NCBI GenBank assembly: GCA_963662275.1
Contig: OY759316.1
Span: forward strand, 3,232,001 to 3,296,000
Direction: 5' to 3'
Length of the DNA stretch: 64,000 nt
Origin: Candidatus Cloacimonadales bacterium
GTDB lineage: Bacteria > Cloacimonadota > Cloacimonadia > Cloacimonadales > DAONDQ01
Under the pieces are notes generated by a model. It was not told where the DNA came from. It was given only the letters and a program-made list of their open reading frames with translations, and ran no database searches. The position numbers and the translations under genes are program-made. Below are positions 1-64,000 of this stretch, one piece after another (within the stretch, counting starts at the first letter, position 1; the number at the start of each line of letters is the position of its first letter).

Positions 1-56
1 GATTCTTTGAGCATCCTAAGCTGATGATGTGATAGTACTTTTGTTCCATTCAATCC

Positions 57-1304
57 TTAAGATAATAAATGAATGAACAGACCCGAGCGAAGTTTCGGTT
101 CAAACCAGGTGGATTTGGGAGGCATGATCTCACCTGCATCTGCGATATCCATCAATTCATCCATTGAAGTTGGATACATGGCAAATGCTACCGCATCACG
201 ACCGGAATCAACTCGTTTTTGCAATTCTTCTAATCCACGTATGCCACCTACAAAGTCAATTCTCTTTTCAGTACGCGGATCGTGTATTGCCAAAAGAGGT
301 TCAAGCAGATTATCCTGCAATATAGAGACATCCAGGGATTTCACAGGGCTATGCGTAGGATATGTGCCTTTCTTGGCAGAAACGCAATACCACATACCAT
401 GCAAGTACATCCCGAATTCATGTGTCTTCTGAGGATGATAAGGTTTGACTTTGCTGTATTCTTCAATGTTAAATTGCTTTTCTATGAGATTGATGAATTC
501 CTGTACTGAATGACCATTCAAATCTTTCACAATACGATTATAATCCATAATCTTCAATTGGTTATCCGGAAAGATCACAGCCATGAAAAAGTTATATTCT
601 TCCTGCCCGGTATAACCAGGATGCTGTTCCCTGCGAAGTTCACCAACCCTAACTGCAGAAGCAGTACGATGATGACCATCTGCAACATACAGATAATTCA
701 TTTCTGAAAAAGCCTTTTGAATTGCAGCAATATCTTTTTCCTCTGACATCAGCCATAATGTATGGGCAACACCATCATCGGATACAAAATCATATGCAGG
801 TTCGTCTTGGGCTATTCTGTTCACGATTGTATCTATGTCATCACGATGACGATAAGTAAAGAAGACCGGACTTGAATGTGCATCACAGGTATCCACATGC
901 TTGATTCTGTCAGCTTCTTTTTCCTTACGTGTCAGTTCATGTTTTTTGATGGTTCCGTCCAGGTATTCATCCACAGAAGTGCAGCCGACAAGACCAAACT
1001 GCGCATGACCATTCATGATCTGGCGATAGATATAGAACATAGGCTTTTCGTCTTGAACCATAAGCCCTTTTTCTAAATAATTATATAAATTCTCTTTTGC
1101 TTTCTGATAGACTTTTTCATCATAAAGACTGATATCACGAGGAAGATCAACTTCAGGCTTTTCCACATGTATGAAACTAATCGGATTTTTCTTCACTTCA
1201 ACACGGGCTTCATCTGAATCCATGACATCATAGGGTAAAGAGGCAATTTCTTTGGCTTTATCCGGTATCGGTCTAACGGCTTTAAAAGGATGGAAAGTAG
1301 CCAT
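57..1304 (-). CDS. DUF1015 family protein
   Basis: 415 aa; family motifs 'SLPYDV', 'IKKHELT', 'YVADGHHRTA', 'MPPKSTWFEPKLRSGL'; AAGGAG RBS upstream. Confidence 0.9.
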   Translation of the reverse strand: MATFHPFKAVRPIPDKAKEIASLPYDVMDSDEARVEVKKNPISFIHVEKPEVDLPRDISLYDEKVYQKAKENLYNYLEKGLMVQDEKPMFYIYRQIMNGHAQFGLVGCTSVDEYLDGTIKKHELTRKEKEADRIKHVDTCDAHSSPVFFTYRHRDDIDTIVNRIAQDEPAYDFVSDDGVAHTLWLMSEEKDIAAIQKAFSEMNYLYVADGHHRTASAVRVGELRREQHPGYTGQEEYNFFMAVIFPDNQLKIMDYNRIVKDLNGHSVQEFINLIEKQFNIEEYSKVKPYHPQKTHEFGMYLHGMWYCVSAKKGTYPTHSPVKSLDVSILQDNLLEPLLAIHDPRTEKRIDFVGGIRGLEELQKRVDSGRDAVAFAMYPTSMDELMDIADAGEIMPPKSTWFEPKLRSGLFIHLLS

Positions 1305-1527
1305 GTGAATCTCCTTGAATGTTTTATTTCAAACACACTGGTGAGAGGTTTTCATGTCAAATGATTTTAGTTAGCCTGGGATATACTGCTTTGAGTTGAT
1401 TCTTCATAGCATCGACTAATCATTAGTGTTTTTAAGTTATGGCTTGATCTGTTTTGCATGAAAAGGCAACTGCCTATACTAGGAATTAAATGATAAATTC
1501 AAGTCTGATTCTGATATTGAATATATG

Positions 1528-1562
1528 AAACGGGCTACCCAAAATGAGTAACCCGTTTATTT
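1528..1562. terminator. Putative intrinsic terminator (imperfect hairpin)
   Basis: aaacgggctac-ccaaaatga-gtaacccgttt just downstream of the C25 gene; similar hairpins at about 39284 and 44726. Confidence 0.55.
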
Positions 1563-1594
1563 CTCTAATCTCTAGTCTCTATCCCCTTCTGGCA

Positions 1595-4500
1595 CTATTT
1601 CAGCAATAGCATCTTATGAGCTAAGCTCTTTCCGGGAGTTTCCAAATTATAAAAATACACTCCCGATGCCACTTTTCTGCCATTATTATCATCTCCGTTC
1701 CATTTGACTTTATGATAACCCTGATCCATACTTCCATTAACCAATTGTTTAACCAATTGTCCCTTAATGTTATAGATATTCAGATTCACCTTTGAGCTTT
1801 TTGATAGACCAAATCTGATCGTAGTTTCAGGATTGAAAGGGTTGGGATAGTTCTGGTCTAGACATTCTTTTTCAGGAATTTGAGGTGTGGAATTAGATGA
1901 AGTTTTGAACAACAAACTTAACAGATGATCTGTACTTTGCTGCCAAGCTTCGAAACTTCTCGGTTTAAATTTAGCCATTCTACCAATGTATCCTGATTTA
2001 TCCCCATTCGCATCAATGGCTAGATACACGTCACCAAGATTAATCACTGCAAATACTGAATCAGCTAATGAAGGAGGATTGGATATTACATTTTCATAGA
2101 AAGCAATTGCCTCAGGATAATTTCCCATACGTATATCACAGAAATTAGACAAGTAATTTGTGATGAAATCAATTTCAGGGGCTATATGAAGACTGTCTTC
2201 CGTGTTATAATAGGTTTTCAGCGACAAATAATCAGGAATTCTCTTGCTAATACCTTTAAGTTTATCTTCAATACGAAGAAGAGCTTTTTCAGCTAAAATA
2301 ACATATGTCGATTTTGGAAAATTATGAATGATTTCTTTATATTCGAGACGTGCTTCATCAAATTCTTTTGTCATTTCGTGATCATATGCTTTCTTGTAGA
2401 GTTCTCCTACCATATCGCTTTCAACTATTTGATCATCATTAGGAATCCATTCGTGGTCATAATTAAACCATTCAGGCGGACTAAAATCAGTTGCAGGATT
2501 AAACGTACTACCCCAAAAATTAGAACCTAGATTTATTGGAGTGATATTTGTGGGGAGAGGATCATCATTATAAGTAAATAGTTTAACACAAGGTATATTA
2601 TGATCTTCAGATTCGACACAATTATAAATCATATATTCCGGTATAGAATCCAGAGTAAATCCAACTTGGTAAAAGTCACTCAATTGAACTTTCTGATATG
2701 GCAGATTATCGGGATCACCTCTAAGAGTCCAATTAGAATAATTTTGTCCTGAAACTCCAATCCCATTGGCAATTATTTGGTTGTTATCACCAATTGTGGC
2801 ATTAGATTGTATAAGATTAACGCCATTGGAATAATTGTATTCGATTTCATTATTTTCTATAAAATTCATTCCTGAGTTTCCGCTATATTCAATATTGAGT
2901 CCAGTATGATTATTATAGAATTTGTTGTTAAATATCTGATAACTTGGTATGTGATTCAAATAAATGGCATCCCCTTCATAATCGTGTATATAGCACCTTT
3001 CAACATCCAGATAGATCATCTGGTCATTCCCGGAAGATCGGCTGTCAATTCTGCTTTTGTTGAAATCACATCCAATAACATAGGCTATGCAATCAGTAAG
3101 AGTTAAATCTGAATTTAAGTTAGGTGAAGAGTTATTGTTAAATTCAAAATCGCTATTTTCCAAATCAAGACTTCCAGAAACACTTAATGGAGAATTAAAA
3201 TAATTCCCATTGTGTATTTCTACTCTACATTTTTTTAGAACGGTAGTACTATGTGCTATGTTGTTACCTGTAAACTGAAGAAGAGAATTTGACCCTTTTA
3301 TCTCTGCATTGGTAAAGCTGCATTCAGTCAAAGCAACAGCACTCTCATTGATTGTTAAGGCAGCAGAATCAAAAAGCGTACCATTAATACTACTTGAAGT
3401 ATTCTGCAGAAATAAGCCATCCCATGGATGGTTAGGAGTTGATTTGAAAGCTGCATTTATGCCAATAACTAATTCACCGGATACGATGATTCTATCACCA
3501 ATTACAATTCTATCATTCATTAAAACAGAGGCTTCGGAACCTGTAATTATAGAATTAGGAGAAATTGTCAGAGTTCCGTCTACCGTGATATTACTTCTAT
3601 GAACTAGATTGATCATGCCTGTTAGTGTAAGTGATGAACCTTCAGGGACAAACATATGTGTATCCAGATTAAGAATCTCATTTTGCGGGGAAGTGATCAC
3701 TATTTCACCTAATGCCACCTGCATCATATCAGGAATGTAATTATGCTTGTTAGCAGTGACTTTTGAATAACTAAGAGTTGTAATTGCGATACCCTCAGAA
3801 CTAGTTTGTACAATCCTTTTTTGTGTGTTGCTTTGAAAAACAACTGTTGCATTTGCTACATTAGCTCCATTTTGATCTTGAACCAATATTGTTGAGAAAT
3901 CAATAAATGAAATCACTAAACGATTAGGGACAGCAGACCATATATCCATATCCGGGTCACCTATATAGACCAGGCTATGGCGTGCATTTGTATATCCAGA
4001 ACTAAGTCTGGCAGCAGCAAAACTAGCTCCTCCATTCCAAGGATCGGCATTCTGAAATTGTTCTAAAACATGAGACGCAAATAGATTTTGGAGAAAACAA
4101 TTTTCCCAAAGATCACCCTTCATTCCTTCTCTGGTATTGCCAATATAAAGTGGTCCTCCAATTTCATGTTGAAATGACGTAAAAGCTTCTGCCATAGAAG
4201 GAAAACCACTTTCAGGATTATTGGGAATATTCCAGTCCCATTGAGCTGTGTCGCAACTGCTGGCAATAAAAATAGGATAACTCTCGTTTGGCTCGCTTAG
4301 ATCATCAAGTCCGTTAAAAGATTCATTTCCAATTTGATAAGAAGGGATGTTATAACGATCCAGGGAAGTTATGTAATTGCGGAACAATTCATCTCCCTGA
4401 GGTTGTGTTAAATTCGTAGGCCATGCAGCAATTGCCATTCGAGCTTTATTTCCATGGCAATTCAAGTCTATAATTCCAGGATATGATGACATGTCAGTAA

Positions 4501-5953
4501 TTATGTTCCTTCCGTAGGGTGTTAAATTACCGCCTTCTTCATAAATCGGTGTCCCGGGGATTAGTTCTCCATCATATGAACTTGAAGCGTCATGAGTATT
4601 GATTTGTGAAAAACCGTGGCTTAATAATGTCCTTGCTCCTGATCCGTTTGCTGCAAGAGATGCAGCAAGATAAAAGAAATTGCTCAAGTATCCAGCCCTG
4701 CCATTTCCCGGATTTTTTTCATATGCTAATACTTTTTCCACCCAATTTCTGATTGCATCATGACGGGTAGGGGAACCTGCCGGTGCATTCAATGTTGGCG
4801 GAATAATCAGCCTGCCGATAAACAGTTCCTGCGCATAATCTATGTTGTCATTATTTTGAGTATATCCATCTGGATTACTAAATTCTCCATAATAAGGATC
4901 ATTATTCCCATTCCAATCCCCATTAAAATCTGCGAAATACAAATCGGAAGGAATATGATTGAATTCCGGTTCACCGGGAACTTGTAAGAAACCCATATCA
5001 ATTGCTTTTCTTAATGGCGTGGAGCTATCAATACTGCCTACCATCAGGACATTGGCTAACCCGTGATGAAGCCATTGATATTCCAGGAATTTCCTGACTT
5101 TGCCAGCCGGATCATTGATGACATGAGATGATATGTCATCACCGCCTAGATTAGCAGCATAGATTTGATCATAAGTTAATACTCTCACGACATTACCTTT
5201 TTGTTCCTTCCAGTTAATAAAATCATCAAAGTAATTTTCAGTAGTGTGCGGACAGATGATCAGATAATTATAATAATTCGCATATTGTGGTAAGTGAGGG
5301 TCAACACAGAGTTCTGGAGTATTTCTATATAAATCAATATCTCCGGGATTACTCACTGAATTATACAGGTAAGCTTCATATTTGGGAATATCAACAGCAA
5401 AACGTGCCAGTGGATATACAGGTTGCATTGTTGAAGAAACAAGGTTAAGAGTGATTGAAATACTGGATACCATTACCAGTTTTTGTGATAGCGGATGATA
5501 GAGCAATGGATTGATTTCTATGGTCACAATATGGTTAGCGCCATCTATAAAACCATGCGATACCACTTTTGCATAACAATTTGGATACAAGGCATTGGAA
5601 TTGTAAATTAATGAATCCGGATTTGTGAAAACAGTACTCATTTCGTTATCATATCCCATGGTCTGTAAAGGTGCAACGTTATATGTACCAGATATAGAAA
5701 GTGTATCAGCTATGATATTTAAGCTGCCCACCTCCTGTTCCTTTGGAATGATTAAGTTAATGATCCGAACAGGTAATTTCGGACTCCCGACAACTGACGT
5801 TTGAGAACAGTTCTTCATTGAGATTTCTACAAAGTTACTTGATCTTGATGATGCGCTAACATCATTCCAGGTGAATGTTTCTGAATGAGACACGGCGTTC
5901 AGGTTCAAGAATACTAACGCCAGGAATAAAATAGTTAGAATTGTTGGTTTCAT
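1595..5953 (-). CDS. Secreted peptidase C25 (gingipain-like) with propeptide, beta-helix-like and TPR-like regions and a C-terminal T9SS-type/FlgD-Ig sorting domain
   Basis: Signal peptide; propeptide-like 'GSPKLPV'; 'PSDLYFAD', 'IGRL', candidate catalytic 'CHG' and 'SSCDT', 'IGDP'; C-terminal 'QNYPNPFNPETTI...SGVYFY'. Confidence 0.85.
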   Translation of the reverse strand: MKPTILTILFLALVFLNLNAVSHSETFTWNDVSASSRSSNFVEISMKNCSQTSVVGSPKLPVRIINLIIPKEQEVGSLNIIADTLSISGTYNVAPLQTMGYDNEMSTVFTNPDSLIYNSNALYPNCYAKVVSHGFIDGANHIVTIEINPLLYHPLSQKLVMVSSISITLNLVSSTMQPVYPLARFAVDIPKYEAYLYNSVSNPGDIDLYRNTPELCVDPHLPQYANYYNYLIICPHTTENYFDDFINWKEQKGNVVRVLTYDQIYAANLGGDDISSHVINDPAGKVRKFLEYQWLHHGLANVLMVGSIDSSTPLRKAIDMGFLQVPGEPEFNHIPSDLYFADFNGDWNGNNDPYYGEFSNPDGYTQNNDNIDYAQELFIGRLIIPPTLNAPAGSPTRHDAIRNWVEKVLAYEKNPGNGRAGYLSNFFYLAASLAANGSGARTLLSHGFSQINTHDASSSYDGELIPGTPIYEEGGNLTPYGRNIITDMSSYPGIIDLNCHGNKARMAIAAWPTNLTQPQGDELFRNYITSLDRYNIPSYQIGNESFNGLDDLSEPNESYPIFIASSCDTAQWDWNIPNNPESGFPSMAEAFTSFQHEIGGPLYIGNTREGMKGDLWENCFLQNLFASHVLEQFQNADPWNGGASFAAARLSSGYTNARHSLVYIGDPDMDIWSAVPNRLVISFIDFSTILVQDQNGANVANATVVFQSNTQKRIVQTSSEGIAITTLSYSKVTANKHNYIPDMMQVALGEIVITSPQNEILNLDTHMFVPEGSSLTLTGMINLVHRSNITVDGTLTISPNSIITGSEASVLMNDRIVIGDRIIVSGELVIGINAAFKSTPNHPWDGLFLQNTSSSINGTLFDSAALTINESAVALTECSFTNAEIKGSNSLLQFTGNNIAHSTTVLKKCRVEIHNGNYFNSPLSVSGSLDLENSDFEFNNNSSPNLNSDLTLTDCIAYVIGCDFNKSRIDSRSSGNDQMIYLDVERCYIHDYEGDAIYLNHIPSYQIFNNKFYNNHTGLNIEYSGNSGMNFIENNEIEYNYSNGVNLIQSNATIGDNNQIIANGIGVSGQNYSNWTLRGDPDNLPYQKVQLSDFYQVGFTLDSIPEYMIYNCVESEDHNIPCVKLFTYNDDPLPTNITPINLGSNFWGSTFNPATDFSPPEWFNYDHEWIPNDDQIVESDMVGELYKKAYDHEMTKEFDEARLEYKEIIHNFPKSTYVILAEKALLRIEDKLKGISKRIPDYLSLKTYYNTEDSLHIAPEIDFITNYLSNFCDIRMGNYPEAIAFYENVISNPPSLADSVFAVINLGDVYLAIDANGDKSGYIGRMAKFKPRSFEAWQQSTDHLLSLLFKTSSNSTPQIPEKECLDQNYPNPFNPETTIRFGLSKSSKVNLNIYNIKGQLVKQLVNGSMDQGYHKVKWNGDDNNGRKVASGVYFYNLETPGKSLAHKMLLLK

Positions 5954-5970
5954 GGTTCCTCCTTGTTTTT

Positions 5971-7602
5971 TTACTCCGAATAAACTAATTTCGAAGTATA
6001 TTTCTCGTTATCGTTCCCTGTAATTTTTAATAAATATATGCCGTGGCTTAGATGCAGGTCTTTGTTCCCTTTAACGTCCCAAATATATGAATCTGATCTG
6101 ATGTTTTTTTGGTTAAAGACCCTCCTGCCCCTGAGATCAAAGATGCTTATGTCGTAAATTGCCTGCGGTTGTTTATTCAGGAATTTGACATTTACTTTAT
6201 CATGAAATGGATTGGGATAGCATGCAATTGATTTACTTGGAATTGGTTGTGTCTCATCATCATTTCCCACAGAATGTTCCGAAAGAATGGTAGCGAAATT
6301 CACAACAGGTTCAGGTGAGTATTCATTTGAAAATACAAAAAACTCAGGGAATCCATCGTGATTTATGTCTCCAAGATAATAACAATAGCCATATTCATTA
6401 AAAACAAAATCTCCGGAATTCACAAAATCATAATTTAAATCCAAAGCTGAATCATTTTGAGTAAAAACAGAAAAATATCCCAGACGAGGTCCATCAGTCG
6501 TTAATTGATCTTGTTGAACACAAAAATCTATAAATGCATCATCGTTAAAATTACAATAAGATTGCAAATGCCTCCCAATTCGAACAGGGAAAATATTAGA
6601 ATGAATTGACAGAGAATTAAAATCAACTCCTCCATAAATAACGTTCAAAATTGAAGAAGTGGTAGAATAAGATAAATAAGATATGTCATCGAAACTATCT
6701 CCGTTCAAATCACCATTCGCTAATAATTTAGAATCCATCCCTCCATTTATATCATTTCCAATAATCGTTTCAAAAACCGGTATGCTGCTTAGAGTTTCTC
6801 CTCCAGCATAGATATCCAGGATGTAATTATAATTACCTGTTCCAGTAATTGGTACCTGCCTGGTCAGAACTATATCATCATAACCGTCACCATTGATGTC
6901 ACCTGCTGCCAAACCCCTGCCTAAATATTCTCCATCTGCGGTTCCCAGCTTATACCAGGCACAATTAGCACTGAATTGCTGACCTCCAAAAAAGACAAAA
7001 ACAGCTCCAGTATGTATCCCTGATGGTCCGGAACCGCTCACTATTAAATCATCATAACCATCACCATTGAGATTACAACCGGTAATAATATTCCCACCAA
7101 ACCACAAACCCCAACTATCACCGGGATAGTCTGCACCATATAACACAACGTCGGGAGTTTCTGAAATCGAAGTTCCGCCATAATAAATAGAAACAGCTCC
7201 GCTATTATCAGGACCATAGCCAGATGAACTCACCACCAGGTCATCAATGCCGTCACCATTTAAATCACCGGAATATGATAAGGTCGCACCATAATCTCCA
7301 CTTACCTCAGGTGGGGCTATCAGTATCTGATCAGGTACTGAAGCAGCGGTTGGAATTGAATGATAGATATATATTTTCCGATAATTCCCCTCTTCTTCAT
7401 TTAAACAAGAGAATATCAGATCAGGCGTTCCGTCTCCATTGATATCGCCGTTAGCTTCCACATTCGGCATAAAGTCATGCCCCCAGGGACAATTGAAACG
7501 CACAATTTCCTGCAAGGCTGTTTGAGCAAATAAAAGTAGCGGGCAAACAGTGATAAGAAATGACAAAATCAATATTCTATAAAAAAATGTATGCTGTTTC
7601 AT
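5971..7602 (-). CDS. Secreted FG-GAP repeat (beta-propeller) protein with CTD, copy 3 in transcription order
   Basis: Multiple 'GDxNGDGxDD' repeats, signal peptide, 'YPNPF' CTD; AAGGAGG RBS. Confidence 0.9.
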   Translation of the reverse strand: MKQHTFFYRILILSFLITVCPLLLFAQTALQEIVRFNCPWGHDFMPNVEANGDINGDGTPDLIFSCLNEEEGNYRKIYIYHSIPTAASVPDQILIAPPEVSGDYGATLSYSGDLNGDGIDDLVVSSSGYGPDNSGAVSIYYGGTSISETPDVVLYGADYPGDSWGLWFGGNIITGCNLNGDGYDDLIVSGSGPSGIHTGAVFVFFGGQQFSANCAWYKLGTADGEYLGRGLAAGDINGDGYDDIVLTRQVPITGTGNYNYILDIYAGGETLSSIPVFETIIGNDINGGMDSKLLANGDLNGDSFDDISYLSYSTTSSILNVIYGGVDFNSLSIHSNIFPVRIGRHLQSYCNFNDDAFIDFCVQQDQLTTDGPRLGYFSVFTQNDSALDLNYDFVNSGDFVFNEYGYCYYLGDINHDGFPEFFVFSNEYSPEPVVNFATILSEHSVGNDDETQPIPSKSIACYPNPFHDKVNVKFLNKQPQAIYDISIFDLRGRRVFNQKNIRSDSYIWDVKGNKDLHLSHGIYLLKITGNDNEKYTSKLVYSE

Positions 7603-7620
7603 GGTTCCTCCTTGTAGAAA

Positions 7621-9261
7621 TTACTCCGAATAAACTAATTTCGAAGTATATATCTTGTTATCGTTCCCTGTAATTTTTAATAAATATATGCCGTGGCTTA
7701 GATGCAGGTCTTTGTTCCCTTTAACGTCCCAAATATATGAATCTGATCTGATGTTTTTTTGGTTAAAGACCCTCCTGCCCCTGAGATCAAAGATGCTTAT
7801 GTCGTAAATTGCCTGCGGTTGTTTATTCAGGAATTTGACATTTACTTTATCATGAAATGGATTGGGATAGCATACAATTGATTTACTTGGTATAGGCTGA
7901 ATTTCATCTTCATTTCCCACAGAATGTTCCGAAAGAATGGTAGCGAAATTCACATATCCTTGAATCATATTGTCTTGTGAGAAGACGAAAAACTCTGGAA
8001 AACCATCATGGTTCATATCTCCTAAATAATAACCATAGCCGTAACCATTATTAATGTGGTCTCCAGCATTTACGAAATCATAGTTCAAATCAAAGATCGA
8101 ACTATTTTGAGCAAATAATGTCAAGTAACCCATTTCAGGTCCATCTGGCGTTAGTTGAGATTGCTGCATACAAAAATCAGAAAACTGATCATTATTCAAG
8201 TTGCAGTAATATTCTAATTGTCTTCCAATACGAGACGGAAAATTGTAATCATCTATTGTGAGTGCATTGAAATCATTGCCTCCATAAATAACCTTCAAAG
8301 TTGCTTCAGTCGCCGTATTATACAATATAACAATATCATCAAAGCCATCATCATTCAAATCCCCATTTGCCAATATTTTTCCCGTGACTTGTGAATAAAT
8401 TGTCTCATCGATAAAAATTGTCTCGTAGGCAGAAGAAGAAATTATGTTTGTTCCACCCGCATAGATATCCAAGACATCATTATAATCAGTTCCACTTTCA
8501 TTCAACACCTTCCTGGTCAGAACTATATCATCATAACCGTCACCATTGATGTCACCTGTGGCTAACCCCCTTCCCAAATTTTCTTCATCTGCTGTTCCCA
8601 GCTTATACCAGGCACAGTTGGCACTGAACTGCTGACCTCCTAAAAAGACATAAACACCACCGGTATGTATGCCTGATGGTCCGGAACCGCTCACTATTAA
8701 ATCATCATAGCCATCTCCATTCAGGTCACATCCTGTAATAATTTGATCACCAAAAGACAAACCCCAACTATCTCAGGGATAATCTTCACCGTATAAAACA
8801 ATATCAGGTTGTTCTGAGATAATATTTCCACCAAAATATATTGAAACTGCTCCACTATGATCCGGTCCATAAGCCACAGAACTTACTGCCAGGTCATCAA
8901 TGCCGTCTCCATTTAAATCACCGGAATATGAAAAACTAGCTCCGAACAGACCCATAACCATAGAGGGAGCCGTCAGTATCTGATCCGGTATAGATATATT
9001 TGTTGGAATTGTGTGATATATAAATATCTTGCGATCATATGAATTACTCTGATCATCATTGGAACATGCAAAAAGCAAATCAGGCGTTCCGTCTCCATTG
9101 ATATCGCCGTTAGCTTCCACATTCGGCATAAAGTCATGCCCCCAGGGACAATCAAAACGGATAATTTCCTGCAAGGCTGTTTGAGCAAATAAAAGTAGTG
9201 GGCAAACTGTGATAAGAAATGACAAATTCAATATTCTATAAAAAAATGTATGCTGTTTCAT
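7621..9261 (-). pseudogene. FG-GAP repeat/CTD protein, middle copy, interrupted by one in-frame TGA at 8773-8775
   Basis: ORFs 8773..9261 and 7621..8760 are in the same frame; read-through gives YP*DSWGL where the paralogs have YPGDSWGL and YPGDTWAL. Confidence 0.8.
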
Positions 9262-9279
9262 GGTTCCTCCTTGTAGAAA

Positions 9280-10911
9280 TTACTCCGAATAAACTAATTT
9301 CGAAGTATATATCTTGTTATCGTTCCCTGTAATTTTTAATAAATATATGCCGTGGCTTAGATGCAGGTCTTTGTTTCCTTTAACGTCCCAAATATATGAA
9401 TCTGATTTGATGTTTTTTTGGTTAAAGACCCTCCTGCCCCTGATATCAAAGACACCTATATCGTAACTCGTATACTGTTGTTTATTCATAATTTTAATAT
9501 TCACTTGATCACGAAATGGATTGGGAAAACATCGAATTGGAGAGGCGGGTATAGGCTGAATTTCATCACTATTTCCTACATAACTTTCTGTTAGTATTGT
9601 CGCATAATTGATGTAATCTGAATCAAAAGAACCTTCCCTGGAAATAACGAAAAATTCAGGATGACCATCCAGGTTCATATCACCGAGATAATATCCAAAT
9701 CCGTATTGATTATGTGCATGTGTTCCACAATTCATGAAATCATAATTCAAGTCCAATGTATTGCTATTTTGGGTAAATACGGTAAAGTAACCTATTTCAG
9801 GAGACCCTAGCGCTAAGGCATCCTGTTGTGCACAGAAATCTGTAAACAAATCATTATTCAGATTGCAATAATACTGCATTGATAAACCAATACGAAGAGG
9901 TAGTGGATAATCTTGGACAGACAGTGAACTAAAATCACTACCCCCATATATAACTTTCACGATTGCATCTGTTAAAGTATAATACATGAATAAGATATCA
10001 TCGAAACCATCACCATTCAAGTCACCATTTGCCAGAATATTGCCAGATATTCCAGAACTATGATCATTAACCAATATTTTCTCATATACTGGAGATGAAC
10101 TTAGTGTATGTCCCCCGGCATAGATATCTATGATTTCATTTGGATATGTTTGCTCTTGGCTCTGAACTTTCCTGGTCAGGACTATATCATCAAAACCATC
10201 ACCGTTGATATCTCCAGTAGCTAGTCCTTGACCTAAATACTCATATAGGGATGTGCCTGCCAAGTATAAGGCGCAGTTTGTACTGAACTGCTGCCCGCCT
10301 AGGAATACATAAACACTGCCGGTATGTATTCCTGAAGGTCCTGAACCATAAACTACGAGATCGTTGATTCCATCTCCATTGAGATCACAGTCCGTGAGCA
10401 AATTTGAACCAAAAAAAAGAGCCCATGTATCCCCAGGGTAGTCTTCCCCGTAAAGCATAACATCCGGCTGTTCTGAAATAGTATTTCCTCCATAATAAAT
10501 GGATACTGCTCCAGATTGAACTTCACCATAATCAACACTACTAACCACCAGGTCATCAATGCTGTCACCATTTAAATCACCGCCATAGGCAAGACTACCT
10601 CCAAATCCCCCATGATTCTGCTGGATGGCTGTTAGTATTTGGTCAGGTATCATATTACTATTTGGGATCGAATAATAAATATAAATTCTCCCATTCTCCG
10701 GATGGATATCATTTGGGTTGAAACAAGTGAAGATTAGATCAGGGCACCCATCACCATTGATATCTCCATTCCCCTGAACTATATGGGAGAAACAATTCCC
10801 CCAGGGACAATTGAAACGCACAATTTCCTGTAATGCTGCCTGAGCATTCAGAACGGTTGATGTGAGTAAAACCAGAAAAGACAATAATGCAATTTGTTTA
10901 AGTGATTTCAT
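9280..10911 (-). CDS. Secreted FG-GAP repeat protein with CTD, first copy (start revised to MKSLKQ)
   Basis: ATG at 10911 follows GGGAG and begins a signal peptide; gives 543 aa, the same length as paralog 5971..7602. Confidence 0.88.
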   Translation of the reverse strand: MKSLKQIALLSFLVLLTSTVLNAQAALQEIVRFNCPWGNCFSHIVQGNGDINGDGCPDLIFTCFNPNDIHPENGRIYIYYSIPNSNMIPDQILTAIQQNHGGFGGSLAYGGDLNGDSIDDLVVSSVDYGEVQSGAVSIYYGGNTISEQPDVMLYGEDYPGDTWALFFGSNLLTDCDLNGDGINDLVVYGSGPSGIHTGSVYVFLGGQQFSTNCALYLAGTSLYEYLGQGLATGDINGDGFDDIVLTRKVQSQEQTYPNEIIDIYAGGHTLSSSPVYEKILVNDHSSGISGNILANGDLNGDGFDDILFMYYTLTDAIVKVIYGGSDFSSLSVQDYPLPLRIGLSMQYYCNLNNDLFTDFCAQQDALALGSPEIGYFTVFTQNSNTLDLNYDFMNCGTHAHNQYGFGYYLGDMNLDGHPEFFVISREGSFDSDYINYATILTESYVGNSDEIQPIPASPIRCFPNPFRDQVNIKIMNKQQYTSYDIGVFDIRGRRVFNQKNIKSDSYIWDVKGNKDLHLSHGIYLLKITGNDNKIYTSKLVYSE

Positions 10912-11103
10912 GGGTAACTCCCGGATTGTAGGAAGCAGACAGCATAATTTGGTGTATTTTATAACTGGGAGCATATCTGTAATTGATTCGATATCTAAAC
11001 AGATGTTTCGTCTTACAACAAAGCGATCTCTGTGTAATGAACATCTTCGCCTCCCAGTCTCGATTTCTAATTGTAGCCCAATCAAGTTTAGCTTCTATTA
11101 TGT

Positions 11104-11132
11104 ATACTATTCGTATTATATATTTTCGTCAA
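11104..11132 (-). promoter_or_regulatory. Sigma70-like promoter for the FG-GAP/C25 operon
   Basis: Minus strand TTGACG-17 bp-TAGTAT. Confidence 0.55.
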
Positions 11133-11258
11133 GTTAATTATTTACCTGGCTGCTGTGTTTTCAAAGTATCTGACAGAGTGATATAAATTCCTGTAACTTT
11201 TCATCCCCAACGCTTTCAAGTAAGTTCAATAGATATATAGAATTGCCCTTAATTACTA

Positions 11259-11390
11259 CCTGTTTCAATCCTGTTTCATACCAGTTTCATTCCTGTTTCA
11301 TACCAGTTTCATTCCTGTTTCATTCCTGTTTCGTAAAACAGGAATGAGATTAGTATGGAATTAGTATGAGATTGGATTTAGATTGGTAGT
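11259..11390. repeat. 11-bp-period tandem array (CCWGTTTCAWW x7) followed by degenerate inverted units
   Basis: Read directly; a related array lies at 37869. Confidence 0.9.
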
Positions 11391-11456
11391 ATCTTATCGT
11401 TATCCTTGGGGAATGGGTAGGAATAGATAAGTATTTATATTGTATTTATATGTTCA

Positions 11457-12317
11457 TCAGGTAGTCTCACCCGTTTTGGGGAGGGCTTTCGAAATAGGAA
11501 TAAGGTCGTAACCCAAGTCTTTGACTTGCTGAATAAAGGATTGTATTTGCTCAAGCTTCCTGGCATTATGACAATGACCTATCACGATTACAGTACCGGT
11601 TGCTGCACCAATCTTCTCTAAATCCTTGATCTTGGCTATTGTGTTTTCCGGTGAAGTATCGGGTACATCCAGGAATATCCTGCGTCTGGCAGTAGGAATA
11701 CCTACTTGATTTGCTGCCTTTGCCACCATAGATTCGGAAGTTGTTGCGCTATCGATGAAGAACATGTTATGTTTCTTCAGCACTTGCAGGACTGCAATCA
11801 TATTTGCAAGATTTCCGGTAATAGCACTGCCTTCATGATTATTTGCCCCAATGCAATATGGCAGTTCATCGATATAATCTTCCACTCTCTGTGAAATTTG
11901 ATCGCCTGTCATGGACATCAGGATAGCATTGGAACCTGGATTGTTTTCTTTGAAATTAATGGGTTGCATCGGTATATGAATAATCGTCTCATGACCGGAG
12001 GCAACCGCTTTTTTCATTGCGGTTTTCGAATATGCAAGCCCAGGCATAATCGCAAAGGAGACTTTCGAATCAAGCTCACAGAATGCTTGGAGTAAATCTC
12101 CCCCATTAGCGCCGAAATCATCGATAATTAAAGCAACTTTAATGTTCCCTGAATTTTCCTGGGGTGTTTCCTGTTTTATTTTTGGTTTTTTATGTTCAGT
12201 TTGTTTCTTTTCGACTTTTGGCATTTCAGAAATCTCAGTTTTCTGTTTACATGAATTAAGTGTCATTGCTGCAATCATGATCATAGCCAGGATGATCGTT
12301 ACATAAAATAGTTTCAC
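11457..12317 (-). CDS. Divergent polysaccharide deacetylase family (YibQ-like) protein, possible lipoprotein
   Basis: 'ALIIDDFG', 'HIPMQP', 'NNHEGS', 'FIDSAT', 'IFLD', 'IGH'; GTG start at 12317 after GAGGAG; 'LNSC' possible lipobox. Confidence 0.85.
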   Translation of the reverse strand: MKLFYVTIILAMIMIAAMTLNSCKQKTEISEMPKVEKKQTEHKKPKIKQETPQENSGNIKVALIIDDFGANGGDLLQAFCELDSKVSFAIMPGLAYSKTAMKKAVASGHETIIHIPMQPINFKENNPGSNAILMSMTGDQISQRVEDYIDELPYCIGANNHEGSAITGNLANMIAVLQVLKKHNMFFIDSATTSESMVAKAANQVGIPTARRRIFLDVPDTSPENTIAKIKDLEKIGAATGTVIVIGHCHNARKLEQIQSFIQQVKDLGYDLIPISKALPKTGETT

Positions 12318-12321
12318 AGTA

Positions 12322-12870
12322 TTACTCCTCCGTTGACCTTTGAAATTGTATTTTCGCGCCTGCTTCAATATTAAATTTCTTACAATAACCTGCATTCACT
12401 TCCACCACATATAGAGCTGGTTTTTCGGAAGAAATCTGAGCTTCACTAAAAGGAACTGCATCATAAGCAATATGCACGATCTGTAAATCTTCATCAACAA
12501 AGATCATATCAAGAGGAAGAATCGTGTCCTTCATCCAGAAATTTTCAACTTTCTGATAATCGAAAATGAACAGCATTCCCTGGTTCTCTTCCATCGTAGC
12601 TCTAGCCATTAACCCCTTTTCCCTGGTATATTCTGTAGCTGCAATTTCAATATCCAGCTTAGAAATAACCTTGTTTTCCTGAGACAGAAATGACAGTTCA
12701 CCTTGTTTTTGAAAGATGATTTTCTCATTATCTGAATCTGTTTCAATAGGGGGCTTTTTTATAAATTGAAAATAGCCGAAAGCCATTACGCTTAATAATA
12801 GTAAGAAGATAATGATTCTAACTCTCTTCTTCATGCCTCGTTTTGTGTCCTTATTCTTAGGAATTTTCAT
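12322..12870 (-). CDS. DUF192 family protein
   Basis: 'REKGLM', 'GMLFIF', 'FWMKDTILPLDMIF', 'YVVEVNAG'. Confidence 0.9.
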   Translation of the reverse strand: MKIPKNKDTKRGMKKRVRIIIFLLLLSVMAFGYFQFIKKPPIETDSDNEKIIFQKQGELSFLSQENKVISKLDIEIAATEYTREKGLMARATMEENQGMLFIFDYQKVENFWMKDTILPLDMIFVDEDLQIVHIAYDAVPFSEAQISSEKPALYVVEVNAGYCKKFNIEAGAKIQFQRSTEE

Positions 12871-15789
12871 TTATTTAATTAATAGCATTTTTCGGTTAAA
12901 GTGCTGGTCTTCTGTCTCTAATCGACAAAAATACATACCACTCGCTACTGGACTACCATTATCGTCTGTTCCATTCCAAGTAAGATGATAAGTGCCTGCC
13001 TCTTGTTTACTATTCACAAGAGTCCTTACTTTTTCTCCCCGTATATTATAGATAACCAGCTTTATCTGTCCCTGTTTGGAAAGATCAAAACTGATATTGG
13101 TTCCAGGATTGAAAGGATTCGGGTAATTCTGGTTAAGATAAGATACTGTAGGTACGGCAATAGGATCGGTAACGGGTAAACTATCAACAACTAATGTCCT
13201 GGGTGTCTCATTCACAATCAGATTCGCTGTGAAAGGATTCTGAGCATTGATCAAAGGAATTGTCGTTGTAAATACGTCTACAGAACCCTGCACCATTTGA
13301 GTTGATGCATATCCAAGCATCAAGCTGTTACTTTGAATATTTGATGAGGTTAGCAGATCAATGAAGTTTAGTGAATTGTTTAATCTAAAATTACTATCCA
13401 TTACTGTTGGTAATAGGGTCGCATTAAGAGCAAATAAATACTCAAAATGGAGTACATTCAGAAATAATTGTGATACAGAATTCGAAATACTGATAACAGG
13501 ATCTGAGTAAGTGATCGCTGTTCCTGATTGAACTGGCATTTGTGAGAGATCACCTTTCAAGTAGCGTAAAATTAAGGAAGCATCCATTGCAAGCACATTT
13601 CCATCATTATTTGTATCTGCCCTGTCAAGGCGATTATCTGTCCAAGGGCGAGGATCAATGGATGGCAAGGGATCCAGTCCGACAGAATAATCAAGTACTG
13701 CCTGTGCATCAGCTTTGGTAATTATACCGTCATTATCTACATCTCCCCATGTAATCAAATTCAACTGGTTTCCATTGACCACGATATCATCAATGTGAAT
13801 ACCATCAAAAATATGTCCTGCAGCATCTGTTGTCATGCGGAATCTGAGGTAACAGTGACGTCCTATAAAGTCAGCAAGAGAATAGGATACCATCATCCAA
13901 TCATGATTACCGTCGTATGTAGCCAGGGGAATCCATGTCGTTCCATTACTGGAAACCTCGAAATATCCATAATCGTGAGAGGATTCTAAATCATATTTTA
14001 CACGGAAAGAGATTGTAGGATTCACTATGTTCAGTAAGCTGATCGGTTGAATGAGATAGGCAAAGACTTCCTGGCTATCTACATAATTTTCACCAGGTGA
14101 GTCTGTCAGGTCATGATTTGAGTCTGTCTCCTGTATTCCCCAAGTACCTGTAACCTGCCATAAACTGAGTCCATTCTCAAAATGTTCCTCGAAAATGGCT
14201 GGCTGTAAAACAATGATAGTCGGATATTGATTTCCCACATTCCAAGCATACTGCATATTGAACCTAGTCATACCATTCAATGTGACGGTTAATGTATATA
14301 ACCCTAATGGAAGGTTTTGAAATACAAAATACCCATCAGTATCTGTTTGAACTGAAGGTATTCGGGTCGTGCTCAATTCGACAGTTGCTCCCGGTATTGC
14401 CAAGCCATTCATATCTTTCACATAACCAACGAAGTCAGCCTCTACGATGGTTTGAAGTCTAAAATCTATGGTTGTCCCATTATTTGCACTGACAACAACA
14501 TTGTTTATCGTTTCGGAGACATATCCTGGGGCAGAAGCAGTGATGTTGTATGTACCGGGTAAGAGTATTCTATGATAATCACCAACGTCCGAATCTGTTG
14601 ATATATCCTTATCAATTCCTTCGATATGAAGTGTAGCTGCCAAAGGATGAAACAAGGCATCTGTCACTTCTCCCTTAATTCCCTGTTGGGCATATTCAAT
14701 GTAAGAGAGTAGTGATTCCTGGTTTTGCATCCAGTAAGTTGGTAAGGTGGAAGCATTAGGCCAGTAATCATAACTGACTTCACATGTAATATCCAGGCAA
14801 TTGTAATAATAATAGATCCAATCAATGATGCTGCCATAAACCTGATACCAGGCATATCCGTTTGTAATGCCATGCAAATAATCGGTACTATTCCACATTG
14901 GATCATTATGACTGGTGTATTCTTCCGAAATATTAATATATAGGTCATTATCAGGCGCCAGTTCAGCAATCTTATCCCACGGATAATTCATCACCAAATT
15001 ACCACAATGGTAATTCAAAGCCAGGTTAATAGTATGCTGAGCAGCAAAGTTCATTTGAGCTGCAATTTCCGGTTCCCTACCTTCTGTAGTATTGACAGGA
15101 TCATCAACAAAATCAGGGAAATGCCGATTCAAATCTACATTATGAGCATTTTCACGCTGCATGAGAACATAACCATCCGGATTAAATAAAGGATTGATCC
15201 ATAATTCTGTGTTATTTACAATATTAGCAATTCTGGTATCAGCGGTATATCGAGTTGTCAGTAACTGGATCAATCGAATCAATAGATCATAGCCAACAAC
15301 TTCATTTCCATGCATCGCTGCATCCAATTTTACTTCCGGTTCATTTTCCTCTAAACTGACATTATCCGATATCTTCAACATATAAATAGGTCTATTTTGA
15401 ACCGTTGTGCCAATGGTAACAAGTTGGCAGATACTTGAGTATTGAGTCGCTGTGGACTGCAAGAATGCAACAAATTCATCATAGGAATAATAAGCATTCA
15501 TGGGATCACGAGTATCTTTTGTTTCCGCCCACAGTTGTTCTGCATAAGCTTTCGCCAGGTTGGGTAATTCAACGATTTCAAATCCTCTTTGTTGAAGAAC
15601 TTGAAACTGTTCTCTCGTTACCCAGGTTTGGATCACTTGATTCGATACGCTTTCAATGCTGATATCCAAGCTATTTAAAGTCTTAACATCGTCTTGAATA
15701 TTAGAACTGGTTATATTTGCAGGAAAAGTTGATGCATATAGAATGAAAGAAATATGAATAAATACAAATAAGAGAATGAGTTGTTTCAT
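12871..15789 (-). CDS. Secreted M14 zinc carboxypeptidase with carboxypeptidase regulatory-like repeats, a dockerin-like module and CTD (start revised)
   Basis: 'MHGNE', 'NPDG', 'DLNRHFP', 'NYHCG', 'GITNGYAWY'; paired 'GDVDNDG..DA' and 'DTNNDG..DA'; CTD; signal peptide from MKQLIL. Confidence 0.88.
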   Translation of the reverse strand: MKQLILLFVFIHISFILYASTFPANITSSNIQDDVKTLNSLDISIESVSNQVIQTWVTREQFQVLQQRGFEIVELPNLAKAYAEQLWAETKDTRDPMNAYYSYDEFVAFLQSTATQYSSICQLVTIGTTVQNRPIYMLKISDNVSLEENEPEVKLDAAMHGNEVVGYDLLIRLIQLLTTRYTADTRIANIVNNTELWINPLFNPDGYVLMQRENAHNVDLNRHFPDFVDDPVNTTEGREPEIAAQMNFAAQHTINLALNYHCGNLVMNYPWDKIAELAPDNDLYINISEEYTSHNDPMWNSTDYLHGITNGYAWYQVYGSIIDWIYYYYNCLDITCEVSYDYWPNASTLPTYWMQNQESLLSYIEYAQQGIKGEVTDALFHPLAATLHIEGIDKDISTDSDVGDYHRILLPGTYNITASAPGYVSETINNVVVSANNGTTIDFRLQTIVEADFVGYVKDMNGLAIPGATVELSTTRIPSVQTDTDGYFVFQNLPLGLYTLTVTLNGMTRFNMQYAWNVGNQYPTIIVLQPAIFEEHFENGLSLWQVTGTWGIQETDSNHDLTDSPGENYVDSQEVFAYLIQPISLLNIVNPTISFRVKYDLESSHDYGYFEVSSNGTTWIPLATYDGNHDWMMVSYSLADFIGRHCYLRFRMTTDAAGHIFDGIHIDDIVVNGNQLNLITWGDVDNDGIITKADAQAVLDYSVGLDPLPSIDPRPWTDNRLDRADTNNDGNVLAMDASLILRYLKGDLSQMPVQSGTAITYSDPVISISNSVSQLFLNVLHFEYLFALNATLLPTVMDSNFRLNNSLNFIDLLTSSNIQSNSLMLGYASTQMVQGSVDVFTTTIPLINAQNPFTANLIVNETPRTLVVDSLPVTDPIAVPTVSYLNQNYPNPFNPGTNISFDLSKQGQIKLVIYNIRGEKVRTLVNSKQEAGTYHLTWNGTDDNGSPVASGMYFCRLETEDQHFNRKMLLIK

Positions 15790-16029
15790 CTGGAACATCC
15801 TTGAATCTTTTGCTTCATATTTAGAAATGGGAGGAAATGGCAAGAAAAAAAAGAGCCAAGTGACCAACTGCACATGATAAACACCTCTTAATGCTGCTTT
15901 CTTCCGAATCTGACATGGTTCGTGGGCTGCCATTGCGTTGGGCTTGGCTCATTTTGAGGAAAAATGGAGGGGTTCTTGTGTCAAGGAGAAAGTCATTTGA
16001 TCTTAAAATAGTCTGATGCTCCGTAGTAC

Positions 16030-16222
16030 TTATCCACAAAACAGGGATTATCTTCAAGTTCCATATTTTATTGCATAACAATGAGATATGGCTATTTCTT
16101 TAAATTATTCACAAGTTATACACATGTTATACACATGGGATTAGACATTGCTAACTGTCGGTTTATTTAACAATTACAAGCTTTGCCCTGAGGTTTACTC
16201 CATCTCCTGTAATTGTGGATAA
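16030..16222. promoter_or_regulatory. DnaA-box cluster
   Basis: TTATCCACA 16030-38, TTATTCACA 16105-13, TTATACACA 16116-24 and 16127-35, inverted TGTGGATAA 16214-22. Confidence 0.65.
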
Positions 16223-17896
16223 GTATATCCCGGATGATAGATTCTTCAGTTCTTGTAGAGATTGCATATGCAGGATGATTTCTCCATTACTATTCCTTTT
16301 GTAGGGAGAAAAATCATACTGATGAGAGAACATTCTTTTTCCTGTGATATCAAAGATGGAAAATAGATACTTAGGATTGATTAGCGGTACGCACAAGTGC
16401 AGCTTAGCTGTGTCCAGATCTTTTATAGGAGTAGGTGAAAAATACATTTGGATACCAGGTTGTTTAAAAGTGCATTCCAGAGTGTCAGGAAGGCTAACAT
16501 TGCCAGCTTCATCAATTGAATAGATAAAAACTGTCTCATTTTGGGTAATAGGTAAAACCACTGATGTCCCGTTAATATTATATACTGTTAGATCGAGATT
16601 ATTCTGTACATTTCTAATTCTAGCCTTATATACTAATAAATCAGGATCCGGAGCAGGAGACCAAGTCACATATAAAGAATTCATCTCTTGATAGGCACTG
16701 GTAATATGGGGTGATAAGGGTGGAACTATGTCAGGTGAATTATAACTGTTCAGAAAAGCAGACCAACTGGTCTCAGCAAAATCCAGGTAACCATAATGTT
16801 GCCACAAGCCACCAAACACATCAGGAGTAATGGGAAACCAGATCGTAGTATACCCAATAGAATTATCATTGTAATTATTGTATTGAACAGGATAAACTTC
16901 ATCAAACATGAATAGCACTTCCGAAGCATCATTCGTCAATCCAGGATCGATAGCACTATTCTTAATTTTATTCAGATATTCATGTAAGTCAATATCAGCA
17001 TCTAAATCATTGAAAGTAACACAACTATTCCTAATAGGTACCAAGAGATTTGCCTGGGTTTTCCACACATTAGAGAAGCTGTTGATTGCATCCCTAAGAG
17101 TATTGAAATTTGAACAATCCGCATAAGAACAGGAGGCTTTGGTCATATCATTGCTCTGATTCTGGCTCTGCCAGGGGTTATACGAATTCACATATAAACT
17201 CGGAATTAGAGCAGCTAGAGCGGATGGTGTGGTATTACCGTGTATCGAATTCAATATCTCAGTATATGGAAATCCATGAACTGGGACAAGATATTCTGAG
17301 CCAATCACATAATCACAATTCCGATATACTTCGTTCAAGACCTCGATGGATTGCATGCTGCAGGCATCAAATAATAGAATATCGACTTTCGGAATACTGG
17401 AAATTGCTGCTTTTAATTCTCCATTCCAAACTTCAATTGCGCTATGTGACGTGGCATCTGTACAAATCCATTTGGAATTATTCTCTTTATACCAGCTATT
17501 CCCATGTGACCATAAAACCAACATTTTATGTGTTGAAGAATACTTGTCGAAACCCCATTTGGCAAAATCTATTATATTATGATAATCTCCCGAATCGATC
17601 TCACCCAAATCCCTGACAACGGGCGATGAAATATGATTCAGCATGTCATCATGTCGAATCTTATATCTTCGAGCACCTGGTGTTTCACTGTTCACGGATT
17701 CATCGATTTGAACAACGACATTGACATTTGACCCGAAATCCGCTGCTTCCATTTCATTGATATCTTCTATTGCATTTACATTTAAACCATTATCGGCAGC
17801 CATATAGACGAGAATCGTCCAATCAGCAGCAGATAATTTCACTGCGCTGAGGAGGAGGATTACGAGTAGTAAAAACACTAGTCTTTTTATTTTCAA
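16163..17896 (-). CDS. Clostripain-family (C11) cysteine peptidase with FN3-like domain and CTD-like tail
   Basis: 'WTILVYMAADNGL', 'LWSHGNSW' (His), 'FDACSM' (Cys), 'GSE'; signal peptide; TTG start. Confidence 0.88.
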   Translation of the reverse strand: MKIKRLVFLLLVILLLSAVKLSAADWTILVYMAADNGLNVNAIEDINEMEAADFGSNVNVVVQIDESVNSETPGARRYKIRHDDMLNHISSPVVRDLGEIDSGDYHNIIDFAKWGFDKYSSTHKMLVLWSHGNSWYKENNSKWICTDATSHSAIEVWNGELKAAISSIPKVDILLFDACSMQSIEVLNEVYRNCDYVIGSEYLVPVHGFPYTEILNSIHGNTTPSALAALIPSLYVNSYNPWQSQNQSNDMTKASCSYADCSNFNTLRDAINSFSNVWKTQANLLVPIRNSCVTFNDLDADIDLHEYLNKIKNSAIDPGLTNDASEVLFMFDEVYPVQYNNYNDNSIGYTTIWFPITPDVFGGLWQHYGYLDFAETSWSAFLNSYNSPDIVPPLSPHITSAYQEMNSLYVTWSPAPDPDLLVYKARIRNVQNNLDLTVYNINGTSVVLPITQNETVFIYSIDEAGNVSLPDTLECTFKQPGIQMYFSPTPIKDLDTAKLHLCVPLINPKYLFSIFDITGKRMFSHQYDFSPYKRNSNGEIILHMQSLQELKNLSSGIYLSTITGDGVNLRAKLVIVK

Positions 17897-17970
17897 TGCC
17901 TGATTTCCTCTTTGATCTCTCTCCCTTTAGTTTAAGGGAGATCTGGACGAGACACCGTATCCTGTCTGAT

Positions 17971-18242
17971 TTCCCTCCCTTTGGATAAAGGGAGGAATGG
18001 TCTGTCAACTGGCATGTTGTCCCATTTCCCTCCCTTTGGATAAAGGGAGGGATTAAGGGAGAGTTTGATTCTCTTCTCTTCTCTATATTCATATTACAAC
18101 GTTGAACTCCGCACTCTCAAATAGCTTTTTCAAACTCTCCGACCTGTACTTCGACTCCGCTCAGTAACCGCTACTCCCTATCCAAAGGGAGGAATTAATT
18201 TCAAAGATAGACCCCCCTACCCCCCTTCCCAAGGGGGGATTT
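17971..18242. repeat. Cluster of REP-like palindromes (CCTCCCTTTGGATAAAGGGAGG family; CCCCCCT..CCCCCCTT..AAGGGGGG family)
   Basis: Copies at about 17971, 18026, 18172 and 18211; partial or related copies at about 35585, 39210 and 41965. Confidence 0.8.
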
Positions 18243-18360
18243 CCCTGTACCCTGTCCGCTGTACGCTGTACCCTGTCCGCTATTCCCTACTCCCTGTCCG
18301 CTGTACGCTGTACCCTGTCCGCTATTCCCTATTCCCTATTCCCTACTCCCTACTCCCTTC
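18243..18360. repeat. Degenerate heptamer tandem repeat (CCCTGTA/CGCTGTA/CCCTATT/CCCTACT)
   Basis: Direct reading; runs into the buk stop codon. Confidence 0.85.
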
Positions 18361-19437
18361 AGCAAAGTATTCTCCAGCAGATTCAAATCCTTTAAGGACA
18401 CGAACTGCACCTTGACTGAGAGCTTCCATTTCCTTCTCACCAGGATAAATATGCAGTTTTGCAATAAAACCAACCCGCTCTTCTATTTGTCTCACTAACT
18501 TTTTATTATAAACAAGACCACCAGACATGAAGATAGCATCCACTTTTCCTTTCAGTACAGCAGCACTGGCTCCAATCTCCTTGGAAACCTGGTAACAAAG
18601 AGCATCTTGGATGAAATCAGCATACTGATCACCTTTTTCGATACGCTCCTGGACTTCCAATCCGCTATCGGTTCCAAGGTAGGACATATAGCCACCTTCT
18701 TTTGTCAATAATGTACACATTTGTTTGTATGAATACTTCCCAGAATATGCCATTTCAAGCAAATCACCAATTGGAAGAGCTCCTGCACGCTGAGGAGAGA
18801 ATGGTCCCATTCCCAGAAGTGCGTTATTCACATCGACTACCCGCCCATGTTTTATGGCAGCAACAGATATTCCGCCACCCATGTGCACACCGATCATATT
18901 AATCTGATCAAAATCCTTACGAAGTTCATGAGCTAATAGACGTGCAATGTAGCGAATGTTGAGAGCATGAAGCAGTGATTTTCTTTCGATTTCCTTGATA
19001 CCGGAAATACGGGCAATATCCTCAAACTCATCTACGACAACAGGATCAACAATGTACCCAGGAATGTGATATTCTTCAGCAATTGCCTTCGCAATGAAAG
19101 CCCCAAGATTCGATGCATGAATGCGTCCCCACATCGAAGGGTCTTTGAGGTCTGTCAACATCTGTTCATTGATTACGAATGTACCACCATGTACAGGACG
19201 AACCAGACCGCCACGACCTACAACTGCTTCCAGGGTTTCGGGAGGCACATTATTCTCTTTCATCGCCTGCAATACCAATCCCTTTCGGAAATCATACTGC
19301 TCAATAATCCCTCCAAAAGGTTCAAGTTCAGAAGGTTCATGGCGTAAGGTAACAGTAAAAACAGGAGTCATGTCATCATATACGGCAATCTTCGTAGATG
19401 TAGAACCGGGGTTGATCGCAAGAACACGATACTTCAT
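18343..19437 (-). CDS. buk: Butyrate kinase
   Basis: 'INPGSTSTKIA', 'GRGG', 'HASNLG', 'VDPVVVDE', 'HALN', 'HMGGGISV', 'YPGEKEMEAL'; ATG 19437 follows GGAGG. Confidence 0.95.
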   Translation of the reverse strand: MKYRVLAINPGSTSTKIAVYDDMTPVFTVTLRHEPSELEPFGGIIEQYDFRKGLVLQAMKENNVPPETLEAVVGRGGLVRPVHGGTFVINEQMLTDLKDPSMWGRIHASNLGAFIAKAIAEEYHIPGYIVDPVVVDEFEDIARISGIKEIERKSLLHALNIRYIARLLAHELRKDFDQINMIGVHMGGGISVAAIKHGRVVDVNNALLGMGPFSPQRAGALPIGDLLEMAYSGKYSYKQMCTLLTKEGGYMSYLGTDSGLEVQERIEKGDQYADFIQDALCYQVSKEIGASAAVLKGKVDAIFMSGGLVYNKKLVRQIEERVGFIAKLHIYPGEKEMEALSQGAVRVLKGFESAGEYFAEGSRE

Positions 19438-19944
19438 TCCATCCTCCATAGATTTTTTTCTGCCAACCTTTAAGAAAAATTATAATGGGTCAATGAAATT
19501 TATGGGAATTACTGTAATTGATAATGTGATCGGATAAAATTAAACTCTACTCTCATTCTTTTATTATGCTCAATCACTGCTTGATTAGTGATTTCTTCGT
19601 AATGACGTAAATCAATTTCTCAAAAAAGATTTATCTTCCTATGCCATAGAGTTTCATTATTCAGCATCAACAAGTTTAGATTCTATGATTTGTATCACAT
19701 TCTTCAACATCAATTCTGCTGTATTTTTATTCAGATCATAACATTGAACAGAAGTCCATGCCTGAACTCTCTGTCATGCAGAAAGTTTCAGCTTCAAGGT
19801 ACAAGTGCCAGTGTAAAGCAGAATCAATTTTTTCCCAAAGCTTCAGCTTGAAATTTCATGGAAACACCCTCCTCGGGTAGAAGGTTAATTAAATCATTTG
19901 ACATTGTTGTTAGTTCAAATATACGTTTCTTTAAGAGGTGAAAT

Positions 19945-21045
19945 ATGAAAAAGCGCATCCTTGTAGCCACGGGTGGTGGAGATTGCCCTGGATTAAATGC
20001 AGTCATCCGTGGAATCGTAAAAAGAGCAGATCTGGATAATGAAAAATGGGAAGTTCTAGGTAGCATTGACGCATTTAACGGTGTTCTTATCGAACCGATG
20101 AATCTGATGGTATTGGATAGTAAAGCTGTAGCCGGAATCCATGTGATGGGTGGAACGATCATTGGGACAACGAATAAAGGCGGTCCTTTTGCCTGGCCTA
20201 TCAAGAATACAGATGGAACTTGGTCAACCGTGGATAGATCGGATGAGTTGATCAGGCTTCTTCAGATACAAAATATTGATGCTGTAATTAATATCGGTGG
20301 TGATGGTTCACAGCGTATCTCGCAGGGATTGTACGAAAAAGGGTGTCCCATTATCGGTGTTCCTAAAACCATAGATAATGACCTATGCGACACAGATTTT
20401 ACTTTTGGTTTCCAGACGGCGGTAGATATTGCCACAGATGCTGTTGATAAGCTTGTAACCACCGCTGCCAGTCATCATCGTATTTTGATCTTGGAAGTTA
20501 TGGGACGATATGCAGGTTGGATTGCTCTTCATGCTTCGATTGCAGGTGGTGCAGAAGTTTGCCTGATACCGGAAATTCCTTATGATATAGATAAAATTAT
20601 CGCATCCCTGCATCATCGGTTATCACATGGTAAGGGATTTGCCAATATTGTGATTGCTGAAGGTGCGCACTCTATCGACAAAGGAATGTCATTCCATGGA
20701 GATAAAGAAGTTGGTGCTACTGAGAAAAAATTGGAAGGGGCTGCACTCAGATTATCTTCTGAATTAAAAAAAGCCGGCTTGGATCTTGACATCAGGGAAA
20801 CCATTCTCGGTCATCTGCAGCGTGGAGGACGTCCAAACGCCTTTGATCGGATTCTTGCCACTCAATTCGGAGTGAAAGCTTTTGAAATGGTGAAAGCGCA
20901 ACAATGGGGACAAATGGTTTCCTATCATCATCCGGATATCGTTTCCGTACCAATCAAGAAAGCGATATCAGAATATCACCTGGTAGATATCAATTCAGAT
21001 TTAATTAAAACAGCTCGAGGTATAGGAATAAATTTAGGAGATTAA
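19945..21045 (+). CDS. pfkA: 6-phosphofructokinase
   Basis: 'TGGGDCPGLNAVIR', 'IGGDGS', 'PKTIDND', 'EVMGRYAGW', 'LGHLQRGG'; TTGACA at 19898-19903 upstream. Confidence 0.95.
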   Translation: MKKRILVATGGGDCPGLNAVIRGIVKRADLDNEKWEVLGSIDAFNGVLIEPMNLMVLDSKAVAGIHVMGGTIIGTTNKGGPFAWPIKNTDGTWSTVDRSDELIRLLQIQNIDAVINIGGDGSQRISQGLYEKGCPIIGVPKTIDNDLCDTDFTFGFQTAVDIATDAVDKLVTTAASHHRILILEVMGRYAGWIALHASIAGGAEVCLIPEIPYDIDKIIASLHHRLSHGKGFANIVIAEGAHSIDKGMSFHGDKEVGATEKKLEGAALRLSSELKKAGLDLDIRETILGHLQRGGRPNAFDRILATQFGVKAFEMVKAQQWGQMVSYHHPDIVSVPIKKAISEYHLVDINSDLIKTARGIGINLGD

Positions 21046-21048
21046 GAA

Positions 21049-22938
21049 ATGGAAAAACTCACACAAGAACAATTAATAACCATAGCAAACCAGGCAAAAC
21101 TGGCACGCAGCCATATATTAAAAATGACTACTCTCGCCAATTCAGGTCATCTCGGTGGTTCCTTGTCAACAATCGATATGATGATGACTTTGTATCATAT
21201 GATTAAAGTGGATCCAAAGAATCCGGATTGGGATAGGAGAGATCGGGTGATCATCAGTAATGGACACATTTCCCCAGCGGTTTATTCGACTTTGGGACAA
21301 CTGGGTTTCTTCCCTATTGATGATGCCGTCACTCATTTCCGCCAAGCTGGCAGTATTTATGAAGGACATGTTGAAAGAGACGTTCCCGGAGTCGAATGGG
21401 GTACCGGAAACCTGGGGCAGGGTCTTTCTGCTGCAGTTGGGATGGCTCTGGCATGCAGAATGCACAATATCGATAATCATTTTTATGTATTCATGGGAGA
21501 TGGTGAACAACAGAAAGGACAAATCAGTGAAGCGCGACGTTTTGCTTTTAAATATGGTTTGAAGAATATCACAGTCTTGATTGATTACAATCAGTTACAG
21601 ATCAGCGGCAATATACATCGTGTGATGCCACAAAACATCATTGAGAATTTTGTTTCCGATGGTTGGGATTTCATCGAAGTACAAGGACATGATATCGGTC
21701 AAATTGGTAATGCGCTTCTGAAAACACAACACAGCAATGCCCCCACATTGATTTTAGGTCATACAATTATGGGGAAAGGTGTTCCCTTCATCGAGAACCA
21801 GGAAAAGTATCATGGATCCCCACTGACAGAGGCGCAATTAGCAGAAGCTCTACAAATACTGGGGTTTGAAAATGATCTTCCCCGTTTTAAAGAGAAAAGA
21901 AATTCTGCAACATTGCACTGTTTTCACAGGGAATTTGGGTTCAAACCTGAAATCAAGATAGGTTCAAAACACATCTATGATAAAGCAACGGATAATCGTT
22001 CCGCATGGGGAACGGCAATTGCTGAACTTGCAGTTTTGAATATTGATTCAAAAACGCCAATTGCTGTTTTTGACTGTGATCTCCAGGCAAGCGTAAAAAC
22101 TGGAGATTTTGAGAAAGCAACACCCAAAGCATTTTTCCAGGGTGGCATTATGGAGCACAATACAGCAGTCATGGCAGGTGCTATGTCAACAGTCGGAGTC
22201 CAAGCTTTTTGGGCTGAATTCGGTGTATTCGGAATAGATGAAGTCTATAATATGCAACGATTGAATGATATCAATAAAGCAAATATCAAACTAATAACCA
22301 CGCATGTCGGAATAGATGTCGGTGAAGATGGTAAAACGCACCAGTGTATCGATTATGTGGGTTTAATGCATAATCTATATCACTTCAAGGTAATCGTTCC
22401 AGCAGACCCGAATCAGACCGATCAGGCAGTCAGATGGGCTGCTTCCATATATGGAAACGTGCTCATTGCGATGGGACGTTCCAAACTAGATATTATTCGG
22501 AAAATGGATGGTTCAATATACTATGATGCAAATCATGAATTCGTATATGGAAAGGCAGACCAGCTTCGTGAAGGCAAGAAAGCAGCATTATTTGTTACTG
22601 GCACTCCGGCACCGAGAGCTGTAAAAGTAATCGATCTGCTTGCCTCAGAAGGTATCGATATCCAATTATGGAATATGGCAACACCATTGTCTATGGACGA
22701 TATTGCACTACAAAAAGCTGCAAAAACGGGATTAATCTTTACTTATGAAGATCATAATTCCCAAACTGGAATGGGTGCTATCATAACTAATAGACTGAAT
22801 GAATTGAACTTATTCGTACCGGTCATTAAGTTTGGCGTTGAAGATTATGCCTGTTCAGGTGCATCTGATGATGTATTCAAGCTATGTAAATTAGATGAAG
22901 ATTCGATATACAGAAGAATAAAGAAACATCTTTCCTAA
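21049..22938 (+). CDS. tkt: Transketolase (single chain)
   Basis: 'SGHLGGSLS', 'SNGH', 'TGNLGQG', 'GDGEQQKG', 'GEDGKTHQ'. Confidence 0.92.
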   Translation: MEKLTQEQLITIANQAKLARSHILKMTTLANSGHLGGSLSTIDMMMTLYHMIKVDPKNPDWDRRDRVIISNGHISPAVYSTLGQLGFFPIDDAVTHFRQAGSIYEGHVERDVPGVEWGTGNLGQGLSAAVGMALACRMHNIDNHFYVFMGDGEQQKGQISEARRFAFKYGLKNITVLIDYNQLQISGNIHRVMPQNIIENFVSDGWDFIEVQGHDIGQIGNALLKTQHSNAPTLILGHTIMGKGVPFIENQEKYHGSPLTEAQLAEALQILGFENDLPRFKEKRNSATLHCFHREFGFKPEIKIGSKHIYDKATDNRSAWGTAIAELAVLNIDSKTPIAVFDCDLQASVKTGDFEKATPKAFFQGGIMEHNTAVMAGAMSTVGVQAFWAEFGVFGIDEVYNMQRLNDINKANIKLITTHVGIDVGEDGKTHQCIDYVGLMHNLYHFKVIVPADPNQTDQAVRWAASIYGNVLIAMGRSKLDIIRKMDGSIYYDANHEFVYGKADQLREGKKAALFVTGTPAPRAVKVIDLLASEGIDIQLWNMATPLSMDDIALQKAAKTGLIFTYEDHNSQTGMGAIITNRLNELNLFVPVIKFGVEDYACSGASDDVFKLCKLDEDSIYRRIKKHLS

Positions 22939-23043
22939 ATTGAGAAAAGCAAGTTTCTTTAGGACTAAGATAAGCGAGGATTTACGCTATATGCTGAATA
23001 TTTTTCAGATCACTGACTAGAAAGTTTGAAAATAGAATAGCAT

Positions 23044-23074
23044 AAAAAAAGGGGGACTTAAAGTCCCCCTTTTT
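23044..23074. terminator. Bidirectional intrinsic terminator
   Basis: aaaaaaagggggactt-a-aagtccccctttt between convergent genes. Confidence 0.9.
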
Positions 23075-23087
23075 CATATAGCATTAC

Positions 23088-25460
23088 TTATTTAGCTCCG
23101 TAAACATCCGTAAAGATCTGACTGAACATGCTTTTCATGTCATCAGTTTTCATGTATGATAAAGGAAATGTAAATAAGTAGCATTTATTGTAACTGTTCT
23201 GTGTCGTATACTTTAATGCCACAGGTTTTGTTGTATATAAGTCATAATCTGCCTGTGTAGGTGAGTAATTATCCTGTCCCGGAGTTTTTGACCCATATTT
23301 GTAAAGGCTAACTGCTCCAGGAGCAATCTGATTGATATATGAAACAGCCCCCAAACCGTGTCTATTGGAAATTATCGCATAGAAAGGAGTCGTCAATTCA
23401 AGATTTACATCCGGATACTGACTAACAAGAGAAACTCCTTTAATAAACCATGGTTTCGCTGTATAACTACTCCCTGGAATACTTAAAATAGCAGAAGTAA
23501 CATCACCAACTCCAAAATATTCTGTCAGAAGATTCACTTGATTATTATCTGTTTCTTTCTTTACAAATAAATCGCTAAGCGCTGTGAGATTACTGCATCC
23601 GGAAATAACCATATTCCCGCCACTATTCAGATACAGAGATAAAGCATCGTATTCTTTCACCAAATTAGCAGTATTGGTGCCAGCACCAGCGTCAGCATGA
23701 TAGATAATCAATTTGTATTTTTGCAGATCAGAATATGAAACTTTACGTAAACGAATGTCCGTATTAGTAACACTCAAGCTTTGATAATCAATTTGCGCAC
23801 CAGTAGCTCCATGTTGTGCAAGAGCATCCGAAATAAAGGACGTATAAAGTGAATCTGTTTTTACATCAGGTGTATAGGCTTGGTTTGCGTCATCGTCCCA
23901 TACCAGGACATCCTTACGCTGTTCTTTTGGTAATGGATCGGCAAGATAAAAACTAAATACTGCAGGTGTTGGATCAGTGATGTCCTGTAAGTCTCTCGCT
24001 CGTACTTCAAAAGTGTGCAATCCGGGACTCAAATTCGTTAACACGATACTCTGTGCTATTGGATCGGTAAGATTTAATCTCAACCATCTTGTAGTACCGT
24101 CAGGATCAGTAAAAATATGACTAGCCAGAGGTGGGAAGTTATATGGCTGTCCATCAAGACGAATATCAAAACCTGTAACTTCGCTGTAATAATTAATATC
24201 TGTTGAAGAATCAAGAAGGGTGTCTAATTTTCTATCAAAAGGATAATCAGTAATTGTAATTAATCCTGTCCCAGAAATTTTCCCATATTCTCCATGCCAA
24301 CCCCAGCGGAGCGTAACTTTTAGATTTGGACTATAAACAGCAGCATATCTTCCCTCTTTATCTTTAAAGAAAGGAGTTGCATAATGAGCAATACTGCCTG
24401 AAAAGGTTAAAGGCCAAACTTCCGGTATAGCTGCATTAACATAGTTGTAATCTAAATAATGATTATCTCCAACAGCATAAACTCTCTCCATATAAAACAT
24501 AGTTTGAGGATTGTAACCGTCTTTAACGGCAAACCTAAGTATGCCCAATTCTGATTTAATACCTGCAAGATCATAGGCACGTGCTTTAATGATTGTTTTG
24601 GTTTTCTGGACTTCACCCTCAAAATCAGCATGCAGCGCAGGGTTTGTAAGCTTTGTCAGTAAATATTCATTGTTTTTGGCTAATCCTGCTGTACTAATCC
24701 AGTTTGGAGTTCTTAAAGTTACCTCATTCGTAGTCAAATTTGAATCATATATAGCAAATTCATAATGCGTAGCAATAGAGGTCAGGAAGGGATCAGAATC
24801 AATAATACCAAAGCTCAGTTTCAAACCGGAACCAACAGGACCACCATTCGGGTTACCCTTTGTTGTTGTTAACGTAACTTGTGGAGTCCTGGAAGTAGCA
24901 TGGAAATAGCGAATAACTTTATTACTGATTGTGTTCCGATTATCAATACAGATAATTTCAAACTGACTGATTTTAGGAAGAGAATCTCCATTGGCATTAG
25001 CCGCAGGAAAATTGATTGTAGCATATTTTTGTAGAGTCCAGATACTCTTTTTAGCATTCGGACTGTCTAATGGTATGGATTGATCAGCACCTGGCTTATA
25101 ATGCAATGCCCACCCGTATTTGTTTGGTGAAATAGCTTTCACTTCACTAGGTGTAAACTCTCCGGTTGCGTCAATTGTTGTATAGCCTGGCGTTGGTATA
25201 GGATCTCCATTTTTATCCAAGACACGGAAAGCAAATCCTTTTATCGAACCGTCAACGTCAGTCGCATTCCAATAGATTTTGGCTTGGAATGATTGAAGAG
25301 GGAGATTTGTAGAATCCGCAGCTCCCTCATATGAAGTAATCTGGATGGTGGGAGCAACATTTGCTTTCAATTTACCTTTGTCACAGCCTGTAATCAGCAT
25401 CATAGACATGAGCAAAAGAAAAATTGCTATAATCGACGTACTCTGGATAACTTTCCGCAT
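23088..25460 (-). CDS. Large lipoprotein of unknown function
   Basis: Lipobox 'LITGC'; GGAGG RBS before MRKVIQ; Ig/FN3-like segments ('GLHTFEVRARD..DPTPA'). Confidence 0.75.
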   Translation of the reverse strand: MRKVIQSTSIIAIFLLLMSMMLITGCDKGKLKANVAPTIQITSYEGAADSTNLPLQSFQAKIYWNATDVDGSIKGFAFRVLDKNGDPIPTPGYTTIDATGEFTPSEVKAISPNKYGWALHYKPGADQSIPLDSPNAKKSIWTLQKYATINFPAANANGDSLPKISQFEIICIDNRNTISNKVIRYFHATSRTPQVTLTTTKGNPNGGPVGSGLKLSFGIIDSDPFLTSIATHYEFAIYDSNLTTNEVTLRTPNWISTAGLAKNNEYLLTKLTNPALHADFEGEVQKTKTIIKARAYDLAGIKSELGILRFAVKDGYNPQTMFYMERVYAVGDNHYLDYNYVNAAIPEVWPLTFSGSIAHYATPFFKDKEGRYAAVYSPNLKVTLRWGWHGEYGKISGTGLITITDYPFDRKLDTLLDSSTDINYYSEVTGFDIRLDGQPYNFPPLASHIFTDPDGTTRWLRLNLTDPIAQSIVLTNLSPGLHTFEVRARDLQDITDPTPAVFSFYLADPLPKEQRKDVLVWDDDANQAYTPDVKTDSLYTSFISDALAQHGATGAQIDYQSLSVTNTDIRLRKVSYSDLQKYKLIIYHADAGAGTNTANLVKEYDALSLYLNSGGNMVISGCSNLTALSDLFVKKETDNNQVNLLTEYFGVGDVTSAILSIPGSSYTAKPWFIKGVSLVSQYPDVNLELTTPFYAIISNRHGLGAVSYINQIAPGAVSLYKYGSKTPGQDNYSPTQADYDLYTTKPVALKYTTQNSYNKCYLFTFPLSYMKTDDMKSMFSQIFTDVYGAK

Positions 25461-25539
25461 ACTATCCTCCAATATCTTATCTATCTGTTAAATGCAATTT
25501 TTGAACTTTATTTCCATTTAATTTAATTCAGTCAATAAA

Positions 25540-26412
25540 TTATTTAGCTTTTTCTTGGGAATCTTTCGCCTGGAGCGTATTTTTAAGCAACCGGTATGTT
25601 GTAACACTACCCACTCCCCCTGGAACAGGAGAGATTGCTTGAGCAGTATCCAGACAATCATGATAATCTACATCGCCCACATAAGAGGCATTAGAATCAG
25701 CATCGATCACTTCATTTATACCTACATCCAGGACAATAGCTCCTTGTTTCAGCATATTGTGTGTGACATATTTTGGTTTACCAATGGCAACAATTAAGAT
25801 ATCTGCCTGACAAGTGATTTCTTGCATATTCGGAGTTTGGCTATGGCAAACAGAAACTGTTGCATTTCCCAATTTTGCTTTTTGAAGCAGCAAATTCGCC
25901 AAAGGCTTTCCCACGATACAACTCCTTCCGATGATTACTACATGCTTTCCTTTCGGATCGATTTTGTAGTAATCCATCATTTCCAGAACGGCTGCAGGTG
26001 TGCAAGGAATAAGTCCATCATTTTCCAGAATGATATTGCCTAGATTGAAAGGATGAAGACCATCAACATCTTTGGACGGGTCAATAGCTAAAACGATTTG
26101 CTCTTCATCTATCAATGCGGGTAAAGGCTTTTGCAGCATAATACCGTTTATCTGTGAATCCTGGTTGAGTTGATAAACAAGCTGTTTCAATTCAGCTTGA
26201 GAAGTGTCTATGGGAAGACGATGCACATTGATAATGATACCAACTTTTGCTCCCTGTTTTTCAACATTTTGCACATAGAAGCGGGAAGCTGGTTCGTCAC
26301 CTAAAACGATTATATCTAATCGGGGTTTTACTAGTAAATGCTCGATTTCTGTGGCTAGTGCAGCATATTTTTCCTTGAGAAGTGGCTTTGCACTTAAAAT
26401 GATTGTATTCAC
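25540..26412 (-). CDS. folD: Methylenetetrahydrofolate dehydrogenase/cyclohydrolase
   Basis: 'KDVDGLHP', 'PCTPAA', 'GRSCIVGKP', 'GDVD', 'PVPGGVG'. Confidence 0.95.
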   Translation of the reverse strand: MNTIILSAKPLLKEKYAALATEIEHLLVKPRLDIIVLGDEPASRFYVQNVEKQGAKVGIIINVHRLPIDTSQAELKQLVYQLNQDSQINGIMLQKPLPALIDEEQIVLAIDPSKDVDGLHPFNLGNIILENDGLIPCTPAAVLEMMDYYKIDPKGKHVVIIGRSCIVGKPLANLLLQKAKLGNATVSVCHSQTPNMQEITCQADILIVAIGKPKYVTHNMLKQGAIVLDVGINEVIDADSNASYVGDVDYHDCLDTAQAISPVPGGVGSVTTYRLLKNTLQAKDSQEKAK

Positions 26413-27188
26413 ACTTTATTTCTCACTCGTTTGATGCATGTTGCCAATCCTGTATCTGCATTGATTTCGATGATTACACCGTTAACTTGGTTTCCACTAT
26501 CTGCAACTTCATATCTTAACGGCATTCCAGTAGTCATTTTAGCAATAATGATTTCTTTTTTAATACCAATGACTGAATCATGAGGTCCAGTCATACCTGC
26601 ATCAGTAAGATATGCAGTTCCGTTAGGTAAGATTTCCTCGTCTGCTGTCTGAATATGAGTATGAGTACCTATCATGGCACTTATTCTGCCATCAAAATTC
26701 AAACCGAAAGCTCTTTTTTCAGCAGTGGATTCAGCGTGGAAATCGACGAAAATATTCCTAGTATGTTCATTTAAAATGGGTAAAAGCTCTTCCATAATAA
26801 AGTAAGGTGAAAGAGCAGTAGTCATAAAAGCCTGACCGACAAGAGATACAACAGCTAGTTTCTCACCGTTTGCACAGTTTGCCAGGATATATTGATATCC
26901 AATCGCACCTGAAGGATAATTCGCAGGTCTGATGATTCGTTTTTCATTCCGAATATATTCATGAGACTCCTGTTTATCCCACAAGTGGTTTCCGCTGGTA
27001 AGGACATCGATTCCTGCGGTGAAAAGCTCTTTTGCAGTACGTTCTGTGACACCACGTCCATCGGCAATGTTCTCACAATTTGCAATGCAGATATCAATCT
27101 CATTTTCCTTTCGAAGATAGGGAACATAATCCTGAGCGATTGCTCGCCCAGGTTTTCCAAATATATCACCTAAAAATAAGATTCGCAT
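26409..27188 (-). CDS. ymdB: YmdB-like metallophosphoesterase (TIGR00282 type)
   Basis: 'GDIFGKPG', 'TSGNH', 'DFHAESTAEK', 'GTHTHIQTADE'; directly downstream of rny. Confidence 0.93.
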   Translation of the reverse strand: MRILFLGDIFGKPGRAIAQDYVPYLRKENEIDICIANCENIADGRGVTERTAKELFTAGIDVLTSGNHLWDKQESHEYIRNEKRIIRPANYPSGAIGYQYILANCANGEKLAVVSLVGQAFMTTALSPYFIMEELLPILNEHTRNIFVDFHAESTAEKRAFGLNFDGRISAMIGTHTHIQTADEEILPNGTAYLTDAGMTGPHDSVIGIKKEIIIAKMTTGMPLRYEVADSGNQVNGVIIEINADTGLATCIKRVRNKV

Positions 27189-28747
27189 TATTTCGCCACA
27201 GCAACTTGCCTTGTTTCTCGAATCACAGTTACCTTGATTTGACCTGGATATTGCATTTCCTTTTCAATCCGGGCAGCGATATCTGTAGCAATAAATACTG
27301 TCTGATTATCATCCACCGTACTCGGTTCAACCATGATGCGTAATTCACGACCAGCTTGAATCGCATAGGATTTATTAACGCCTTCAATTGAATTGGCGAT
27401 TTCTTCTAATTTAGCTAAACGAGTCATATAGGTTTCCAGCATTTCACGACGCGCTCCGGGTCTTGCCCCGGAAATAGCATCAGATGCCTGCGCAAGAGCA
27501 GCATAAATAGAAATGGGTTCCACTTCTTCATGATGTGCTTCAATAGCATTCACAATGATCTTACTTTCTCCATTTTTCCTGGCAATATTGGCACCGAGAG
27601 CAGCATGAGAACCATCAAATTCATGGTCAATAGCTTTCCCCAGGTCATGTAATAGACCGGCTCTTCTGGCAATTTCCTGATCCAGACCAAGTTCTACGGC
27701 AAGAATACCACATATCCAAGCAGTTTCGATTGAATGTTGAAGAACGTTCTGTCCATAACTGGTACGGTAATGGAGACGACCCAAAAGTTTGATTAGGTTT
27801 GGAGATATTGTATGAATATTGGTTTCCAGCAAAGCTTTTTCACCAATGCGGATAAGATTTTCATCCATTTCCTTACGCGTTTTTTCCAGTACTTCTTCAA
27901 TACGTCCGGGATGAATACGACCGTCAAGTATCAGTTTTTCTAAGCTCAGACGGGCAATCTCACGTCTGACTGGATCAAAACAGGATAGAACCACTGCTTC
28001 AGGAGTATCGTCAATAATCAAATCAACCCCGGAAGCTTTCTCAAAGGCACGGATATTCCTGCCTTCGCGACCGATAATTCTTCCCTTCATCTCATCAGTT
28101 GGAAGAGAGACTACTGATACAGTAGTTTCAGATACATGATCGACTGCCATCCTTTGAATCGCAGTGGAGAGTATTTCAGCAGCCTTGGTGGTAGCATCCA
28201 GTTTCAATTGTTCCAGCATTTGCCTGACATCCGCAGCAGCTTGGATCTTAGCAGCTCCCAGTAATTCTTCACGAAGAGTCTGTAATGCTTCTTCCCTGGA
28301 CATTCCGGCAATTTCAGATAATTTATCTCTTTGATTTGCAATGATCTGTTCCAATTCCTCTTTCTTAAATTGGACTTCATCTTCCTTGACTTTGAAATTC
28401 TTTTCGATATCCATAAGGTTGGATTCTTTCTTATCCAGTGATTCCATTCGCTTATCAAGACTCAAAGCACGCTCGTTATATCGTTTTTCCATAGCGCGTA
28501 ATTCTTTTTGTCTTTCTTTGATTTCTTCTTCGTAAGTATTCTTTTTGCGGTACCATTCGTCTTTTGCTTCTAGAATTGTTTGCTTTTTCTGATTCTCAGT
28601 TTCAATTTTAGTATCTTCGATTAGTTTGGTCGAAATTTGCTTGGCATGAGAAATCATATTTAAAGCACGATTTCTTTGCGTGAAATAGATGACGAGTGAA
28701 ATACAAAAACCGGCTATGATACCGATTATTATGTATATAATTGTCAT
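27188..28747 (-). CDS. rny: Ribonuclease Y
   Basis: N-terminal TM and coiled coil, KH 'KGRIIGREGRNIR', HD 'LLHDLGKA', 'YAIQAGRE'. Confidence 0.97.
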   Translation of the reverse strand: MTIIYIIIGIIAGFCISLVIYFTQRNRALNMISHAKQISTKLIEDTKIETENQKKQTILEAKDEWYRKKNTYEEEIKERQKELRAMEKRYNERALSLDKRMESLDKKESNLMDIEKNFKVKEDEVQFKKEELEQIIANQRDKLSEIAGMSREEALQTLREELLGAAKIQAAADVRQMLEQLKLDATTKAAEILSTAIQRMAVDHVSETTVSVVSLPTDEMKGRIIGREGRNIRAFEKASGVDLIIDDTPEAVVLSCFDPVRREIARLSLEKLILDGRIHPGRIEEVLEKTRKEMDENLIRIGEKALLETNIHTISPNLIKLLGRLHYRTSYGQNVLQHSIETAWICGILAVELGLDQEIARRAGLLHDLGKAIDHEFDGSHAALGANIARKNGESKIIVNAIEAHHEEVEPISIYAALAQASDAISGARPGARREMLETYMTRLAKLEEIANSIEGVNKSYAIQAGRELRIMVEPSTVDDNQTVFIATDIAARIEKEMQYPGQIKVTVIRETRQVAVAK

Positions 28748-28767
28748 TGTTACCTCTTCATTTTATT

Positions 28768-28937
28768 AACCCGCAGTACCGTGTATGCTTGTCACTGATG
28801 AACCTTTTTTTTAAAGTGGGCATCTACCTTATCAGCTTTACCAATCCGGCTCGAAACCGGCTTAAGTGCTACCGGAGGCTCGATTCCCTCATCAAGCGTG
28901 GTTCTTTTTACAAAACATATCACAAATACTGCAGGAG
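28768..28937 (-). ncRNA. ssrS: 6S RNA
   Basis: About 170 nt between zapA and rny, a common ssrS context; complementary ends (CCUGCAGUAUUUGUG / CACGGUACUGCGGG) with GAACC...GGUUC inner pairing and A-rich bulge. Confidence 0.8.
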
Positions 28938-28938
28938 A

Positions 28939-29223
28939 TTAAATATCATTATCCGAAATAAATGTAGAAATCAGTTTATTGAGACGGTCAATTTCCTCTT
29001 TTAGAGATACGTTCAAATCTTGCAAATCGATCAAGTGTTCAGATAAGTTCAAGGAATTAAGGATGAGCAGTTTATTCTGATCAATGATGTCATATTTATC
29101 ATTCAGTTCTTCCAATTGCTCATTTAGTGAATTGGCAATCCGAATGATTTTGTCAGGATCATCTCCACGTAATTTAAACTTTCGACCGTAAATTTCAACT
29201 TCAACTGATTTCATCAAATTCAT
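28939..29223 (-). CDS. zapA: Cell division protein ZapA
   Basis: 'VEVEIYGRKFKL', 'LLILNSLNLS'; pheT-zapB-zapA-6S-rny synteny. Confidence 0.85.
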   Translation of the reverse strand: MNLMKSVEVEIYGRKFKLRGDDPDKIIRIANSLNEQLEELNDKYDIIDQNKLLILNSLNLSEHLIDLQDLNVSLKEEIDRLNKLISTFISDNDI

Positions 29224-29543
29224 TTTTCGGTCAGGGGAATCAGTTCATCGATCTGGGAAGTCAATTCATTGTCCAACTCTTCAAATTTGTTGATAAGATC
29301 GAACATATCCTCATTCTTCGATTCCAGGTCAGATAGTTGTCTTGTTTTATCTAGCAGTTGTTTATTTGTTTCATTCAACTGCTGATTTAAGTCTGTTTCT
29401 TTGTCTTTGGAATTCGACAATTCCTCTTTCAATTTTGCATACTCTGTTTCCAGGATGTCATATTTCTTCTTCATTTCTGAATAACCGTCGATTAATTTCT
29501 GTATTTTTTCCTGTAATCCAAATGCCGGTTTGTTATCAGTCAT
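29220..29543 (-). CDS. Coiled-coil protein (ZapB-like by position)
   Basis: Heptad-rich 107 aa between pheT and zapA. Confidence 0.7.
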   Translation of the reverse strand: MTDNKPAFGLQEKIQKLIDGYSEMKKKYDILETEYAKLKEELSNSKDKETDLNQQLNETNKQLLDKTRQLSDLESKNEDMFDLINKFEELDNELTSQIDELIPLTEK

Positions 29544-29546
29544 AGA

Positions 29547-31952
29547 TCACCTCATCTCTATGTTAAATTTTGTTTCTAGATTTCTAATAATTTTTTTTAT
29601 CATAAGATCGATTGTCTCATCCGTCAAGGTTTTTTCGTTAGAACCGATAATTAAGTTCATACTAACGCTATGCCATCCGGTTGGAAATTGCTTCCCTTCA
29701 TAGATATCGAAAAGTTCAACAGCCCTCAGTAATTCAATATTAGAAGTACGAATCTCATCCATAACGGTTCCGATTGACATAGATTGGGATATCAAAAAAG
29801 ATAGATCCCTCTGAACAGTTGGGTACTTGACGATTTCATGGAATGTATGAGAAACTTGTGGTTTGAGTTCCAGTAATCCATCAATATTGAAATCAAATAT
29901 CCAAGCATCCTGCTTGAAATCTGTCACTTCCAAGTCAAATTCTGCAAGGATTTTAGGATCAAGTTTACCGAATGAACCCAGACAAAATTCTCCACTCCAT
30001 ACATCGATTCCATTATCATTTAGAAAGAAAGGTTCGCATGATGTTCTAAAACTTGTATTTTCGATATGAAGCAGAGCAAACATATCTTCAAAGATTCCTT
30101 TCAGATCGTAGAAATCGAAGGACTGCGTTTTATCCTTCCAATGTATGGGATGAGCTTGTCCGGTGATAAAGCCGGAGATACGGTAAGGTTCAACTGCAAA
30201 GCCATCCTTCTTGGGGTGGAATACTTTATTGAGTTCGAAAAACTTGATGTTCTCTTCCCCATGATTGATATTATAAATAGCATTCTTGATCAACTGCGGA
30301 ATGAGAGTGGAACGCATAATACTGGCATTACCAGCTTGAGGGTTTAATATTTTAACAGGATTGCTTCGACTATCAGATTCTGATAAACGAAGCTTGGTTA
30401 ATAATTCCGGATCACTGAAACTTGTATTTATCACTTCATAAAAACCGATAGCTACAAAATAATCCTTCAGCTTCCTGTGGAGATAGAATTTATCCCAATT
30501 CATAATATCTGGAAGTCTTGGCTTTTCCTCTTTCGGATTATAGCCATGAAGACGGATAACCTCTTCAATTAAGTCTATCTCACGTGTCAGGTCTTTGCGA
30601 TAATCCGGTACTTCAAATAATAAAGCACTTTTCTCTTCACCCTTATAGATCAATCCTAGTGCCTGTAAATAAAAAATAATCGTTGGGTTATCGATTGTTA
30701 TCGCCATTAGCTTCCTGACTCTCTCCGGTCTTAAGCTGACAATCCATGAAGGTTTCGGATTGGGGTAACTATCAAGCACTCCTGCACATAATTCTCCACC
30801 TGCTACAGCGAGTATCAGTTCAGCAGCTCGAGCACTGACCACTTCTGCTTTTTCTGCGGATAGATTACGTTCAAAACGATAGGATGAATCAGTAAATATG
30901 TGATAACGATTGGAAGTCCTGCGAATAGTAGCATAGTCGAAACAGGCTGCTTCCAACACGATATTTGTTGTTGTTTCCGTGATATGTGAATTCTTCCCCC
31001 CAATGACACCTGCGAGTGCACTGGGTTTCTTACCGTCGGCAATGACAAGATCATCCGTTGTCAGATTGTATTCTTTTCCGTCAAGAGCTGGGAATAATTC
31101 ATTATTAACCGCTCTCCTGACAACGATTCGATGTTCCTGGAGCAGATCATAATCAAAGGCATGAAGAGGATGACCCATTTCAAACATGACAAAATTGGTG
31201 ACATCCACGACATTATTGATGGGTCTTGAACCTATAGCAATTAAATGTCTCTTTAGCCAATCAGGTGATTCCTGTATCTTCACATTACGAATCATACGGG
31301 CTAAGTAACGCGGACAACGCTCCGGTTCCAAGTTTTCCAGTTGCAGATATTTTTCAATGGGTTCATACTGTGTTAATTGTGGTTTACAAGGTAAATGCAG
31401 GGGTTTTTGCAGTAACGCTGACAGATCACGGGCTATTCCAATCATACCAAGTAAATCAGCTCGATTGGGAGTAATTTCTACTTCGATGACGGTATCTGCA
31501 ATATTCAGATAATCAACTACACTGACACCTAAAAGCGCATCTGACGGTAACTCAATGATGCCACTATGATCCTCTGAAATCTTCAATTCCTGTTCTGAAC
31601 AGATCATCCCATAGGATTCAACCCCCCTGAGTTTGACCTTTTTCAGTACAATATCACCAATCTTAGTGCCAATAGGAGCAAAAGCAACTTTCAATCCCTT
31701 TCGACAATTTGAAGCTCCGCAGACAACATCCAGTTGTTCTGTACCGGTATTCACAACACAATGAGATAGATGATTTGATCCTTCCACCGGTTCACATAGA
31801 AGTATTTCAGCCACGACAACAGAACGGATATCTTCACCGATCGACTGCACAGCTTCCACTTCGATACCAGCAAAAGTAAGTTTATCTTCAAGCTCTTTTT
31901 GTCCTAAGTCAATATCTATATACTCTTTCAGCCATTTTACACTGATTTGCAT
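29547..31952 (-). CDS. pheT: Phenylalanine--tRNA ligase beta subunit
   Basis: 'VVCGASN', 'RGVESYGMICS', 'ITPNRADLL', 'DLIEEVIRLHGY', 'YPTVQRDLSF'. Confidence 0.97.
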   Translation of the reverse strand: MQISVKWLKEYIDIDLGQKELEDKLTFAGIEVEAVQSIGEDIRSVVVAEILLCEPVEGSNHLSHCVVNTGTEQLDVVCGASNCRKGLKVAFAPIGTKIGDIVLKKVKLRGVESYGMICSEQELKISEDHSGIIELPSDALLGVSVVDYLNIADTVIEVEITPNRADLLGMIGIARDLSALLQKPLHLPCKPQLTQYEPIEKYLQLENLEPERCPRYLARMIRNVKIQESPDWLKRHLIAIGSRPINNVVDVTNFVMFEMGHPLHAFDYDLLQEHRIVVRRAVNNELFPALDGKEYNLTTDDLVIADGKKPSALAGVIGGKNSHITETTTNIVLEAACFDYATIRRTSNRYHIFTDSSYRFERNLSAEKAEVVSARAAELILAVAGGELCAGVLDSYPNPKPSWIVSLRPERVRKLMAITIDNPTIIFYLQALGLIYKGEEKSALLFEVPDYRKDLTREIDLIEEVIRLHGYNPKEEKPRLPDIMNWDKFYLHRKLKDYFVAIGFYEVINTSFSDPELLTKLRLSESDSRSNPVKILNPQAGNASIMRSTLIPQLIKNAIYNINHGEENIKFFELNKVFHPKKDGFAVEPYRISGFITGQAHPIHWKDKTQSFDFYDLKGIFEDMFALLHIENTSFRTSCEPFFLNDNGIDVWSGEFCLGSFGKLDPKILAEFDLEVTDFKQDAWIFDFNIDGLLELKPQVSHTFHEIVKYPTVQRDLSFLISQSMSIGTVMDEIRTSNIELLRAVELFDIYEGKQFPTGWHSVSMNLIIGSNEKTLTDETIDLMIKKIIRNLETKFNIEMR

Positions 31953-31978
31953 GCTTATCTACCTGTTTTCCTTATCTG

Positions 31979-32056
31979 CCTTCGCACTTCTCACTTCGTA
32001 CTTCGAACTTCCTATTTCTCTGCCTTCGCACTTCGCACTTCGTACTTCGTACTTCC
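31979..32056. repeat. Heptamer repeat (TTCGCAC/TTCGTAC) in the pheS-pheT spacer
   Basis: Direct reading; the same unit occurs at about 35000-35037. Confidence 0.85.
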
Positions 32057-33079
32057 TTAGCTGAATTGGCGTAAAAACCTTAAGTCGTTTTCAAATAATA
32101 ACCGGATATCCGGTAAATTATACTTCAACATGGCTATACGGTCAATTCCTAAGCCAAAAGCGAAACCGGAATAACGCTCCGGATCGATTCCCAGCATTTC
32201 AAAAACATTCGGGTCTACCATACCGGCACCACCCATTTCCAACCATCCGCTACCCTTACATATTCGGCAACCTCTACCTCCGCAACTGACACAACTGATA
32301 TCCATTTCAGCACTAGGTTCCGTGAAGGGAAAGAAATGCGGTCTGAACCGTGATTTGGTTCCTGCACCGAACATCTTTGTTGCAAATTGATTGAGAGTAT
32401 CCCTTAGATCGGCAAATGTGATATCTTCATCGACAACTAATGCTTCCACCTGGTGAAAAACTGGTGAATGGGAAGCATCGAGTTTATCATTACGGTAACA
32501 TCTACCCGGTGATATGATACGAATCGGAGGCTTATGACTCTCCATTGTCCGCACCTGCACTGTGGAAGTTTGAGTCCGCAAGAGTGTATTCTCCGTGATG
32601 AAAAATGTATCTGCCAAATTACGGGAAGGGTGATCCTTGGGTGTATTCAGAGCATCAAAATTATGGAACTGATCTTCAATATCGAAACCTTCAGCGATTT
32701 CGAAACCGAGACTAATGAAATTATCCTCGATCTCGCGCCATACTTGAGTCAGGGGATGCAAAGCACCTCTTTCATTCCGGCGACCGGGAAGCGTCAGGTC
32801 AAGCCTGGATGCTTCCTGTCTGCGGATATACTCCTGTTCAACCATGACTTTTTCCTGAACATTGATCAGTTCTTCCAATTCCCGTTTAGCATCATTAATG
32901 ATTGCACCAAAGGCTGGACGTTCCTCCTGGGGAATCTCACGCAAGCGCTTTAGGAAATCCGTTACCTGGCTGTTTTTACCTAAATAACGGGATTTCAGGT
33001 TCGCTAATTCTGCGGGATTCGAAGCAGAACGAATCTCATCACGAGCTATTTGAACGATTTGCTCTAGTTGATTTCTCAC
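32057..33079 (-). CDS. pheS: Phenylalanine--tRNA ligase alpha subunit
   Basis: 'NFDALN..HP', 'LLRTQTS', 'FPFTEPSAE', 'GFAFGLGIDR'. Confidence 0.97.
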   Translation of the reverse strand: MRNQLEQIVQIARDEIRSASNPAELANLKSRYLGKNSQVTDFLKRLREIPQEERPAFGAIINDAKRELEELINVQEKVMVEQEYIRRQEASRLDLTLPGRRNERGALHPLTQVWREIEDNFISLGFEIAEGFDIEDQFHNFDALNTPKDHPSRNLADTFFITENTLLRTQTSTVQVRTMESHKPPIRIISPGRCYRNDKLDASHSPVFHQVEALVVDEDITFADLRDTLNQFATKMFGAGTKSRFRPHFFPFTEPSAEMDISCVSCGGRGCRICKGSGWLEMGGAGMVDPNVFEMLGIDPERYSGFAFGLGIDRIAMLKYNLPDIRLLFENDLRFLRQFS

Positions 33080-33081
33080 GA

Positions 33082-33438
33082 TTAAGCAAGAGCTCCCTTA
33101 GCAAGGGTCACTAATTGTGCAAAAGCTTCTGGATCATGCCAGGCTAAATGTGCCAATACCTTGCGGTTGATGTCGATGTTAGCTTTATGTAAACCGTTAA
33201 TAAATTTACTATAGCTCATGTCATTAATATGGCAGCCTGCATTGATACGTACAATCCAAAGACGGCGAAAGTCTCTTTTTTTAGCTTTACGGTCACGGAA
33301 GGCATATCCCCAACCTTTTTCAACAGTCTGACGAGCGGTAACGTATAAGCGATGGCGAGCACCGAAATAGCCTTTCGCAGCTTTCAAATATTTCTTTCTT
33401 CTCGCGTGGGAAGCTACATTATTGGTTGATCTTGGCAT
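33082..33438 (-). CDS. rplT: 50S ribosomal protein L20
   Basis: 'AKGYFG', 'KRDFRRLWIVRINA', 'NRKVLA'. Confidence 0.98.
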   Translation of the reverse strand: MPRSTNNVASHARRKKYLKAAKGYFGARHRLYVTARQTVEKGWGYAFRDRKAKKRDFRRLWIVRINAGCHINDMSYSKFINGLHKANIDINRKVLAHLAWHDPEAFAQLVTLAKGALA

Positions 33439-33452
33439 GTTATCTCTCCTTC

Positions 33453-33653
33453 TTAAACGTTCAGCAGTCTTCTGATTCTTGGAACATCGACTGCAGCGAC
33501 CATTTCGCCCTTTCGCAGATTACGTTTCAGAGTAGCAGACTTTTTTGTTTTAATGTGAGCTGCTTTGGCATGATGTCTTTTAATCTTGCCATTCGCCGTG
33601 ATTTTGAATCGTTTAGCCGTTGCTCTATGGGTTCTGATCTTCGGCATTTCCAT
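33453..33653 (-). CDS. rpmI: 50S ribosomal protein L35
   Basis: 'MPKIRTHRATAKRFKIT'; the second Met is the probable start. Confidence 0.95.
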   Translation of the reverse strand: MEMPKIRTHRATAKRFKITANGKIKRHHAKAAHIKTKKSATLKRNLRKGEMVAAVDVPRIRRLLNV

Positions 33654-33743
33654 TTCCTCCTATATTACTTACATTTTGTTCTTTCTGGTTCCCCTCCCAT
33701 TTAGGGAGGGTTTGGGGAGAGCTAGTTCTTTCTTCTCCCTCTG

Positions 33744-33841
33744 ACCTGTTACCTGTTACCTGTTACCTGTTACCTGTTACCTGTTACCTGTCACCTGTCA
33801 CCTGTCACCTGTCACCTGTCACCTGTCACCTGTCACCTGTC
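33744..33841. repeat. Heptamer microsatellite (ACCTGTT)6(ACCTGTC)8
   Basis: Counted directly in the infC-rpmI spacer. Confidence 0.95.
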
Positions 33842-33891
33842 ACCTTCTGCTATGCTCTGCCAATTTTTAATTTTTAACTTTTAATTAAAAA

Positions 33892-34686
33892 TTACGCCTG
33901 GTCAGGATCTATTTCTTTAGTATTCGCTTTTTTCTTGGTCGTTTGTTTCTCAACTTTCAAGGCAGCAACTGCATCTTCAGATGTATCAACCTTCACTTTT
34001 GTGGTTTTTGCCTTAACGCTGACAGATGCTGTCTCCTCTTCTGAGGTTTCGGCATCCAAAGCTATTTCATTGGCTTCAATAGCGGAAATCTGTTCCGGTG
34101 TTGGTTCCGGTTCCATTTTGGAAATGATCTTATCAATCTCTTTCTTCGGGGATATGATCATCATGAGTAAGTTCTTTTCCGCTAAAGGCTGGGAATCAAC
34201 GTCAGCAATATAGGCTAAATCTGCTGCCAATCGTTCCAGGATGGAATAACCAAGTTCCTTGTGTGCCATCTGGCGACCACGGAATTTGACTGTGAATTTT
34301 ACCTTATTATGTTGTTTCAGGAAGCGAGTTGCATTATTCTTTTTAAAGTTGTAATCATGCTCCTCGGTACTCGGTCCGAACTTGATTTCCTTCACTTGAA
34401 TTTCATGCTGTTTCTTACGGGCTTCCTTCACTTTCTTTTCTTTTTGGTAGTAGTATTTGCTAAAATCCATGATGCGGCATACAGGTGGATCAGCAGTGGG
34501 TGATATTTCGACTAGATCAAGCTCTGCTTTCTCTGCCATTTTCATTGCTTCACTGGTTTTTACAATACCAACCTGTGTTCCGTCTGCATCAATTAAACGC
34601 ACCTGATCACATGTGATCTGGCGATTTGAGCGTTCTTTTGGCACGACTTCCTTCATCTTTGCCTTGCCTTTGCGAATCCGGATTAT
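33892..34686 (-). CDS. infC: Translation initiation factor IF-3, probable ATA start, long C-terminal tail
   Basis: 'LDLVEISP..PPVCRIMD', 'VKEIKF', 'FRGRQMAH'; AAGGAGG lies 5 nt before an in-frame ATA at 34686, while the ATG at 34656 lacks a comparable SD. Confidence 0.93.
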   Translation of the reverse strand: MIRIRKGKAKMKEVVPKERSNRQITCDQVRLIDADGTQVGIVKTSEAMKMAEKAELDLVEISPTADPPVCRIMDFSKYYYQKEKKVKEARKKQHEIQVKEIKFGPSTEEHDYNFKKNNATRFLKQHNKVKFTVKFRGRQMAHKELGYSILERLAADLAYIADVDSQPLAEKNLLMMIISPKKEIDKIISKMEPEPTPEQISAIEANEIALDAETSEEETASVSVKAKTTKVKVDTSEDAVAALKVEKQTTKKKANTKEIDPDQA

Positions 34687-34715
34687 AGTGGCCTCCTTAT
34701 GGTTATCGTGAACAT

Positions 34716-34830
34716 AAAAAAAGAGCGGATAAAATATCCGCCCGCTTTATAACTAAGTACATAAATCTCAATACATAGACCTTACTAATATCATCTGAAT
34801 CGTAAGGTAGAAGCGGACAGCCTCTTTACT
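34716..34830 (-). promoter_or_regulatory. L20-leader-like attenuator upstream of infC-rpmI-rplT
   Basis: 'GUCCGCUUCUACCUUAC...GUAAGGUC...AAAGCGGGC' pairing overlaps the terminator GCGGAUA-UUU-UAUCCGC-UCUUUUUUU. Confidence 0.7.
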
Positions 34831-35830
34831 CTATAACCAACTTCGTAGACTTCTGGAAATGCGTCAAGTGAATTCAGGAAATTTAACCACGAAACACACG
34901 AAATACACGAAAACAGATATTGTAAGGTAAGGATCAACGGATCAGAATCGTCTGGCATGTCGTAGAGTAGGACTCCGTTCCTGCTTCTGCTTTCGTTCTT
35001 CGCATTTCGCACTACGTATTTCGTACTTCGTACTTCCTTAGAATCCTTAGTATAGTTTAGAGCCTGAAACTTAATTAAACATTATTACGTGTCGATTTTC
35101 GACATCAAAAACGACATGAATAGCTTGTCTTTAAAAAGAATTAATAAAGCGTATTTTTAAATATCCTGTTCTTGTATAACCCCAAACAAAAAGGAGTTAA
35201 AGTGTGAAATCTGAAAATCTCTTATCACGTTTATCAGTCTGTTTTATCGATTTCCTTATTTGCTGGTAGCTGATAATTCTGAAAAACTCCACAGGAGTGA
35301 AATCCGATAACCTGACGTGTGAACGTCAGGATAGCTATGGGAAAAGAATGATAAAACGTTTCAACCCAACGCGGGTGACACTTTTACCGGAACGCTGTTT
35401 TCAAACGGCTATGCTCTGCAACTTCAAAAAGCCTCATAAATTAAGCATTCCATTAGCAATGTAGGGGTTTGCGGAAGTAAACCCATCTGCTGAATGTTGT
35501 GATATCAGTGAAGCAAGAAAAGCAGTAAGTTCATCTAAAATCGGATGCTCTAAATCTCAACTATCTTAACAGTTGAACAGTTCTGCTTTAAAGGGGTTGG
35601 GGGGTCTCTTTCTGTTCTACATTGAGTGGCACTTTGTTGTACGATGGGATTGGTTATCCCAGAGAAATGCAGATTCCGATAATACCATTATCGAATACAA
35701 CACATTACCAATGTATGTTACAACATTGGTGGTTACTCCTTGAGCTGTGTGGAAACTCCTTAAGGTGTTGGCTTCTCTTCTAAAAAGCAACGTAAACGAA
35801 GCTGCCACGATTCCTGAAGTAATCACCACA

Positions 35831-35851
35831 CCAAAACAGCTTACAAAGCTA
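35831..35851. repeat. 21-bp direct repeat, left copy (contains AGCTT-N3-AAGCT hairpin)
   Basis: ccaaaacagcttacaaagcta; partner ccaaaacagcttataaagcta at 37523-37543. Confidence 0.85.
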
Positions 35852-35884
35852 TAGTACAGGTAAAAAGGTAAGAAACCTAAAAAA

Positions 35885-36829
35885 CTACTGGACTGCCCTG
35901 CAGAGACGGACACCCTGGACGAAGTAGCTGACGTACGGGTTGACGTAGTACCGATTCGAAACCCGACAGTCGTAGGCATCGTTGCCCCAGTAACTGCCGC
36001 GTAGCACACGGTTGGGTCCGCTAACTGCACCCTGTGGATTCGTCTGCGCATCAGAGCTATAGGTGCCATACCAGTCCCAGCACCACTCATACACGTTGCC
36101 GCTCATATCATAGATTCCCAGAGCATTGGGAGCCTTCGTACCGACAGGATGAGATGTGTCCCCGGAGTTTGGATGGTACCACGCCACGGCATTCACATCA
36201 TCGCTGCCGATGTATAGATAATCCGGTGTGGAAGTTCCGCCCCTTGCTGCAAATTCCCACTCCGCTTCCGTAGGTAACCTGTACCCATTGGCTGTCCAGT
36301 TGCTGATTGCTGCATCCCAGGTAGCGTCATTTCCAGAAGTGGGAACTGTGCCCCAAGCTGTGGGATTTGTAGAACCACTGATCGTATAGACCGGAGTAAG
36401 ACCTTCGTTCAGACTGCGCAGGTTGCAATACTTCAGGATATCATACCTGGATACATAGTACACAGGATAGTTGCTTCCTACTCCGTATGTTGTTCCAAAT
36501 CCAAATGGATCGCTATTCCATGCTCCCATCACAGCCTCCCATTCGCCCTGCGTCAGCTCATACTTGCCAATCATAAACGATGATAACGTCACGCTGTGCG
36601 TTGGCAATTCCCATTCGATTGCGCCACCGTGTGTATCACCCATGGTGAAAGTACCCCCCGGCACCAACACCATCTGCCCAGGAGTTGTACCCTGGCTAAA
36701 AGTTATATCCGTAATTTCGTTCAGATTAAATGTGGTTGTACCGTTTGTAGTGTGCACATTCAGTTGAGCCTGCGCAAATAGAAAAGAGGTAAAAAGGATA
36801 AGGCAGCTAATAAGTAATATTTTATACAT
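35885..36829 (-). CDS. Secreted FGE-sulfatase/C-type-lectin-fold protein; probable DGR target gene
   Basis: 'MVLVPGGTFTMG', 'YELTQ', 'YRLPTEAEWEFAARGG', 'DMSGNVYEWCWDWY', 'RVLRGSYW...GVRLCR'; NNC-rich 3' end. Confidence 0.9.
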   Translation of the reverse strand: MYKILLISCLILFTSFLFAQAQLNVHTTNGTTTFNLNEITDITFSQGTTPGQMVLVPGGTFTMGDTHGGAIEWELPTHSVTLSSFMIGKYELTQGEWEAVMGAWNSDPFGFGTTYGVGSNYPVYYVSRYDILKYCNLRSLNEGLTPVYTISGSTNPTAWGTVPTSGNDATWDAAISNWTANGYRLPTEAEWEFAARGGTSTPDYLYIGSDDVNAVAWYHPNSGDTSHPVGTKAPNALGIYDMSGNVYEWCWDWYGTYSSDAQTNPQGAVSGPNRVLRGSYWGNDAYDCRVSNRYYVNPYVSYFVQGVRLCRAVQ

Positions 36830-36838
36830 AACATACTC

Positions 36839-37288
36839 CTATTTCAGCATCAGCATTTTATTGACTTTGATTTGGTCATCGCATTTAACCTTATAAATAT
36901 AAGGTCCCGAGGCACAGGTATTGCCGGATTCATTCAAGCCATTCCAGGTCAGTTCGTGTACACCTTTAGTCATGTTCTCTTTTGCAAGAACTTTCACCAG
37001 TTGTCCTCTGATGTTATAAATTGCGACTTCCGTCTGATACGATTCTGACAATTCAAATTTGATGATGGTTGAGGGATTAAAAGGATTGGGATAATTAGTT
37101 AAAAACTTAATGGGGACTTTGGGCAGAAACGTTACCCAATCATTATTAGAGACGTTATTAAATGTGATCTGCTGAATATCCTGCACCTGGAACTCCGTAG
37201 TTGTTCCATTGGATAAATGGACAATCATGACATCACAATACAGCAGAAACGGCGCTAAACAGAGGCAGACAAGAAAGATATATCTCAT
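36839..37288 (-). CDS. Small secreted protein: short N-terminal module plus CTD
   Basis: Signal peptide, 'NYPNPFNPST...IYNIRGQLV...SGPYIY'; GGAGG RBS. Confidence 0.88.
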   Translation of the reverse strand: MRYIFLVCLCLAPFLLYCDVMIVHLSNGTTTEFQVQDIQQITFNNVSNNDWVTFLPKVPIKFLTNYPNPFNPSTIIKFELSESYQTEVAIYNIRGQLVKVLAKENMTKGVHELTWNGLNESGNTCASGPYIYKVKCDDQIKVNKMLMLK

Positions 37289-37522
37289 AGTTCCTCCCTG
37301 ATGATTTGGATTATTTTTTTGAATTCACTTTTAATTGAAATTAAAATGTTTGATAATTATCGGTCAAGTTTTATTCTCTATTGACGTTGAAACGCCTTGG
37401 TTTGATGAATCAAACCGAACAACGAATGAATTCGTTGCTACGGTTATTCGTTGTTACGGTTACTAGTTGCTACGGTTTATTCGTTGTTCTGGTGATATAG
37501 TGGCTAGGTTTCAAACCCAACC

Positions 37523-37543
37523 CCAAAACAGCTTATAAAGCTA
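37523..37543. repeat. 21-bp direct repeat, right copy
   Basis: One mismatch to 35831-35851. Confidence 0.85.
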
Positions 37544-37868
37544 ATGATGACTGTAAGAGGTCAGACGCATGGGTCTATCCCTACAATCAGATGCATTTCA
37601 TGTTCCAGTATATTAGCTTCAGGGATAGCCATAAACAAGTTCTTCCGTCTTGAATTTACCGAAAAAGCCTTTGACTGCATGTCTAAATCTTACTTTCATT
37701 TCAACCTATTTTCAGATATTTTAACACGAACTCACCCTCTCTGAAACTGACACCTGGTACCTGAAACCTGTCACCTTCTTCATTGTGTTTCGTGGTTACA
37801 TTCTTCCTTTTTCTTCTTCCTCTTTCAATTTACTTATTTGAGTCAACTATCATACGGAAAAGATTATA

Positions 37869-37965
37869 CCGGTTTCAATCCTGTTTCATACCAGTTTCAA
37901 TCCTGTTTCATTCCTGTTTCGCAAAACTGATATGGAACAGGTATAAACCTTGCTTGGACTTGGAT
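37869..37965. repeat. 11-bp-period array (5 units) plus degenerate inverted units
   Basis: Same unit and architecture as 11259-11390. Confidence 0.85.
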
Positions 37966-38222
37966 TAAATTCAGTATCATATATTCGGTTCTTTGTTTGC
38001 CTGGAGGTAAGGTTGTCCCAACCTCGAAACGATAAGCATAAGGTGCTAGGTGCCAGACTCAGGGCGGAGCATCTGCAGAGTAGGCGAAAGGAATTCGCCT
38101 CGCACGCCGATAAGCAATCGGCGTTCCAGATGGGTCTGCTGACGCAAACCCCTACTTTTTTCTTGCCTTTGATTTCAAACATATTTCCAATTGCTTTTTT
38201 TTGTGAAGAAGGAGGCAATCCT

Positions 38223-39146
38223 ATGGATAGCAAAGTCATTGACTGGTTATTAACCGGGGATGTATCGATCCAGTACCAGGTTTATCGGGATCTACTGCAT
38301 GAAGATCGGAAAGAACTGCAGCAAAGGATTCACAACGAAGGTTGGTGTAAACATTTCCTGGATCTACAGAAGGATGATGGACATTGGGCGTTGGGTTGGT
38401 ATCGACCAAAATGGACTTGCACTCACTACACTTTACTTACTTTGAAATACCTCTCACCCATTAAAGAAATCTCTTCGATCCAGGGAATCATAGAAAGCGG
38501 TTTGAAGAATAACTTCGCCAAGGATGGGGGCATTGGTTTCTGGGGTAATCACACTTACAGTGACGTTTGCGTGAATGGCATGTTCCTGAACTATGCAGCT
38601 TATTTTGTCAAGCCGGATGAGCGTTTTCATATTCTCATCGATTCGCTGCTGAAGATGCAGATGAAGGATGGAGGCTGGAATTGTCGTTTTCGTCATGGTG
38701 CAGTTCATAGCTCTTTTCATACTACTTTAGCCGTACTGGAAGGCTTGTGGGAATATCGGCAAAATGATGGTGTTTATCGATTGAACGAAATCACAAAAGC
38801 GGAGAATAGAGCCATCGAATTTCTCCTTGAACACAATCTATTCCTTTCACATCGCACAAAAGAGATCGTAGATCCTAAAATGACCATTATTTCTTATCCT
38901 CCGCATTGGAGATATAATATCCTGAGGTCTTTGTTGTACTTCGTAGAAAGAAAATTACCCTGGGATGACAGGCTGAAACCTGCAATTGACCTATTGCTAA
39001 AAAAAAGAACACCGGAAGGTTTCTGGCTGCTTGAACAACATCAACCGGGGAAAGTGCATTTCCGAATGGAAAAAGTAGGAAAACAGAGTTATTGGAATAC
39101 GCTCAGAGCACTGAAAGTGCTGTCAGAATTAAAAATTAAAAGTTAA
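38223..39146 (+). CDS. Prenyltransferase/squalene-cyclase-like alpha-barrel protein (start revised)
   Basis: AAGGAGG before MDSKVIDWLL; QW-like repeats 'QKDDGHW', 'QMKDGGWNC'; 'YPPHWRYNILR', 'WNTLRALKVL'. Confidence 0.78.
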   Translation: MDSKVIDWLLTGDVSIQYQVYRDLLHEDRKELQQRIHNEGWCKHFLDLQKDDGHWALGWYRPKWTCTHYTLLTLKYLSPIKEISSIQGIIESGLKNNFAKDGGIGFWGNHTYSDVCVNGMFLNYAAYFVKPDERFHILIDSLLKMQMKDGGWNCRFRHGAVHSSFHTTLAVLEGLWEYRQNDGVYRLNEITKAENRAIEFLLEHNLFLSHRTKEIVDPKMTIISYPPHWRYNILRSLLYFVERKLPWDDRLKPAIDLLLKKRTPEGFWLLEQHQPGKVHFRMEKVGKQSYWNTLRALKVLSELKIKS

Positions 39147-39282
39147 AAAATAAAAGTTGCAGAATTGCAGAAGGTACTAGGTGTCAGGAAGAAGATGAAC
39201 AGGTAATTACTTCCCTCCCTTTGGATAAGCAAGCATAGGAAATACGAAAGCAGACAGTAGGATCGGAATCCTACTCCACGAC

Positions 39283-39390
39283 AAAACGGGCTACTCGGTG
39301 TGAGCAGCCCGTTTGTATTATGTTTCTTTTAGCTCAAGTTTCATAACGCACGGGGTGCGTTATGCCACCTCACGGGGTGAGGCGTTCCCC
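39283..39390. repeat. About 105-bp composite repeat (terminator-like hairpin plus two REP-like palindromes), left copy
   Basis: Similar to 44725-44829 in the same orientation. Confidence 0.85.
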
Positions 39391-39440
39391 CTGTACACTG
39401 TTACCCTGTATGCTGTTCGCTGTACGCAGTACGCTTCTGC

Positions 39441-41888
39441 CTATCTCACCAGCATCATTTTCTTCATATCTGTATAGTCTTTCGTTACCATACGATAGAA
39501 GTAAATTCCGCTAGCTACGGCTTTACCATTGGCATCCGTGCCATCCCAATTGGCTGTATAGGAACCGGCTGCCTTATTATTATCTATATAACTCCGAATA
39601 AGCTGACCTTTTACGTTATAGATATCAATCCTGACATCCTGCGCATCTTTCAAATCATACCGAAGAGATGTGCTTTCCTTGAATGGATTGGGATATGCAT
39701 TCAAGAGACATGTGAAGGCAGGAATAACCGAAGGAGTATCAGGATTAGAGCCGGCAGATGCCATCAGTGGACCGAAGTATTCGGTGGAACCACTCTGGGA
39801 GACGCTTTCCAGCCAGAAGTAATAAGGACTGTCCATCGCTTCATCCTGGTAAGCGAAGTTATAGGTGGTTTGCGTACCTGCACTGACACCATTGGATATG
39901 AGTGAAGTATTCAATTTTGTGGCAGAGCTTAAGTTGTTCATAGCTGAGCGCAGGACGTTAAAGCCCATGTGATTCGTTTCAGATTGGGTGATCCACTGCA
40001 GGCTGACATAATAGGATGAAGTTACCGCTGCTGTGAAGGAAGACAGTTCTACAGGCAACTCTACCTCTGCCCTATTATTGAAGACAACTTCAAAATCACC
40101 ATTCGCTTTGACAGCAGGGACTGTGAATGTGCATTGTGTATTCGTCCAGGTTCCGTCATTCGGATTGAATATTGTTGTAAATCCATTGGGAATGAAGCGA
40201 TAGGAGATTGAGCCGGGAGTAAAGCCCAGATTATGGGTAAAGGTAATAACTGCTCCGGAAAGAGAGCCGGAAGAAACATTGAGAACCAATGAAAGCCCTG
40301 AATTATTCAATAACGGATCAGGAGTTGTCCAGTACAGAGTGGCATTCACGGTCGGATCACCGGTTATATTAGTGATATGCAGATCGGTATCCAGCTCAAG
40401 ACCGGTGGTTGTATCATAGATAGGAGATGGATTCAGATCAACAACACCGCCGTTTGCATCTCCGGAAGAAGTCACTTTATCGTCACCATTCATCGTAATA
40501 CGGAAGTTATCGATATAAACATCTACTGTAGTTTCGAAGAAGTACATAAAGATATAATTATCAGATACAGATGGTGTAAAAACATATCTGCTAAGTGCGT
40601 AATCTGTATTGGTGACCATCGTGTGAAAACCACCACACAAACCTCGATTTCCAGTATCAAAACCATTATATCTAAGAATAAATACCTCGTCTGATGGGGG
40701 CATTGGCTGAGAGACACGGTAATTGTATTTGATTTCATATGTATTTCCTGCTATTAATCGAAACACGGGGCTCAGGATAATATTGTAACTATTATTGTAA
40801 TCTATGTCACCAGCCATCTTCATAGCATAGTTAGCCTCGCCATCGGGACAACGAAGACCCAAATGCATACCTGCTCTGTTGGGACTTTTCTGTGACACAG
40901 TAAAGATATTTTCAAGGGTTTCAGTATCCAAACCTCCTGCTGCTTTCTTTCCAGCAATATAAGATAGATTGTTCCATGTTAAATCCTCTACTTCGAAGTC
41001 TGCAAGATATGGGAAATCAACTATTTCATTTGTGAGTAATAAACCTCGTGTTCTGAATTTATAGACTTGGGAATTGACAGAATGTCCTAAATTATCCTCA
41101 AAATTGACATACCAGTAATAGGTTGTTTCATTTGCCAAAGGTTCTGCAGGAACAAACTGAGCATTAGTCCCATGATAGAGTAAACTGTAATTCAAGCTAT
41201 CTGTGCTGATATACACTGAAGAAGTGTATGACAAATTATAAAGATACCAGGAGAATTGTGTATCTATCTGAACATCTGTAGCGTTATTGCTCGGTGTAAT
41301 ATATAGTAACGGCGGACCTGCAGTGATACGGAAATTATCAAAATTTAAACTCGCTTGCTCAGTGCCACTCGCTACTCCTCCATAGTAGAAATATTTGGAT
41401 GAGCCACCCAAGAAACCAAGATTAATTGTACTCTCACTCCATCGATTTCCATTCCACTCACCATCAACTGCCAGATTCAATGTTTCGAGTTCCTGAGCCG
41501 TATAATAACCTGAGTTATCAGTACCCATCAATACTCGCAACCAAGTAGCATCATGGGTAAAATATGCATATCCGGAATAAGTAACTCGATAGAATTCTGA
41601 TCCTGCGGGGAAATCAACTCTTGGACTCGTCAGGTATGCAGTGTGATTTGCTGCTAAATTTACCCAGTTATTACCATCTGCAGCACCTGGTACAGAAGGA
41701 TTTGTTTGTTCAACAGAACCAAGTGAAAAAACATTACCAGATGGGGCAGTCCATCCAGCTGGTGGGAATGTTGGACCTTCGAAGCTTTCCTGATAAGGGA
41801 AGGTATTGACTACCGGTTCGACAGCAAAAAGCTGACTTAGGATGCCACAGGTAAAAATCAAAATGATTAGAAAGATAATCTGTTTCAT
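39441..41888 (-). CDS. Secreted multidomain (adhesin/MAM-like) protein with CTD, paralog B
   Basis: AAGGAG plus MKQIIF signal peptide; 'FPYQESFE..FPPAGW', 'DNFRI', 'LPVELSSFTA', CTD. Confidence 0.85.
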   Translation of the reverse strand: MKQIIFLIILIFTCGILSQLFAVEPVVNTFPYQESFEGPTFPPAGWTAPSGNVFSLGSVEQTNPSVPGAADGNNWVNLAANHTAYLTSPRVDFPAGSEFYRVTYSGYAYFTHDATWLRVLMGTDNSGYYTAQELETLNLAVDGEWNGNRWSESTINLGFLGGSSKYFYYGGVASGTEQASLNFDNFRITAGPPLLYITPSNNATDVQIDTQFSWYLYNLSYTSSVYISTDSLNYSLLYHGTNAQFVPAEPLANETTYYWYVNFEDNLGHSVNSQVYKFRTRGLLLTNEIVDFPYLADFEVEDLTWNNLSYIAGKKAAGGLDTETLENIFTVSQKSPNRAGMHLGLRCPDGEANYAMKMAGDIDYNNSYNIILSPVFRLIAGNTYEIKYNYRVSQPMPPSDEVFILRYNGFDTGNRGLCGGFHTMVTNTDYALSRYVFTPSVSDNYIFMYFFETTVDVYIDNFRITMNGDDKVTSSGDANGGVVDLNPSPIYDTTTGLELDTDLHITNITGDPTVNATLYWTTPDPLLNNSGLSLVLNVSSGSLSGAVITFTHNLGFTPGSISYRFIPNGFTTIFNPNDGTWTNTQCTFTVPAVKANGDFEVVFNNRAEVELPVELSSFTAAVTSSYYVSLQWITQSETNHMGFNVLRSAMNNLSSATKLNTSLISNGVSAGTQTTYNFAYQDEAMDSPYYFWLESVSQSGSTEYFGPLMASAGSNPDTPSVIPAFTCLLNAYPNPFKESTSLRYDLKDAQDVRIDIYNVKGQLIRSYIDNNKAAGSYTANWDGTDANGKAVASGIYFYRMVTKDYTDMKKMMLVR

Positions 41889-42068
41889 TTGTTTACTCCT
41901 TTTTTTGATATTCATTTTAATCTAGAGAAAAGAAGACCAGAACTAGCTCTCCCCTAAAATGTTCAACCCCCCTTAATCCCCCCTCGGGGAGGGGGGTAAA
42001 TGGGAGGGGAATCAGACAAGTCTTCTCTGCTCTGCAATTCTTAATTTTTAATTTTTAATTCTTAATTC

Positions 42069-44504
42069 CTATCTCACCAGCATCATCTTCTTCATATCAG
42101 TATAATCTTTAGTTACCATACGATAGAAGTAGATTCCACTGGCTAAGGCTTTGCCATTAGTATCTGTCCCGTCCCAGGTGGCTGTATAGGTACCGGCTGC
42201 CTTATTATTATCTATATAACTCCGAATAAGCTGACCTTTGACATTATAAATATCGATCCTGACATTCTGCGCATCCTTCAAATCGTAACGAAGAGATGTG
42301 CTTTCCTTGAAAGGATTGGGATATGCATTCAAGAGACATGTGAAGGCAGGAATAACAGAAGGTGTATCTGGATTTGAGCCGGCTGATGCCATCAGTGGAC
42401 CGAAGTATTCGGTGGAACCACTCTGGGATACACTTTCCAGCCAGAAGTAATAAGGACTGTCCATCGCTTCATCCTGGTAAGCAAAGTTATAGGTGGTTTG
42501 CGTACCTGCACTGACTCCATTGGAAATGAGTGATGTATTCAATTTTGTGGCTGAGCTTAAGTTGTTCATGGCTGAGCGCAGAACATTAAAACCCATATGA
42601 TTAGTTTCAGACTGCGTTACCCACTGCAGGCTGACATAATAGGATGAAGTTACCGCTGCTGTGAAGGAAGACAGTTCTACAGGCAACTCTACCTCTGCCC
42701 TATTATTGAAGACAACTTCAAAATCACCATTCGCTTTGACAGCAGGGACTGTGAATGTGCATTGTGTATTCGTCCAGGTTCCGTCATTCGGATTGAATAT
42801 TGTTGTAAATCCATTGGGAATGAAACGATAGGAGATTGAACCGGGTGTAAAGCCCAGGTTATGGGTAAAGGTGATGATCGCTCCTGAAAGAGAACCGGCA
42901 GAGACATTGAGTACCAATGAAAGCCCGGAGTTGTTCAATAACGGATCAGGAGTTGTCCAGTAAAGAGTGGCATTCACTGTCGGATCACCTGTAATATTGG
43001 TGATTTGCAGTTCGGTATCCAGCTCAAGACCGGTGGTTGAATCATAGATTGGAGCCGGATTCAGATCAACAACGCCACCGTTTGCATCTCCGGAAGCTGT
43101 CACTTTATCTTCACCATTCATCGAAATACGGAAGTTATCAATGTAAATATCAACAGATGAATAGTAATAAAAGAAAAAGAGATAATCATCCGTTCTAGTT
43201 GGAGTAATGATCACTCTCGAAAGTGCATAATCCGTATTCGTGATCATAAAATATGTATTCATCATCTCTTCGGTACTTCCAGGGGCTTGATAGAAAGCAA
43301 ATAAACCCCCACCCTCATTTCCCATAGGTTGGGAAACACGATAATTGAACTTAACTTCATACGTTGTACCTGCAACCAAGCGAACAAATGGAGAAAAGAG
43401 AATACCCAATACACCATTCTGCGCGGATGGCATCTTCATTGCATAATTAACTCCACCATCAAGACAACGTTCAGCATATTGCACCTGTTCTCTCGTTGAG
43501 CCCTTCTTAATACCGAATATTTTTTTTCCCAGAGCATCCATATCCTGAGCTTCTGGTATACTTTTCCCAACATTTAAGTTCGCTGTATTATTCCATGATA
43601 AGTCATCTACCTGGAAGTCATCCAAGTAAGGAAAGTCAACTATTTCGCCCGGCATGGGTGTGTTTCCTCTTGTTGTGAAAGAACATACAGGGGTATTGAC
43701 TGAGTGTCCCAAATTATCTTGAATCTGGACATACCAGTAATAGGTTGTTTCAATATTGAGAGGATTGTCAGGGGTATTCTGATTGCTTGTTCCAGTATAG
43801 AGTAAATTGTAATTCAAGCTATCAGTGCTTATATAGACTGAATAAGTATATGCCGAATTGGAAATGCCCCACCAAAATGCTGTAGTTGGACGAATATCAA
43901 CAGCATGATTAGCAGGTGTAACTTCGAGAACAGGAGGTCCGGCAGTTATCCGGAAATCATCAAAATTCAAATCTGCACCCCAAGCTTGACCACCTATAAA
44001 GAAATACTTTGCAGAACCATCCATAAAACCTAGATGATCTGTAAGCGTTCTCCAGCGACTTCCATTCCATTCAGCATCATTCCCCATATTCCATACATCA
44101 ACTTGCTCACTCGAATTAGGATTAGTATCAGATCCCATCCTTACTCTAAATATCATAGAGGAAGGTGAAAAACAATATCCAGAAATACTTAACTGATAGA
44201 ATTCAGATCCGGAAGGAAACTCAAATTTAGGACTGGTAATCAATCCATCGTTTCCAGCTGCCATATTTACCCAGTTATTGCCATCTATAGCACCTGGTAC
44301 GACAGGATTTGTTTGTTCAGCAGAGTTAAGTGAAAAAATGCCTGGAGCAAACATCGGGTTTACTGACCATCCCGCTGGCGGGAAGGTGCTGCCTTCAAAG
44401 CTTTCCTGATAAGGGAAAGTATTGATGGCAACTGCTTCAGCAAAAAGCTGGCTAAGGATGCAACAGGTGAAAGCTAAGATGACAAGAATGAGTATTTTTT
44501 TCAT
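42069..44504 (-). CDS. Secreted multidomain (adhesin/MAM-like) protein with CTD, paralog A
   Basis: Same architecture as 39441..41888; C-terminal roughly 340 aa nearly identical. Confidence 0.88.
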   Translation of the reverse strand: MKKILILVILAFTCCILSQLFAEAVAINTFPYQESFEGSTFPPAGWSVNPMFAPGIFSLNSAEQTNPVVPGAIDGNNWVNMAAGNDGLITSPKFEFPSGSEFYQLSISGYCFSPSSMIFRVRMGSDTNPNSSEQVDVWNMGNDAEWNGSRWRTLTDHLGFMDGSAKYFFIGGQAWGADLNFDDFRITAGPPVLEVTPANHAVDIRPTTAFWWGISNSAYTYSVYISTDSLNYNLLYTGTSNQNTPDNPLNIETTYYWYVQIQDNLGHSVNTPVCSFTTRGNTPMPGEIVDFPYLDDFQVDDLSWNNTANLNVGKSIPEAQDMDALGKKIFGIKKGSTREQVQYAERCLDGGVNYAMKMPSAQNGVLGILFSPFVRLVAGTTYEVKFNYRVSQPMGNEGGGLFAFYQAPGSTEEMMNTYFMITNTDYALSRVIITPTRTDDYLFFFYYYSSVDIYIDNFRISMNGEDKVTASGDANGGVVDLNPAPIYDSTTGLELDTELQITNITGDPTVNATLYWTTPDPLLNNSGLSLVLNVSAGSLSGAIITFTHNLGFTPGSISYRFIPNGFTTIFNPNDGTWTNTQCTFTVPAVKANGDFEVVFNNRAEVELPVELSSFTAAVTSSYYVSLQWVTQSETNHMGFNVLRSAMNNLSSATKLNTSLISNGVSAGTQTTYNFAYQDEAMDSPYYFWLESVSQSGSTEYFGPLMASAGSNPDTPSVIPAFTCLLNAYPNPFKESTSLRYDLKDAQNVRIDIYNVKGQLIRSYIDNNKAAGTYTATWDGTDTNGKALASGIYFYRMVTKDYTDMKKMMLVR

Positions 44505-44724
44505 GTTTTACTCCTTGTTTTGATTTTGATTATTCTTATTAAAACTTACTAATGATTCATAATCATGGAATTTATATGCCAAATAAATATTTATCAGTTT
44601 ATTGCGTAAGCCATTGCAGTTGTTAACTATAGAGTGGTTTGTCAAAATCGTGTTTTCCTGATTCTTTCAAAACATACTGAAATTCAGTGAAAGTGAAATT
44701 TCAGATGAAATTATTTGAGATAAA

Positions 44725-44829
44725 AAAACGGGCTAGTCGTTGTGAGTAGCCCATTAGTATTATTTTTCTTTTGGCACAGGGTTCAGAACGCACGGGGTGC
44801 GTTCTGCCACCTCACGGGGTGAGGCGTTC
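44725..44829. repeat. Composite repeat, right copy
   Basis: See 39283-39390. Confidence 0.85.
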
Positions 44830-44862
44830 CTCCCATTCTGCAATGCATTTGTTAATTCTCTT

Positions 44863-45360
44863 TCACCTTCCAACGGCAAGAGAGAGGGCAGTAGCCAGTT
44901 TCACCACGTTTTTATCAGTATTATCCAATCTACCGGACATCACAGTGGCAATATTCTTCATCACTAAAAAAGCCGTTTCCAAGTCATGTATCGCAATTTT
45001 ATCAAAGTCCTGCTTCGTCAGTTGCAGCATTTTGCACTTAGTAAGAGCTTGTACGTTAGCATTACGTGTACCATTTCCGACAAGACCGTTTTCACCGAAG
45101 AAAGGTAATATATCCGCTTTCAGAGTCGCTAATTTCTTATCTTCACTGCTATAGCCTTCAAAATCCATAATGAGTTTTTTAGTCACTTTCACAGTTCCTT
45201 CATAAAGAATGTATAGTGTATCTCCTGTTGTGTTCTCATGAACGATATAATCATTCTCGGCAAAAGAGATTTCCTTTAAAAAACCTGTGACCAGGATAAG
45301 CTGTTTTTCATTCAGTCCCTTAAACAATTGAACCTGGCTTAATTTGGATATATCATGCAT
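44863..45360 (-). CDS. Stand-alone cyclic-nucleotide-binding domain protein
   Basis: 'LFKGL', 'GDTLYILYEGTVKV', 'FFGENGLV..RNANVQA'; no HTH; ATG at 45360 is the likely start. Confidence 0.88.
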   Translation of the reverse strand: MHDISKLSQVQLFKGLNEKQLILVTGFLKEISFAENDYIVHENTTGDTLYILYEGTVKVTKKLIMDFEGYSSEDKKLATLKADILPFFGENGLVGNGTRNANVQALTKCKMLQLTKQDFDKIAIHDLETAFLVMKNIATVMSGRLDNTDKNVVKLATALSLAVGR

Positions 45361-45377
45361 CCTGAATTCCTTTTTTT

Positions 45378-46547
45378 TTAACAAATGATCAGAGCTTTAT
45401 CATTGGGGCGAATTATATAATCCTTCGGAGGATTAATCTGAATATTGCTTCTCATTTCAGGGGATAAGGAGTTAGATTTCTCCAGTGATAGCCGAATAAA
45501 ACTATCGATTCCTGATTCATCATCAGAAAAAATATCCTGTAATCCCAGTTTGGGCTGTTCCGTAAAGATTCCTATCATCAGTGATCCCTGGTGTTGATAC
45601 ATATATTCGAATAACTCAGCATAGGTTCTTTCGAAAAACATGGAAGGTATGACAACAGTCCTAATCATATTGTCTTTATTGCGAAGAAGGTTTTCAAAGA
45701 AATTCAGTGAATTTTTATCTAAAGCATTATTCGCTAATAGATAACCACCCATTTCTTCATAAATGAGAATATTTTCAATACCAAGCCTGAGCAGCAGATT
45801 CTTATTCGAACCGTTCATCAGTTGAACCGTCATGCGTTGATGTTCTCCTGCCAGGTAATGAACAGCATTCGCAACAATAACTACTCGGTCATCAGCTACT
45901 TGTTCATCCGCTTGTGTATCAGCAAGAATAAAAATATGATCAGCAGTCATCACATTGGCTCGGCGTAATACTTCTTCCTGGGTAGTTTCACCTCGAACGA
46001 ATTTGAGATTAATCTCCGGATATTTAGATTGCAGTGATTCATAAAAATCAACTGAATAATTACCAACCAGAACGACCGAAGTATCTTTTTTCAGACGATC
46101 TGATAACGCCTTCAGCATATTTCCGGCAACATTATTCCAACCGCAAATAACAATATGATGATTTTCAGTTATGTTCTTCAATCCTTTGGCTCCTTTCATG
46201 CGATCTTCCACAAAAACGGAAGCGATCAAACCGGCAAAAATCGGCATCACGCTCAATTCACAGAGTATTAAAATAATTGCTATCACACGACCAGCAGTTG
46301 TCGCTGGTGTCTTATCCCCATACCCCACAGTTCCGAAGGTGACAACCGCCCAATAAATTCCTTCAAATACAGAATGGATGATAGAACCACCCTCTCCATG
46401 ATGTTCAATAAAATATAAGGATACAGCAGAACTGATGATCAGTAGAAAAATAACGGAGATAAGAATGAACAATAAACGAATGAACCAGCGATATTCACTA
46501 TAACCGGTACTCCATATACTAATTAGATTCTTTAAGTTACTAAACAT
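45378..46547 (-). CDS. Two-TM potassium channel with RCK/TrkA-N domain
   Basis: Selectivity filter 'TVGYGD'; 'HIVICGWN' Rossmann-like RCK. Confidence 0.92.
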   Translation of the reverse strand: MFSNLKNLISIWSTGYSEYRWFIRLLFILISVIFLLIISSAVSLYFIEHHGEGGSIIHSVFEGIYWAVVTFGTVGYGDKTPATTAGRVIAIILILCELSVMPIFAGLIASVFVEDRMKGAKGLKNITENHHIVICGWNNVAGNMLKALSDRLKKDTSVVLVGNYSVDFYESLQSKYPEINLKFVRGETTQEEVLRRANVMTADHIFILADTQADEQVADDRVVIVANAVHYLAGEHQRMTVQLMNGSNKNLLLRLGIENILIYEEMGGYLLANNALDKNSLNFFENLLRNKDNMIRTVVIPSMFFERTYAELFEYMYQHQGSLMIGIFTEQPKLGLQDIFSDDESGIDSFIRLSLEKSNSLSPEMRSNIQINPPKDYIIRPNDKALIIC

Positions 46548-46997
46548 TCGTTATTTAAACCTTCTGCTGTTTCTTTTAAAAGTGATTGGATATAAATTAA
46601 CTCCACCATTTAAGAAGTCAATGATTCATCGAGTGTGATAAGTAATAACTAATTTTATTTGTCAATGTACATTGTCTAAGATACTTGGTCAAGGTTTTTT
46701 GTAGATCAACTTTGGTAGCTACTGCTTCAGAAGTGGTAGAAACTCCTTCAGGGGATTTCCATACAGCCTAAAAGTGTAACCACCGATGGTTTTAACATAA
46801 TTTGGTAAATTGTTGTATTCGATAATGGTATTGTCGAATTCTTCCTGCATCAAACAGAAGCTTTGCATATCAGACAGCAAATACCTATAGGATGCTGATG
46901 CATATATCTGGATTGTTGTATGGGTTCTGGGGCAGGGGATGAAGACTTGAAAGAAATTAAGAATGAAGAACATATAAACCACTTTGAAAACAAGGAA

Positions 46998-47100
46998 AAA
47001 AGTACCTCAACATAACCACAATACAACCAAAACACGACCGCCCATAGGAGCGGTTGTCCTGCGGTAGTGTAGCGGTGGTACTGCGGTGCTGCAGCGGTTG
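46998..47100. repeat. Degenerate 11-bp-period array, inverted about a centre (ACC.. units, then GCGGT.. units)
   Basis: gcggttgtcct gcggtagtgta gcggtggtact gcggtgctgca gcggtt preceded by acctcaacata accacaataca accaaaacacg accgc. Confidence 0.7.
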
Positions 47101-47375
47101 TTTTTAATGAGGCATTTCGACTCCGCTCAATGACCATCAATTCACTCGGAGAACTTAGCTTTCATCCTCGGTAGCGAAAACCTGTTTTCAGGGAAGTTCA
47201 AATTCGATATTTTCACAAGTATAACAAGAACGGAGACTTGCTCTACAGAGTATTGGAGAAAGAAGGCAGTAGTTAATAGGGTGTAGGAAGTAGAAAAGTA
47301 CACTATCAAAGCAGATTAAGAGAGGCGAAAAGAATTCGCCTCGCACGCCGATAAGAAATCGGCGTTCCTTCCTAC

Positions 47376-47421
47376 AAAAAAAACGGATGATCAGGAATCT
47401 TGTTCCTGTACCATCCGTTTT
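47376..47421 (-). terminator. Long-stem intrinsic terminator
   Basis: AAAACGGAUGGUACAGGAA-CAAGA-UUCCUGAUCAUCCGUUUUUUUU on the minus strand. Confidence 0.8.
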
Positions 47422-47531
47422 CTCAACGTAAGAGGGGTCTAAAACCCTCGCACTATATCATCACCGCATCTCAGCGGAATTACAAACATAATATTCCATT
47501 AAGAGTGAAAAGCAAATAATTTCTGAATTCT

Positions 47532-48299
47532 CTAAGGATTAATTCGTACTGAGCTGGAAGCAGGGATCCAACCGCCTAAGCCATTCGGTAATTTGACTTG
47601 GCTCCAGGAATCTTCTTCCTTCTCAATCGAGAATATCATTCCTTCATGAATAGTGAAAACGCGAGTGAAATCACTGCCAGGTCCGCTATATCCAACTTCC
47701 GAAGGAATCACCAGTACCGCTGTTTTGTGGCTTGCATACTGATGATATTTCACAATTCCAATAATTGTGCTGAAAAGCAGGAAAGAAAGGAAAATGATCA
47801 GGATAAATACCGGCAGGTATCTTTCTTCACCAGAATGCCAAAACCAAATATAGTAGAGTGTACCAATGCTCATGATCAGGAAAAGGAGAACCATGATGGC
47901 AATCCGGTTCAGTGTGAGAATATTCATAAGATTAACGATCACATTTCCAATAAAACCACCCTGCGCCTGGTATTGCTGGTCACGTGTGAGAGAGAGGGCG
48001 AGCTGCAGGTTTCGCTGTGCTGAAGTATGAGCAGAATTGAACCGCAATGCCCTTTTGTAGTATAGTATGGAGGCTCCCAATTTCTGCAAACGATAATAGC
48101 AGTTACCCATATTGTAATAGAGGTCTGCATTTTGGATGCCTTGAGCTTCCATTTTACCGTAGAAAGTCAGAGCTTCAGAGAATTGTTTCTTTGTATAGGC
48201 AGCATTTGCCTGCTGAGCCAAGTTATTTTTGGTGGCACTGAAGAGCTGCAGAGATAGAATCAAGAGAAGAATGAGTAGAGATATCTTCCTCATAACCAA
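47532..48299 (-). CDS. batE: BatE-like TPR/TM/SH3 protein
   Basis: TPR 'LYYNMGNCYY', two TMs, SH3b-like 'IHEG...GWIP'. Confidence 0.85.
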   Translation of the reverse strand: MVMRKISLLILLLILSLQLFSATKNNLAQQANAAYTKKQFSEALTFYGKMEAQGIQNADLYYNMGNCYYRLQKLGASILYYKRALRFNSAHTSAQRNLQLALSLTRDQQYQAQGGFIGNVIVNLMNILTLNRIAIMVLLFLIMSIGTLYYIWFWHSGEERYLPVFILIIFLSFLLFSTIIGIVKYHQYASHKTAVLVIPSEVGYSGPGSDFTRVFTIHEGMIFSIEKEEDSWSQVKLPNGLGGWIPASSSVRINP

Positions 48300-50125
48300 C
48301 CGCCCTGACGCTTTTTCTTGGAATGACTGAATTCCGTAACGATATTCCGTAAAATTTGAAAGTCTGCTGAAATCTGCTGTTCAGAGAACCCCCCAGGCAT
48401 GAAACGAGCTTCATTGCATCTTGTGAAGAATGTTCCCAAAGCTTCCAACAATTCAGCAGGGCATCCCTTATCCTTCAGATCTGTCATAAGCTCTTCCGTA
48501 GAAGCGCCTTTGGAAATGCGCAGTTTATCACTGATAAATTGAACCAGACCATTCTGTGCTGAAGAATAAAATAAGGGATTGTTCGTATTGGAGTACAAGG
48601 TAGCTTTTTTCAGATACTTAGATAGAATTTTATTAGCAAGTTTCTGGCGTGAATATTCAGGATTCAGGGATAGTTTTTTCTGTTCTTTGCTCATCCTGAA
48701 TGCGAAAGGTAAAGTCATTAGGAACAGAATCAGAAGCAGCCAATACCAGGTTTGATTAAATATGGGTGTCTGAAGACTGAAATTTTTATCATCGCTGATA
48801 AAATCTATATCCTTATTTTCCTGTTTGACTGCAGTCTGTAACAATCCTGCCTGCATGGGATAAGATTCTCCTTCCAATACTTCCAGGTGATGACCGGAAG
48901 ATAGAATCGTTACATAAACGCCTTTGCTGTTATCAAAGTAAGAGAAAGAATATGGAGGAATATCGTAACTTCCCTTTTCCTGGGCAAGAACCAGATACTT
49001 GATTGTTTTGACACCTTCCACGCCGTTCTTCACCTGGTTATTCACTTCCGGTGTCATGAACCTCAGATTCGGAATCTCCGCTAAGGCTGGAACCGTAAAT
49101 TGATTAATATTCCCTGAACCTGAGATTGTTATCGTATATACAAGAGATTCTCCTGCTTTGATTTGCGTTTTATCAATGGATGAACTAATAGAATATCTAC
49201 CAATAGCACCAGTAAAATCAGCCGGGTTACCCTGTTCAGGTAAAGGAAGCACCCTGATTGATTGAGGTTTGCTTTGTAAATTCAAGCGATCTGTCATCCC
49301 AAAGCCAAAGAATCCGCCATTGGTTCTTTGCGCATCTGCAACAACAGTCATCAGGGGAATTGTGATCGTTCCTGTTTTATTGGGGGTAAGGACAACTGTC
49401 TGCAATAATATGGAACCATATGTTTTGCCATTATAGGTTGCATTCTCTAAGCGGAGTTGCGATGCAGTATATACCAATTCCTTGCCGTATCCGGCATAGT
49501 CTTTAATCTCTCCCAGATTCACACCTGTTAATCGTTGCTGAGTATATAAACGGTAATTCACAAGTACGGGTTCACCCTTATAGACTTTAGTTTTGGAAGG
49601 AGTACCCACAATGAATGTTGCATCAGCATAATTTTGCTGCGGTGTGTTATCTTGATCAGGTTCATCAAAGAAAGAGGGAAACCCAAACGGAGATTGCAGC
49701 TGCTGAGCACGAGGCTGCTGCCTTTGGGTCGAACCTTTTACAACCTGTATTTGGATCGGTGCTGACTGGTAGGTTTTTCCCTTAAATGCAATCGAAATCG
49801 ACGGAATGGGAAAAGTTCCTACACGCTTAGGTGAAAGCGAATAACGATAAGTTTTACTGACACTCTGATTCATGACACCATTCACAATAGAAATAGAAGA
49901 TTGGGATGAGGTTGATACTCCCAGATTCACAAATTCCATTTTCGGTAACAGGGGAGCTTGAATCTTATCAGCTTCTTTACCGGAGATTGTAACCATCAAA
50001 GAAAATTCTTCCGACTGTCCGACCGTTGTTCTATCAACACTGGCAGAAATTGAAATTTCCTGTGAACTCAGTAAAGAGAAGAGGAAAAGGAAAAAGCATG
50101 TCAGAAATGCAATTTTATTCATCAC
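48290..50125 (-). CDS. batD: BatD family protein
   Basis: 'SISIVNG', 'FTGAIG', 'ISGSGNI'; position in the operon. Confidence 0.88.
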   Translation of the reverse strand: MMNKIAFLTCFFLFLFSLLSSQEISISASVDRTTVGQSEEFSLMVTISGKEADKIQAPLLPKMEFVNLGVSTSSQSSISIVNGVMNQSVSKTYRYSLSPKRVGTFPIPSISIAFKGKTYQSAPIQIQVVKGSTQRQQPRAQQLQSPFGFPSFFDEPDQDNTPQQNYADATFIVGTPSKTKVYKGEPVLVNYRLYTQQRLTGVNLGEIKDYAGYGKELVYTASQLRLENATYNGKTYGSILLQTVVLTPNKTGTITIPLMTVVADAQRTNGGFFGFGMTDRLNLQSKPQSIRVLPLPEQGNPADFTGAIGRYSISSSIDKTQIKAGESLVYTITISGSGNINQFTVPALAEIPNLRFMTPEVNNQVKNGVEGVKTIKYLVLAQEKGSYDIPPYSFSYFDNSKGVYVTILSSGHHLEVLEGESYPMQAGLLQTAVKQENKDIDFISDDKNFSLQTPIFNQTWYWLLLILFLMTLPFAFRMSKEQKKLSLNPEYSRQKLANKILSKYLKKATLYSNTNNPLFYSSAQNGLVQFISDKLRISKGASTEELMTDLKDKGCPAELLEALGTFFTRCNEARFMPGGFSEQQISADFQILRNIVTEFSHSKKKRQGGWL

Positions 50126-50134
50126 CTATTCCGT

Positions 50135-50788
50135 TTACCAGTATTTTGCATTTTTAGGTCTTTTTGCCGGAACTTGCTGTTTCTTTTTCATATCATTCCT
50201 CTCATTTTCCATCAAAGCTTTCAATAATTGATCTGCATCTTTTTTCTTTTGATCCTGTTGAGTCTGCGGAGTGCTTTTTTGTTGTTCTTTCTTTTGCTCT
50301 TTTTTCTGATCCTGTTTCTGATCCTGCTTCTGTTTCTGCTTTTGCTGCTGCTGTTGAATCAAGGCTTTTTTTGCCATTTCATAATTATATCGTGCTTCCT
50401 GATTCTTCGGTGAATCAATGACAGCTTTTTTATAATTGTCAAGTGCCTGCTCATATTCTTTTTTATTATAATGTATATTCCCCATGTTCTGATAGGCTTT
50501 GCTCTGATCCTTAAAATTTTTATCGGTAAGCGCTTTCTGATATGAAGTGAGCGCATCATCCACCTTACCCAGCTTATAATTCGTATTGCCGGAATTGTAT
50601 TGAAGGCGTCCATCTTTCGGATGGTTAACAGCATTCTTATCAAAAGTCTTACCAGCCTCAGTATATTTCTTTTTCTCGTATTGCTTCTTGCCTTTCGCAT
50701 TCTGATATGATTTATCGAAATTGATATCGATAGCAGAAAGGGCAGAGAACAGGAACATGGCAATCAGTAATATAGATATTTTCTTCAT
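50135..50788 (-). CDS. batC: BatC-like TPR protein with Q/K-rich tail
   Basis: TPRs, 'ARYNYE', poly-Q/K region, ends 'KYW'. Confidence 0.82.
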   Translation of the reverse strand: MKKISILLIAMFLFSALSAIDINFDKSYQNAKGKKQYEKKKYTEAGKTFDKNAVNHPKDGRLQYNSGNTNYKLGKVDDALTSYQKALTDKNFKDQSKAYQNMGNIHYNKKEYEQALDNYKKAVIDSPKNQEARYNYEMAKKALIQQQQQKQKQKQDQKQDQKKEQKKEQQKSTPQTQQDQKKKDADQLLKALMENERNDMKKKQQVPAKRPKNAKYW

Positions 50789-50795
50789 TTTACAC

Positions 50796-51812
50796 CTATG
50801 ACAAAAATCTTTTTGGTTCCGTGTTTCGTTTGAAAGTCAAGACAGAAGCAATCAGGAATAGGAATAAAGAAAATCCTGCGAACCAGGTGTATTGTTCCTT
50901 GTATCGGTCATAATACTTGGAAGAGTACTTATTCTTTTCAAATCCTTCTATCGATTTCATGATCGCATAGATTTCGGATTGCTGGGGAGTTACCAGGTAG
51001 AACCTGCCGCCTGTTGCTGATGATATTTCATTCAGTGTTCTGCTATCCAGTTTGGATACGACAAAATTACCTGATTCATCAAGAGCATTATGGACATTTC
51101 CATTTTCATCCTTGATCGGAATGGAACTGCCACCGGATGACCCTACTCCCAGTGTGTATACGGTAATTTTCTTGTTCGACATTTTTCGTGCCTGGGCAAT
51201 CACATTTCCTTCCAGGTTTTCACCATCACTGATTAGAACCACAACCCGATTCTTTGTATTTTCAGGAAATACACTTTCTGCTTTTGATAAAGCGGCTGTG
51301 ATATCTGTTCCGAATATTGGAACTGAATCCGTATTCAAATTGCCTAAAAAGAGTTTAGCAGCACCATAGTCATCCGTGAGCGGACATTGTACAAAGGCAG
51401 TACCTGCAAAAGCAACGATGGCTATGCGGTCACCTCGTAACTGATCAATAAATAATGATATCTGATCTTTTGCTCTTTCCAGACGACTGGGTTGGATATC
51501 TGTTGCATCCATGCTTTTAGATACATCAATGCAGACAACAATATCCAGTCCGTTTCTCTGCATCATCTGCATTTCCCTATCCCATTGGGGGCGAGCTAAA
51601 GCCAATACCAGGAAGAAAAAAGCGCCAAGTAGAAGAGCAGCTTTCAAATACCAATGAAAAATTGAAAGAGGCTGCAAATAAAAAGGCAGAAAACGGTTTT
51701 CAGCGAATTTCTCCATCCTGGAAGCACGCTTTCTTTTATCCTGTGACAGGTAAAATAGCCCCACTGGAATCAGAAGCAGGAGCAACAGAAAATATGGATT
51801 TCCCCAATGCAT
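50796..51812 (-). CDS. batB: BatB-like VWA domain protein
   Basis: 'LARPQW', MIDAS 'DVSKSM', 'PLTDD', 'SDGEN'. Confidence 0.88.
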   Translation of the reverse strand: MHWGNPYFLLLLLLIPVGLFYLSQDKRKRASRMEKFAENRFLPFYLQPLSIFHWYLKAALLLGAFFFLVLALARPQWDREMQMMQRNGLDIVVCIDVSKSMDATDIQPSRLERAKDQISLFIDQLRGDRIAIVAFAGTAFVQCPLTDDYGAAKLFLGNLNTDSVPIFGTDITAALSKAESVFPENTKNRVVVLISDGENLEGNVIAQARKMSNKKITVYTLGVGSSGGSSIPIKDENGNVHNALDESGNFVVSKLDSRTLNEISSATGGRFYLVTPQQSEIYAIMKSIEGFEKNKYSSKYYDRYKEQYTWFAGFSLFLFLIASVLTFKRNTEPKRFLS

Positions 51813-51824
51813 TTCATCACTCCT

Positions 51825-52817
51825 TTAAGGTAATTCCCTACGCCAGACATACAGTAATACAAATTGCAGCAGCATCAGCAAGGCAGCAAAACCCAGCAAA
51901 TAGCTGAACAACTCACGATAAGTATAATAGTTATTCACTTTGTATTTCGTTTTTTCCAAGTTATCGATGTTTTTCACAATATCGCCTAATTCATTTGTGC
52001 TCGTAGCTAAACTAGCTTTTCCGGTACCAGTAATAGAAGCAATGCGATCCAAAGTAGCCATGTCCATATCTATCTTCACTTTTACATAACGTCTACCGAA
52101 TGTAGGATCATCCACAGGGAAATCGACAAGTCCATTACTCCCGACTCCGATCGGATACACTCTAATTTTGTATGTATTTGCCAAGTCAGCAGCAGTTGAA
52201 GGATCAATTTCACCGGTATTGTTATTACCATCAGTAATGAGAATGATCACCTTCGATTTTGCCTCAGAACTCTTCAACCTGGCGACCGCAGTAGCCAAAC
52301 CCATGCCAATGGCAGTAGAACTGGCTTCCTCATTGATTTTGATATTATCGAGAAGTTGTAATAAGATATTATAATCCAACGTCAAAGGACATTGAGTCAA
52401 TGCATATTCGGAAAAGACTACAAGTCCAATACGATCGTTTTGCCGATTGGAAATAAAGTCACGTGCCACTGTTTTGGCTGCTTCCAATCTGTTTGTTGGT
52501 TTGAAATCCACTGCCATCATGGAACCGCTGACATCCAAAGCAATGACTATATCGATACCCTTCCCCTGAACTTCAGAGTTCTTGAAACCAAGACGTGGAC
52601 GAACCAAGGTAAGAACCAGTGTTAAAATAATGAGACAGTTAATAGTTATTTGAACATACTTCCAAAGATGTTCCTTCTTCGCTATTTTCCTGATCAGGTT
52701 TAAACGGCTAAATGGAAGAAAGATACGTTTTTTAAAACCGATCTTCCATTCATAATAAAGGTAAGCTGGTATTAAGAGTAACCCAAGTAATAACCAGGGA
52801 TGGAGGAACTCAAGCAT
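51825..52817 (-). CDS. batA: BatA-like VWA domain protein
   Basis: 'DVSGSM', 'NRLEAAK', 'TAIGMGLATAV', 'TDGNNN'. Confidence 0.9.
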   Translation of the reverse strand: MLEFLHPWLLLGLLLIPAYLYYEWKIGFKKRIFLPFSRLNLIRKIAKKEHLWKYVQITINCLIILTLVLTLVRPRLGFKNSEVQGKGIDIVIALDVSGSMMAVDFKPTNRLEAAKTVARDFISNRQNDRIGLVVFSEYALTQCPLTLDYNILLQLLDNIKINEEASSTAIGMGLATAVARLKSSEAKSKVIILITDGNNNTGEIDPSTAADLANTYKIRVYPIGVGSNGLVDFPVDDPTFGRRYVKVKIDMDMATLDRIASITGTGKASLATSTNELGDIVKNIDNLEKTKYKVNNYYTYRELFSYLLGFAALLMLLQFVLLYVWRRELP

Positions 52818-53724
52818 TGGGAGTCTCCTTTTCCACTGGTTTTTCTATTTGGCTGAAAGATTGCAGATACTGGTATAACCAGCGATAGGCTTCCTCAGAA
52901 TCACCGGGCGTAGGAATATGTTTGGCAAACTTCACTCTATCCGCTTCCTGCAAGTATTCCACAATTCCTGCTTTCCAGGTATAATCATTTGAGCTTAGTA
53001 TATCATGTATTTCAGAAGTTGTCATTTCCACGGCATTGAATCCGGCATAGTTTTCAATAAAACGACGCAGGATCATAGATAAGCCGAAATGGTAATCCAG
53101 GAACTCACCTTTATCCAAGAGTCGTTGAGATTGCAGTAAAACCAATTCGTCCAAGGCAATCTGCCAAGCGGGACGTGAATCGACAGGTTTTCCAATGGGT
53201 ATGATTTGTTTCTTCCTGAAATGCAGATAATGGATGATTAGATAAGTAATACCCGCAATGAGAACTAAAGCCAAGAGAATAACGATGTAATTCCAAATTG
53301 TCCAGGGAACATTCAGTGCATCTGCAATATCCTTGAGTTTAGGCTCTCCTTTTGGGGGAAGAACAGATCTTACGGTTAGGTTAAACGGAATGATGGCTGC
53401 ACTATCAGCGGTTGTCTTTTTATATACTTCAATTTTGAGAGCAGGAAACTGGAGATTTCCTACTTCAAAAGCAGCAGCTTTGATAATGAATTCATTCTTT
53501 CCTTTTTCTGTTGATCTCTTCTGTTCCAGTATTTGAAAATTAGGCAGAGAATCGGGAATAACCACATTGAGACTATCCGTTCCTTGAGGCAGGGAAAGAT
53601 GAATATAGAATGGAATCCCAATATATAGTGTATCAGGTATTTCATTTTTTTGTGTTAACGTCATAGCATGAGCCAGGCTCAGTGATAAAAAGAGGATAAG
53701 GAGTAATATTAGTTTTCGATTCAT
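52810..53724 (-). CDS. Bat-operon membrane protein
   Basis: Signal peptide, one TM, 'EMTTSEI', 'ADRVKFAK'. Confidence 0.8.
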   Translation of the reverse strand: MNRKLILLLILFLSLSLAHAMTLTQKNEIPDTLYIGIPFYIHLSLPQGTDSLNVVIPDSLPNFQILEQKRSTEKGKNEFIIKAAAFEVGNLQFPALKIEVYKKTTADSAAIIPFNLTVRSVLPPKGEPKLKDIADALNVPWTIWNYIVILLALVLIAGITYLIIHYLHFRKKQIIPIGKPVDSRPAWQIALDELVLLQSQRLLDKGEFLDYHFGLSMILRRFIENYAGFNAVEMTTSEIHDILSSNDYTWKAGIVEYLQEADRVKFAKHIPTPGDSEEAYRWLYQYLQSFSQIEKPVEKETPNA

Positions 53725-53725
53725 A

Positions 53726-54610
53726 TTATGATTTTACTCTTTTCCGTATTCTTGTTTTAAAGAACTTCTGCAATTCAGTAACATATGATTGATCTGTTTT
53801 CAGATTAACCAGGTCGACTTGCATCTTCTTAAAACGTGATTGAAGGTCATTTTCCCAATCCTGGGATTGTTTATTATACTGCTTTCTAATAGCGCTGTTC
53901 ATTGAATTCACTGTGAAAGTATCTCCCGTTTCAGGGTCTTGCAGATGAAGAATACCGGCTTTGGGTAATTCCAATTCAGCCTGGTCAATGACACGCAGTG
54001 CCACAACATCATGCTTCTTTCCCAGGAGTTGAAGACTTCTTTCATATCCTTTATCATAGAAATCAGATACAATGAAGAAGATACTGCGTTTCTTTACTAA
54101 ATGTGAGATATATTCAACTGCCTGGCGTATATTTGTACCTTTCCCTTTCGGTTCATAGAACAGGATATCTCTCAGGATTTGCAAGGCAGCCTTCTTTCCT
54201 TTGCGAGGTGGAACATACTTTTCTATTTTATCAGAAAAAAGTAATAATCCAACTTTATCCTGGTTGGAAAGGGCAGAAAATGAAAGAACAGCCGTTACTT
54301 CTGTGATATACTCTGATTTCAGGTATTGCCTTGTTCCAAAGACATTGGAAGCGCTGCAATCAACCAGGAAGATGACATTCAATTCGCGGGTTTCTTCGAA
54401 CTTCTTAATGTAAGGATGACCCATACGGGCAGATACATTCCAATCGATATCCCGATAGCTATCACCTATCTGGTATTCGCGTACTTCAGCGAATTCCAGT
54501 CCCTGTCCACGGAATACGCTATGGTATTCCCCGGAAAAGACTTCCTGCACCATGTTTTTGGTAGTGATTTCAATTCGTCTGATACGTTTCAGAATATCGG
54601 ATGTATCCAT
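53726..54610 (-). CDS. DUF58 family protein
   Basis: 'GEYHSVFRGQGLEFAEVREY', 'IDWNVSAR', 'SDF'. Confidence 0.93.
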   Translation of the reverse strand: MDTSDILKRIRRIEITTKNMVQEVFSGEYHSVFRGQGLEFAEVREYQIGDSYRDIDWNVSARMGHPYIKKFEETRELNVIFLVDCSASNVFGTRQYLKSEYITEVTAVLSFSALSNQDKVGLLLFSDKIEKYVPPRKGKKAALQILRDILFYEPKGKGTNIRQAVEYISHLVKKRSIFFIVSDFYDKGYERSLQLLGKKHDVVALRVIDQAELELPKAGILHLQDPETGDTFTVNSMNSAIRKQYNKQSQDWENDLQSRFKKMQVDLVNLKTDQSYVTELQKFFKTRIRKRVKS

Positions 54611-54613
54611 AAA

Positions 54614-55600
54614 TTATGGAACCTCTATCTCATCGAATATCTTACTGATAATCTGTTCCTGGGTAACTTGTTCCGCTTCCGCTTCATAGGTCAGAATGAC
54701 ACGATGACGCAAGACATCCCTTCCAATTGCTTTAATATCATCAGGAATCACATAACCGCGATGTTCCAGGAAAGCATGAGCTTTGGCAGCACGAGCAAGA
54801 TAAATTGATGCACGGGGAGAAGCACCACATTCGATCATATTGTTCAAACTTTGGAGATTGCGGAAGTCAGAGGGATTACGGGTTGCAAAGACTAAATCCA
54901 GGATATATTCCTTCAATTTGTCTTCCATGTAGATTTCCTTGATGACTTCACGCATCTTCATAATCTGGGATGGTTCCAAGACAGGAGTAACCAGTATGGC
55001 TTCATCTGGAACCATACGGTTCATAATTTGTCTTTCTTCATCACGATTCGGATAATCAATTCTTAATTTCAGCATAAAACGGTCAACTTGAGCTTCCGGT
55101 AAAGGATATGTACCTTCCTGTTCCAATGGATTCTGGGTTGCCATGACTAAAAAAGGTGTAGGCAGGGAATAGGTTGTATCACCGATAGTAACCTGTCTTT
55201 CCTGCATTGCTTCTAACAGGGCAGACTGTACTTTCGACGGTGCTCTGTTGATTTCATCGGCAAGGATGAAATTGGCAAATATTGGTCCATGTTTCACTAT
55301 AAAATCAGATGTCTTCTGGTTGTAGATTAGTGTTCCTGTCACATCAGCAGGTAGTAAGTCTGGTGTGAATTGAATCCTATGAAATGAACTCTTGATAGTT
55401 TGAGCAATGGTGGAAATCGTCAACGTTTTAGCAAGACCGGGTACACCTTCCAGCAGGAGATGTCCATTTGCTAAAAGCCCAACGAGAATACGTTTCACCA
55501 TGTAGTTCTGCCCGACAATGACTTTCTGGACTTCCTTGATCACATCGTCTAAAACAACACTACTTTCAAGCACCTTGCGATGAATTTCCTCTATCATCAT
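54614..55600 (-). CDS. moxR: MoxR family AAA+ ATPase
   Basis: 'EGVPGLAKT', 'IQFTPDLLPAD', 'DEINRA', 'ATQNPLEQEGTYPLPEAQVDRF'; AGGAGG before ATG 55600. Confidence 0.95.
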   Translation of the reverse strand: MMIEEIHRKVLESSVVLDDVIKEVQKVIVGQNYMVKRILVGLLANGHLLLEGVPGLAKTLTISTIAQTIKSSFHRIQFTPDLLPADVTGTLIYNQKTSDFIVKHGPIFANFILADEINRAPSKVQSALLEAMQERQVTIGDTTYSLPTPFLVMATQNPLEQEGTYPLPEAQVDRFMLKLRIDYPNRDEERQIMNRMVPDEAILVTPVLEPSQIMKMREVIKEIYMEDKLKEYILDLVFATRNPSDFRNLQSLNNMIECGASPRASIYLARAAKAHAFLEHRGYVIPDDIKAIGRDVLRHRVILTYEAEAEQVTQEQIISKIFDEIEVP

Positions 55601-55622
55601 AATTCCTCCTAAAACAAATATA

Positions 55623-56132
55623 TCATTTATGCCAATCGGCACGAGTAAATGTCTGCTGTTCGAATACCTGACCGTTCAGGTCTTTCCAATCCAGGTTCAT
55701 TTTCTCTTTATCAAGCGTGATCATCAGATAGGAAGCATGATGATTACGATGATGAGAGCTTTTTAAATGTCCCGGGTTGGCATATAATATGCCTTTTCGA
55801 AATTGGTAAGAAGGATGATGCGTATGACCAAATAAAACCACATCATCCGGTGGTGTAATATATTCAATATCTTCCTGTCTATGCACTAGCTGAAATCTCC
55901 AATTTTCAACAGTGATATGCTGTATCATGGGTACGGCTTCATCCTGGCTAAGATTATTCATGAGACCTGGCACTTTAAACACTTTCTTGGTATCTGTCAA
56001 ATCAGAGTTATTGTCCAAATCTGAATAATCATCACCTAAATGAAAAAAAACATCGAACTTTTCAGAAAGACACACTTCTCGTAAATACGGTTGATTTCCA
56101 TGTGTGTCAGACATCACAAGAATACGTTTCAC
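55623..56132 (-). CDS. YfcE-like metallophosphoesterase
   Basis: 'SDTHGN', 'HLGD', 'FGHTH', 'NPG'. Confidence 0.88.
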   Translation of the reverse strand: MKRILVMSDTHGNQPYLREVCLSEKFDVFFHLGDDYSDLDNNSDLTDTKKVFKVPGLMNNLSQDEAVPMIQHITVENWRFQLVHRQEDIEYITPPDDVVLFGHTHHPSYQFRKGILYANPGHLKSSHHRNHHASYLMITLDKEKMNLDWKDLNGQVFEQQTFTRADWHK

Positions 56133-56163
56133 TTATGCACCTATAATTCCGTAAATTCAAATT

Positions 56164-57816
56164 CTACATTTTTTCAGGAGCTGATATCCCCATCAGTTTG
56201 AAACTTACCGCCAGTACATTCTTCACTGCCATGATCAGGTATAAGCGCCCCATGGATAAGACAAGCGACTTCTTGTTCACAATCACGTACTTAGAATAGT
56301 AACGGTGGAACATACCCGCAAGTTCGTAGGCATAAGCAGCCAAACGATGCGGTTCTCTACTATCCGCTATTGAGACAAGCACAGACGGAAATTCCAGCAT
56401 TTTTTTTATAATTGTAATTTCTTCCGGTTTTGTTAATTTCTTAAGCATCTCGGGATTAAGTTCTTTGAGACTTATCTTATCTTTCTTTGCTTTTTTCAGG
56501 ATGCTGCATATACGTGCATGAGCATACTGGCAATAAAAGACAGGATTTTCATTCGACTTTTTCTTTGCTAGTTCTATATCAAAATTTAAATGAGAATTTG
56601 GTCTTCTATCCAAAAAGAAATATCTTGTAGCGTCTGTACCAACATAATCCACCAATTCATCCATAGTAACAATAGTGCCTAAACGTTTAGACATCTTGAC
56701 CTTTTCACCACTATCGAATAAATTTACCTGTTGCAGGAATATGATCTCCAATTTCTCTTCGGGATATTTTAAAGCGTGAATAGCAGCTTTCAAGCGGGGA
56801 ACATAACCATGGTGATCAGGACCCAGAACATCGATCATAACATCGAAAGAACGCTGATACTTGGTTAAGTGATAAGCCAGGTCAGGTACAAAATAAGTAA
56901 TCGAACCGTCAGCTTTCATCAAAACACGGTCTTTATCATCACCAAACTTACTGGAGCAGAACCAGATGGCGTCTTCTTTTTCATATGTGCAATCCGCTTC
57001 TGCCAGGTAGCTCAATACTTCTTCCACAACACCTTGCTGGCGTAACGTCTTTTCAGATACCCAACTATCAAAGAATACATCAAATTTCTCCAGGCTTTTC
57101 ACCTGCATCTCATGAATTTGCTCTAAAGCAAAATCCTTGAGGTGTTCTGTTCTTTCCCGATCAGCTAAGAGTAAAACTCTTGTGCCTTCCAGAGTATTCA
57201 ACCTATGGGCAAGATCTTTCACATACTCTCCATGATATGCTTCAAAAGGAAATTCACCGATGTTTTCACCATGCATTTCACGAAGCCTCAACTCAAGAGA
57301 TTCTGCTAAAATATCAACTTGATTGCCTGCATCATTAATATAGAATTCTCGCATGGCATCGTAACCTACAAATTTCATCACACGGCAAAGTGAATCGCCA
57401 AATGCTGCAGCACGGGCACTTACTATGTTCAAAGGACCTGTGGGATTAGCACTGACGAATTCCAACAAAATACGCTTGCCTATTCCTGCTTCTGAAGCTC
57501 CCCACATCTCATTCTTCTCAATGATATCCTTAAGAAGCTTCTGATAAACAGAGATGTTCAGTGTCATATTAAGAAAGCCGGGACCTGCAATCTCACATTT
57601 CTTGTAATCCTTGTTCTTACTCAATTCAGCACAGATTTTCTCCGCTAATTCATACGGTTTCATTCTATTCAGCTTGCTTAAGACCATTGCCAGGTTTGAT
57701 GAATAATCTCCGAATTCTTCGTTCGCTTGCGTTTCGATAACAAACTTATCATTCGTTTTCAGATTCAGGTTTTTCAGGCATAGATTTAAATCATTGGTAA
57801 TCTTAAATTTTATCAT
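56164..57816 (-). CDS. argS: Arginine--tRNA ligase
   Basis: 'EFVSANPTGP', 'YINDAGNQ', 'KMSKR', 'QYAHARICSI', 'SAPEKM'. Confidence 0.97.
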   Translation of the reverse strand: MIKFKITNDLNLCLKNLNLKTNDKFVIETQANEEFGDYSSNLAMVLSKLNRMKPYELAEKICAELSKNKDYKKCEIAGPGFLNMTLNISVYQKLLKDIIEKNEMWGASEAGIGKRILLEFVSANPTGPLNIVSARAAAFGDSLCRVMKFVGYDAMREFYINDAGNQVDILAESLELRLREMHGENIGEFPFEAYHGEYVKDLAHRLNTLEGTRVLLLADRERTEHLKDFALEQIHEMQVKSLEKFDVFFDSWVSEKTLRQQGVVEEVLSYLAEADCTYEKEDAIWFCSSKFGDDKDRVLMKADGSITYFVPDLAYHLTKYQRSFDVMIDVLGPDHHGYVPRLKAAIHALKYPEEKLEIIFLQQVNLFDSGEKVKMSKRLGTIVTMDELVDYVGTDATRYFFLDRRPNSHLNFDIELAKKKSNENPVFYCQYAHARICSILKKAKKDKISLKELNPEMLKKLTKPEEITIIKKMLEFPSVLVSIADSREPHRLAAYAYELAGMFHRYYSKYVIVNKKSLVLSMGRLYLIMAVKNVLAVSFKLMGISAPEKM

Positions 57817-58171
57817 TAGAAATCGCTTCCTGTATTGGTTTTGTTTCTAAACTTTCAAAGAGCTGATCTATTTTGAAATTCTCACGTATTGCAGGTAAAA
57901 AGATATGAACGATAATATCTGACATGTCGATTAATACCCACTGCCCATTATCCAAACCTTCGCTTCCCAAGGTTGTATATTTGATTTCTTTTGCCTTATC
58001 CTTGATGAAGCTTGCAATCGCTCTTAAATGAAGTGATGAATTGCCTTCACATACGATCACATAATCAGTGTAAGATGTCTTCCCGAGAAGATCAAATGTT
58101 CTTATATTTTCAGCTTTTCTTTCTTCAGCCCATTGGACAATCAGATTAACCATTTCTTTAGTCGTTGGCAT
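57803..58171 (-). CDS. rsfS: Ribosome silencing factor
   Basis: 'KAENI', 'TDYVIVCEG', 'WVLID..DIIVHIF'. Confidence 0.92.
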   Translation of the reverse strand: MPTTKEMVNLIVQWAEERKAENIRTFDLLGKTSYTDYVIVCEGNSSLHLRAIASFIKDKAKEIKYTTLGSEGLDNGQWVLIDMSDIIVHIFLPAIRENFKIDQLFESLETKPIQEAISNDKI

Positions 58172-58178
58172 ATCACTC

Positions 58179-58631
58179 CTATTCCTTTTTCTGGCTTTGT
58201 ATCAATTCTTCATAATCTTTACCGATGACAATAACGAAGGGAGCGACCGCATAATCACTCTCAGCGAGTGTCCATTGTTGAATTCCCGTCATTTTCATCA
58301 ATCTTAGTAAATCATCTCGATCCATCTTCTTAACTACAATGATCGTCTTATTATAGATAAATTTCTCTGCATTCCCGGTAGTAACAATATCAATATTCTT
58401 ATCTGCCAGATACTCAGTCATATCCGTGGCTGCACCTTCAAATCCACATCCATTCTTTAGACTTATCTTGATAGATGGAAGTGTTGCCTCTAAGGATGCC
58501 TTCTTCTGCATGGTTTTATGCTTATAGACAAAATATCCTGCGATACATGCGATAACAAATACTATTACAATTACCAGTATCAGCCATCTTCTGCTTTTCG
58601 TAGGCGTCAAATTATTTGTGGGTATGCTCAT
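58179..58631 (-). CDS. Membrane-anchored LytR C-terminal domain protein
   Basis: TM followed by 'LKNGCGFEGAA', 'GNA', 'IVIGKDY'. Confidence 0.8.
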   Translation of the reverse strand: MSIPTNNLTPTKSRRWLILVIVIVFVIACIAGYFVYKHKTMQKKASLEATLPSIKISLKNGCGFEGAATDMTEYLADKNIDIVTTGNAEKFIYNKTIIVVKKMDRDDLLRLMKMTGIQQWTLAESDYAVAPFVIVIGKDYEELIQSQKKE

Positions 58632-59115
58632 TGTCAAACTGTTCCTGTAATAGGGTGAAGGTCTTCTCAAAGGCTTCCGGAATTACTCGGATGCCACCAA
58701 TGACCGACATAAAATTGCAATCTCCAGACCAACGAGGTACTAAATGCACATGAAGATGTTCATCAATGCCTGCTCCAGCAGCTTTTCCCAAGTTCATTCC
58801 AATATTTATTCCATCTGGATGGTAGGCATTCCGAAGCACTTTTTCTGTCAGTTGAACGGTCTCGAACAAATCGTTTATTTCCTCAGAGTATAATTCTATT
58901 AATGAAGAAACATGACGAAAAGGAACAACCATAACGTGTCCATTATTATATGGATAGAGGTTGATAATAACAAAACTGTGAACACTTCGATATACAATCA
59001 GGTGTTTAGCATCATCTGATGCTTGAGGTTTATGACAAAAAATACATTCCTGATCTTTTTTGGATAGTATGTATTCCAATCTCCATGGCGAATAGATAAA
59101 TTTCTTATCTTTCAT
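58612..59115 (-). CDS. HIT family hydrolase
   Basis: 'SPWR..YI', 'CIFC', 'NLYPYNNGH', 'HLHVHLVPRW'. Confidence 0.92.
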   Translation of the reverse strand: MKDKKFIYSPWRLEYILSKKDQECIFCHKPQASDDAKHLIVYRSVHSFVIINLYPYNNGHVMVVPFRHVSSLIELYSEEINDLFETVQLTEKVLRNAYHPDGINIGMNLGKAAGAGIDEHLHVHLVPRWSGDCNFMSVIGGIRVIPEAFEKTFTLLQEQFDNEHTHK

Positions 59116-60646
59116 CTTCAAGTACCATTTCACCTAAAGAGAGCTTATCACCTGTTTCGATTATCGTTCCCATGACTATGTTATACCCTTGTAAAATCAC
59201 TTTATCTTCAAGGATTGCTTCATTTAGATAAGAATTACATCCAATACGGCAATTGCTGCCAATCTTTGTTTCACCTTTCATGATACAATTAGCTTCGATC
59301 ATAGTATCATGTCCGATTATCACATCCTCACCGATAATAACGGAACATGGATTTTCTATGACGACTCCATTATTTAGCCAATGAGACTTGATTTCAGAAT
59401 AATACGCTACTTCCAAGTCAGCTAATTGTTCCTGTGAATTAATACCGGATGCTTCAATAAAATTATCCAGTAGAACTGCAGATACGATTGCTCCCTGTGC
59501 ATTCAGAATTTCGAGGGTATCAGTAAGATAATACTCATGCTGCTTATTTTCATTTGTGATCAATTTCAAGGTCTTGAATAAAGTCTGAACATCAAAGCAA
59601 TAAATTCCGGTATTTATTTCACGAATAGTACGCTGTTCTTCTGTGGCATCCTTGTATTCAATGATCTTTTCTACATGCTGAGTGACAGGGTGACGTATGA
59701 TACGCCCATATAAAGAAGGATCATCCATGACACAGGTTAGAACCGTACAGGCAGAATTACTTTCCCGATGTTCCTTTAAAAGATTCTGTAGTGTTTCAGC
59801 TTTTAGCAAAGGAACATCACCACAGAGGATAAATACATCCCCGTGAAAATCCTGGAAAACTGTTTCTGTCACCATGACAGCATGACCTGTCCCATTTTGT
59901 TCTTTTTGCTCTACAAAACTGATTCGATCATTCTCTTCGAGAGATTCAATGACTGATTCTTTCTGATATCCAATAACCACGCAAATGATCTCACTTTCAA
60001 GTTTTGAAGCTGTATCAACCACTCTTTGCAGGAGTGTTTTCCCCGCTAATTCAAAAGTAACTTTTGCTTTTTCAGATTTCATTCTTGTGCCTTTCCCGGC
60101 TGCAAGAATAATAGTTGAGACCTGTTTCATATCAGATATCTCCTTCAATTCGACTTGGTTATTATGTTCATTCACAGGAATCACGATTCCCATGAATTCG
60201 TCATATAGCTGTTTCATTGTTTTCCCTGATACAGGATGAATAAACGCAGAAGCAATTTCCACCATGGGTTTCAGGACAAATTCCCGATGCGATACTCCCG
60301 GGTGAGGAATGGTTATCATTTCATTTTCAATAATCTCCTGGTCAAAAAACAATATATCAAGATCAATGATACGGGGTCCCCATTTTTTTGTATCAAACCT
60401 GCCTAAAAGAATTTCAATTTTCTTTAATTGTTTCAACAAATCATGAGGTTCCAGCCCTGTCATAATCTTTACGACTTGGTTCAGGAAATCAGGCTGATCC
60501 GTTACACCAAAAGGTTTTGTTTCAATTACGGAACTTTCTTCAAGAATAATGACATCAGGGATATTGGATATTGCTTCCAAGGCTCTGCGTAAACTGCTTT
60601 CCCTGTCTCCAAGATTTGAACCTAGTCCAATAAATGTTAATTTCAT
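59105..60646 (-). CDS. folK: Fusion of FolK (HPPK) and a GlmU-like nucleotidyltransferase with short LbH tail
   Basis: N-terminal 'GLGSNLGDR', 'FLNQV', 'WGPRIIDLDIL', 'PHP'; C-terminal 'ILAAGKGTRMKS', 'GTGHAV', 'GDVPL', 'EYYLTD'. Confidence 0.9.
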   Translation of the reverse strand: MKLTFIGLGSNLGDRESSLRRALEAISNIPDVIILEESSVIETKPFGVTDQPDFLNQVVKIMTGLEPHDLLKQLKKIEILLGRFDTKKWGPRIIDLDILFFDQEIIENEMITIPHPGVSHREFVLKPMVEIASAFIHPVSGKTMKQLYDEFMGIVIPVNEHNNQVELKEISDMKQVSTIILAAGKGTRMKSEKAKVTFELAGKTLLQRVVDTASKLESEIICVVIGYQKESVIESLEENDRISFVEQKEQNGTGHAVMVTETVFQDFHGDVFILCGDVPLLKAETLQNLLKEHRESNSACTVLTCVMDDPSLYGRIIRHPVTQHVEKIIEYKDATEEQRTIREINTGIYCFDVQTLFKTLKLITNENKQHEYYLTDTLEILNAQGAIVSAVLLDNFIEASGINSQEQLADLEVAYYSEIKSHWLNNGVVIENPCSVIIGEDVIIGHDTMIEANCIMKGETKIGSNCRIGCNSYLNEAILEDKVILQGYNIVMGTIIETGDKLSLGEMVLEDER

Positions 60647-60999
60647 CGATTGCGTACCATCTCCACTTCAACATATTCCAAAGTTCCCTGGATAGGGACA
60701 GAAGGTTTTTTGATACTGACCATTGCCTGCATAATTTCCGGAAAAGATTCGAGTGTTATATCCAATATTCTATTCGCACAATTTTCCAGAAGATGAAATT
60801 GCTGCTGTTCCATGATATCCTTAATAGCATCATAGACTTTCGTATAATCCAGAGTATCATCCAGATTGTGAATCTTAGCATCATTTAATGGATCTGTCAT
60901 CGCTGTATAAGAAACAACAAATCGTTGCCCTAATTTACGTTCAGCATCATGGACACCATGAAAACCATAAAACACCATATCATGCAGTTGTATCTTCAT
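60643..60999 (-). CDS. folB: Dihydroneopterin aldolase
   Basis: 'FYGFHGV..ER..GQRF', 'TLDY', 'LLE', 'KP'. Confidence 0.93.
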   Translation of the reverse strand: MKIQLHDMVFYGFHGVHDAERKLGQRFVVSYTAMTDPLNDAKIHNLDDTLDYTKVYDAIKDIMEQQQFHLLENCANRILDITLESFPEIMQAMVSIKKPSVPIQGTLEYVEVEMVRNR

Positions 61000-61438
61000 T
61001 ATTCTCTTCTTCTTTTAAAATCCCATCTGTTGGAATAATATTTATTGATATCTTCTTCCCATAATAATGGTCTATGATTTTTACAACAAAAAAACTGAGT
61101 CCAAGACCTAGAATAGAAAACAGAACAGAGGTGCTTTCTTTAAATGCAAAAACGAATCGCCCTAACACAAAGCCTAATATCATGAAGATGATTGGCAGAA
61201 GAAAGAGCACGAGAGATGAAACGACTTCTGAACCACCCTGGATCTGTAATGTGACTTTATCTCCAATTTTCAAGGGTAAATCTGTTTCCAAAGTAAAATA
61301 CTTGTTTTTATTACCCATTCCACATGCACCGCTCATGTTGCAGGAAGAACATCCTTCTGTTGGACATACTTCTAATGTGACTTTCTTACCGTCAATAGCA
61401 ACAACCGTACTGATATCTTCTTTCGTCATTTCTTGCAT
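60980..61438 (-). CDS. RseC/MucC family membrane protein
   Basis: CxxC...C motif 'GCSSCNMSGACG', 'GDKV', two TMs. Confidence 0.82.
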   Translation of the reverse strand: MQEMTKEDISTVVAIDGKKVTLEVCPTEGCSSCNMSGACGMGNKNKYFTLETDLPLKIGDKVTLQIQGGSEVVSSLVLFLLPIIFMILGFVLGRFVFAFKESTSVLFSILGLGLSFFVVKIIDHYYGKKISINIIPTDGILKEEENNEDTTA

Positions 61439-61454
61439 TTATTAGCCTCTTTTC

Positions 61455-61961
61455 TTATTTTTCATTACAAATTTCACTTCGGAAAACGTCGAGTATCTTC
61501 TCTATTGTATCTGTTGTAGAAAAACCTTCACGATAAAGCAGGCTTTTGACGCTGCCCCCATTAGCAATTACGATATCGGAACCCACTATGTTCTCCGGTA
61601 ACCAATCTCCACCTTTCACGAGGACATTTGGTTTGAGCAAGTTGATTAGATGATAAGGAGTATCTTCGTCAAAAATGACAATATACTCTACTGATGCAAG
61701 CCCCCCTAAAACATAAGCTCGATCCTGCTGGTTATTGATTGGTCTTAGTTCTCCTTTAATACGATGGATCGATGCATCGCTGTTTAATCCTACAGTTAAT
61801 ACATCTCCGTATTCACAGGCATCATGCAAATATGCAACATGACCAGCATGAAGAATATCAAAACAACCATTCGTAAAAACGATCCGCTTATGCTGTTCAT
61901 GAAGCGACTGAGCTATTCTGGCTATTTCGTCCCAAGTCTTGATCTTATGTTCCGGATTCAT
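61455..61961 (-). CDS. rfaE2: D-glycero-beta-D-manno-heptose 1-phosphate adenylyltransferase
   Basis: 'FTNGCFDILHAGH', 'GLNSDAS', 'VKGGDW', 'STT'. Confidence 0.93.
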   Translation of the reverse strand: MNPEHKIKTWDEIARIAQSLHEQHKRIVFTNGCFDILHAGHVAYLHDACEYGDVLTVGLNSDASIHRIKGELRPINNQQDRAYVLGGLASVEYIVIFDEDTPYHLINLLKPNVLVKGGDWLPENIVGSDIVIANGGSVKSLLYREGFSTTDTIEKILDVFRSEICNEK

Positions 61962-62957
61962 TCAGCCTTCTTTTCTTAGTGTATTCTGCATTGAATCAAT
62001 GATTTCCTGCGGATACGCTACTGAAGTTCCCATTTTCCCACAGACAACTCCCGCTGCATGGTTAGCAATTGTGGCAGCGGTTTCAATATCACAACCTGCT
62101 ATCAAACCTAAAGTTAAAGTACTGATTACTGTATCGCCTGCACCGGAGACATCATAGATTTCACGGGCAAATGTGGGAATTGAAATCATATCATTCTCAT
62201 TGGAAAAGATATTGAGCCCTTTCTCACCACGCGTGATGACTAGATATTTAGCTTCAATCTTATTCTGTAAAGCTGAAACAGCCTGTTGAAATTGCTCTTC
62301 TGATTCAATCAAAACACCTAAGTTCTTCTGTAATTCAGCAAAGTTGGGTTTGAATATTGAACAATTCCTGTAATCAAAGAAGTTCTTGAACTTCGGATCC
62401 ACGGCAATAAGTTTGCCAGCTTCATTTCCAAAGCATATGATACTTTCAATCAATTGCTTTGTCAGTAAGCCTTTATTATAATCTTCTATGATGATCGCAT
62501 CTACTTCCGGCAGATGATATTTCACGATTTCCAGTACCTGGTTTTCCAGCTCTTCTGAAATATCAGAATGCTCCTCTTTATCGATGCGAACGATTTGCTG
62601 CTGATGTGCAATGATGCGTGTCTTCAGCGTCGTGGGTCTCGTTTCAGAAGTAAGAATACCCGTCGTATCAATACCTTTCGCCTGGAGCAGCTTCATTATC
62701 TCATCACCGGCACTATCAGCGCCAACAAGCCCGATGATCTTAACAGAAGCACCCAAAGACCTCAAATTGTCAGCCACATTTCCAGAACCACCTAAACGGT
62801 ATTCTTCTTTGTTTACTTCCAGCACAGGAACAGGAGCTTCAGGTGATATCCGGTCAACACTGCCATAGATATAGTGATCAAGCATGATATCACCAATGAC
62901 CATTACCTTTTTCTCTTTGAAAGTCATCAATATCGATCTCAAATTCTTAATTTCCAT
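61962..62957 (-). CDS. rfaE1: D-glycero-beta-D-manno-heptose 7-phosphate kinase
   Basis: 'GDIMLDHY', 'RISPEAPVP', 'DVSGAGDTV'. Confidence 0.93.
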   Translation of the reverse strand: MEIKNLRSILMTFKEKKVMVIGDIMLDHYIYGSVDRISPEAPVPVLEVNKEEYRLGGSGNVADNLRSLGASVKIIGLVGADSAGDEIMKLLQAKGIDTTGILTSETRPTTLKTRIIAHQQQIVRIDKEEHSDISEELENQVLEIVKYHLPEVDAIIIEDYNKGLLTKQLIESIICFGNEAGKLIAVDPKFKNFFDYRNCSIFKPNFAELQKNLGVLIESEEQFQQAVSALQNKIEAKYLVITRGEKGLNIFSNENDMISIPTFAREIYDVSGAGDTVISTLTLGLIAGCDIETAATIANHAAGVVCGKMGTSVAYPQEIIDSMQNTLRKEG

Positions 62958-62964
62958 GTCTCCC

Positions 62965-64000
62965 TCATTTCACTGGGTATTTACCATCAAAACACGCATA
63001 ACAATAATAATCCGGTTCAGATACACAGCTTCTTAAATCTTCTAAGGAAATATATTTTAATGAATCAGCATCACAATGTAATTTGATTTCTTCCAGGTTC
63101 TTTTGGTTAGCAATCAATTTTGTCTCATCAGGAGTATCGATTCCATAAAAACATGAGTACTTAACCTGCGGAGAACCGATACGTAAATGAACTTCTGCTG
63201 CACCAGCATCCTTGAGCATTTTTACTATTTTGCGGATTGTCGTCCCTCGAACAATGGAATCATCTACAAGCACGACTTTCTTACCGGGAAAGAAATTTGG
63301 CAATGGATTGAATTTCTGTCTCACACTTTCATCCCGAATTGTCTGTTCAGGTTTGATGAAAGTCCTGCCGACATAATGGTTTCGTATCAATCCCAAACCG
63401 AAAGGAAGATGCTTGCCATTGGCATATCCCAATCCGATAAAATTCGAAGAATCAGGCACAGGTATCGCATGATCAGGATGACACTCCTCATCTTTTTCAG
63501 CCAGCTTCAGACCTATCTTTTCCCTGATAGAATAGACATTCTCACCGAAATGAAAGCTATCCGGGCGCGAAAAATAGATCTGTTCAAAAATACAGTGCTT
63601 TTCATGCTCAGTGACTCTATATTGACGAGGTGAATTTTCGATGGTCTGAATTCCCTGCTCAGTGACCATAATAATGCCGGCTGATGGTACTTCAAACCTT
63701 TCAACAACACCGAGTATATCAAGAGCACAACTTTCTGAAGCAACTACGACAGTTCCATCACTTCGTTTTCCCCACACCATCGGGCGGATGGCATAAGGAT
63801 CACGAAACATGATCAACTCCTGCCTGGTTGCCATTACAGTTGAAAAGGCTCCTTTCACACGATGCATCATAAGTTTGATCGCATCGACAATCGTCATACT
63901 CTCTTTTTCAACGTGATAGGCAATGTACTTGAGTATCAATTCACCATCATTTTCACTGGCAAAATATACTCCCTTTCCTTCCAATTCTGTCCTGACATCC
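62965..64000 (-). CDS. purF: Amidophosphoribosyltransferase (5' end outside the window)
   Basis: 'RDPYAIRP', 'CIFEQIYFSRPDS', 'VDDSIVRGTT', 'CFYGID', 'CYACFDGKYP'. Confidence 0.95.
   Translation of the reverse strand, partial: DVRTELEGKGVYFASENDGELILKYIAYHVEKESMTIVDAIKLMMHRVKGAFSTVMATRQELIMFRDPYAIRPMVWGKRSDGTVVVASESCALDILGVVERFEVPSAGIIMVTEQGIQTIENSPRQYRVTEHEKHCIFEQIYFSRPDSFHFGENVYSIREKIGLKLAEKDEECHPDHAIPVPDSSNFIGLGYANGKHLPFGLGLIRNHYVGRTFIKPEQTIRDESVRQKFNPLPNFFPGKKVVLVDDSIVRGTTIRKIVKMLKDAGAAEVHLRIGSPQVKYSCFYGIDTPDETKLIANQKNLEEIKLHCDADSLKYISLEDLRSCVSEPDYYCYACFDGKYPVK

Follow-up and report, generated by a model that had tools for sequence, protein, structure and literature searches.

Probable orphaning of a DGR-written variable region in a secreted TvpA-like gene of Cloacimonadota

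Here we describe the 3′ end of P0001, a gene in a Cloacimonadota genome, as very probably the product of mutagenic retrohoming by a type-B DGR of related Cloacimonadota, the machinery of which has since gone, leaving the variable region (VR) as a fixed allele. Tested against a homologous, not the cognate, template (TR), this end appears to be a genuine DGR-written VR; the DGR origin stands because relatives of the same order have DGRs and because homologous VR ends vary specifically at template adenines. The initial annotation of this DNA had proposed an orphan DGR-type VR of a secreted gene with a C-type-lectin (CLec)/FGE fold, diversified in trans. We retain the DGR type, the secreted CLec/FGE-fold product and the orphaned state, and we drop the diversification in trans.

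The source genome (G000) is a single contig of 4,378,784 bases with 39% GC, 99.97% complete by markers. The window, that is, the whole stretch of 64,000 bases analysed, corresponds to G000:C1:3232001-3296000. Residues 52-310 of P0001, a protein of 314 residues, match the Pfam FGE-sulfatase family (E 6.6e-47), and the gene for this CLec/FGE-fold protein has the VR at its 3′ end (Table 1). The closest solved structure is that of Treponema denticola variable protein 1 (TvpA, 2y3c; E 4e-44 over residues 77-309), whereas true FGEs give a far weaker match (E about 1e-17). A lipobox is unlikely, because a sister paralog in the same genome has Ser in place of Cys9 of P0001. The protein is alone in a collection of 5.8 billion proteins, which holds no strain variants or near-identical alleles of it, the next matches being 69% identical. 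The GC content of the gene (about 0.5) is in line with that of the other FGE paralogs, which are richer in GC than the genome as a whole.

Table 1. Features of the P0001 locus, in window coordinates
Feature	Position	Strand	Basis
Gene P0001, 314 aa, secreted TvpA-like FGE/C-type-lectin-fold protein	35885..36829	minus	ORF and translation
Putative N-terminal signal peptide, aa 1-21	36767..36829	minus	By-eye reading: hydrophobic N terminus, ends AQA
Variable region, wide sense: zone homologous to the TR of the G128 DGR	35899..36022	minus	Codon-for-codon register with TR_G128
Adenine-templated (variable) codons	35915..36004	minus	17 codons that are AAC/AAT in TR_G128
GC-rich 3′ edge TCTGCAGGGCAGTCC, specific to the VR, where TR/VR homology ends; IMH-like (putative function)	35890..35904	minus	VR-end alignment
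Conserved linear flank motif TCTTACCTTTTTACC, 11 bases past the stop codon	35859..35873	minus	VR-end alignment

Several features of the surroundings were recorded. Directly upstream of P0001 (36839-37288, minus strand) lies a gene whose 149-residue product has a sorting domain for type IX secretion (Por_Secre_tail, FlgD_ig); by eye, the stretch that follows its signal peptide is similar to the N-terminal stretch of P0001 (H-x-x-N-G-T-T-T ... I-T-F). The 1.2-kb gap between P0001 and infC (34660-35858) contains no long ORF and is a mosaic of short interspersed repeats. These recur dozens of times across G000 (197 hits by blastn), and several copies are found just 3′ of other FGE paralogs. Tandem arrays of these repeats occur at G000 positions 2350630-2354363 (period 110/144), 1345300-1345512 (27-nt unit, period 62) and 2745636-2745937 (25-nt unit, period 69), and contig depth at window positions 35788-35834 is about 90x that of the P0001 gene. 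Elsewhere on the minus strand of the window, Rfam identifies a small SRP RNA (15851-15949, 56.5 bits) and a 6S RNA (28764-28940, 47.3 bits for a gathering score of 46.4).

The variable region and its homologous templates

The terminal codons quoted in the initial annotation are all present at the end of the ORF, and its description of them holds. Tyr is encoded by TAC at six of six positions (aa 280, 286, 294, 295, 299 and 302), whereas the 17 upstream Tyr codons of the same gene comprise 5 TAC and 12 TAT, the latter including aa 240, 247, 254 and 257, in agreement with the reported use of TAT just upstream. With TAC making up 162 of 699 Tyr codons (23%) in the 31 long ORFs of the window, six out of six has a p of about 1.5e-4. 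NNC codons are enriched here, again in line with the annotation: C is the third base in 22 of the final 40 codons, compared with 17% in the same 31 ORFs (binomial tail 5e-8). The GC content of the scar stretch is 0.59, compared with 0.39 genome-wide.

The VR had been placed at 35885-36020. It does lie there, with boundaries that we redrew by means of the homologous TR of a related genome, G128 (Table 1). The third base is retained in all 17 AAY-templated codons, the two AAT positions reading GAT and AAT, and the P0001 residues at these codons (NYGNDYDNYYVNYVYFV) are all reachable from AAY. Over 126 bases, mismatches between the P0001 VR and TR_G128 fall on 22 of 41 template adenines and on 16 of 85 other bases (Fisher p 1.4e-4); the VR of G128 itself differs from this TR at 25 adenines and 1 other base. 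The 16 non-adenine differences imply that the TR of G128 is homologous to the lost template but not identical with it. The P0001 VR is in codon register with the TRs of relatives, that of G128 giving the best fit, and this real TR closely resembles the one that had been predicted from the P0001 codons, with AAC at the NNC positions and the same scaffold.

A DNA search with the VR across 232 genomes gave matches in 48 of them, about 20 places spanning the 3′ end. We aligned 10 places from the fetched loci (one per genome) with the window VR and TR_G128. Among these 11 VR ends, column entropy is 1.31 at the 40 columns in which the TR has adenine (2 of them invariant) and 0.24 at the 84 others (52 invariant; Mann-Whitney p 5e-17). 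The adenine-specific variation that the initial annotation had expected is thus present, among homologs rather than among reads.

DGRs are found in relatives of the same order. In 60 relatives, short RTs of 340-380 aa are encoded at a distance of 1-2 kb from FGE genes. Fourteen loci beside such RTs were fetched, and 8 of them contain TR/VR-type repeat pairs, defined as repeats no shorter than 50 nt, with 75% or more of their mismatches at adenines of a single copy; the six loci in which no such pair was found are mostly short stretches ending at a contig edge. With the DGR RT of G128 as query, a match at E <= 1e-45 was obtained in 52 of the 232 genomes of the phylum and in 40 of the 151 high-quality ones. 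The G128 locus (L050) encodes, in order, an 823-residue FGE target with a 3′ VR, HRDC, bAvd, the RT (RVT_1) and the TR, an arrangement referred to here as a type B cassette; on the side that was examined, its neighbours are housekeeping genes and not phage genes. A 2024 survey describes the DGR RTs of Cloacimonadota as clustering together (PMC11661182), and cassettes with HRDC and Avd have been described as a minority architecture (PMC5758913). In one otherwise intact DGR of a relative (L028, G048:C1, 6255-6397), an insertion of 1 base in the VR, by comparison with its TR, makes the frame run into TAA TAG, so that the target looks frameshifted; the FGE target of another genome (G003) has one in-frame TGA.

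We consider it extremely unlikely that the codon pattern is unrelated to a DGR and arose through local composition, codon selection or gene conversion among the roughly 40 FGE paralogs of G000. That number of paralogs does make conversion conceivable, and FGE genes are GC-richer than the genome. However, the C-ending codons are position-specific and in register with real TRs, and the choice between TAC and TAT flips within 25 codons of the same gene. Over the VR, identity to the paralogs does not exceed 70%, and their mismatches show no pattern. The restriction of every templated position to residues obtainable from AAY argues in the same direction.

The missing machinery and the state of the variable region

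The genome contains 18 matches to PF00078, in frames of 412 aa (1), 459 aa (3), 465 aa (7), 444 aa (6) and 896 aa (1). One representative of each length class was domain-scanned (5 of 18): four are group II intron maturases (GIIM) and the 896-residue frame is a Cas6-RT-Cas1 fusion, the remaining 13 matches being classed on the basis of length and near-identical scores. None of four approaches, the PF00078 search, the class-representative scans, tblastn and the G128 RT query, revealed an RT of the DGR clade in G000; the last gave no match at E <= 1e-45 in either G000 or the same-genus genome G001. In tblastn searches of G000 with eight DGR RTs of relatives (E <= 10), seven matched only the group II RT copies (26-31% identity) and one the Cas1-fused RT (21%). 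Nine accessory proteins of relatives (Avd and HRDC-type) gave matches only at E >= 0.012 by tblastn against G000. None of these queries found anything in the window, consistent with the RT and Avd having been reported absent from it. Three PF22296 matches at 28-29 bits (cut-off 40 bits) were considered as bAvd candidates and rejected, all being 23S_rRNA_IVP proteins at 140-146 bits. As to the RTs that G000 does have, the fusion (G000:C1:3092718-3095408) contains Cas_Cas1 (E 3.8e-59), RVT_1 (E 3.4e-17) and CRISPR_Cas6 (E 1.3e-6) domains, and the 17 group II intron copies fall into four length classes.

A cognate TR was sought by ungapped scans of both strands, scoring as matches all identical positions and all positions at which the candidate template carries an A. 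A 114-nt adenine-tolerant scan of the 4.38-Mb genome found no TR, the best non-self hit (89/114, 31 identities) being A-rich junk; five 50-nt sub-windows of the VR found only the VR itself; and the last 120 nt of 44 FGE C termini gave 0 hits. The short-word BLASTN of the VR against the genome, suggested in the initial annotation as a way to find the TR, returned only paralogous FGE ends at 59-70% identity, which we rejected as TRs because their mismatches involve all four bases. A search of the 1.2-kb gap 3′ of P0001 for cassette remains gave no RT, Avd or HRDC hits. Nor did an exact 18-base scaffold word find a cognate TR in metagenome (15 loci), viral (0) or genome contigs (17 loci), collections from which the records of this genome itself may have been excluded. 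Of these 32 loci, 31 are chance occurrences in unrelated contexts, and the remaining one (L081, Bacteroidales) is an unrelated VR-like FGE end. Diversification in trans is thus not supported in this closed genome, in which no DGR RT, no bAvd above cut-off and, in three scans, no TR was found. It had been held that the lack of a TR or RT in the genome or its close relatives, together with a lack of adenine-specific variation among reads or homologs, would speak against a DGR-type VR; a TR and a DGR RT are missing from G000 as far as these searches go, whereas relatives of the same order have DGRs.

A plasmid or phage outside the one-contig assembly could carry the machinery, in which case the VR would be a remote target that is still active and rewritten in trans. 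The scar is pristine, with all of its third bases intact, and the 3′ edge and flank motif common to an active target are intact as well. In addition, VR ends of the P0001 type in five other genomes do not fit their resident TR cleanly, with adenine-type mismatches numbering 14 of 21 (G098), 26 of 40 (G130), 22 of 38 (G123), 17 of 31 (G127) and 25 of 45 (G136), which an unseen template would explain. Where the fetched piece included an adjacent VR (G098, G127 and G136), that VR fits the resident TR near-perfectly (26 of 27, 21 of 23 and 20 of 20 mismatches of adenine type, respectively). However, these five genomes are fragmented assemblies, and a second template may simply be missing from them. 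Against rewriting in trans stand the lack of RT, Avd and TR in the searches of a closed genome, the lack of a TR in the viral, metagenome and genome collections by the scaffold word, and the position of the only intact cassette of this type seen, that of G128, which on the side examined lies among housekeeping genes and not phage genes. A pristine scar is also what an active target would look like, so that the state of the scar alone fits both a frozen and an active VR.

Contig data bear on this point. The stretch is present in five runs from two studies, and the contigs of four were compared. Runs X1 and X3, which belong to different studies, each yield a 1024-base contig over 35801-36824 with 0 differences; such contigs hide rare variants, and the best-matching run may be the source sample, so that this identity lends weak support to a stable VR. 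In runs X4 and X5, the pieces break off at 35956 and begin again at 36074 or 36077, with a depth of about 6; the point at which they begin again lies in a conserved multi-copy stretch, and the gap is uninformative. Low-level hypervariability at present may be compatible with these contigs. Taken with the searches above, we regard rewriting in trans by an unassembled DGR as very unlikely.

Our preferred reading is therefore of a VR that is most likely frozen and no longer diversified. An AAC-rich TR would have been reverse-transcribed with random bases opposite adenines, and the resulting cDNA would have replaced the VR of the P0001 gene, leaving NNC codons at the positions that bind the ligand in a C-type-lectin fold like that of TvpA. 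The genome would then have lost the RT, Avd/HRDC and TR, and the VR would have become an ordinary, fixed allele of a secreted binding protein. P0001 probably binds a ligand through the VR surface. Orphaning may have come about by recent cassette loss or by arrival of the gene through transfer, and the VR is most likely frozen either way.

Flank elements, paralogs and origin of the gene

The end of the VR is marked by two conserved elements (Table 1). All 11 aligned VR ends carry the sequence TCTGCAGG where their homology to the TR gives out; the TR, which diverges after TCTGCA, lacks it. A few bases beyond the stop codon, 10 of these 11 ends, among them that of the active DGR of G128, are followed by the core TTACCTTTTTAC of the flank motif, which does not occur in the TR; similarity between VR flanks stops immediately past this motif. 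In G000, the motif occurs three times at up to 1 mismatch, and only the copy of P0001 follows an FGE gene.

The T-rich tract that the initial annotation had pointed out after the stop codon is located at 35859-35884. The small hairpin described alongside it exists (AGGT/ACCT, 4 bp), but its stability does not exceed chance expectation (z = -0.29; an equal or better fold in 77 of 200 shuffles). The conserved feature 3′ of P0001 is a linear motif, not a structure. As guesses at its role, we name a cis element in homing or the promoter of a cassette operon.

T-rich units of the form (T)4-5-[A/G]CC follow the stop codon in 9 of 12 confirmed Cloacimonadota DGR targets (flanks read at L021-L027, L050, L086, L089 and L090), as counted by eye. 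In these nine, two or three such units, TTTT(T)-[A/G]-CC, are present per flank at a spacing of 8-9 bases. The units may act as a common cis element or as promoter of an accessory/RT operon.

A hairpin is an element of the Bordetella phage DGR paradigm. One idea, to which we give little credence, is that the 3′ edge TCTGCAGGGCAG and the linear flank motif TCTTACCTTTTTACC together act as a sequence-specific landing pad that replaces a hairpin of this type and keeps 'orphan' VR ends rewritable. The VR ends of this genome and of at least five others, which match no resident template yet have fresh NNC codons, would then be serviced occasionally in trans by a rarely assembled, perhaps mobile, DGR acting across the gene set.

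The nearest full-length relative of P0001 is a paralog in the same genome (G000:C1:635469-636401), 71% identical in amino acid sequence overall and 75% outside the VR. Signal peptide and 3′ edge are the same in this sister paralog, the flank motif of which is degraded. Its VR has decayed, with TGG, CAA and GAA codons that are not obtainable from AAY and with C-ending codons at 9 of 32 positions. In residues common to P0001 and the sister paralog, the third base is the same at 47 of 95 fourfold sites, whereas the third bases of the P0001 VR are intact; the last rewriting of the VR thus probably took place much later than the split between the two genes and would be recent relative to it. Housekeeping DNA of G000 and G001 is 77-83% identical, and on this basis the freezing of the VR also looks younger than the split between these genomes.

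The scar is not confined to P0001. A tblastn search of G000 with the C-terminal 124 residues returned 47 segments, of which the 40 that reach the end with a G-[FLV]-[RH] anchor were analysed and the other 7 dropped. When the 32 codons before the anchor were compared with the roughly 180 upstream codons of the same gene, 11 of the 40 paralogs showed an excess of C-ending codons (Fisher p < 0.01), 6 of them at p < 0.001. The excess is strongest at G000 positions 1211909, 3952220, 1051529, 3762176 and 3646382. The adenine-tolerant scan found no TR in G000 for any of the paralogs with this excess. Several of the FGE paralogs therefore look like older or younger leftovers of the same DGR process.

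These comparisons bear on how P0001 came to be an orphan. The gene may have arrived horizontally, with a VR already written in a DGR-bearing donor (a relative from family f3), with or without a cassette, in which case the present lineage never diversified the VR; this is an orphan reading that differs from ours only in origin. A search of G001 with P0001 found no ortholog, the best match being 58% identical in amino acids and 68% in DNA over about 360 bases on a 2.6-kb contig, and G001 likewise has no DGR RT by the query above. The VR end and flank are up to 78% identical to VR ends of family f3, compared with at most 70% for the G000 paralogs over the VR. A transferred gene would also fit with the isolation of P0001 among known proteins and with its flank motif, which follows no other FGE gene in G000. 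Against this, the sister paralog in the same genome, which has the signal peptide and 3′ edge in common with P0001 as well as a degraded copy of the flank motif, suggests that the subfamily has long been resident, and the GC content of the gene is like that of the other FGE paralogs. Moreover, the G001 contig ends about 240 bases past infC, which makes synteny at the P0001 locus unreadable. We hold horizontal arrival to be possible but less likely than not.

Relation to known systems and meaning

Leftover targets of this kind were reported for T. denticola in 2016 (PMC4891356), where genomes without RT and TR contain targets that differ from the TRs of relatives mostly at adenines, read in that report as DGR loss. 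As described there, these leftovers share with P0001 a secreted protein of the TvpA-like FGE/CLec fold, a genome without RT or TR and mainly adenine differences from the TRs of relatives. P0001 differs from that account in its phylum, Cloacimonadota, in a comparison TR that comes from another family of the order and not from another strain, hence the 16 non-adenine differences, and in a signal peptide that is unlike a lipoprotein signal. A second precedent is all3226 of Nostoc PCC 7120, reported to have remnant TR-VR homology and no nearby RT (BMC Genomics 2020, PMC7517822), in a study that proposes the removal of diversification components once a variant has been selected. According to that study, all3226 is, like P0001, a CLec paralog of DGR targets with a VR-like 3′ end away from any cassette. 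However, the Nostoc genome it describes still has two DGRs, with proteins that are mostly cytosolic and in signalling, whereas the P0001 genome has none and P0001 is secreted. Searching the DGR literature for the word 'orphan' as applied to VRs returned no use of the term, which has no bearing on the concept.

The closest living counterpart is the G128 target, which has the same VR length, scaffold, codon register, VR-specific 3′ edge and flank motif as P0001. G128 retains the machinery and a near adenine-only TR/VR pair (25 versus 1), whereas P0001 has no machinery. P0001 is also a short form, lacking the Fn3_assoc and CHB_HEX_C_1 domains of the longer G128 target. TvpA shares with P0001 the FGE-type C-type-lectin fold and is, by sequence, its best solved relative; TvpA, a DGR variable protein, has a resident DGR that services it, whereas P0001 has none, and the likeness is one of sequence.

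The importance of this case is modest, as DGR leftovers have been in print for Treponema since 2016 and P0001 is a further example. DGR loss leaves a datable codon scar, by which former targets are recognisable even where RT, Avd and TR are gone, and pipelines that demand a TR/RT pair will miss such orphaned targets. Part of the large FGE/lectin paralog family of Cloacimonadota, in which 11 of 40 copies have the C-ending excess here, may derive from alleles that were written by DGRs and later fixed.

Follow-up and report, generated by a model that had tools for sequence, protein, structure and literature searches.

In the described T9SS type A cargo, exemplified by RgpB, PorU and PorZ of P. 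gingivalis, the CTD lies in cis on the passenger. To our knowledge, all T9SS cargo described so far has its sorting domain in cis, and T9SS secretomes are predicted by CTD-based searches. Two other kinds of system divide such roles between proteins. In Tat "hitchhiker" co-export and T2SS oligomer export, a protein lacking a signal rides on a signal-bearing partner, and folded proteins are moved. In cohesin-dockerin display, one short tag is common to many kinds of secreted domain, and its matching element sits on a partner anchored at the surface. A further point of comparison is TvpA, Treponema denticola variable protein 1 (PDB 2y3c), a DGR variable protein with an FGE/CLec fold that is made as a lipoprotein.

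The gene pair described here resembles each of these in part. As in T9SS type A cargo, its small protein ends in a CTD that scores over both cut-offs, the CTD of an orthologue superposes on those of PorU and PorZ, and the genome encodes SprA and PorU homologues; the difference is that the CTD is found on a protein with only a 26-aa module, while a second polypeptide, whose gene begins 9 nt further on, is the likely passenger. The partner-borne targeting logic is that of Tat hitchhiking and T2SS export, but the membrane, machinery and signal are others, there is no sequence relation, and the interaction in the present case is one that we infer. Compared by general description and with no sequence relation presumed, cohesin-dockerin display likewise places a common short tag on varied domains and a matching element on the partner; here, however, tag and partner element are homologous, and each cargo gene mostly has a carrier gene to itself. 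With TvpA the likeness is a C-terminal variable part; unlike TvpA, the protein described here has an SPI-type signal and a module, and no DGR was found in its genome. Many Cloacimonadota homologues start with a lipoprotein-like signal, as judged by eye. The literature searched, which included the available parts of PMC6247017 and PMC10994853 and few subscription journals, yielded no description of a CTD supplied by a partner.

The window, that is, the whole 64,000-nt stretch of DNA analysed, contains the following features, with ORF starts taken from a simple ORF script and inspection:

36839..37288, minus strand: small "carrier" gene, 149 aa, with signal peptide, one module, linker and predicted T9SS type A CTD
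37157..37234, minus strand: module of the small protein, aa 19-44, DVMIVHLSNGTTTEFQVQDIQQITFN (translation)
36842..37093, minus strand: predicted CTD of the small protein, aa 66-149 (PF18962 and TIGR04183 matches)
36830..36838, minus strand: spacer of 9 nt, GAGTATGTT, between the small gene and the cargo gene
35885..36829, minus strand: "cargo" gene, 314 aa, with signal peptide, module, FGE-sulfatase/CLec domain to the C-terminus and no CTD
36692..36766, minus strand: module of the cargo, aa 22-46, QLNVHTTNGTTTFNLNEITDITFSQ (translation)
35888..36007, minus strand: last 40 aa of the CLec domain, where the six paralogues differ most
35729..35829, strand unassigned: repeat of ~100 nt just 3' of the cargo gene, from a family with 53 BLAST matches in the genome

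The original prediction, made from the letters of this DNA, had described two co-oriented genes 9 bp apart whose products share an N-terminal module, one continuing only into a CTD and the other into an FGE/CLec domain without a CTD. This layout is borne out: both genes are on the minus strand (36839-37288 and 35885-36829), the small protein passes from its module to PF18962 at residues 66-145, and the cargo passes from its module to an FGE-sulfatase domain at residues 52-310 (Pfam). An AGGAG Shine-Dalgarno-like motif overlaps the TAG stop of the small gene and lies 7 nt 5' of the cargo ATG, and the gene spacing suggests that translation of carrier and cargo may be coupled. Signal peptides were assigned to both proteins by inspection, with the N-terminal helices of the AF2 models as a further guide.

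Curated cut-offs place the small protein among T9SS type A CTD proteins, with secretion and CTD removal predicted. Pfam Por_Secre_tail (PF18962) matched residues 66-145 of 149 at 30.4 bits (cut-off, 27) and TIGR04183 matched at 38.9 bits (cut-off, 23); FlgD_ig was also matched (Pfam). The AF2 model of the window protein (mean pLDDT, 80.0) has six strands of at least 3 residues within residues 74-148 (block pLDDT, 82 to 96). In a fold search, the CTD of a two-module orthologue, L021, matched the CTDs of PorU (6za2_B; Z 10.0, rmsd 2.4, 91 residues aligned), PorZ (5m11_A; Z 8.1) and mirolase (8qb1_A; Z 7.6); the list for this two-module carrier was filled by CTD matches and speaks for the CTD only. 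The number of module copies varies from one to three among related carriers. All six module strands were modelled in the two-module carrier (block pLDDT, 79 to 88); in the one-module carrier of the window, the third strand, IQQITF, was not modelled as a strand (block pLDDT, 57). A protein atlas search with carrier residues 19-66 gave a best score of 0.78, under the lead level. We also considered the carrier as a lipoprotein and dropped this reading because the Cys of LLYC|D varies among orthologues.

Modules are generally ~25 aa long, and 12 of 24 aligned positions are identical by eye between DVMIVHLSNGTTTEFQVQDIQQITFN of the small protein (26 aa) and QLNVHTTNGTTTFNLNEITDITFSQ of the cargo. 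A phmmer search with the first 50 aa of the cargo against the 13,930 ORFs of the genome returned six cargo paralogues and then only five small proteins (E 0.0016 to 0.019), followed by a next match at E 0.065. Profiles built from one kind of module found the other in both directions. The profile of cargo modules only matched the five small proteins at E 1.7e-6 to 4.5e-4, with the next unrelated match at 0.23, and that of small-protein modules only matched the six cargos at E 3.6e-6 to 4.6e-4, with the next at 0.5; in these searches of 13,930 ORFs, the small protein of the window scored E 1.7e-6 and its cargo E 1.4e-5. These reciprocal matches uphold the proposed homology of the two modules, whose similarity exceeds chance as judged from their sequences. 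An hhalign comparison of carrier and cargo modules gave a probability of 97.4 over 27 columns, a result that is partly circular because one joint profile had served to select the two sets. The module is exclusive, being present in only 11 of the 13,930 ORFs, namely, five carrier-cargo pairs and one lone cargo. Among the six cargo paralogues, mean pairwise identity is 0.82 in the signal peptide and module, 0.65 in the domain body and 0.39 in the last 40 aa.

The cargo of the window matched FGE-sulfatase (PF03781) over residues 52-310 at 160.7 bits (cut-off, 23.3; Pfam). Its best solved relative is TvpA (2y3c_A; E 4e-44 over residues 77-309), true FGEs following at ~1e-17; the domain is closer to the DGR variable protein than to FGE enzymes, and its C-terminal 40 aa align with the C-terminal part of TvpA. 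Across the family, cargo domains include FGE/CLec, LamG, CpeT, DOMON, beta-propeller (PD40), DUF4886, LRR (LRR_5) and DUF1566 (Lcl_C), which as predicted domains are typical extracellular binders. We surveyed these architectures with a profile of the cargo N-terminus against 1.84 billion proteins; from the best 150 of 482 representatives, 95 proteins of at least 180 aa were viewed, and one 2,043-aa match without the module was left out. Most cargos in this sample are not CLec proteins, the commonest domain being Laminin_G_3 (31/95). Four of the 95 from the best 150 of 482 carry a C-terminal CTD and are of the small type (188 to 211 aa, two or three modules); the other 91 long module proteins of that sample have no CTD. 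Cargo signal peptides look, by eye, to be of the SPI type, and therefore an alternative way across the outer membrane is not apparent.

The pair is a conserved cassette whose adjacency is kept in two phyla. The genome holds five carrier-cargo pairs with a 9-nt gap in every one, and the pair has duplicated as a unit. Short CTD genes form a small part of the background (12 of 237 CTD ORFs in the genome are 240 aa or less); by eye, seven of these 12 have an N-terminus that resembles a signal peptide, and each of the seven is followed immediately by an FGE gene. In Cloacimonadota, we counted 48 module-bearing genes without a CTD (loci L021 to L070). For 32 of these, the gene directly upstream encodes a CTD protein of at most 240 aa, at a gap of 3 to 97 nt; a larger or 5'-cut CTD gene precedes four, one sits behind another cargo, nine have no CTD gene upstream and two are at contig ends, so that 9 of 46 determinable cases are without an adjacent CTD gene. 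Gaps are 3 to 20 nt in most related pairs. The first eight small-protein orthologues retrieved all had a module-bearing gene directly downstream, and 23 of the phylum's 66 genera contain the pair. In a Paludibacteraceae genome (Bacteroidota), a small protein was encoded directly upstream at 7 of the 8 places examined (gap, -4 to 16 nt), 5 of the 7 small proteins exceeding the Pfam Por_Secre_tail cut-off, and one more pair was seen in a Candidatus Aphodosoma genome. The expectation that module-CTD and module-FGE genes would occur as neighbours is thus confirmed by the five pairs here, by 32 of 48 Cloacimonadota loci and by Bacteroidota. Recurrence of the pair in two phyla suggests that surface proteins may be able to borrow an export tag from a partner.

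Not every cargo has a nearby partner. In two 99%-complete genomes with lone cargos (G131 and G229), a search with the carrier alignment gave no full-length small carrier among the matches listed; therefore the partnership either is not obligate or works in trans or with another partner. When carrier modules were matched to cargo modules in one Bacteroidota genome, the carrier's own cargo ranked first in 3 of 7 rows (permutation fraction, 0.031); the pairs are not independent, three of the seven being close copies of each other, and the signal is too weak to build on. Machinery for export is encoded in the genome of the window, which has a SprA homologue (SprA_N, 66.7 bits; cut-off, 27) and a PorU homologue (equivalog NF033707, 582 bits; cut-off, 420). 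PorP/SprF was found only at the cut-off (22.3 bits), and GldM_4th had no match in the genome, control genomes being equally silent.

The reading that we prefer, to which we give an even chance, is that the cassette is a two-gene, translationally coupled T9SS carrier-cargo unit in which the carrier brings a cargo without a CTD to the T9SS through module pairing. Sec would export both proteins to the periplasm. Beyond one to three copies of a three-stranded beta module of ~25 aa, the mature carrier has only a short linker and a T9SS type A CTD; the cargo has its module at the start of the mature chain, then a domain for binding or catalysis, and no CTD. The homologous modules would pair mutually, probably via their last strand, which is conserved (I-x-x-I-T-F); the carrier's CTD would then take the complex through the SprA translocon, and after processing by PorU the carrier would tether the cargo at the cell surface. 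In the window, the cargo would be a TvpA-like C-type-lectin-fold head, its variable ligand-binding end being the free C-terminus. Physical binding, co-transport and anchoring are what we infer for carrier and cargo. A complex prediction for mature cargo (21-314) and mature carrier (19-149) scored 0.21 in both runs, against a mark of 0.32, and counts neither for nor against binding. The module count in carriers, one to three, is at odds with a simple closed 1:1 dimer.

Rather more tentatively, and with somewhat less than even confidence, we suggest that a general branch of the T9SS with its "CTD in trans" may exist in FCB-group bacteria. Mini-carriers of one to three beta modules and a CTD would pair with adhesins, lectins and enzymes that bear the module at their N-terminus but otherwise lack a signal, draw these through SprA and, after PorU processing, keep them noncovalently on the surface. 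Such a branch would be what lets heads with a constrained C-terminus, for instance CLec domains of the DGR type, be displayed. If this is true, secretome predictions for Cloacimonadota and Bacteroidales, gut and oral relatives included, miss surface proteins with LamG, CLec/DUF1566, BspA-type LRR, DOMON and propeller domains; the T9SS translocon must pass hetero-complexes; and the 25-aa tag with its mini-carrier would be a ready-made modular tool for surface display.

Shared modules need not bind each other. Carrier and cargo could each carry an address tag for one third component, such as a surface glycan, LPS or a PorV-like T9SS shuttle, the small protein acting as primer, competitor or spacer for cargo docking. 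The one to three tandem modules of carriers do resemble cell-surface binding repeats, lone cargos without an adjacent carrier exist, and cognate-specific similarity is weak. We nonetheless regard a shared tag as unlikely, for it leaves unexplained how an SPI-type cargo without a CTD crosses the outer membrane, why one-to-one adjacency is so tight (gaps of 3 to 20 nt) and why long module proteins lack a CTD of their own (0/91 in the best 150 of 482). The small protein might instead be a periplasmic cap or chaperone that transiently shields the beta edge of the cargo module against aggregation or early assembly and then leaves by the T9SS, the cargo remaining periplasmic or being released in vesicles. 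That the modules are homologous, that the third strand of the carrier is unpaired in its model and that close gene spacing suggests coupled translation would all suit such a role; lectin, adhesin and CBM cargo domains are, however, expected outside the cell, a CTD would be wasteful on a mere chaperone, and the literature searched held no precedent, so that we consider a cap improbable. Very improbable, in our judgment, is that the proteins have no functional interaction and that the upstream gene is a by-product, formed when the cargo 5' end was duplicated and joined to a CTD and kept through co-regulation only. Duplication would likewise give a shared N-terminal similarity, but the pair is conserved across 23 of 66 genera and recurs in a second phylum, no part of the cargo paralogues is better conserved than the module (0.82 versus 0.65 and 0.39) and the small ORF is intact across orthologues down to 34% identity with the window protein.

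The original prediction also gave the split a cause, namely, that a DGR actively diversifies the cargo head, leaving no room for a CTD at its variable C-terminus. Part of this stood: the FGE/CLec domain is C-terminal in 33 of the 34 FGE ORFs of the genome, and no CTD was seen on any of these 34 or on 120 listed homologues. TvpA being the closest solved relative and the C-terminal 40 aa being the most divergent part also favour it, as do four lipoprotein relatives from other genomes (P0090, P0098, P0114 and P0130) that by eye are alike in the alignment save for the C-terminal stretch. The identity of 39% in the last 40 aa, against 65% in the domain body, is that of diverged paralogues rather than of variants of one locus. 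The reason given for the split holds at best in part, and a C-terminus clash cannot be its general cause, because LamG, CpeT, DOMON, PD40, DUF4886, LRR_5 and Lcl_C cargos come with carriers in the same arrangement, most cargos not being CLec proteins (Laminin_G_3 leading with 31/95 in the best 150 of 482).

As for a diversified binder in this organism, the claim found no support: the 99.97%-complete, single-contig genome yielded no DGR-type reverse transcriptase among 18 RVT_1 places and no template repeat. Both RTs tested, a single-copy RT of 397 aa and one multi-copy RT, contain GIIM (group II intron maturase), and a further RVT_1 place is an 893-aa RT fusion that by eye has a Cas1-like C-terminal part and nearby repeats. 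When the last 170 nt of the six paralogues were compared with the genome by BLAST, 93 of the 95 matches lay within other FGE ORFs; the other 2 hit the remnant of an FGE gene at 1.953 Mb. Two runs, from two studies, gave contigs identical to the window across the cargo C-terminal stretch, which likewise speaks against active diversification. We rate this version of the split as extremely improbable. When contigs of four runs were aligned to the window at 80% likeness, paralogues piled up. The bin 35995-36053 was uncovered in runs X4 and X5, a kind of hole that proves nothing. Runs X1 and X3 showed a joint of 35830 to 37385, which may stem from the repeats flanking the cassette.

Two co-oriented genes make up the pair, a small protein that carries a C-terminal sorting domain (CTD), here termed the carrier, and a CTD-less protein, here termed the cargo:

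36839-37288, minus strand, carrier gene, 149 aa, upstream gene of the pair
35885-36829, minus strand, cargo gene, 314 aa, second gene, co-oriented with the carrier gene

We re-derived the genes, their modules, and their domains, and the original description of them was correct in every respect. The carrier has a hydrophobic N-terminal signal (residues 2 to 15 are modelled as a helix), a 26-aa module (DVMIVHLSNGTTTEFQVQDIQQITFN), a 21-aa linker, and a CTD that scores above both the Pfam Por_Secre_tail cut-off (30.4 versus 27 bits) and that of NCBIfam TIGR04183 (38.9 versus 23). The spacer between its TAG stop and the cargo ATG is GAGTATGTT; stop and spacer together form an AGGAG motif 7 nt before the ATG. 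The cargo has a signal peptide ending in AQA, the module QLNVHTTNGTTTFNLNEITDITFSQ, and an FGE-sulfatase domain (residues 52 to 310, 160.7 bits in Pfam) that reaches the C terminus, and a Pfam scan found no CTD in it. A 31-nt direct repeat, 84% identical between window positions 35821-35851 and 37513-37543, flanks the two-gene cassette, and contigs of sequencing runs X1 and X3 join 35830 to 37385, leaving out both genes.

The modules of the two proteins were homologous by profile comparison, as originally proposed. When the first 50 aa of the cargo were compared by phmmer with the 13,930 ORFs of the genome, six cargo paralogues were followed by exactly five carriers (E values of 0.0016 to 0.019; next match, 0.065). 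Two module profiles were built from related loci, one from cargos and one from carriers, both without signal peptide and CTD. Against the same ORFs, the cargo profile retrieved the five carriers at E values of 1.7e-6 to 4.5e-4 (next unrelated match, 0.23) and the carrier profile picked out the six cargos with values between 3.6e-6 and 4.6e-4 (next match, 0.5). Comparison of the two alignments by hhalign gave a probability of 97.4 over 27 columns, a value that is partly circular, as a joint profile picked both sets. The module is covered by no Pfam or NCBIfam model and is confined to these 11 ORFs in the window's genome.

That genome, a single contig of 4.38 Mb (99.97% complete) that the source names of homologues place in Cloacimonadota, contains five carrier-cargo pairs, each with a 9-nt gap, and one cargo without a carrier; the pair behaves as a unit. 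Identity among the cargos differs by region:

Mean pairwise identity among the six cargo paralogues
Signal peptide plus module: 0.82
Lectin domain body: 0.65
Last 40 aa: 0.39

CTDs were found in 237 of the 3,893 ORFs of at least 100 aa, only 12 of the 237 being 240 aa or shorter. Seven of these 12 have a signal-peptide-like N terminus by eye, and each of the 7 immediately precedes an FGE gene; 5 are of the module type. A co-oriented CTD gene directly precedes 9 of the 34 FGE ORFs of the genome. The remaining 2 of the 7 represent another type of mini CTD protein, 131 and 134 aa long, which consists of a signal peptide, about 30 aa, and a CTD without the module; they are encoded outside the window at genome positions 3037296-3037691 and 3212718-3213122, directly upstream of FGE/CLec genes of 362 and 385 aa.

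A profile of cargo N termini (A1) searched against 1.84 billion proteins matched 482 representatives at an E value of 1e-3 or lower, and the module was present, by its own profile, in 144 of the best 150 of the 482. Architectures were counted in the 95 proteins of at least 180 aa among those 150, after one module-less 2043-aa match was dropped. A C-terminal CTD was found in 4 of the 95, all carrier-type proteins of 188 to 211 aa with two or three modules, and in none of the other 91, one of which (P0182) has a weak internal match. Long module proteins among the best 150 of 482 thus lack a CTD of their own, and those with a CTD contain nothing else. Pfam families in the 95 included Laminin_G_3 (31), Laminin_G_2 (8), Fib_succ_major (6), FGE-sulfatase (5), and Lcl_C (5), along with propellers, Kelch domains, and CBMs.

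Within the phylum, the window carrier as query retrieved small orthologues of full length from several families of the order, and all 8 orthologues fetched had a gene for a signal peptide and module directly downstream. The A1 profile matched 51 of 151 genomes of the order at 1e-3 or lower and, at 1e-5 or lower, 41 of 232 searched genomes of the phylum; these 41 span 23 of its 66 genera, and two of them belong to a family (f17) classed with the window's genome at the level of "same class" and not of "same order." We surveyed gene adjacency at the 30 best places (L021 to L050) and at 20 chosen from weaker matches (L051 to L070), 3 of which yielded no cargo: L052 matched in the signal peptide only, and the modules of L053 and L054 fell below the threshold set for the survey. 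Of 48 module-bearing CTD-less genes, 32 were immediately preceded by a CTD gene no longer than 240 aa, with gaps of 3 to 97 nt, mostly 8 to 15. The upstream CTD gene was larger or 5'-truncated in four cases, one gene came after another cargo in an operon of one carrier and three cargos (L055), nine had no CTD gene upstream, and two sat at contig ends. A search with the carrier alignment listed no full-length carrier in either of two nearly complete genomes whose only cargo is unpaired. Cloacimonadota carriers have one, two, or three modules, some divergent ones recognised only by eye, and the cargo domains comprise FGE-sulfatase, CHB_HEX_C_1 plus FGE, CpeT, DOMON, PD40/DUF5050 propeller, DUF4886, Laminin_G_3, Cthe_2159, and Ig-like domains, as well as some without a family match. 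At one locus (L036, genome G102), a protein longer than 496 aa is encoded directly upstream of a module cargo, and by eye its CTD is nearly identical to the small-carrier CTD of L038 (G042) in the same genus, which suggests replacement of the N-terminal part of the carrier.

The predicted co-occurrence of the two architectures as neighbors extends to a second phylum, Bacteroidota. P0247 represents a cluster annotated by one source as a DUF1566 protein from a Paludibacteraceae bacterium. At its locus (L071), a 159-aa protein combines a signal peptide and two module-like units with a Por_Secre_tail match (43.9 bits) and ends 4 nt before a 473-aa cargo with signal peptide, module, and Lcl_C domain; a second such pair lies on the opposite strand. 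In the genome that contains L071 (G232), the A1 profile matched nine places, and seven of the eight examined had a small protein directly upstream (gaps of -4 to 16 nt). Five of these seven scored above the Por_Secre_tail cut-off, one gave only a weak DUF6383 match, and one matched no family; BspA-type LRR_5 and Lcl_C proteins make up the cargos. A Candidatus Aphodosoma genome contains one more pair (L077) and another place too near a contig end to judge.

The split had been tentatively attributed to a DGR-variable C terminus that leaves no room for a CTD in the cargo. By sequence, TvpA, a DGR variable protein, is far closer to the window cargo domain (2y3c_A, E value of 4e-44) than true formylglycine-generating enzymes are (about 1e-17), and the domain is C-terminal. 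Among the 34 FGE ORFs of the genome, 33 end within 12 residues of the domain and none has a CTD, nor does any of 120 homologues among those listed; many homologues instead begin, by eye, with a lipoprotein-like signal. Four related lipoprotein-type FGE/CLec proteins (P0090, P0098, P0114, and P0130) are alike by eye except in the last ∼35 residues, a pattern such as DGR variation in other members of the family would produce. No DGR was found in the window's genome: both RVT_1 types tested among its 18 RVT_1 places carry a group II intron maturase domain (group II intron-type places were 16 multi-copy and one single-copy), and BLAST of the variable ends revealed no template repeat, 93 of 95 matches lying inside other FGE genes and 2 on a gene remnant. 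The whole cargo gene is identical to the window in contigs of two runs from two studies. The cargo head is thus of the variable-lectin kind but is not diversified by a DGR encoded in this genome. Because CLec domains account for only a minority of the cargos, the proposed cause, though compatible with an FGE domain that is C-terminal and never found with a CTD, is not general. The genome also encodes an 893-aa reverse transcriptase fusion (3092718-3095399) with a Cas1-like C-terminal part by eye and short repeats nearby, and a 3,325-aa ORF with 10 FGE/CLec domains (2907597-2917574).

Cloacimonadota are named among phyla that may have a T9SS in the introduction of one paper (PMC11285876). The genome has an SprA_N match in a 2,090-aa frame (66.7 bits versus a cut-off of 27), a PorU sortase equivalog (582 versus 420 bits), and a PorP/SprF match that just reaches its cut-off; GldM_4th gave no match, and control genomes were silent too. 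In an AF2 model of the two-module carrier L021 (mean pLDDT, 77.7), the CTD superposes on those of PorU (6za2_B, Z 10.0) and PorZ (5m11_A, Z 8.1), and each module has three strands (22-27, 30-35, and 39-45; 48-53, 58-62, and 66-72; block pLDDT of 79 to 88). For the one-module window carrier, only the first two module strands are modelled, and the stretch with the best-conserved residues, IQQITF, is left without strand structure (block pLDDT, 57). This fits, though it does not prove, a module that requires a second one to complete its sheet.

The most economical reading, to which we give an even chance, is that carrier and cargo would both enter the periplasm and pair through their homologous modules, a pairing that we infer; the carrier CTD would take the complex through the T9SS, and the processed carrier would hold the cargo at the cell surface. 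Several observations argue for such co-export: the cargo domains are of types that bind outside the cell, their signals are SPI-like, and no other route across the outer membrane is evident; the carrier contains no further region with a conceivable function; the spacing of the two genes suits coupled translation; and long module proteins among the best 150 of 482 never have their own CTD. Against it, a fifth of cargos lack an adjacent carrier, two nearly complete genomes have a lone cargo but yielded no full-length carrier, and carriers differ in how many modules they contain. In the main rival reading, the module would serve as an address tag directed at a third component. Co-export by a carrier would combine T9SS targeting with a logic similar to Tat hitchhiking. 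The full-text literature searched, which leaves most subscription journals outside, did not describe a partner protein that supplies the CTD, a result that falls short of proving absence.

Other elements lie near the pair. An element of ∼100 nt just downstream of the cargo gene (window 35729-35829) has 53 BLAST matches in the genome, among them a tandem array with a period of ∼110 nt (genome 2350680-2354240), and several copies adjoin other FGE genes (e.g., at 460519, 2780038, 3176084, 4247254, and 4326686); window 34650-38000 gave no Rfam match. Matches below gathering thresholds were an L20 leader (34711-34833, minus strand; 47.3 versus 58.7 bits) upstream of infC-rpmI-rplT-like genes and an Acido-Lenti-1 sRNA (35285-35330, minus strand; 34.8 versus 37 bits) within the long intergenic stretch that follows the cargo gene. 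Upstream of a 398-aa ORF (37950-39146), a 22-nt unit occurs in four overlapping copies spaced by 11 nt (37866-37920). Two adjacent large CTD proteins of 824 and 811 aa (39441-41915 and 42069-44504, minus strand) differ in their N-terminal halves but are, by eye, almost the same in their C-terminal halves.
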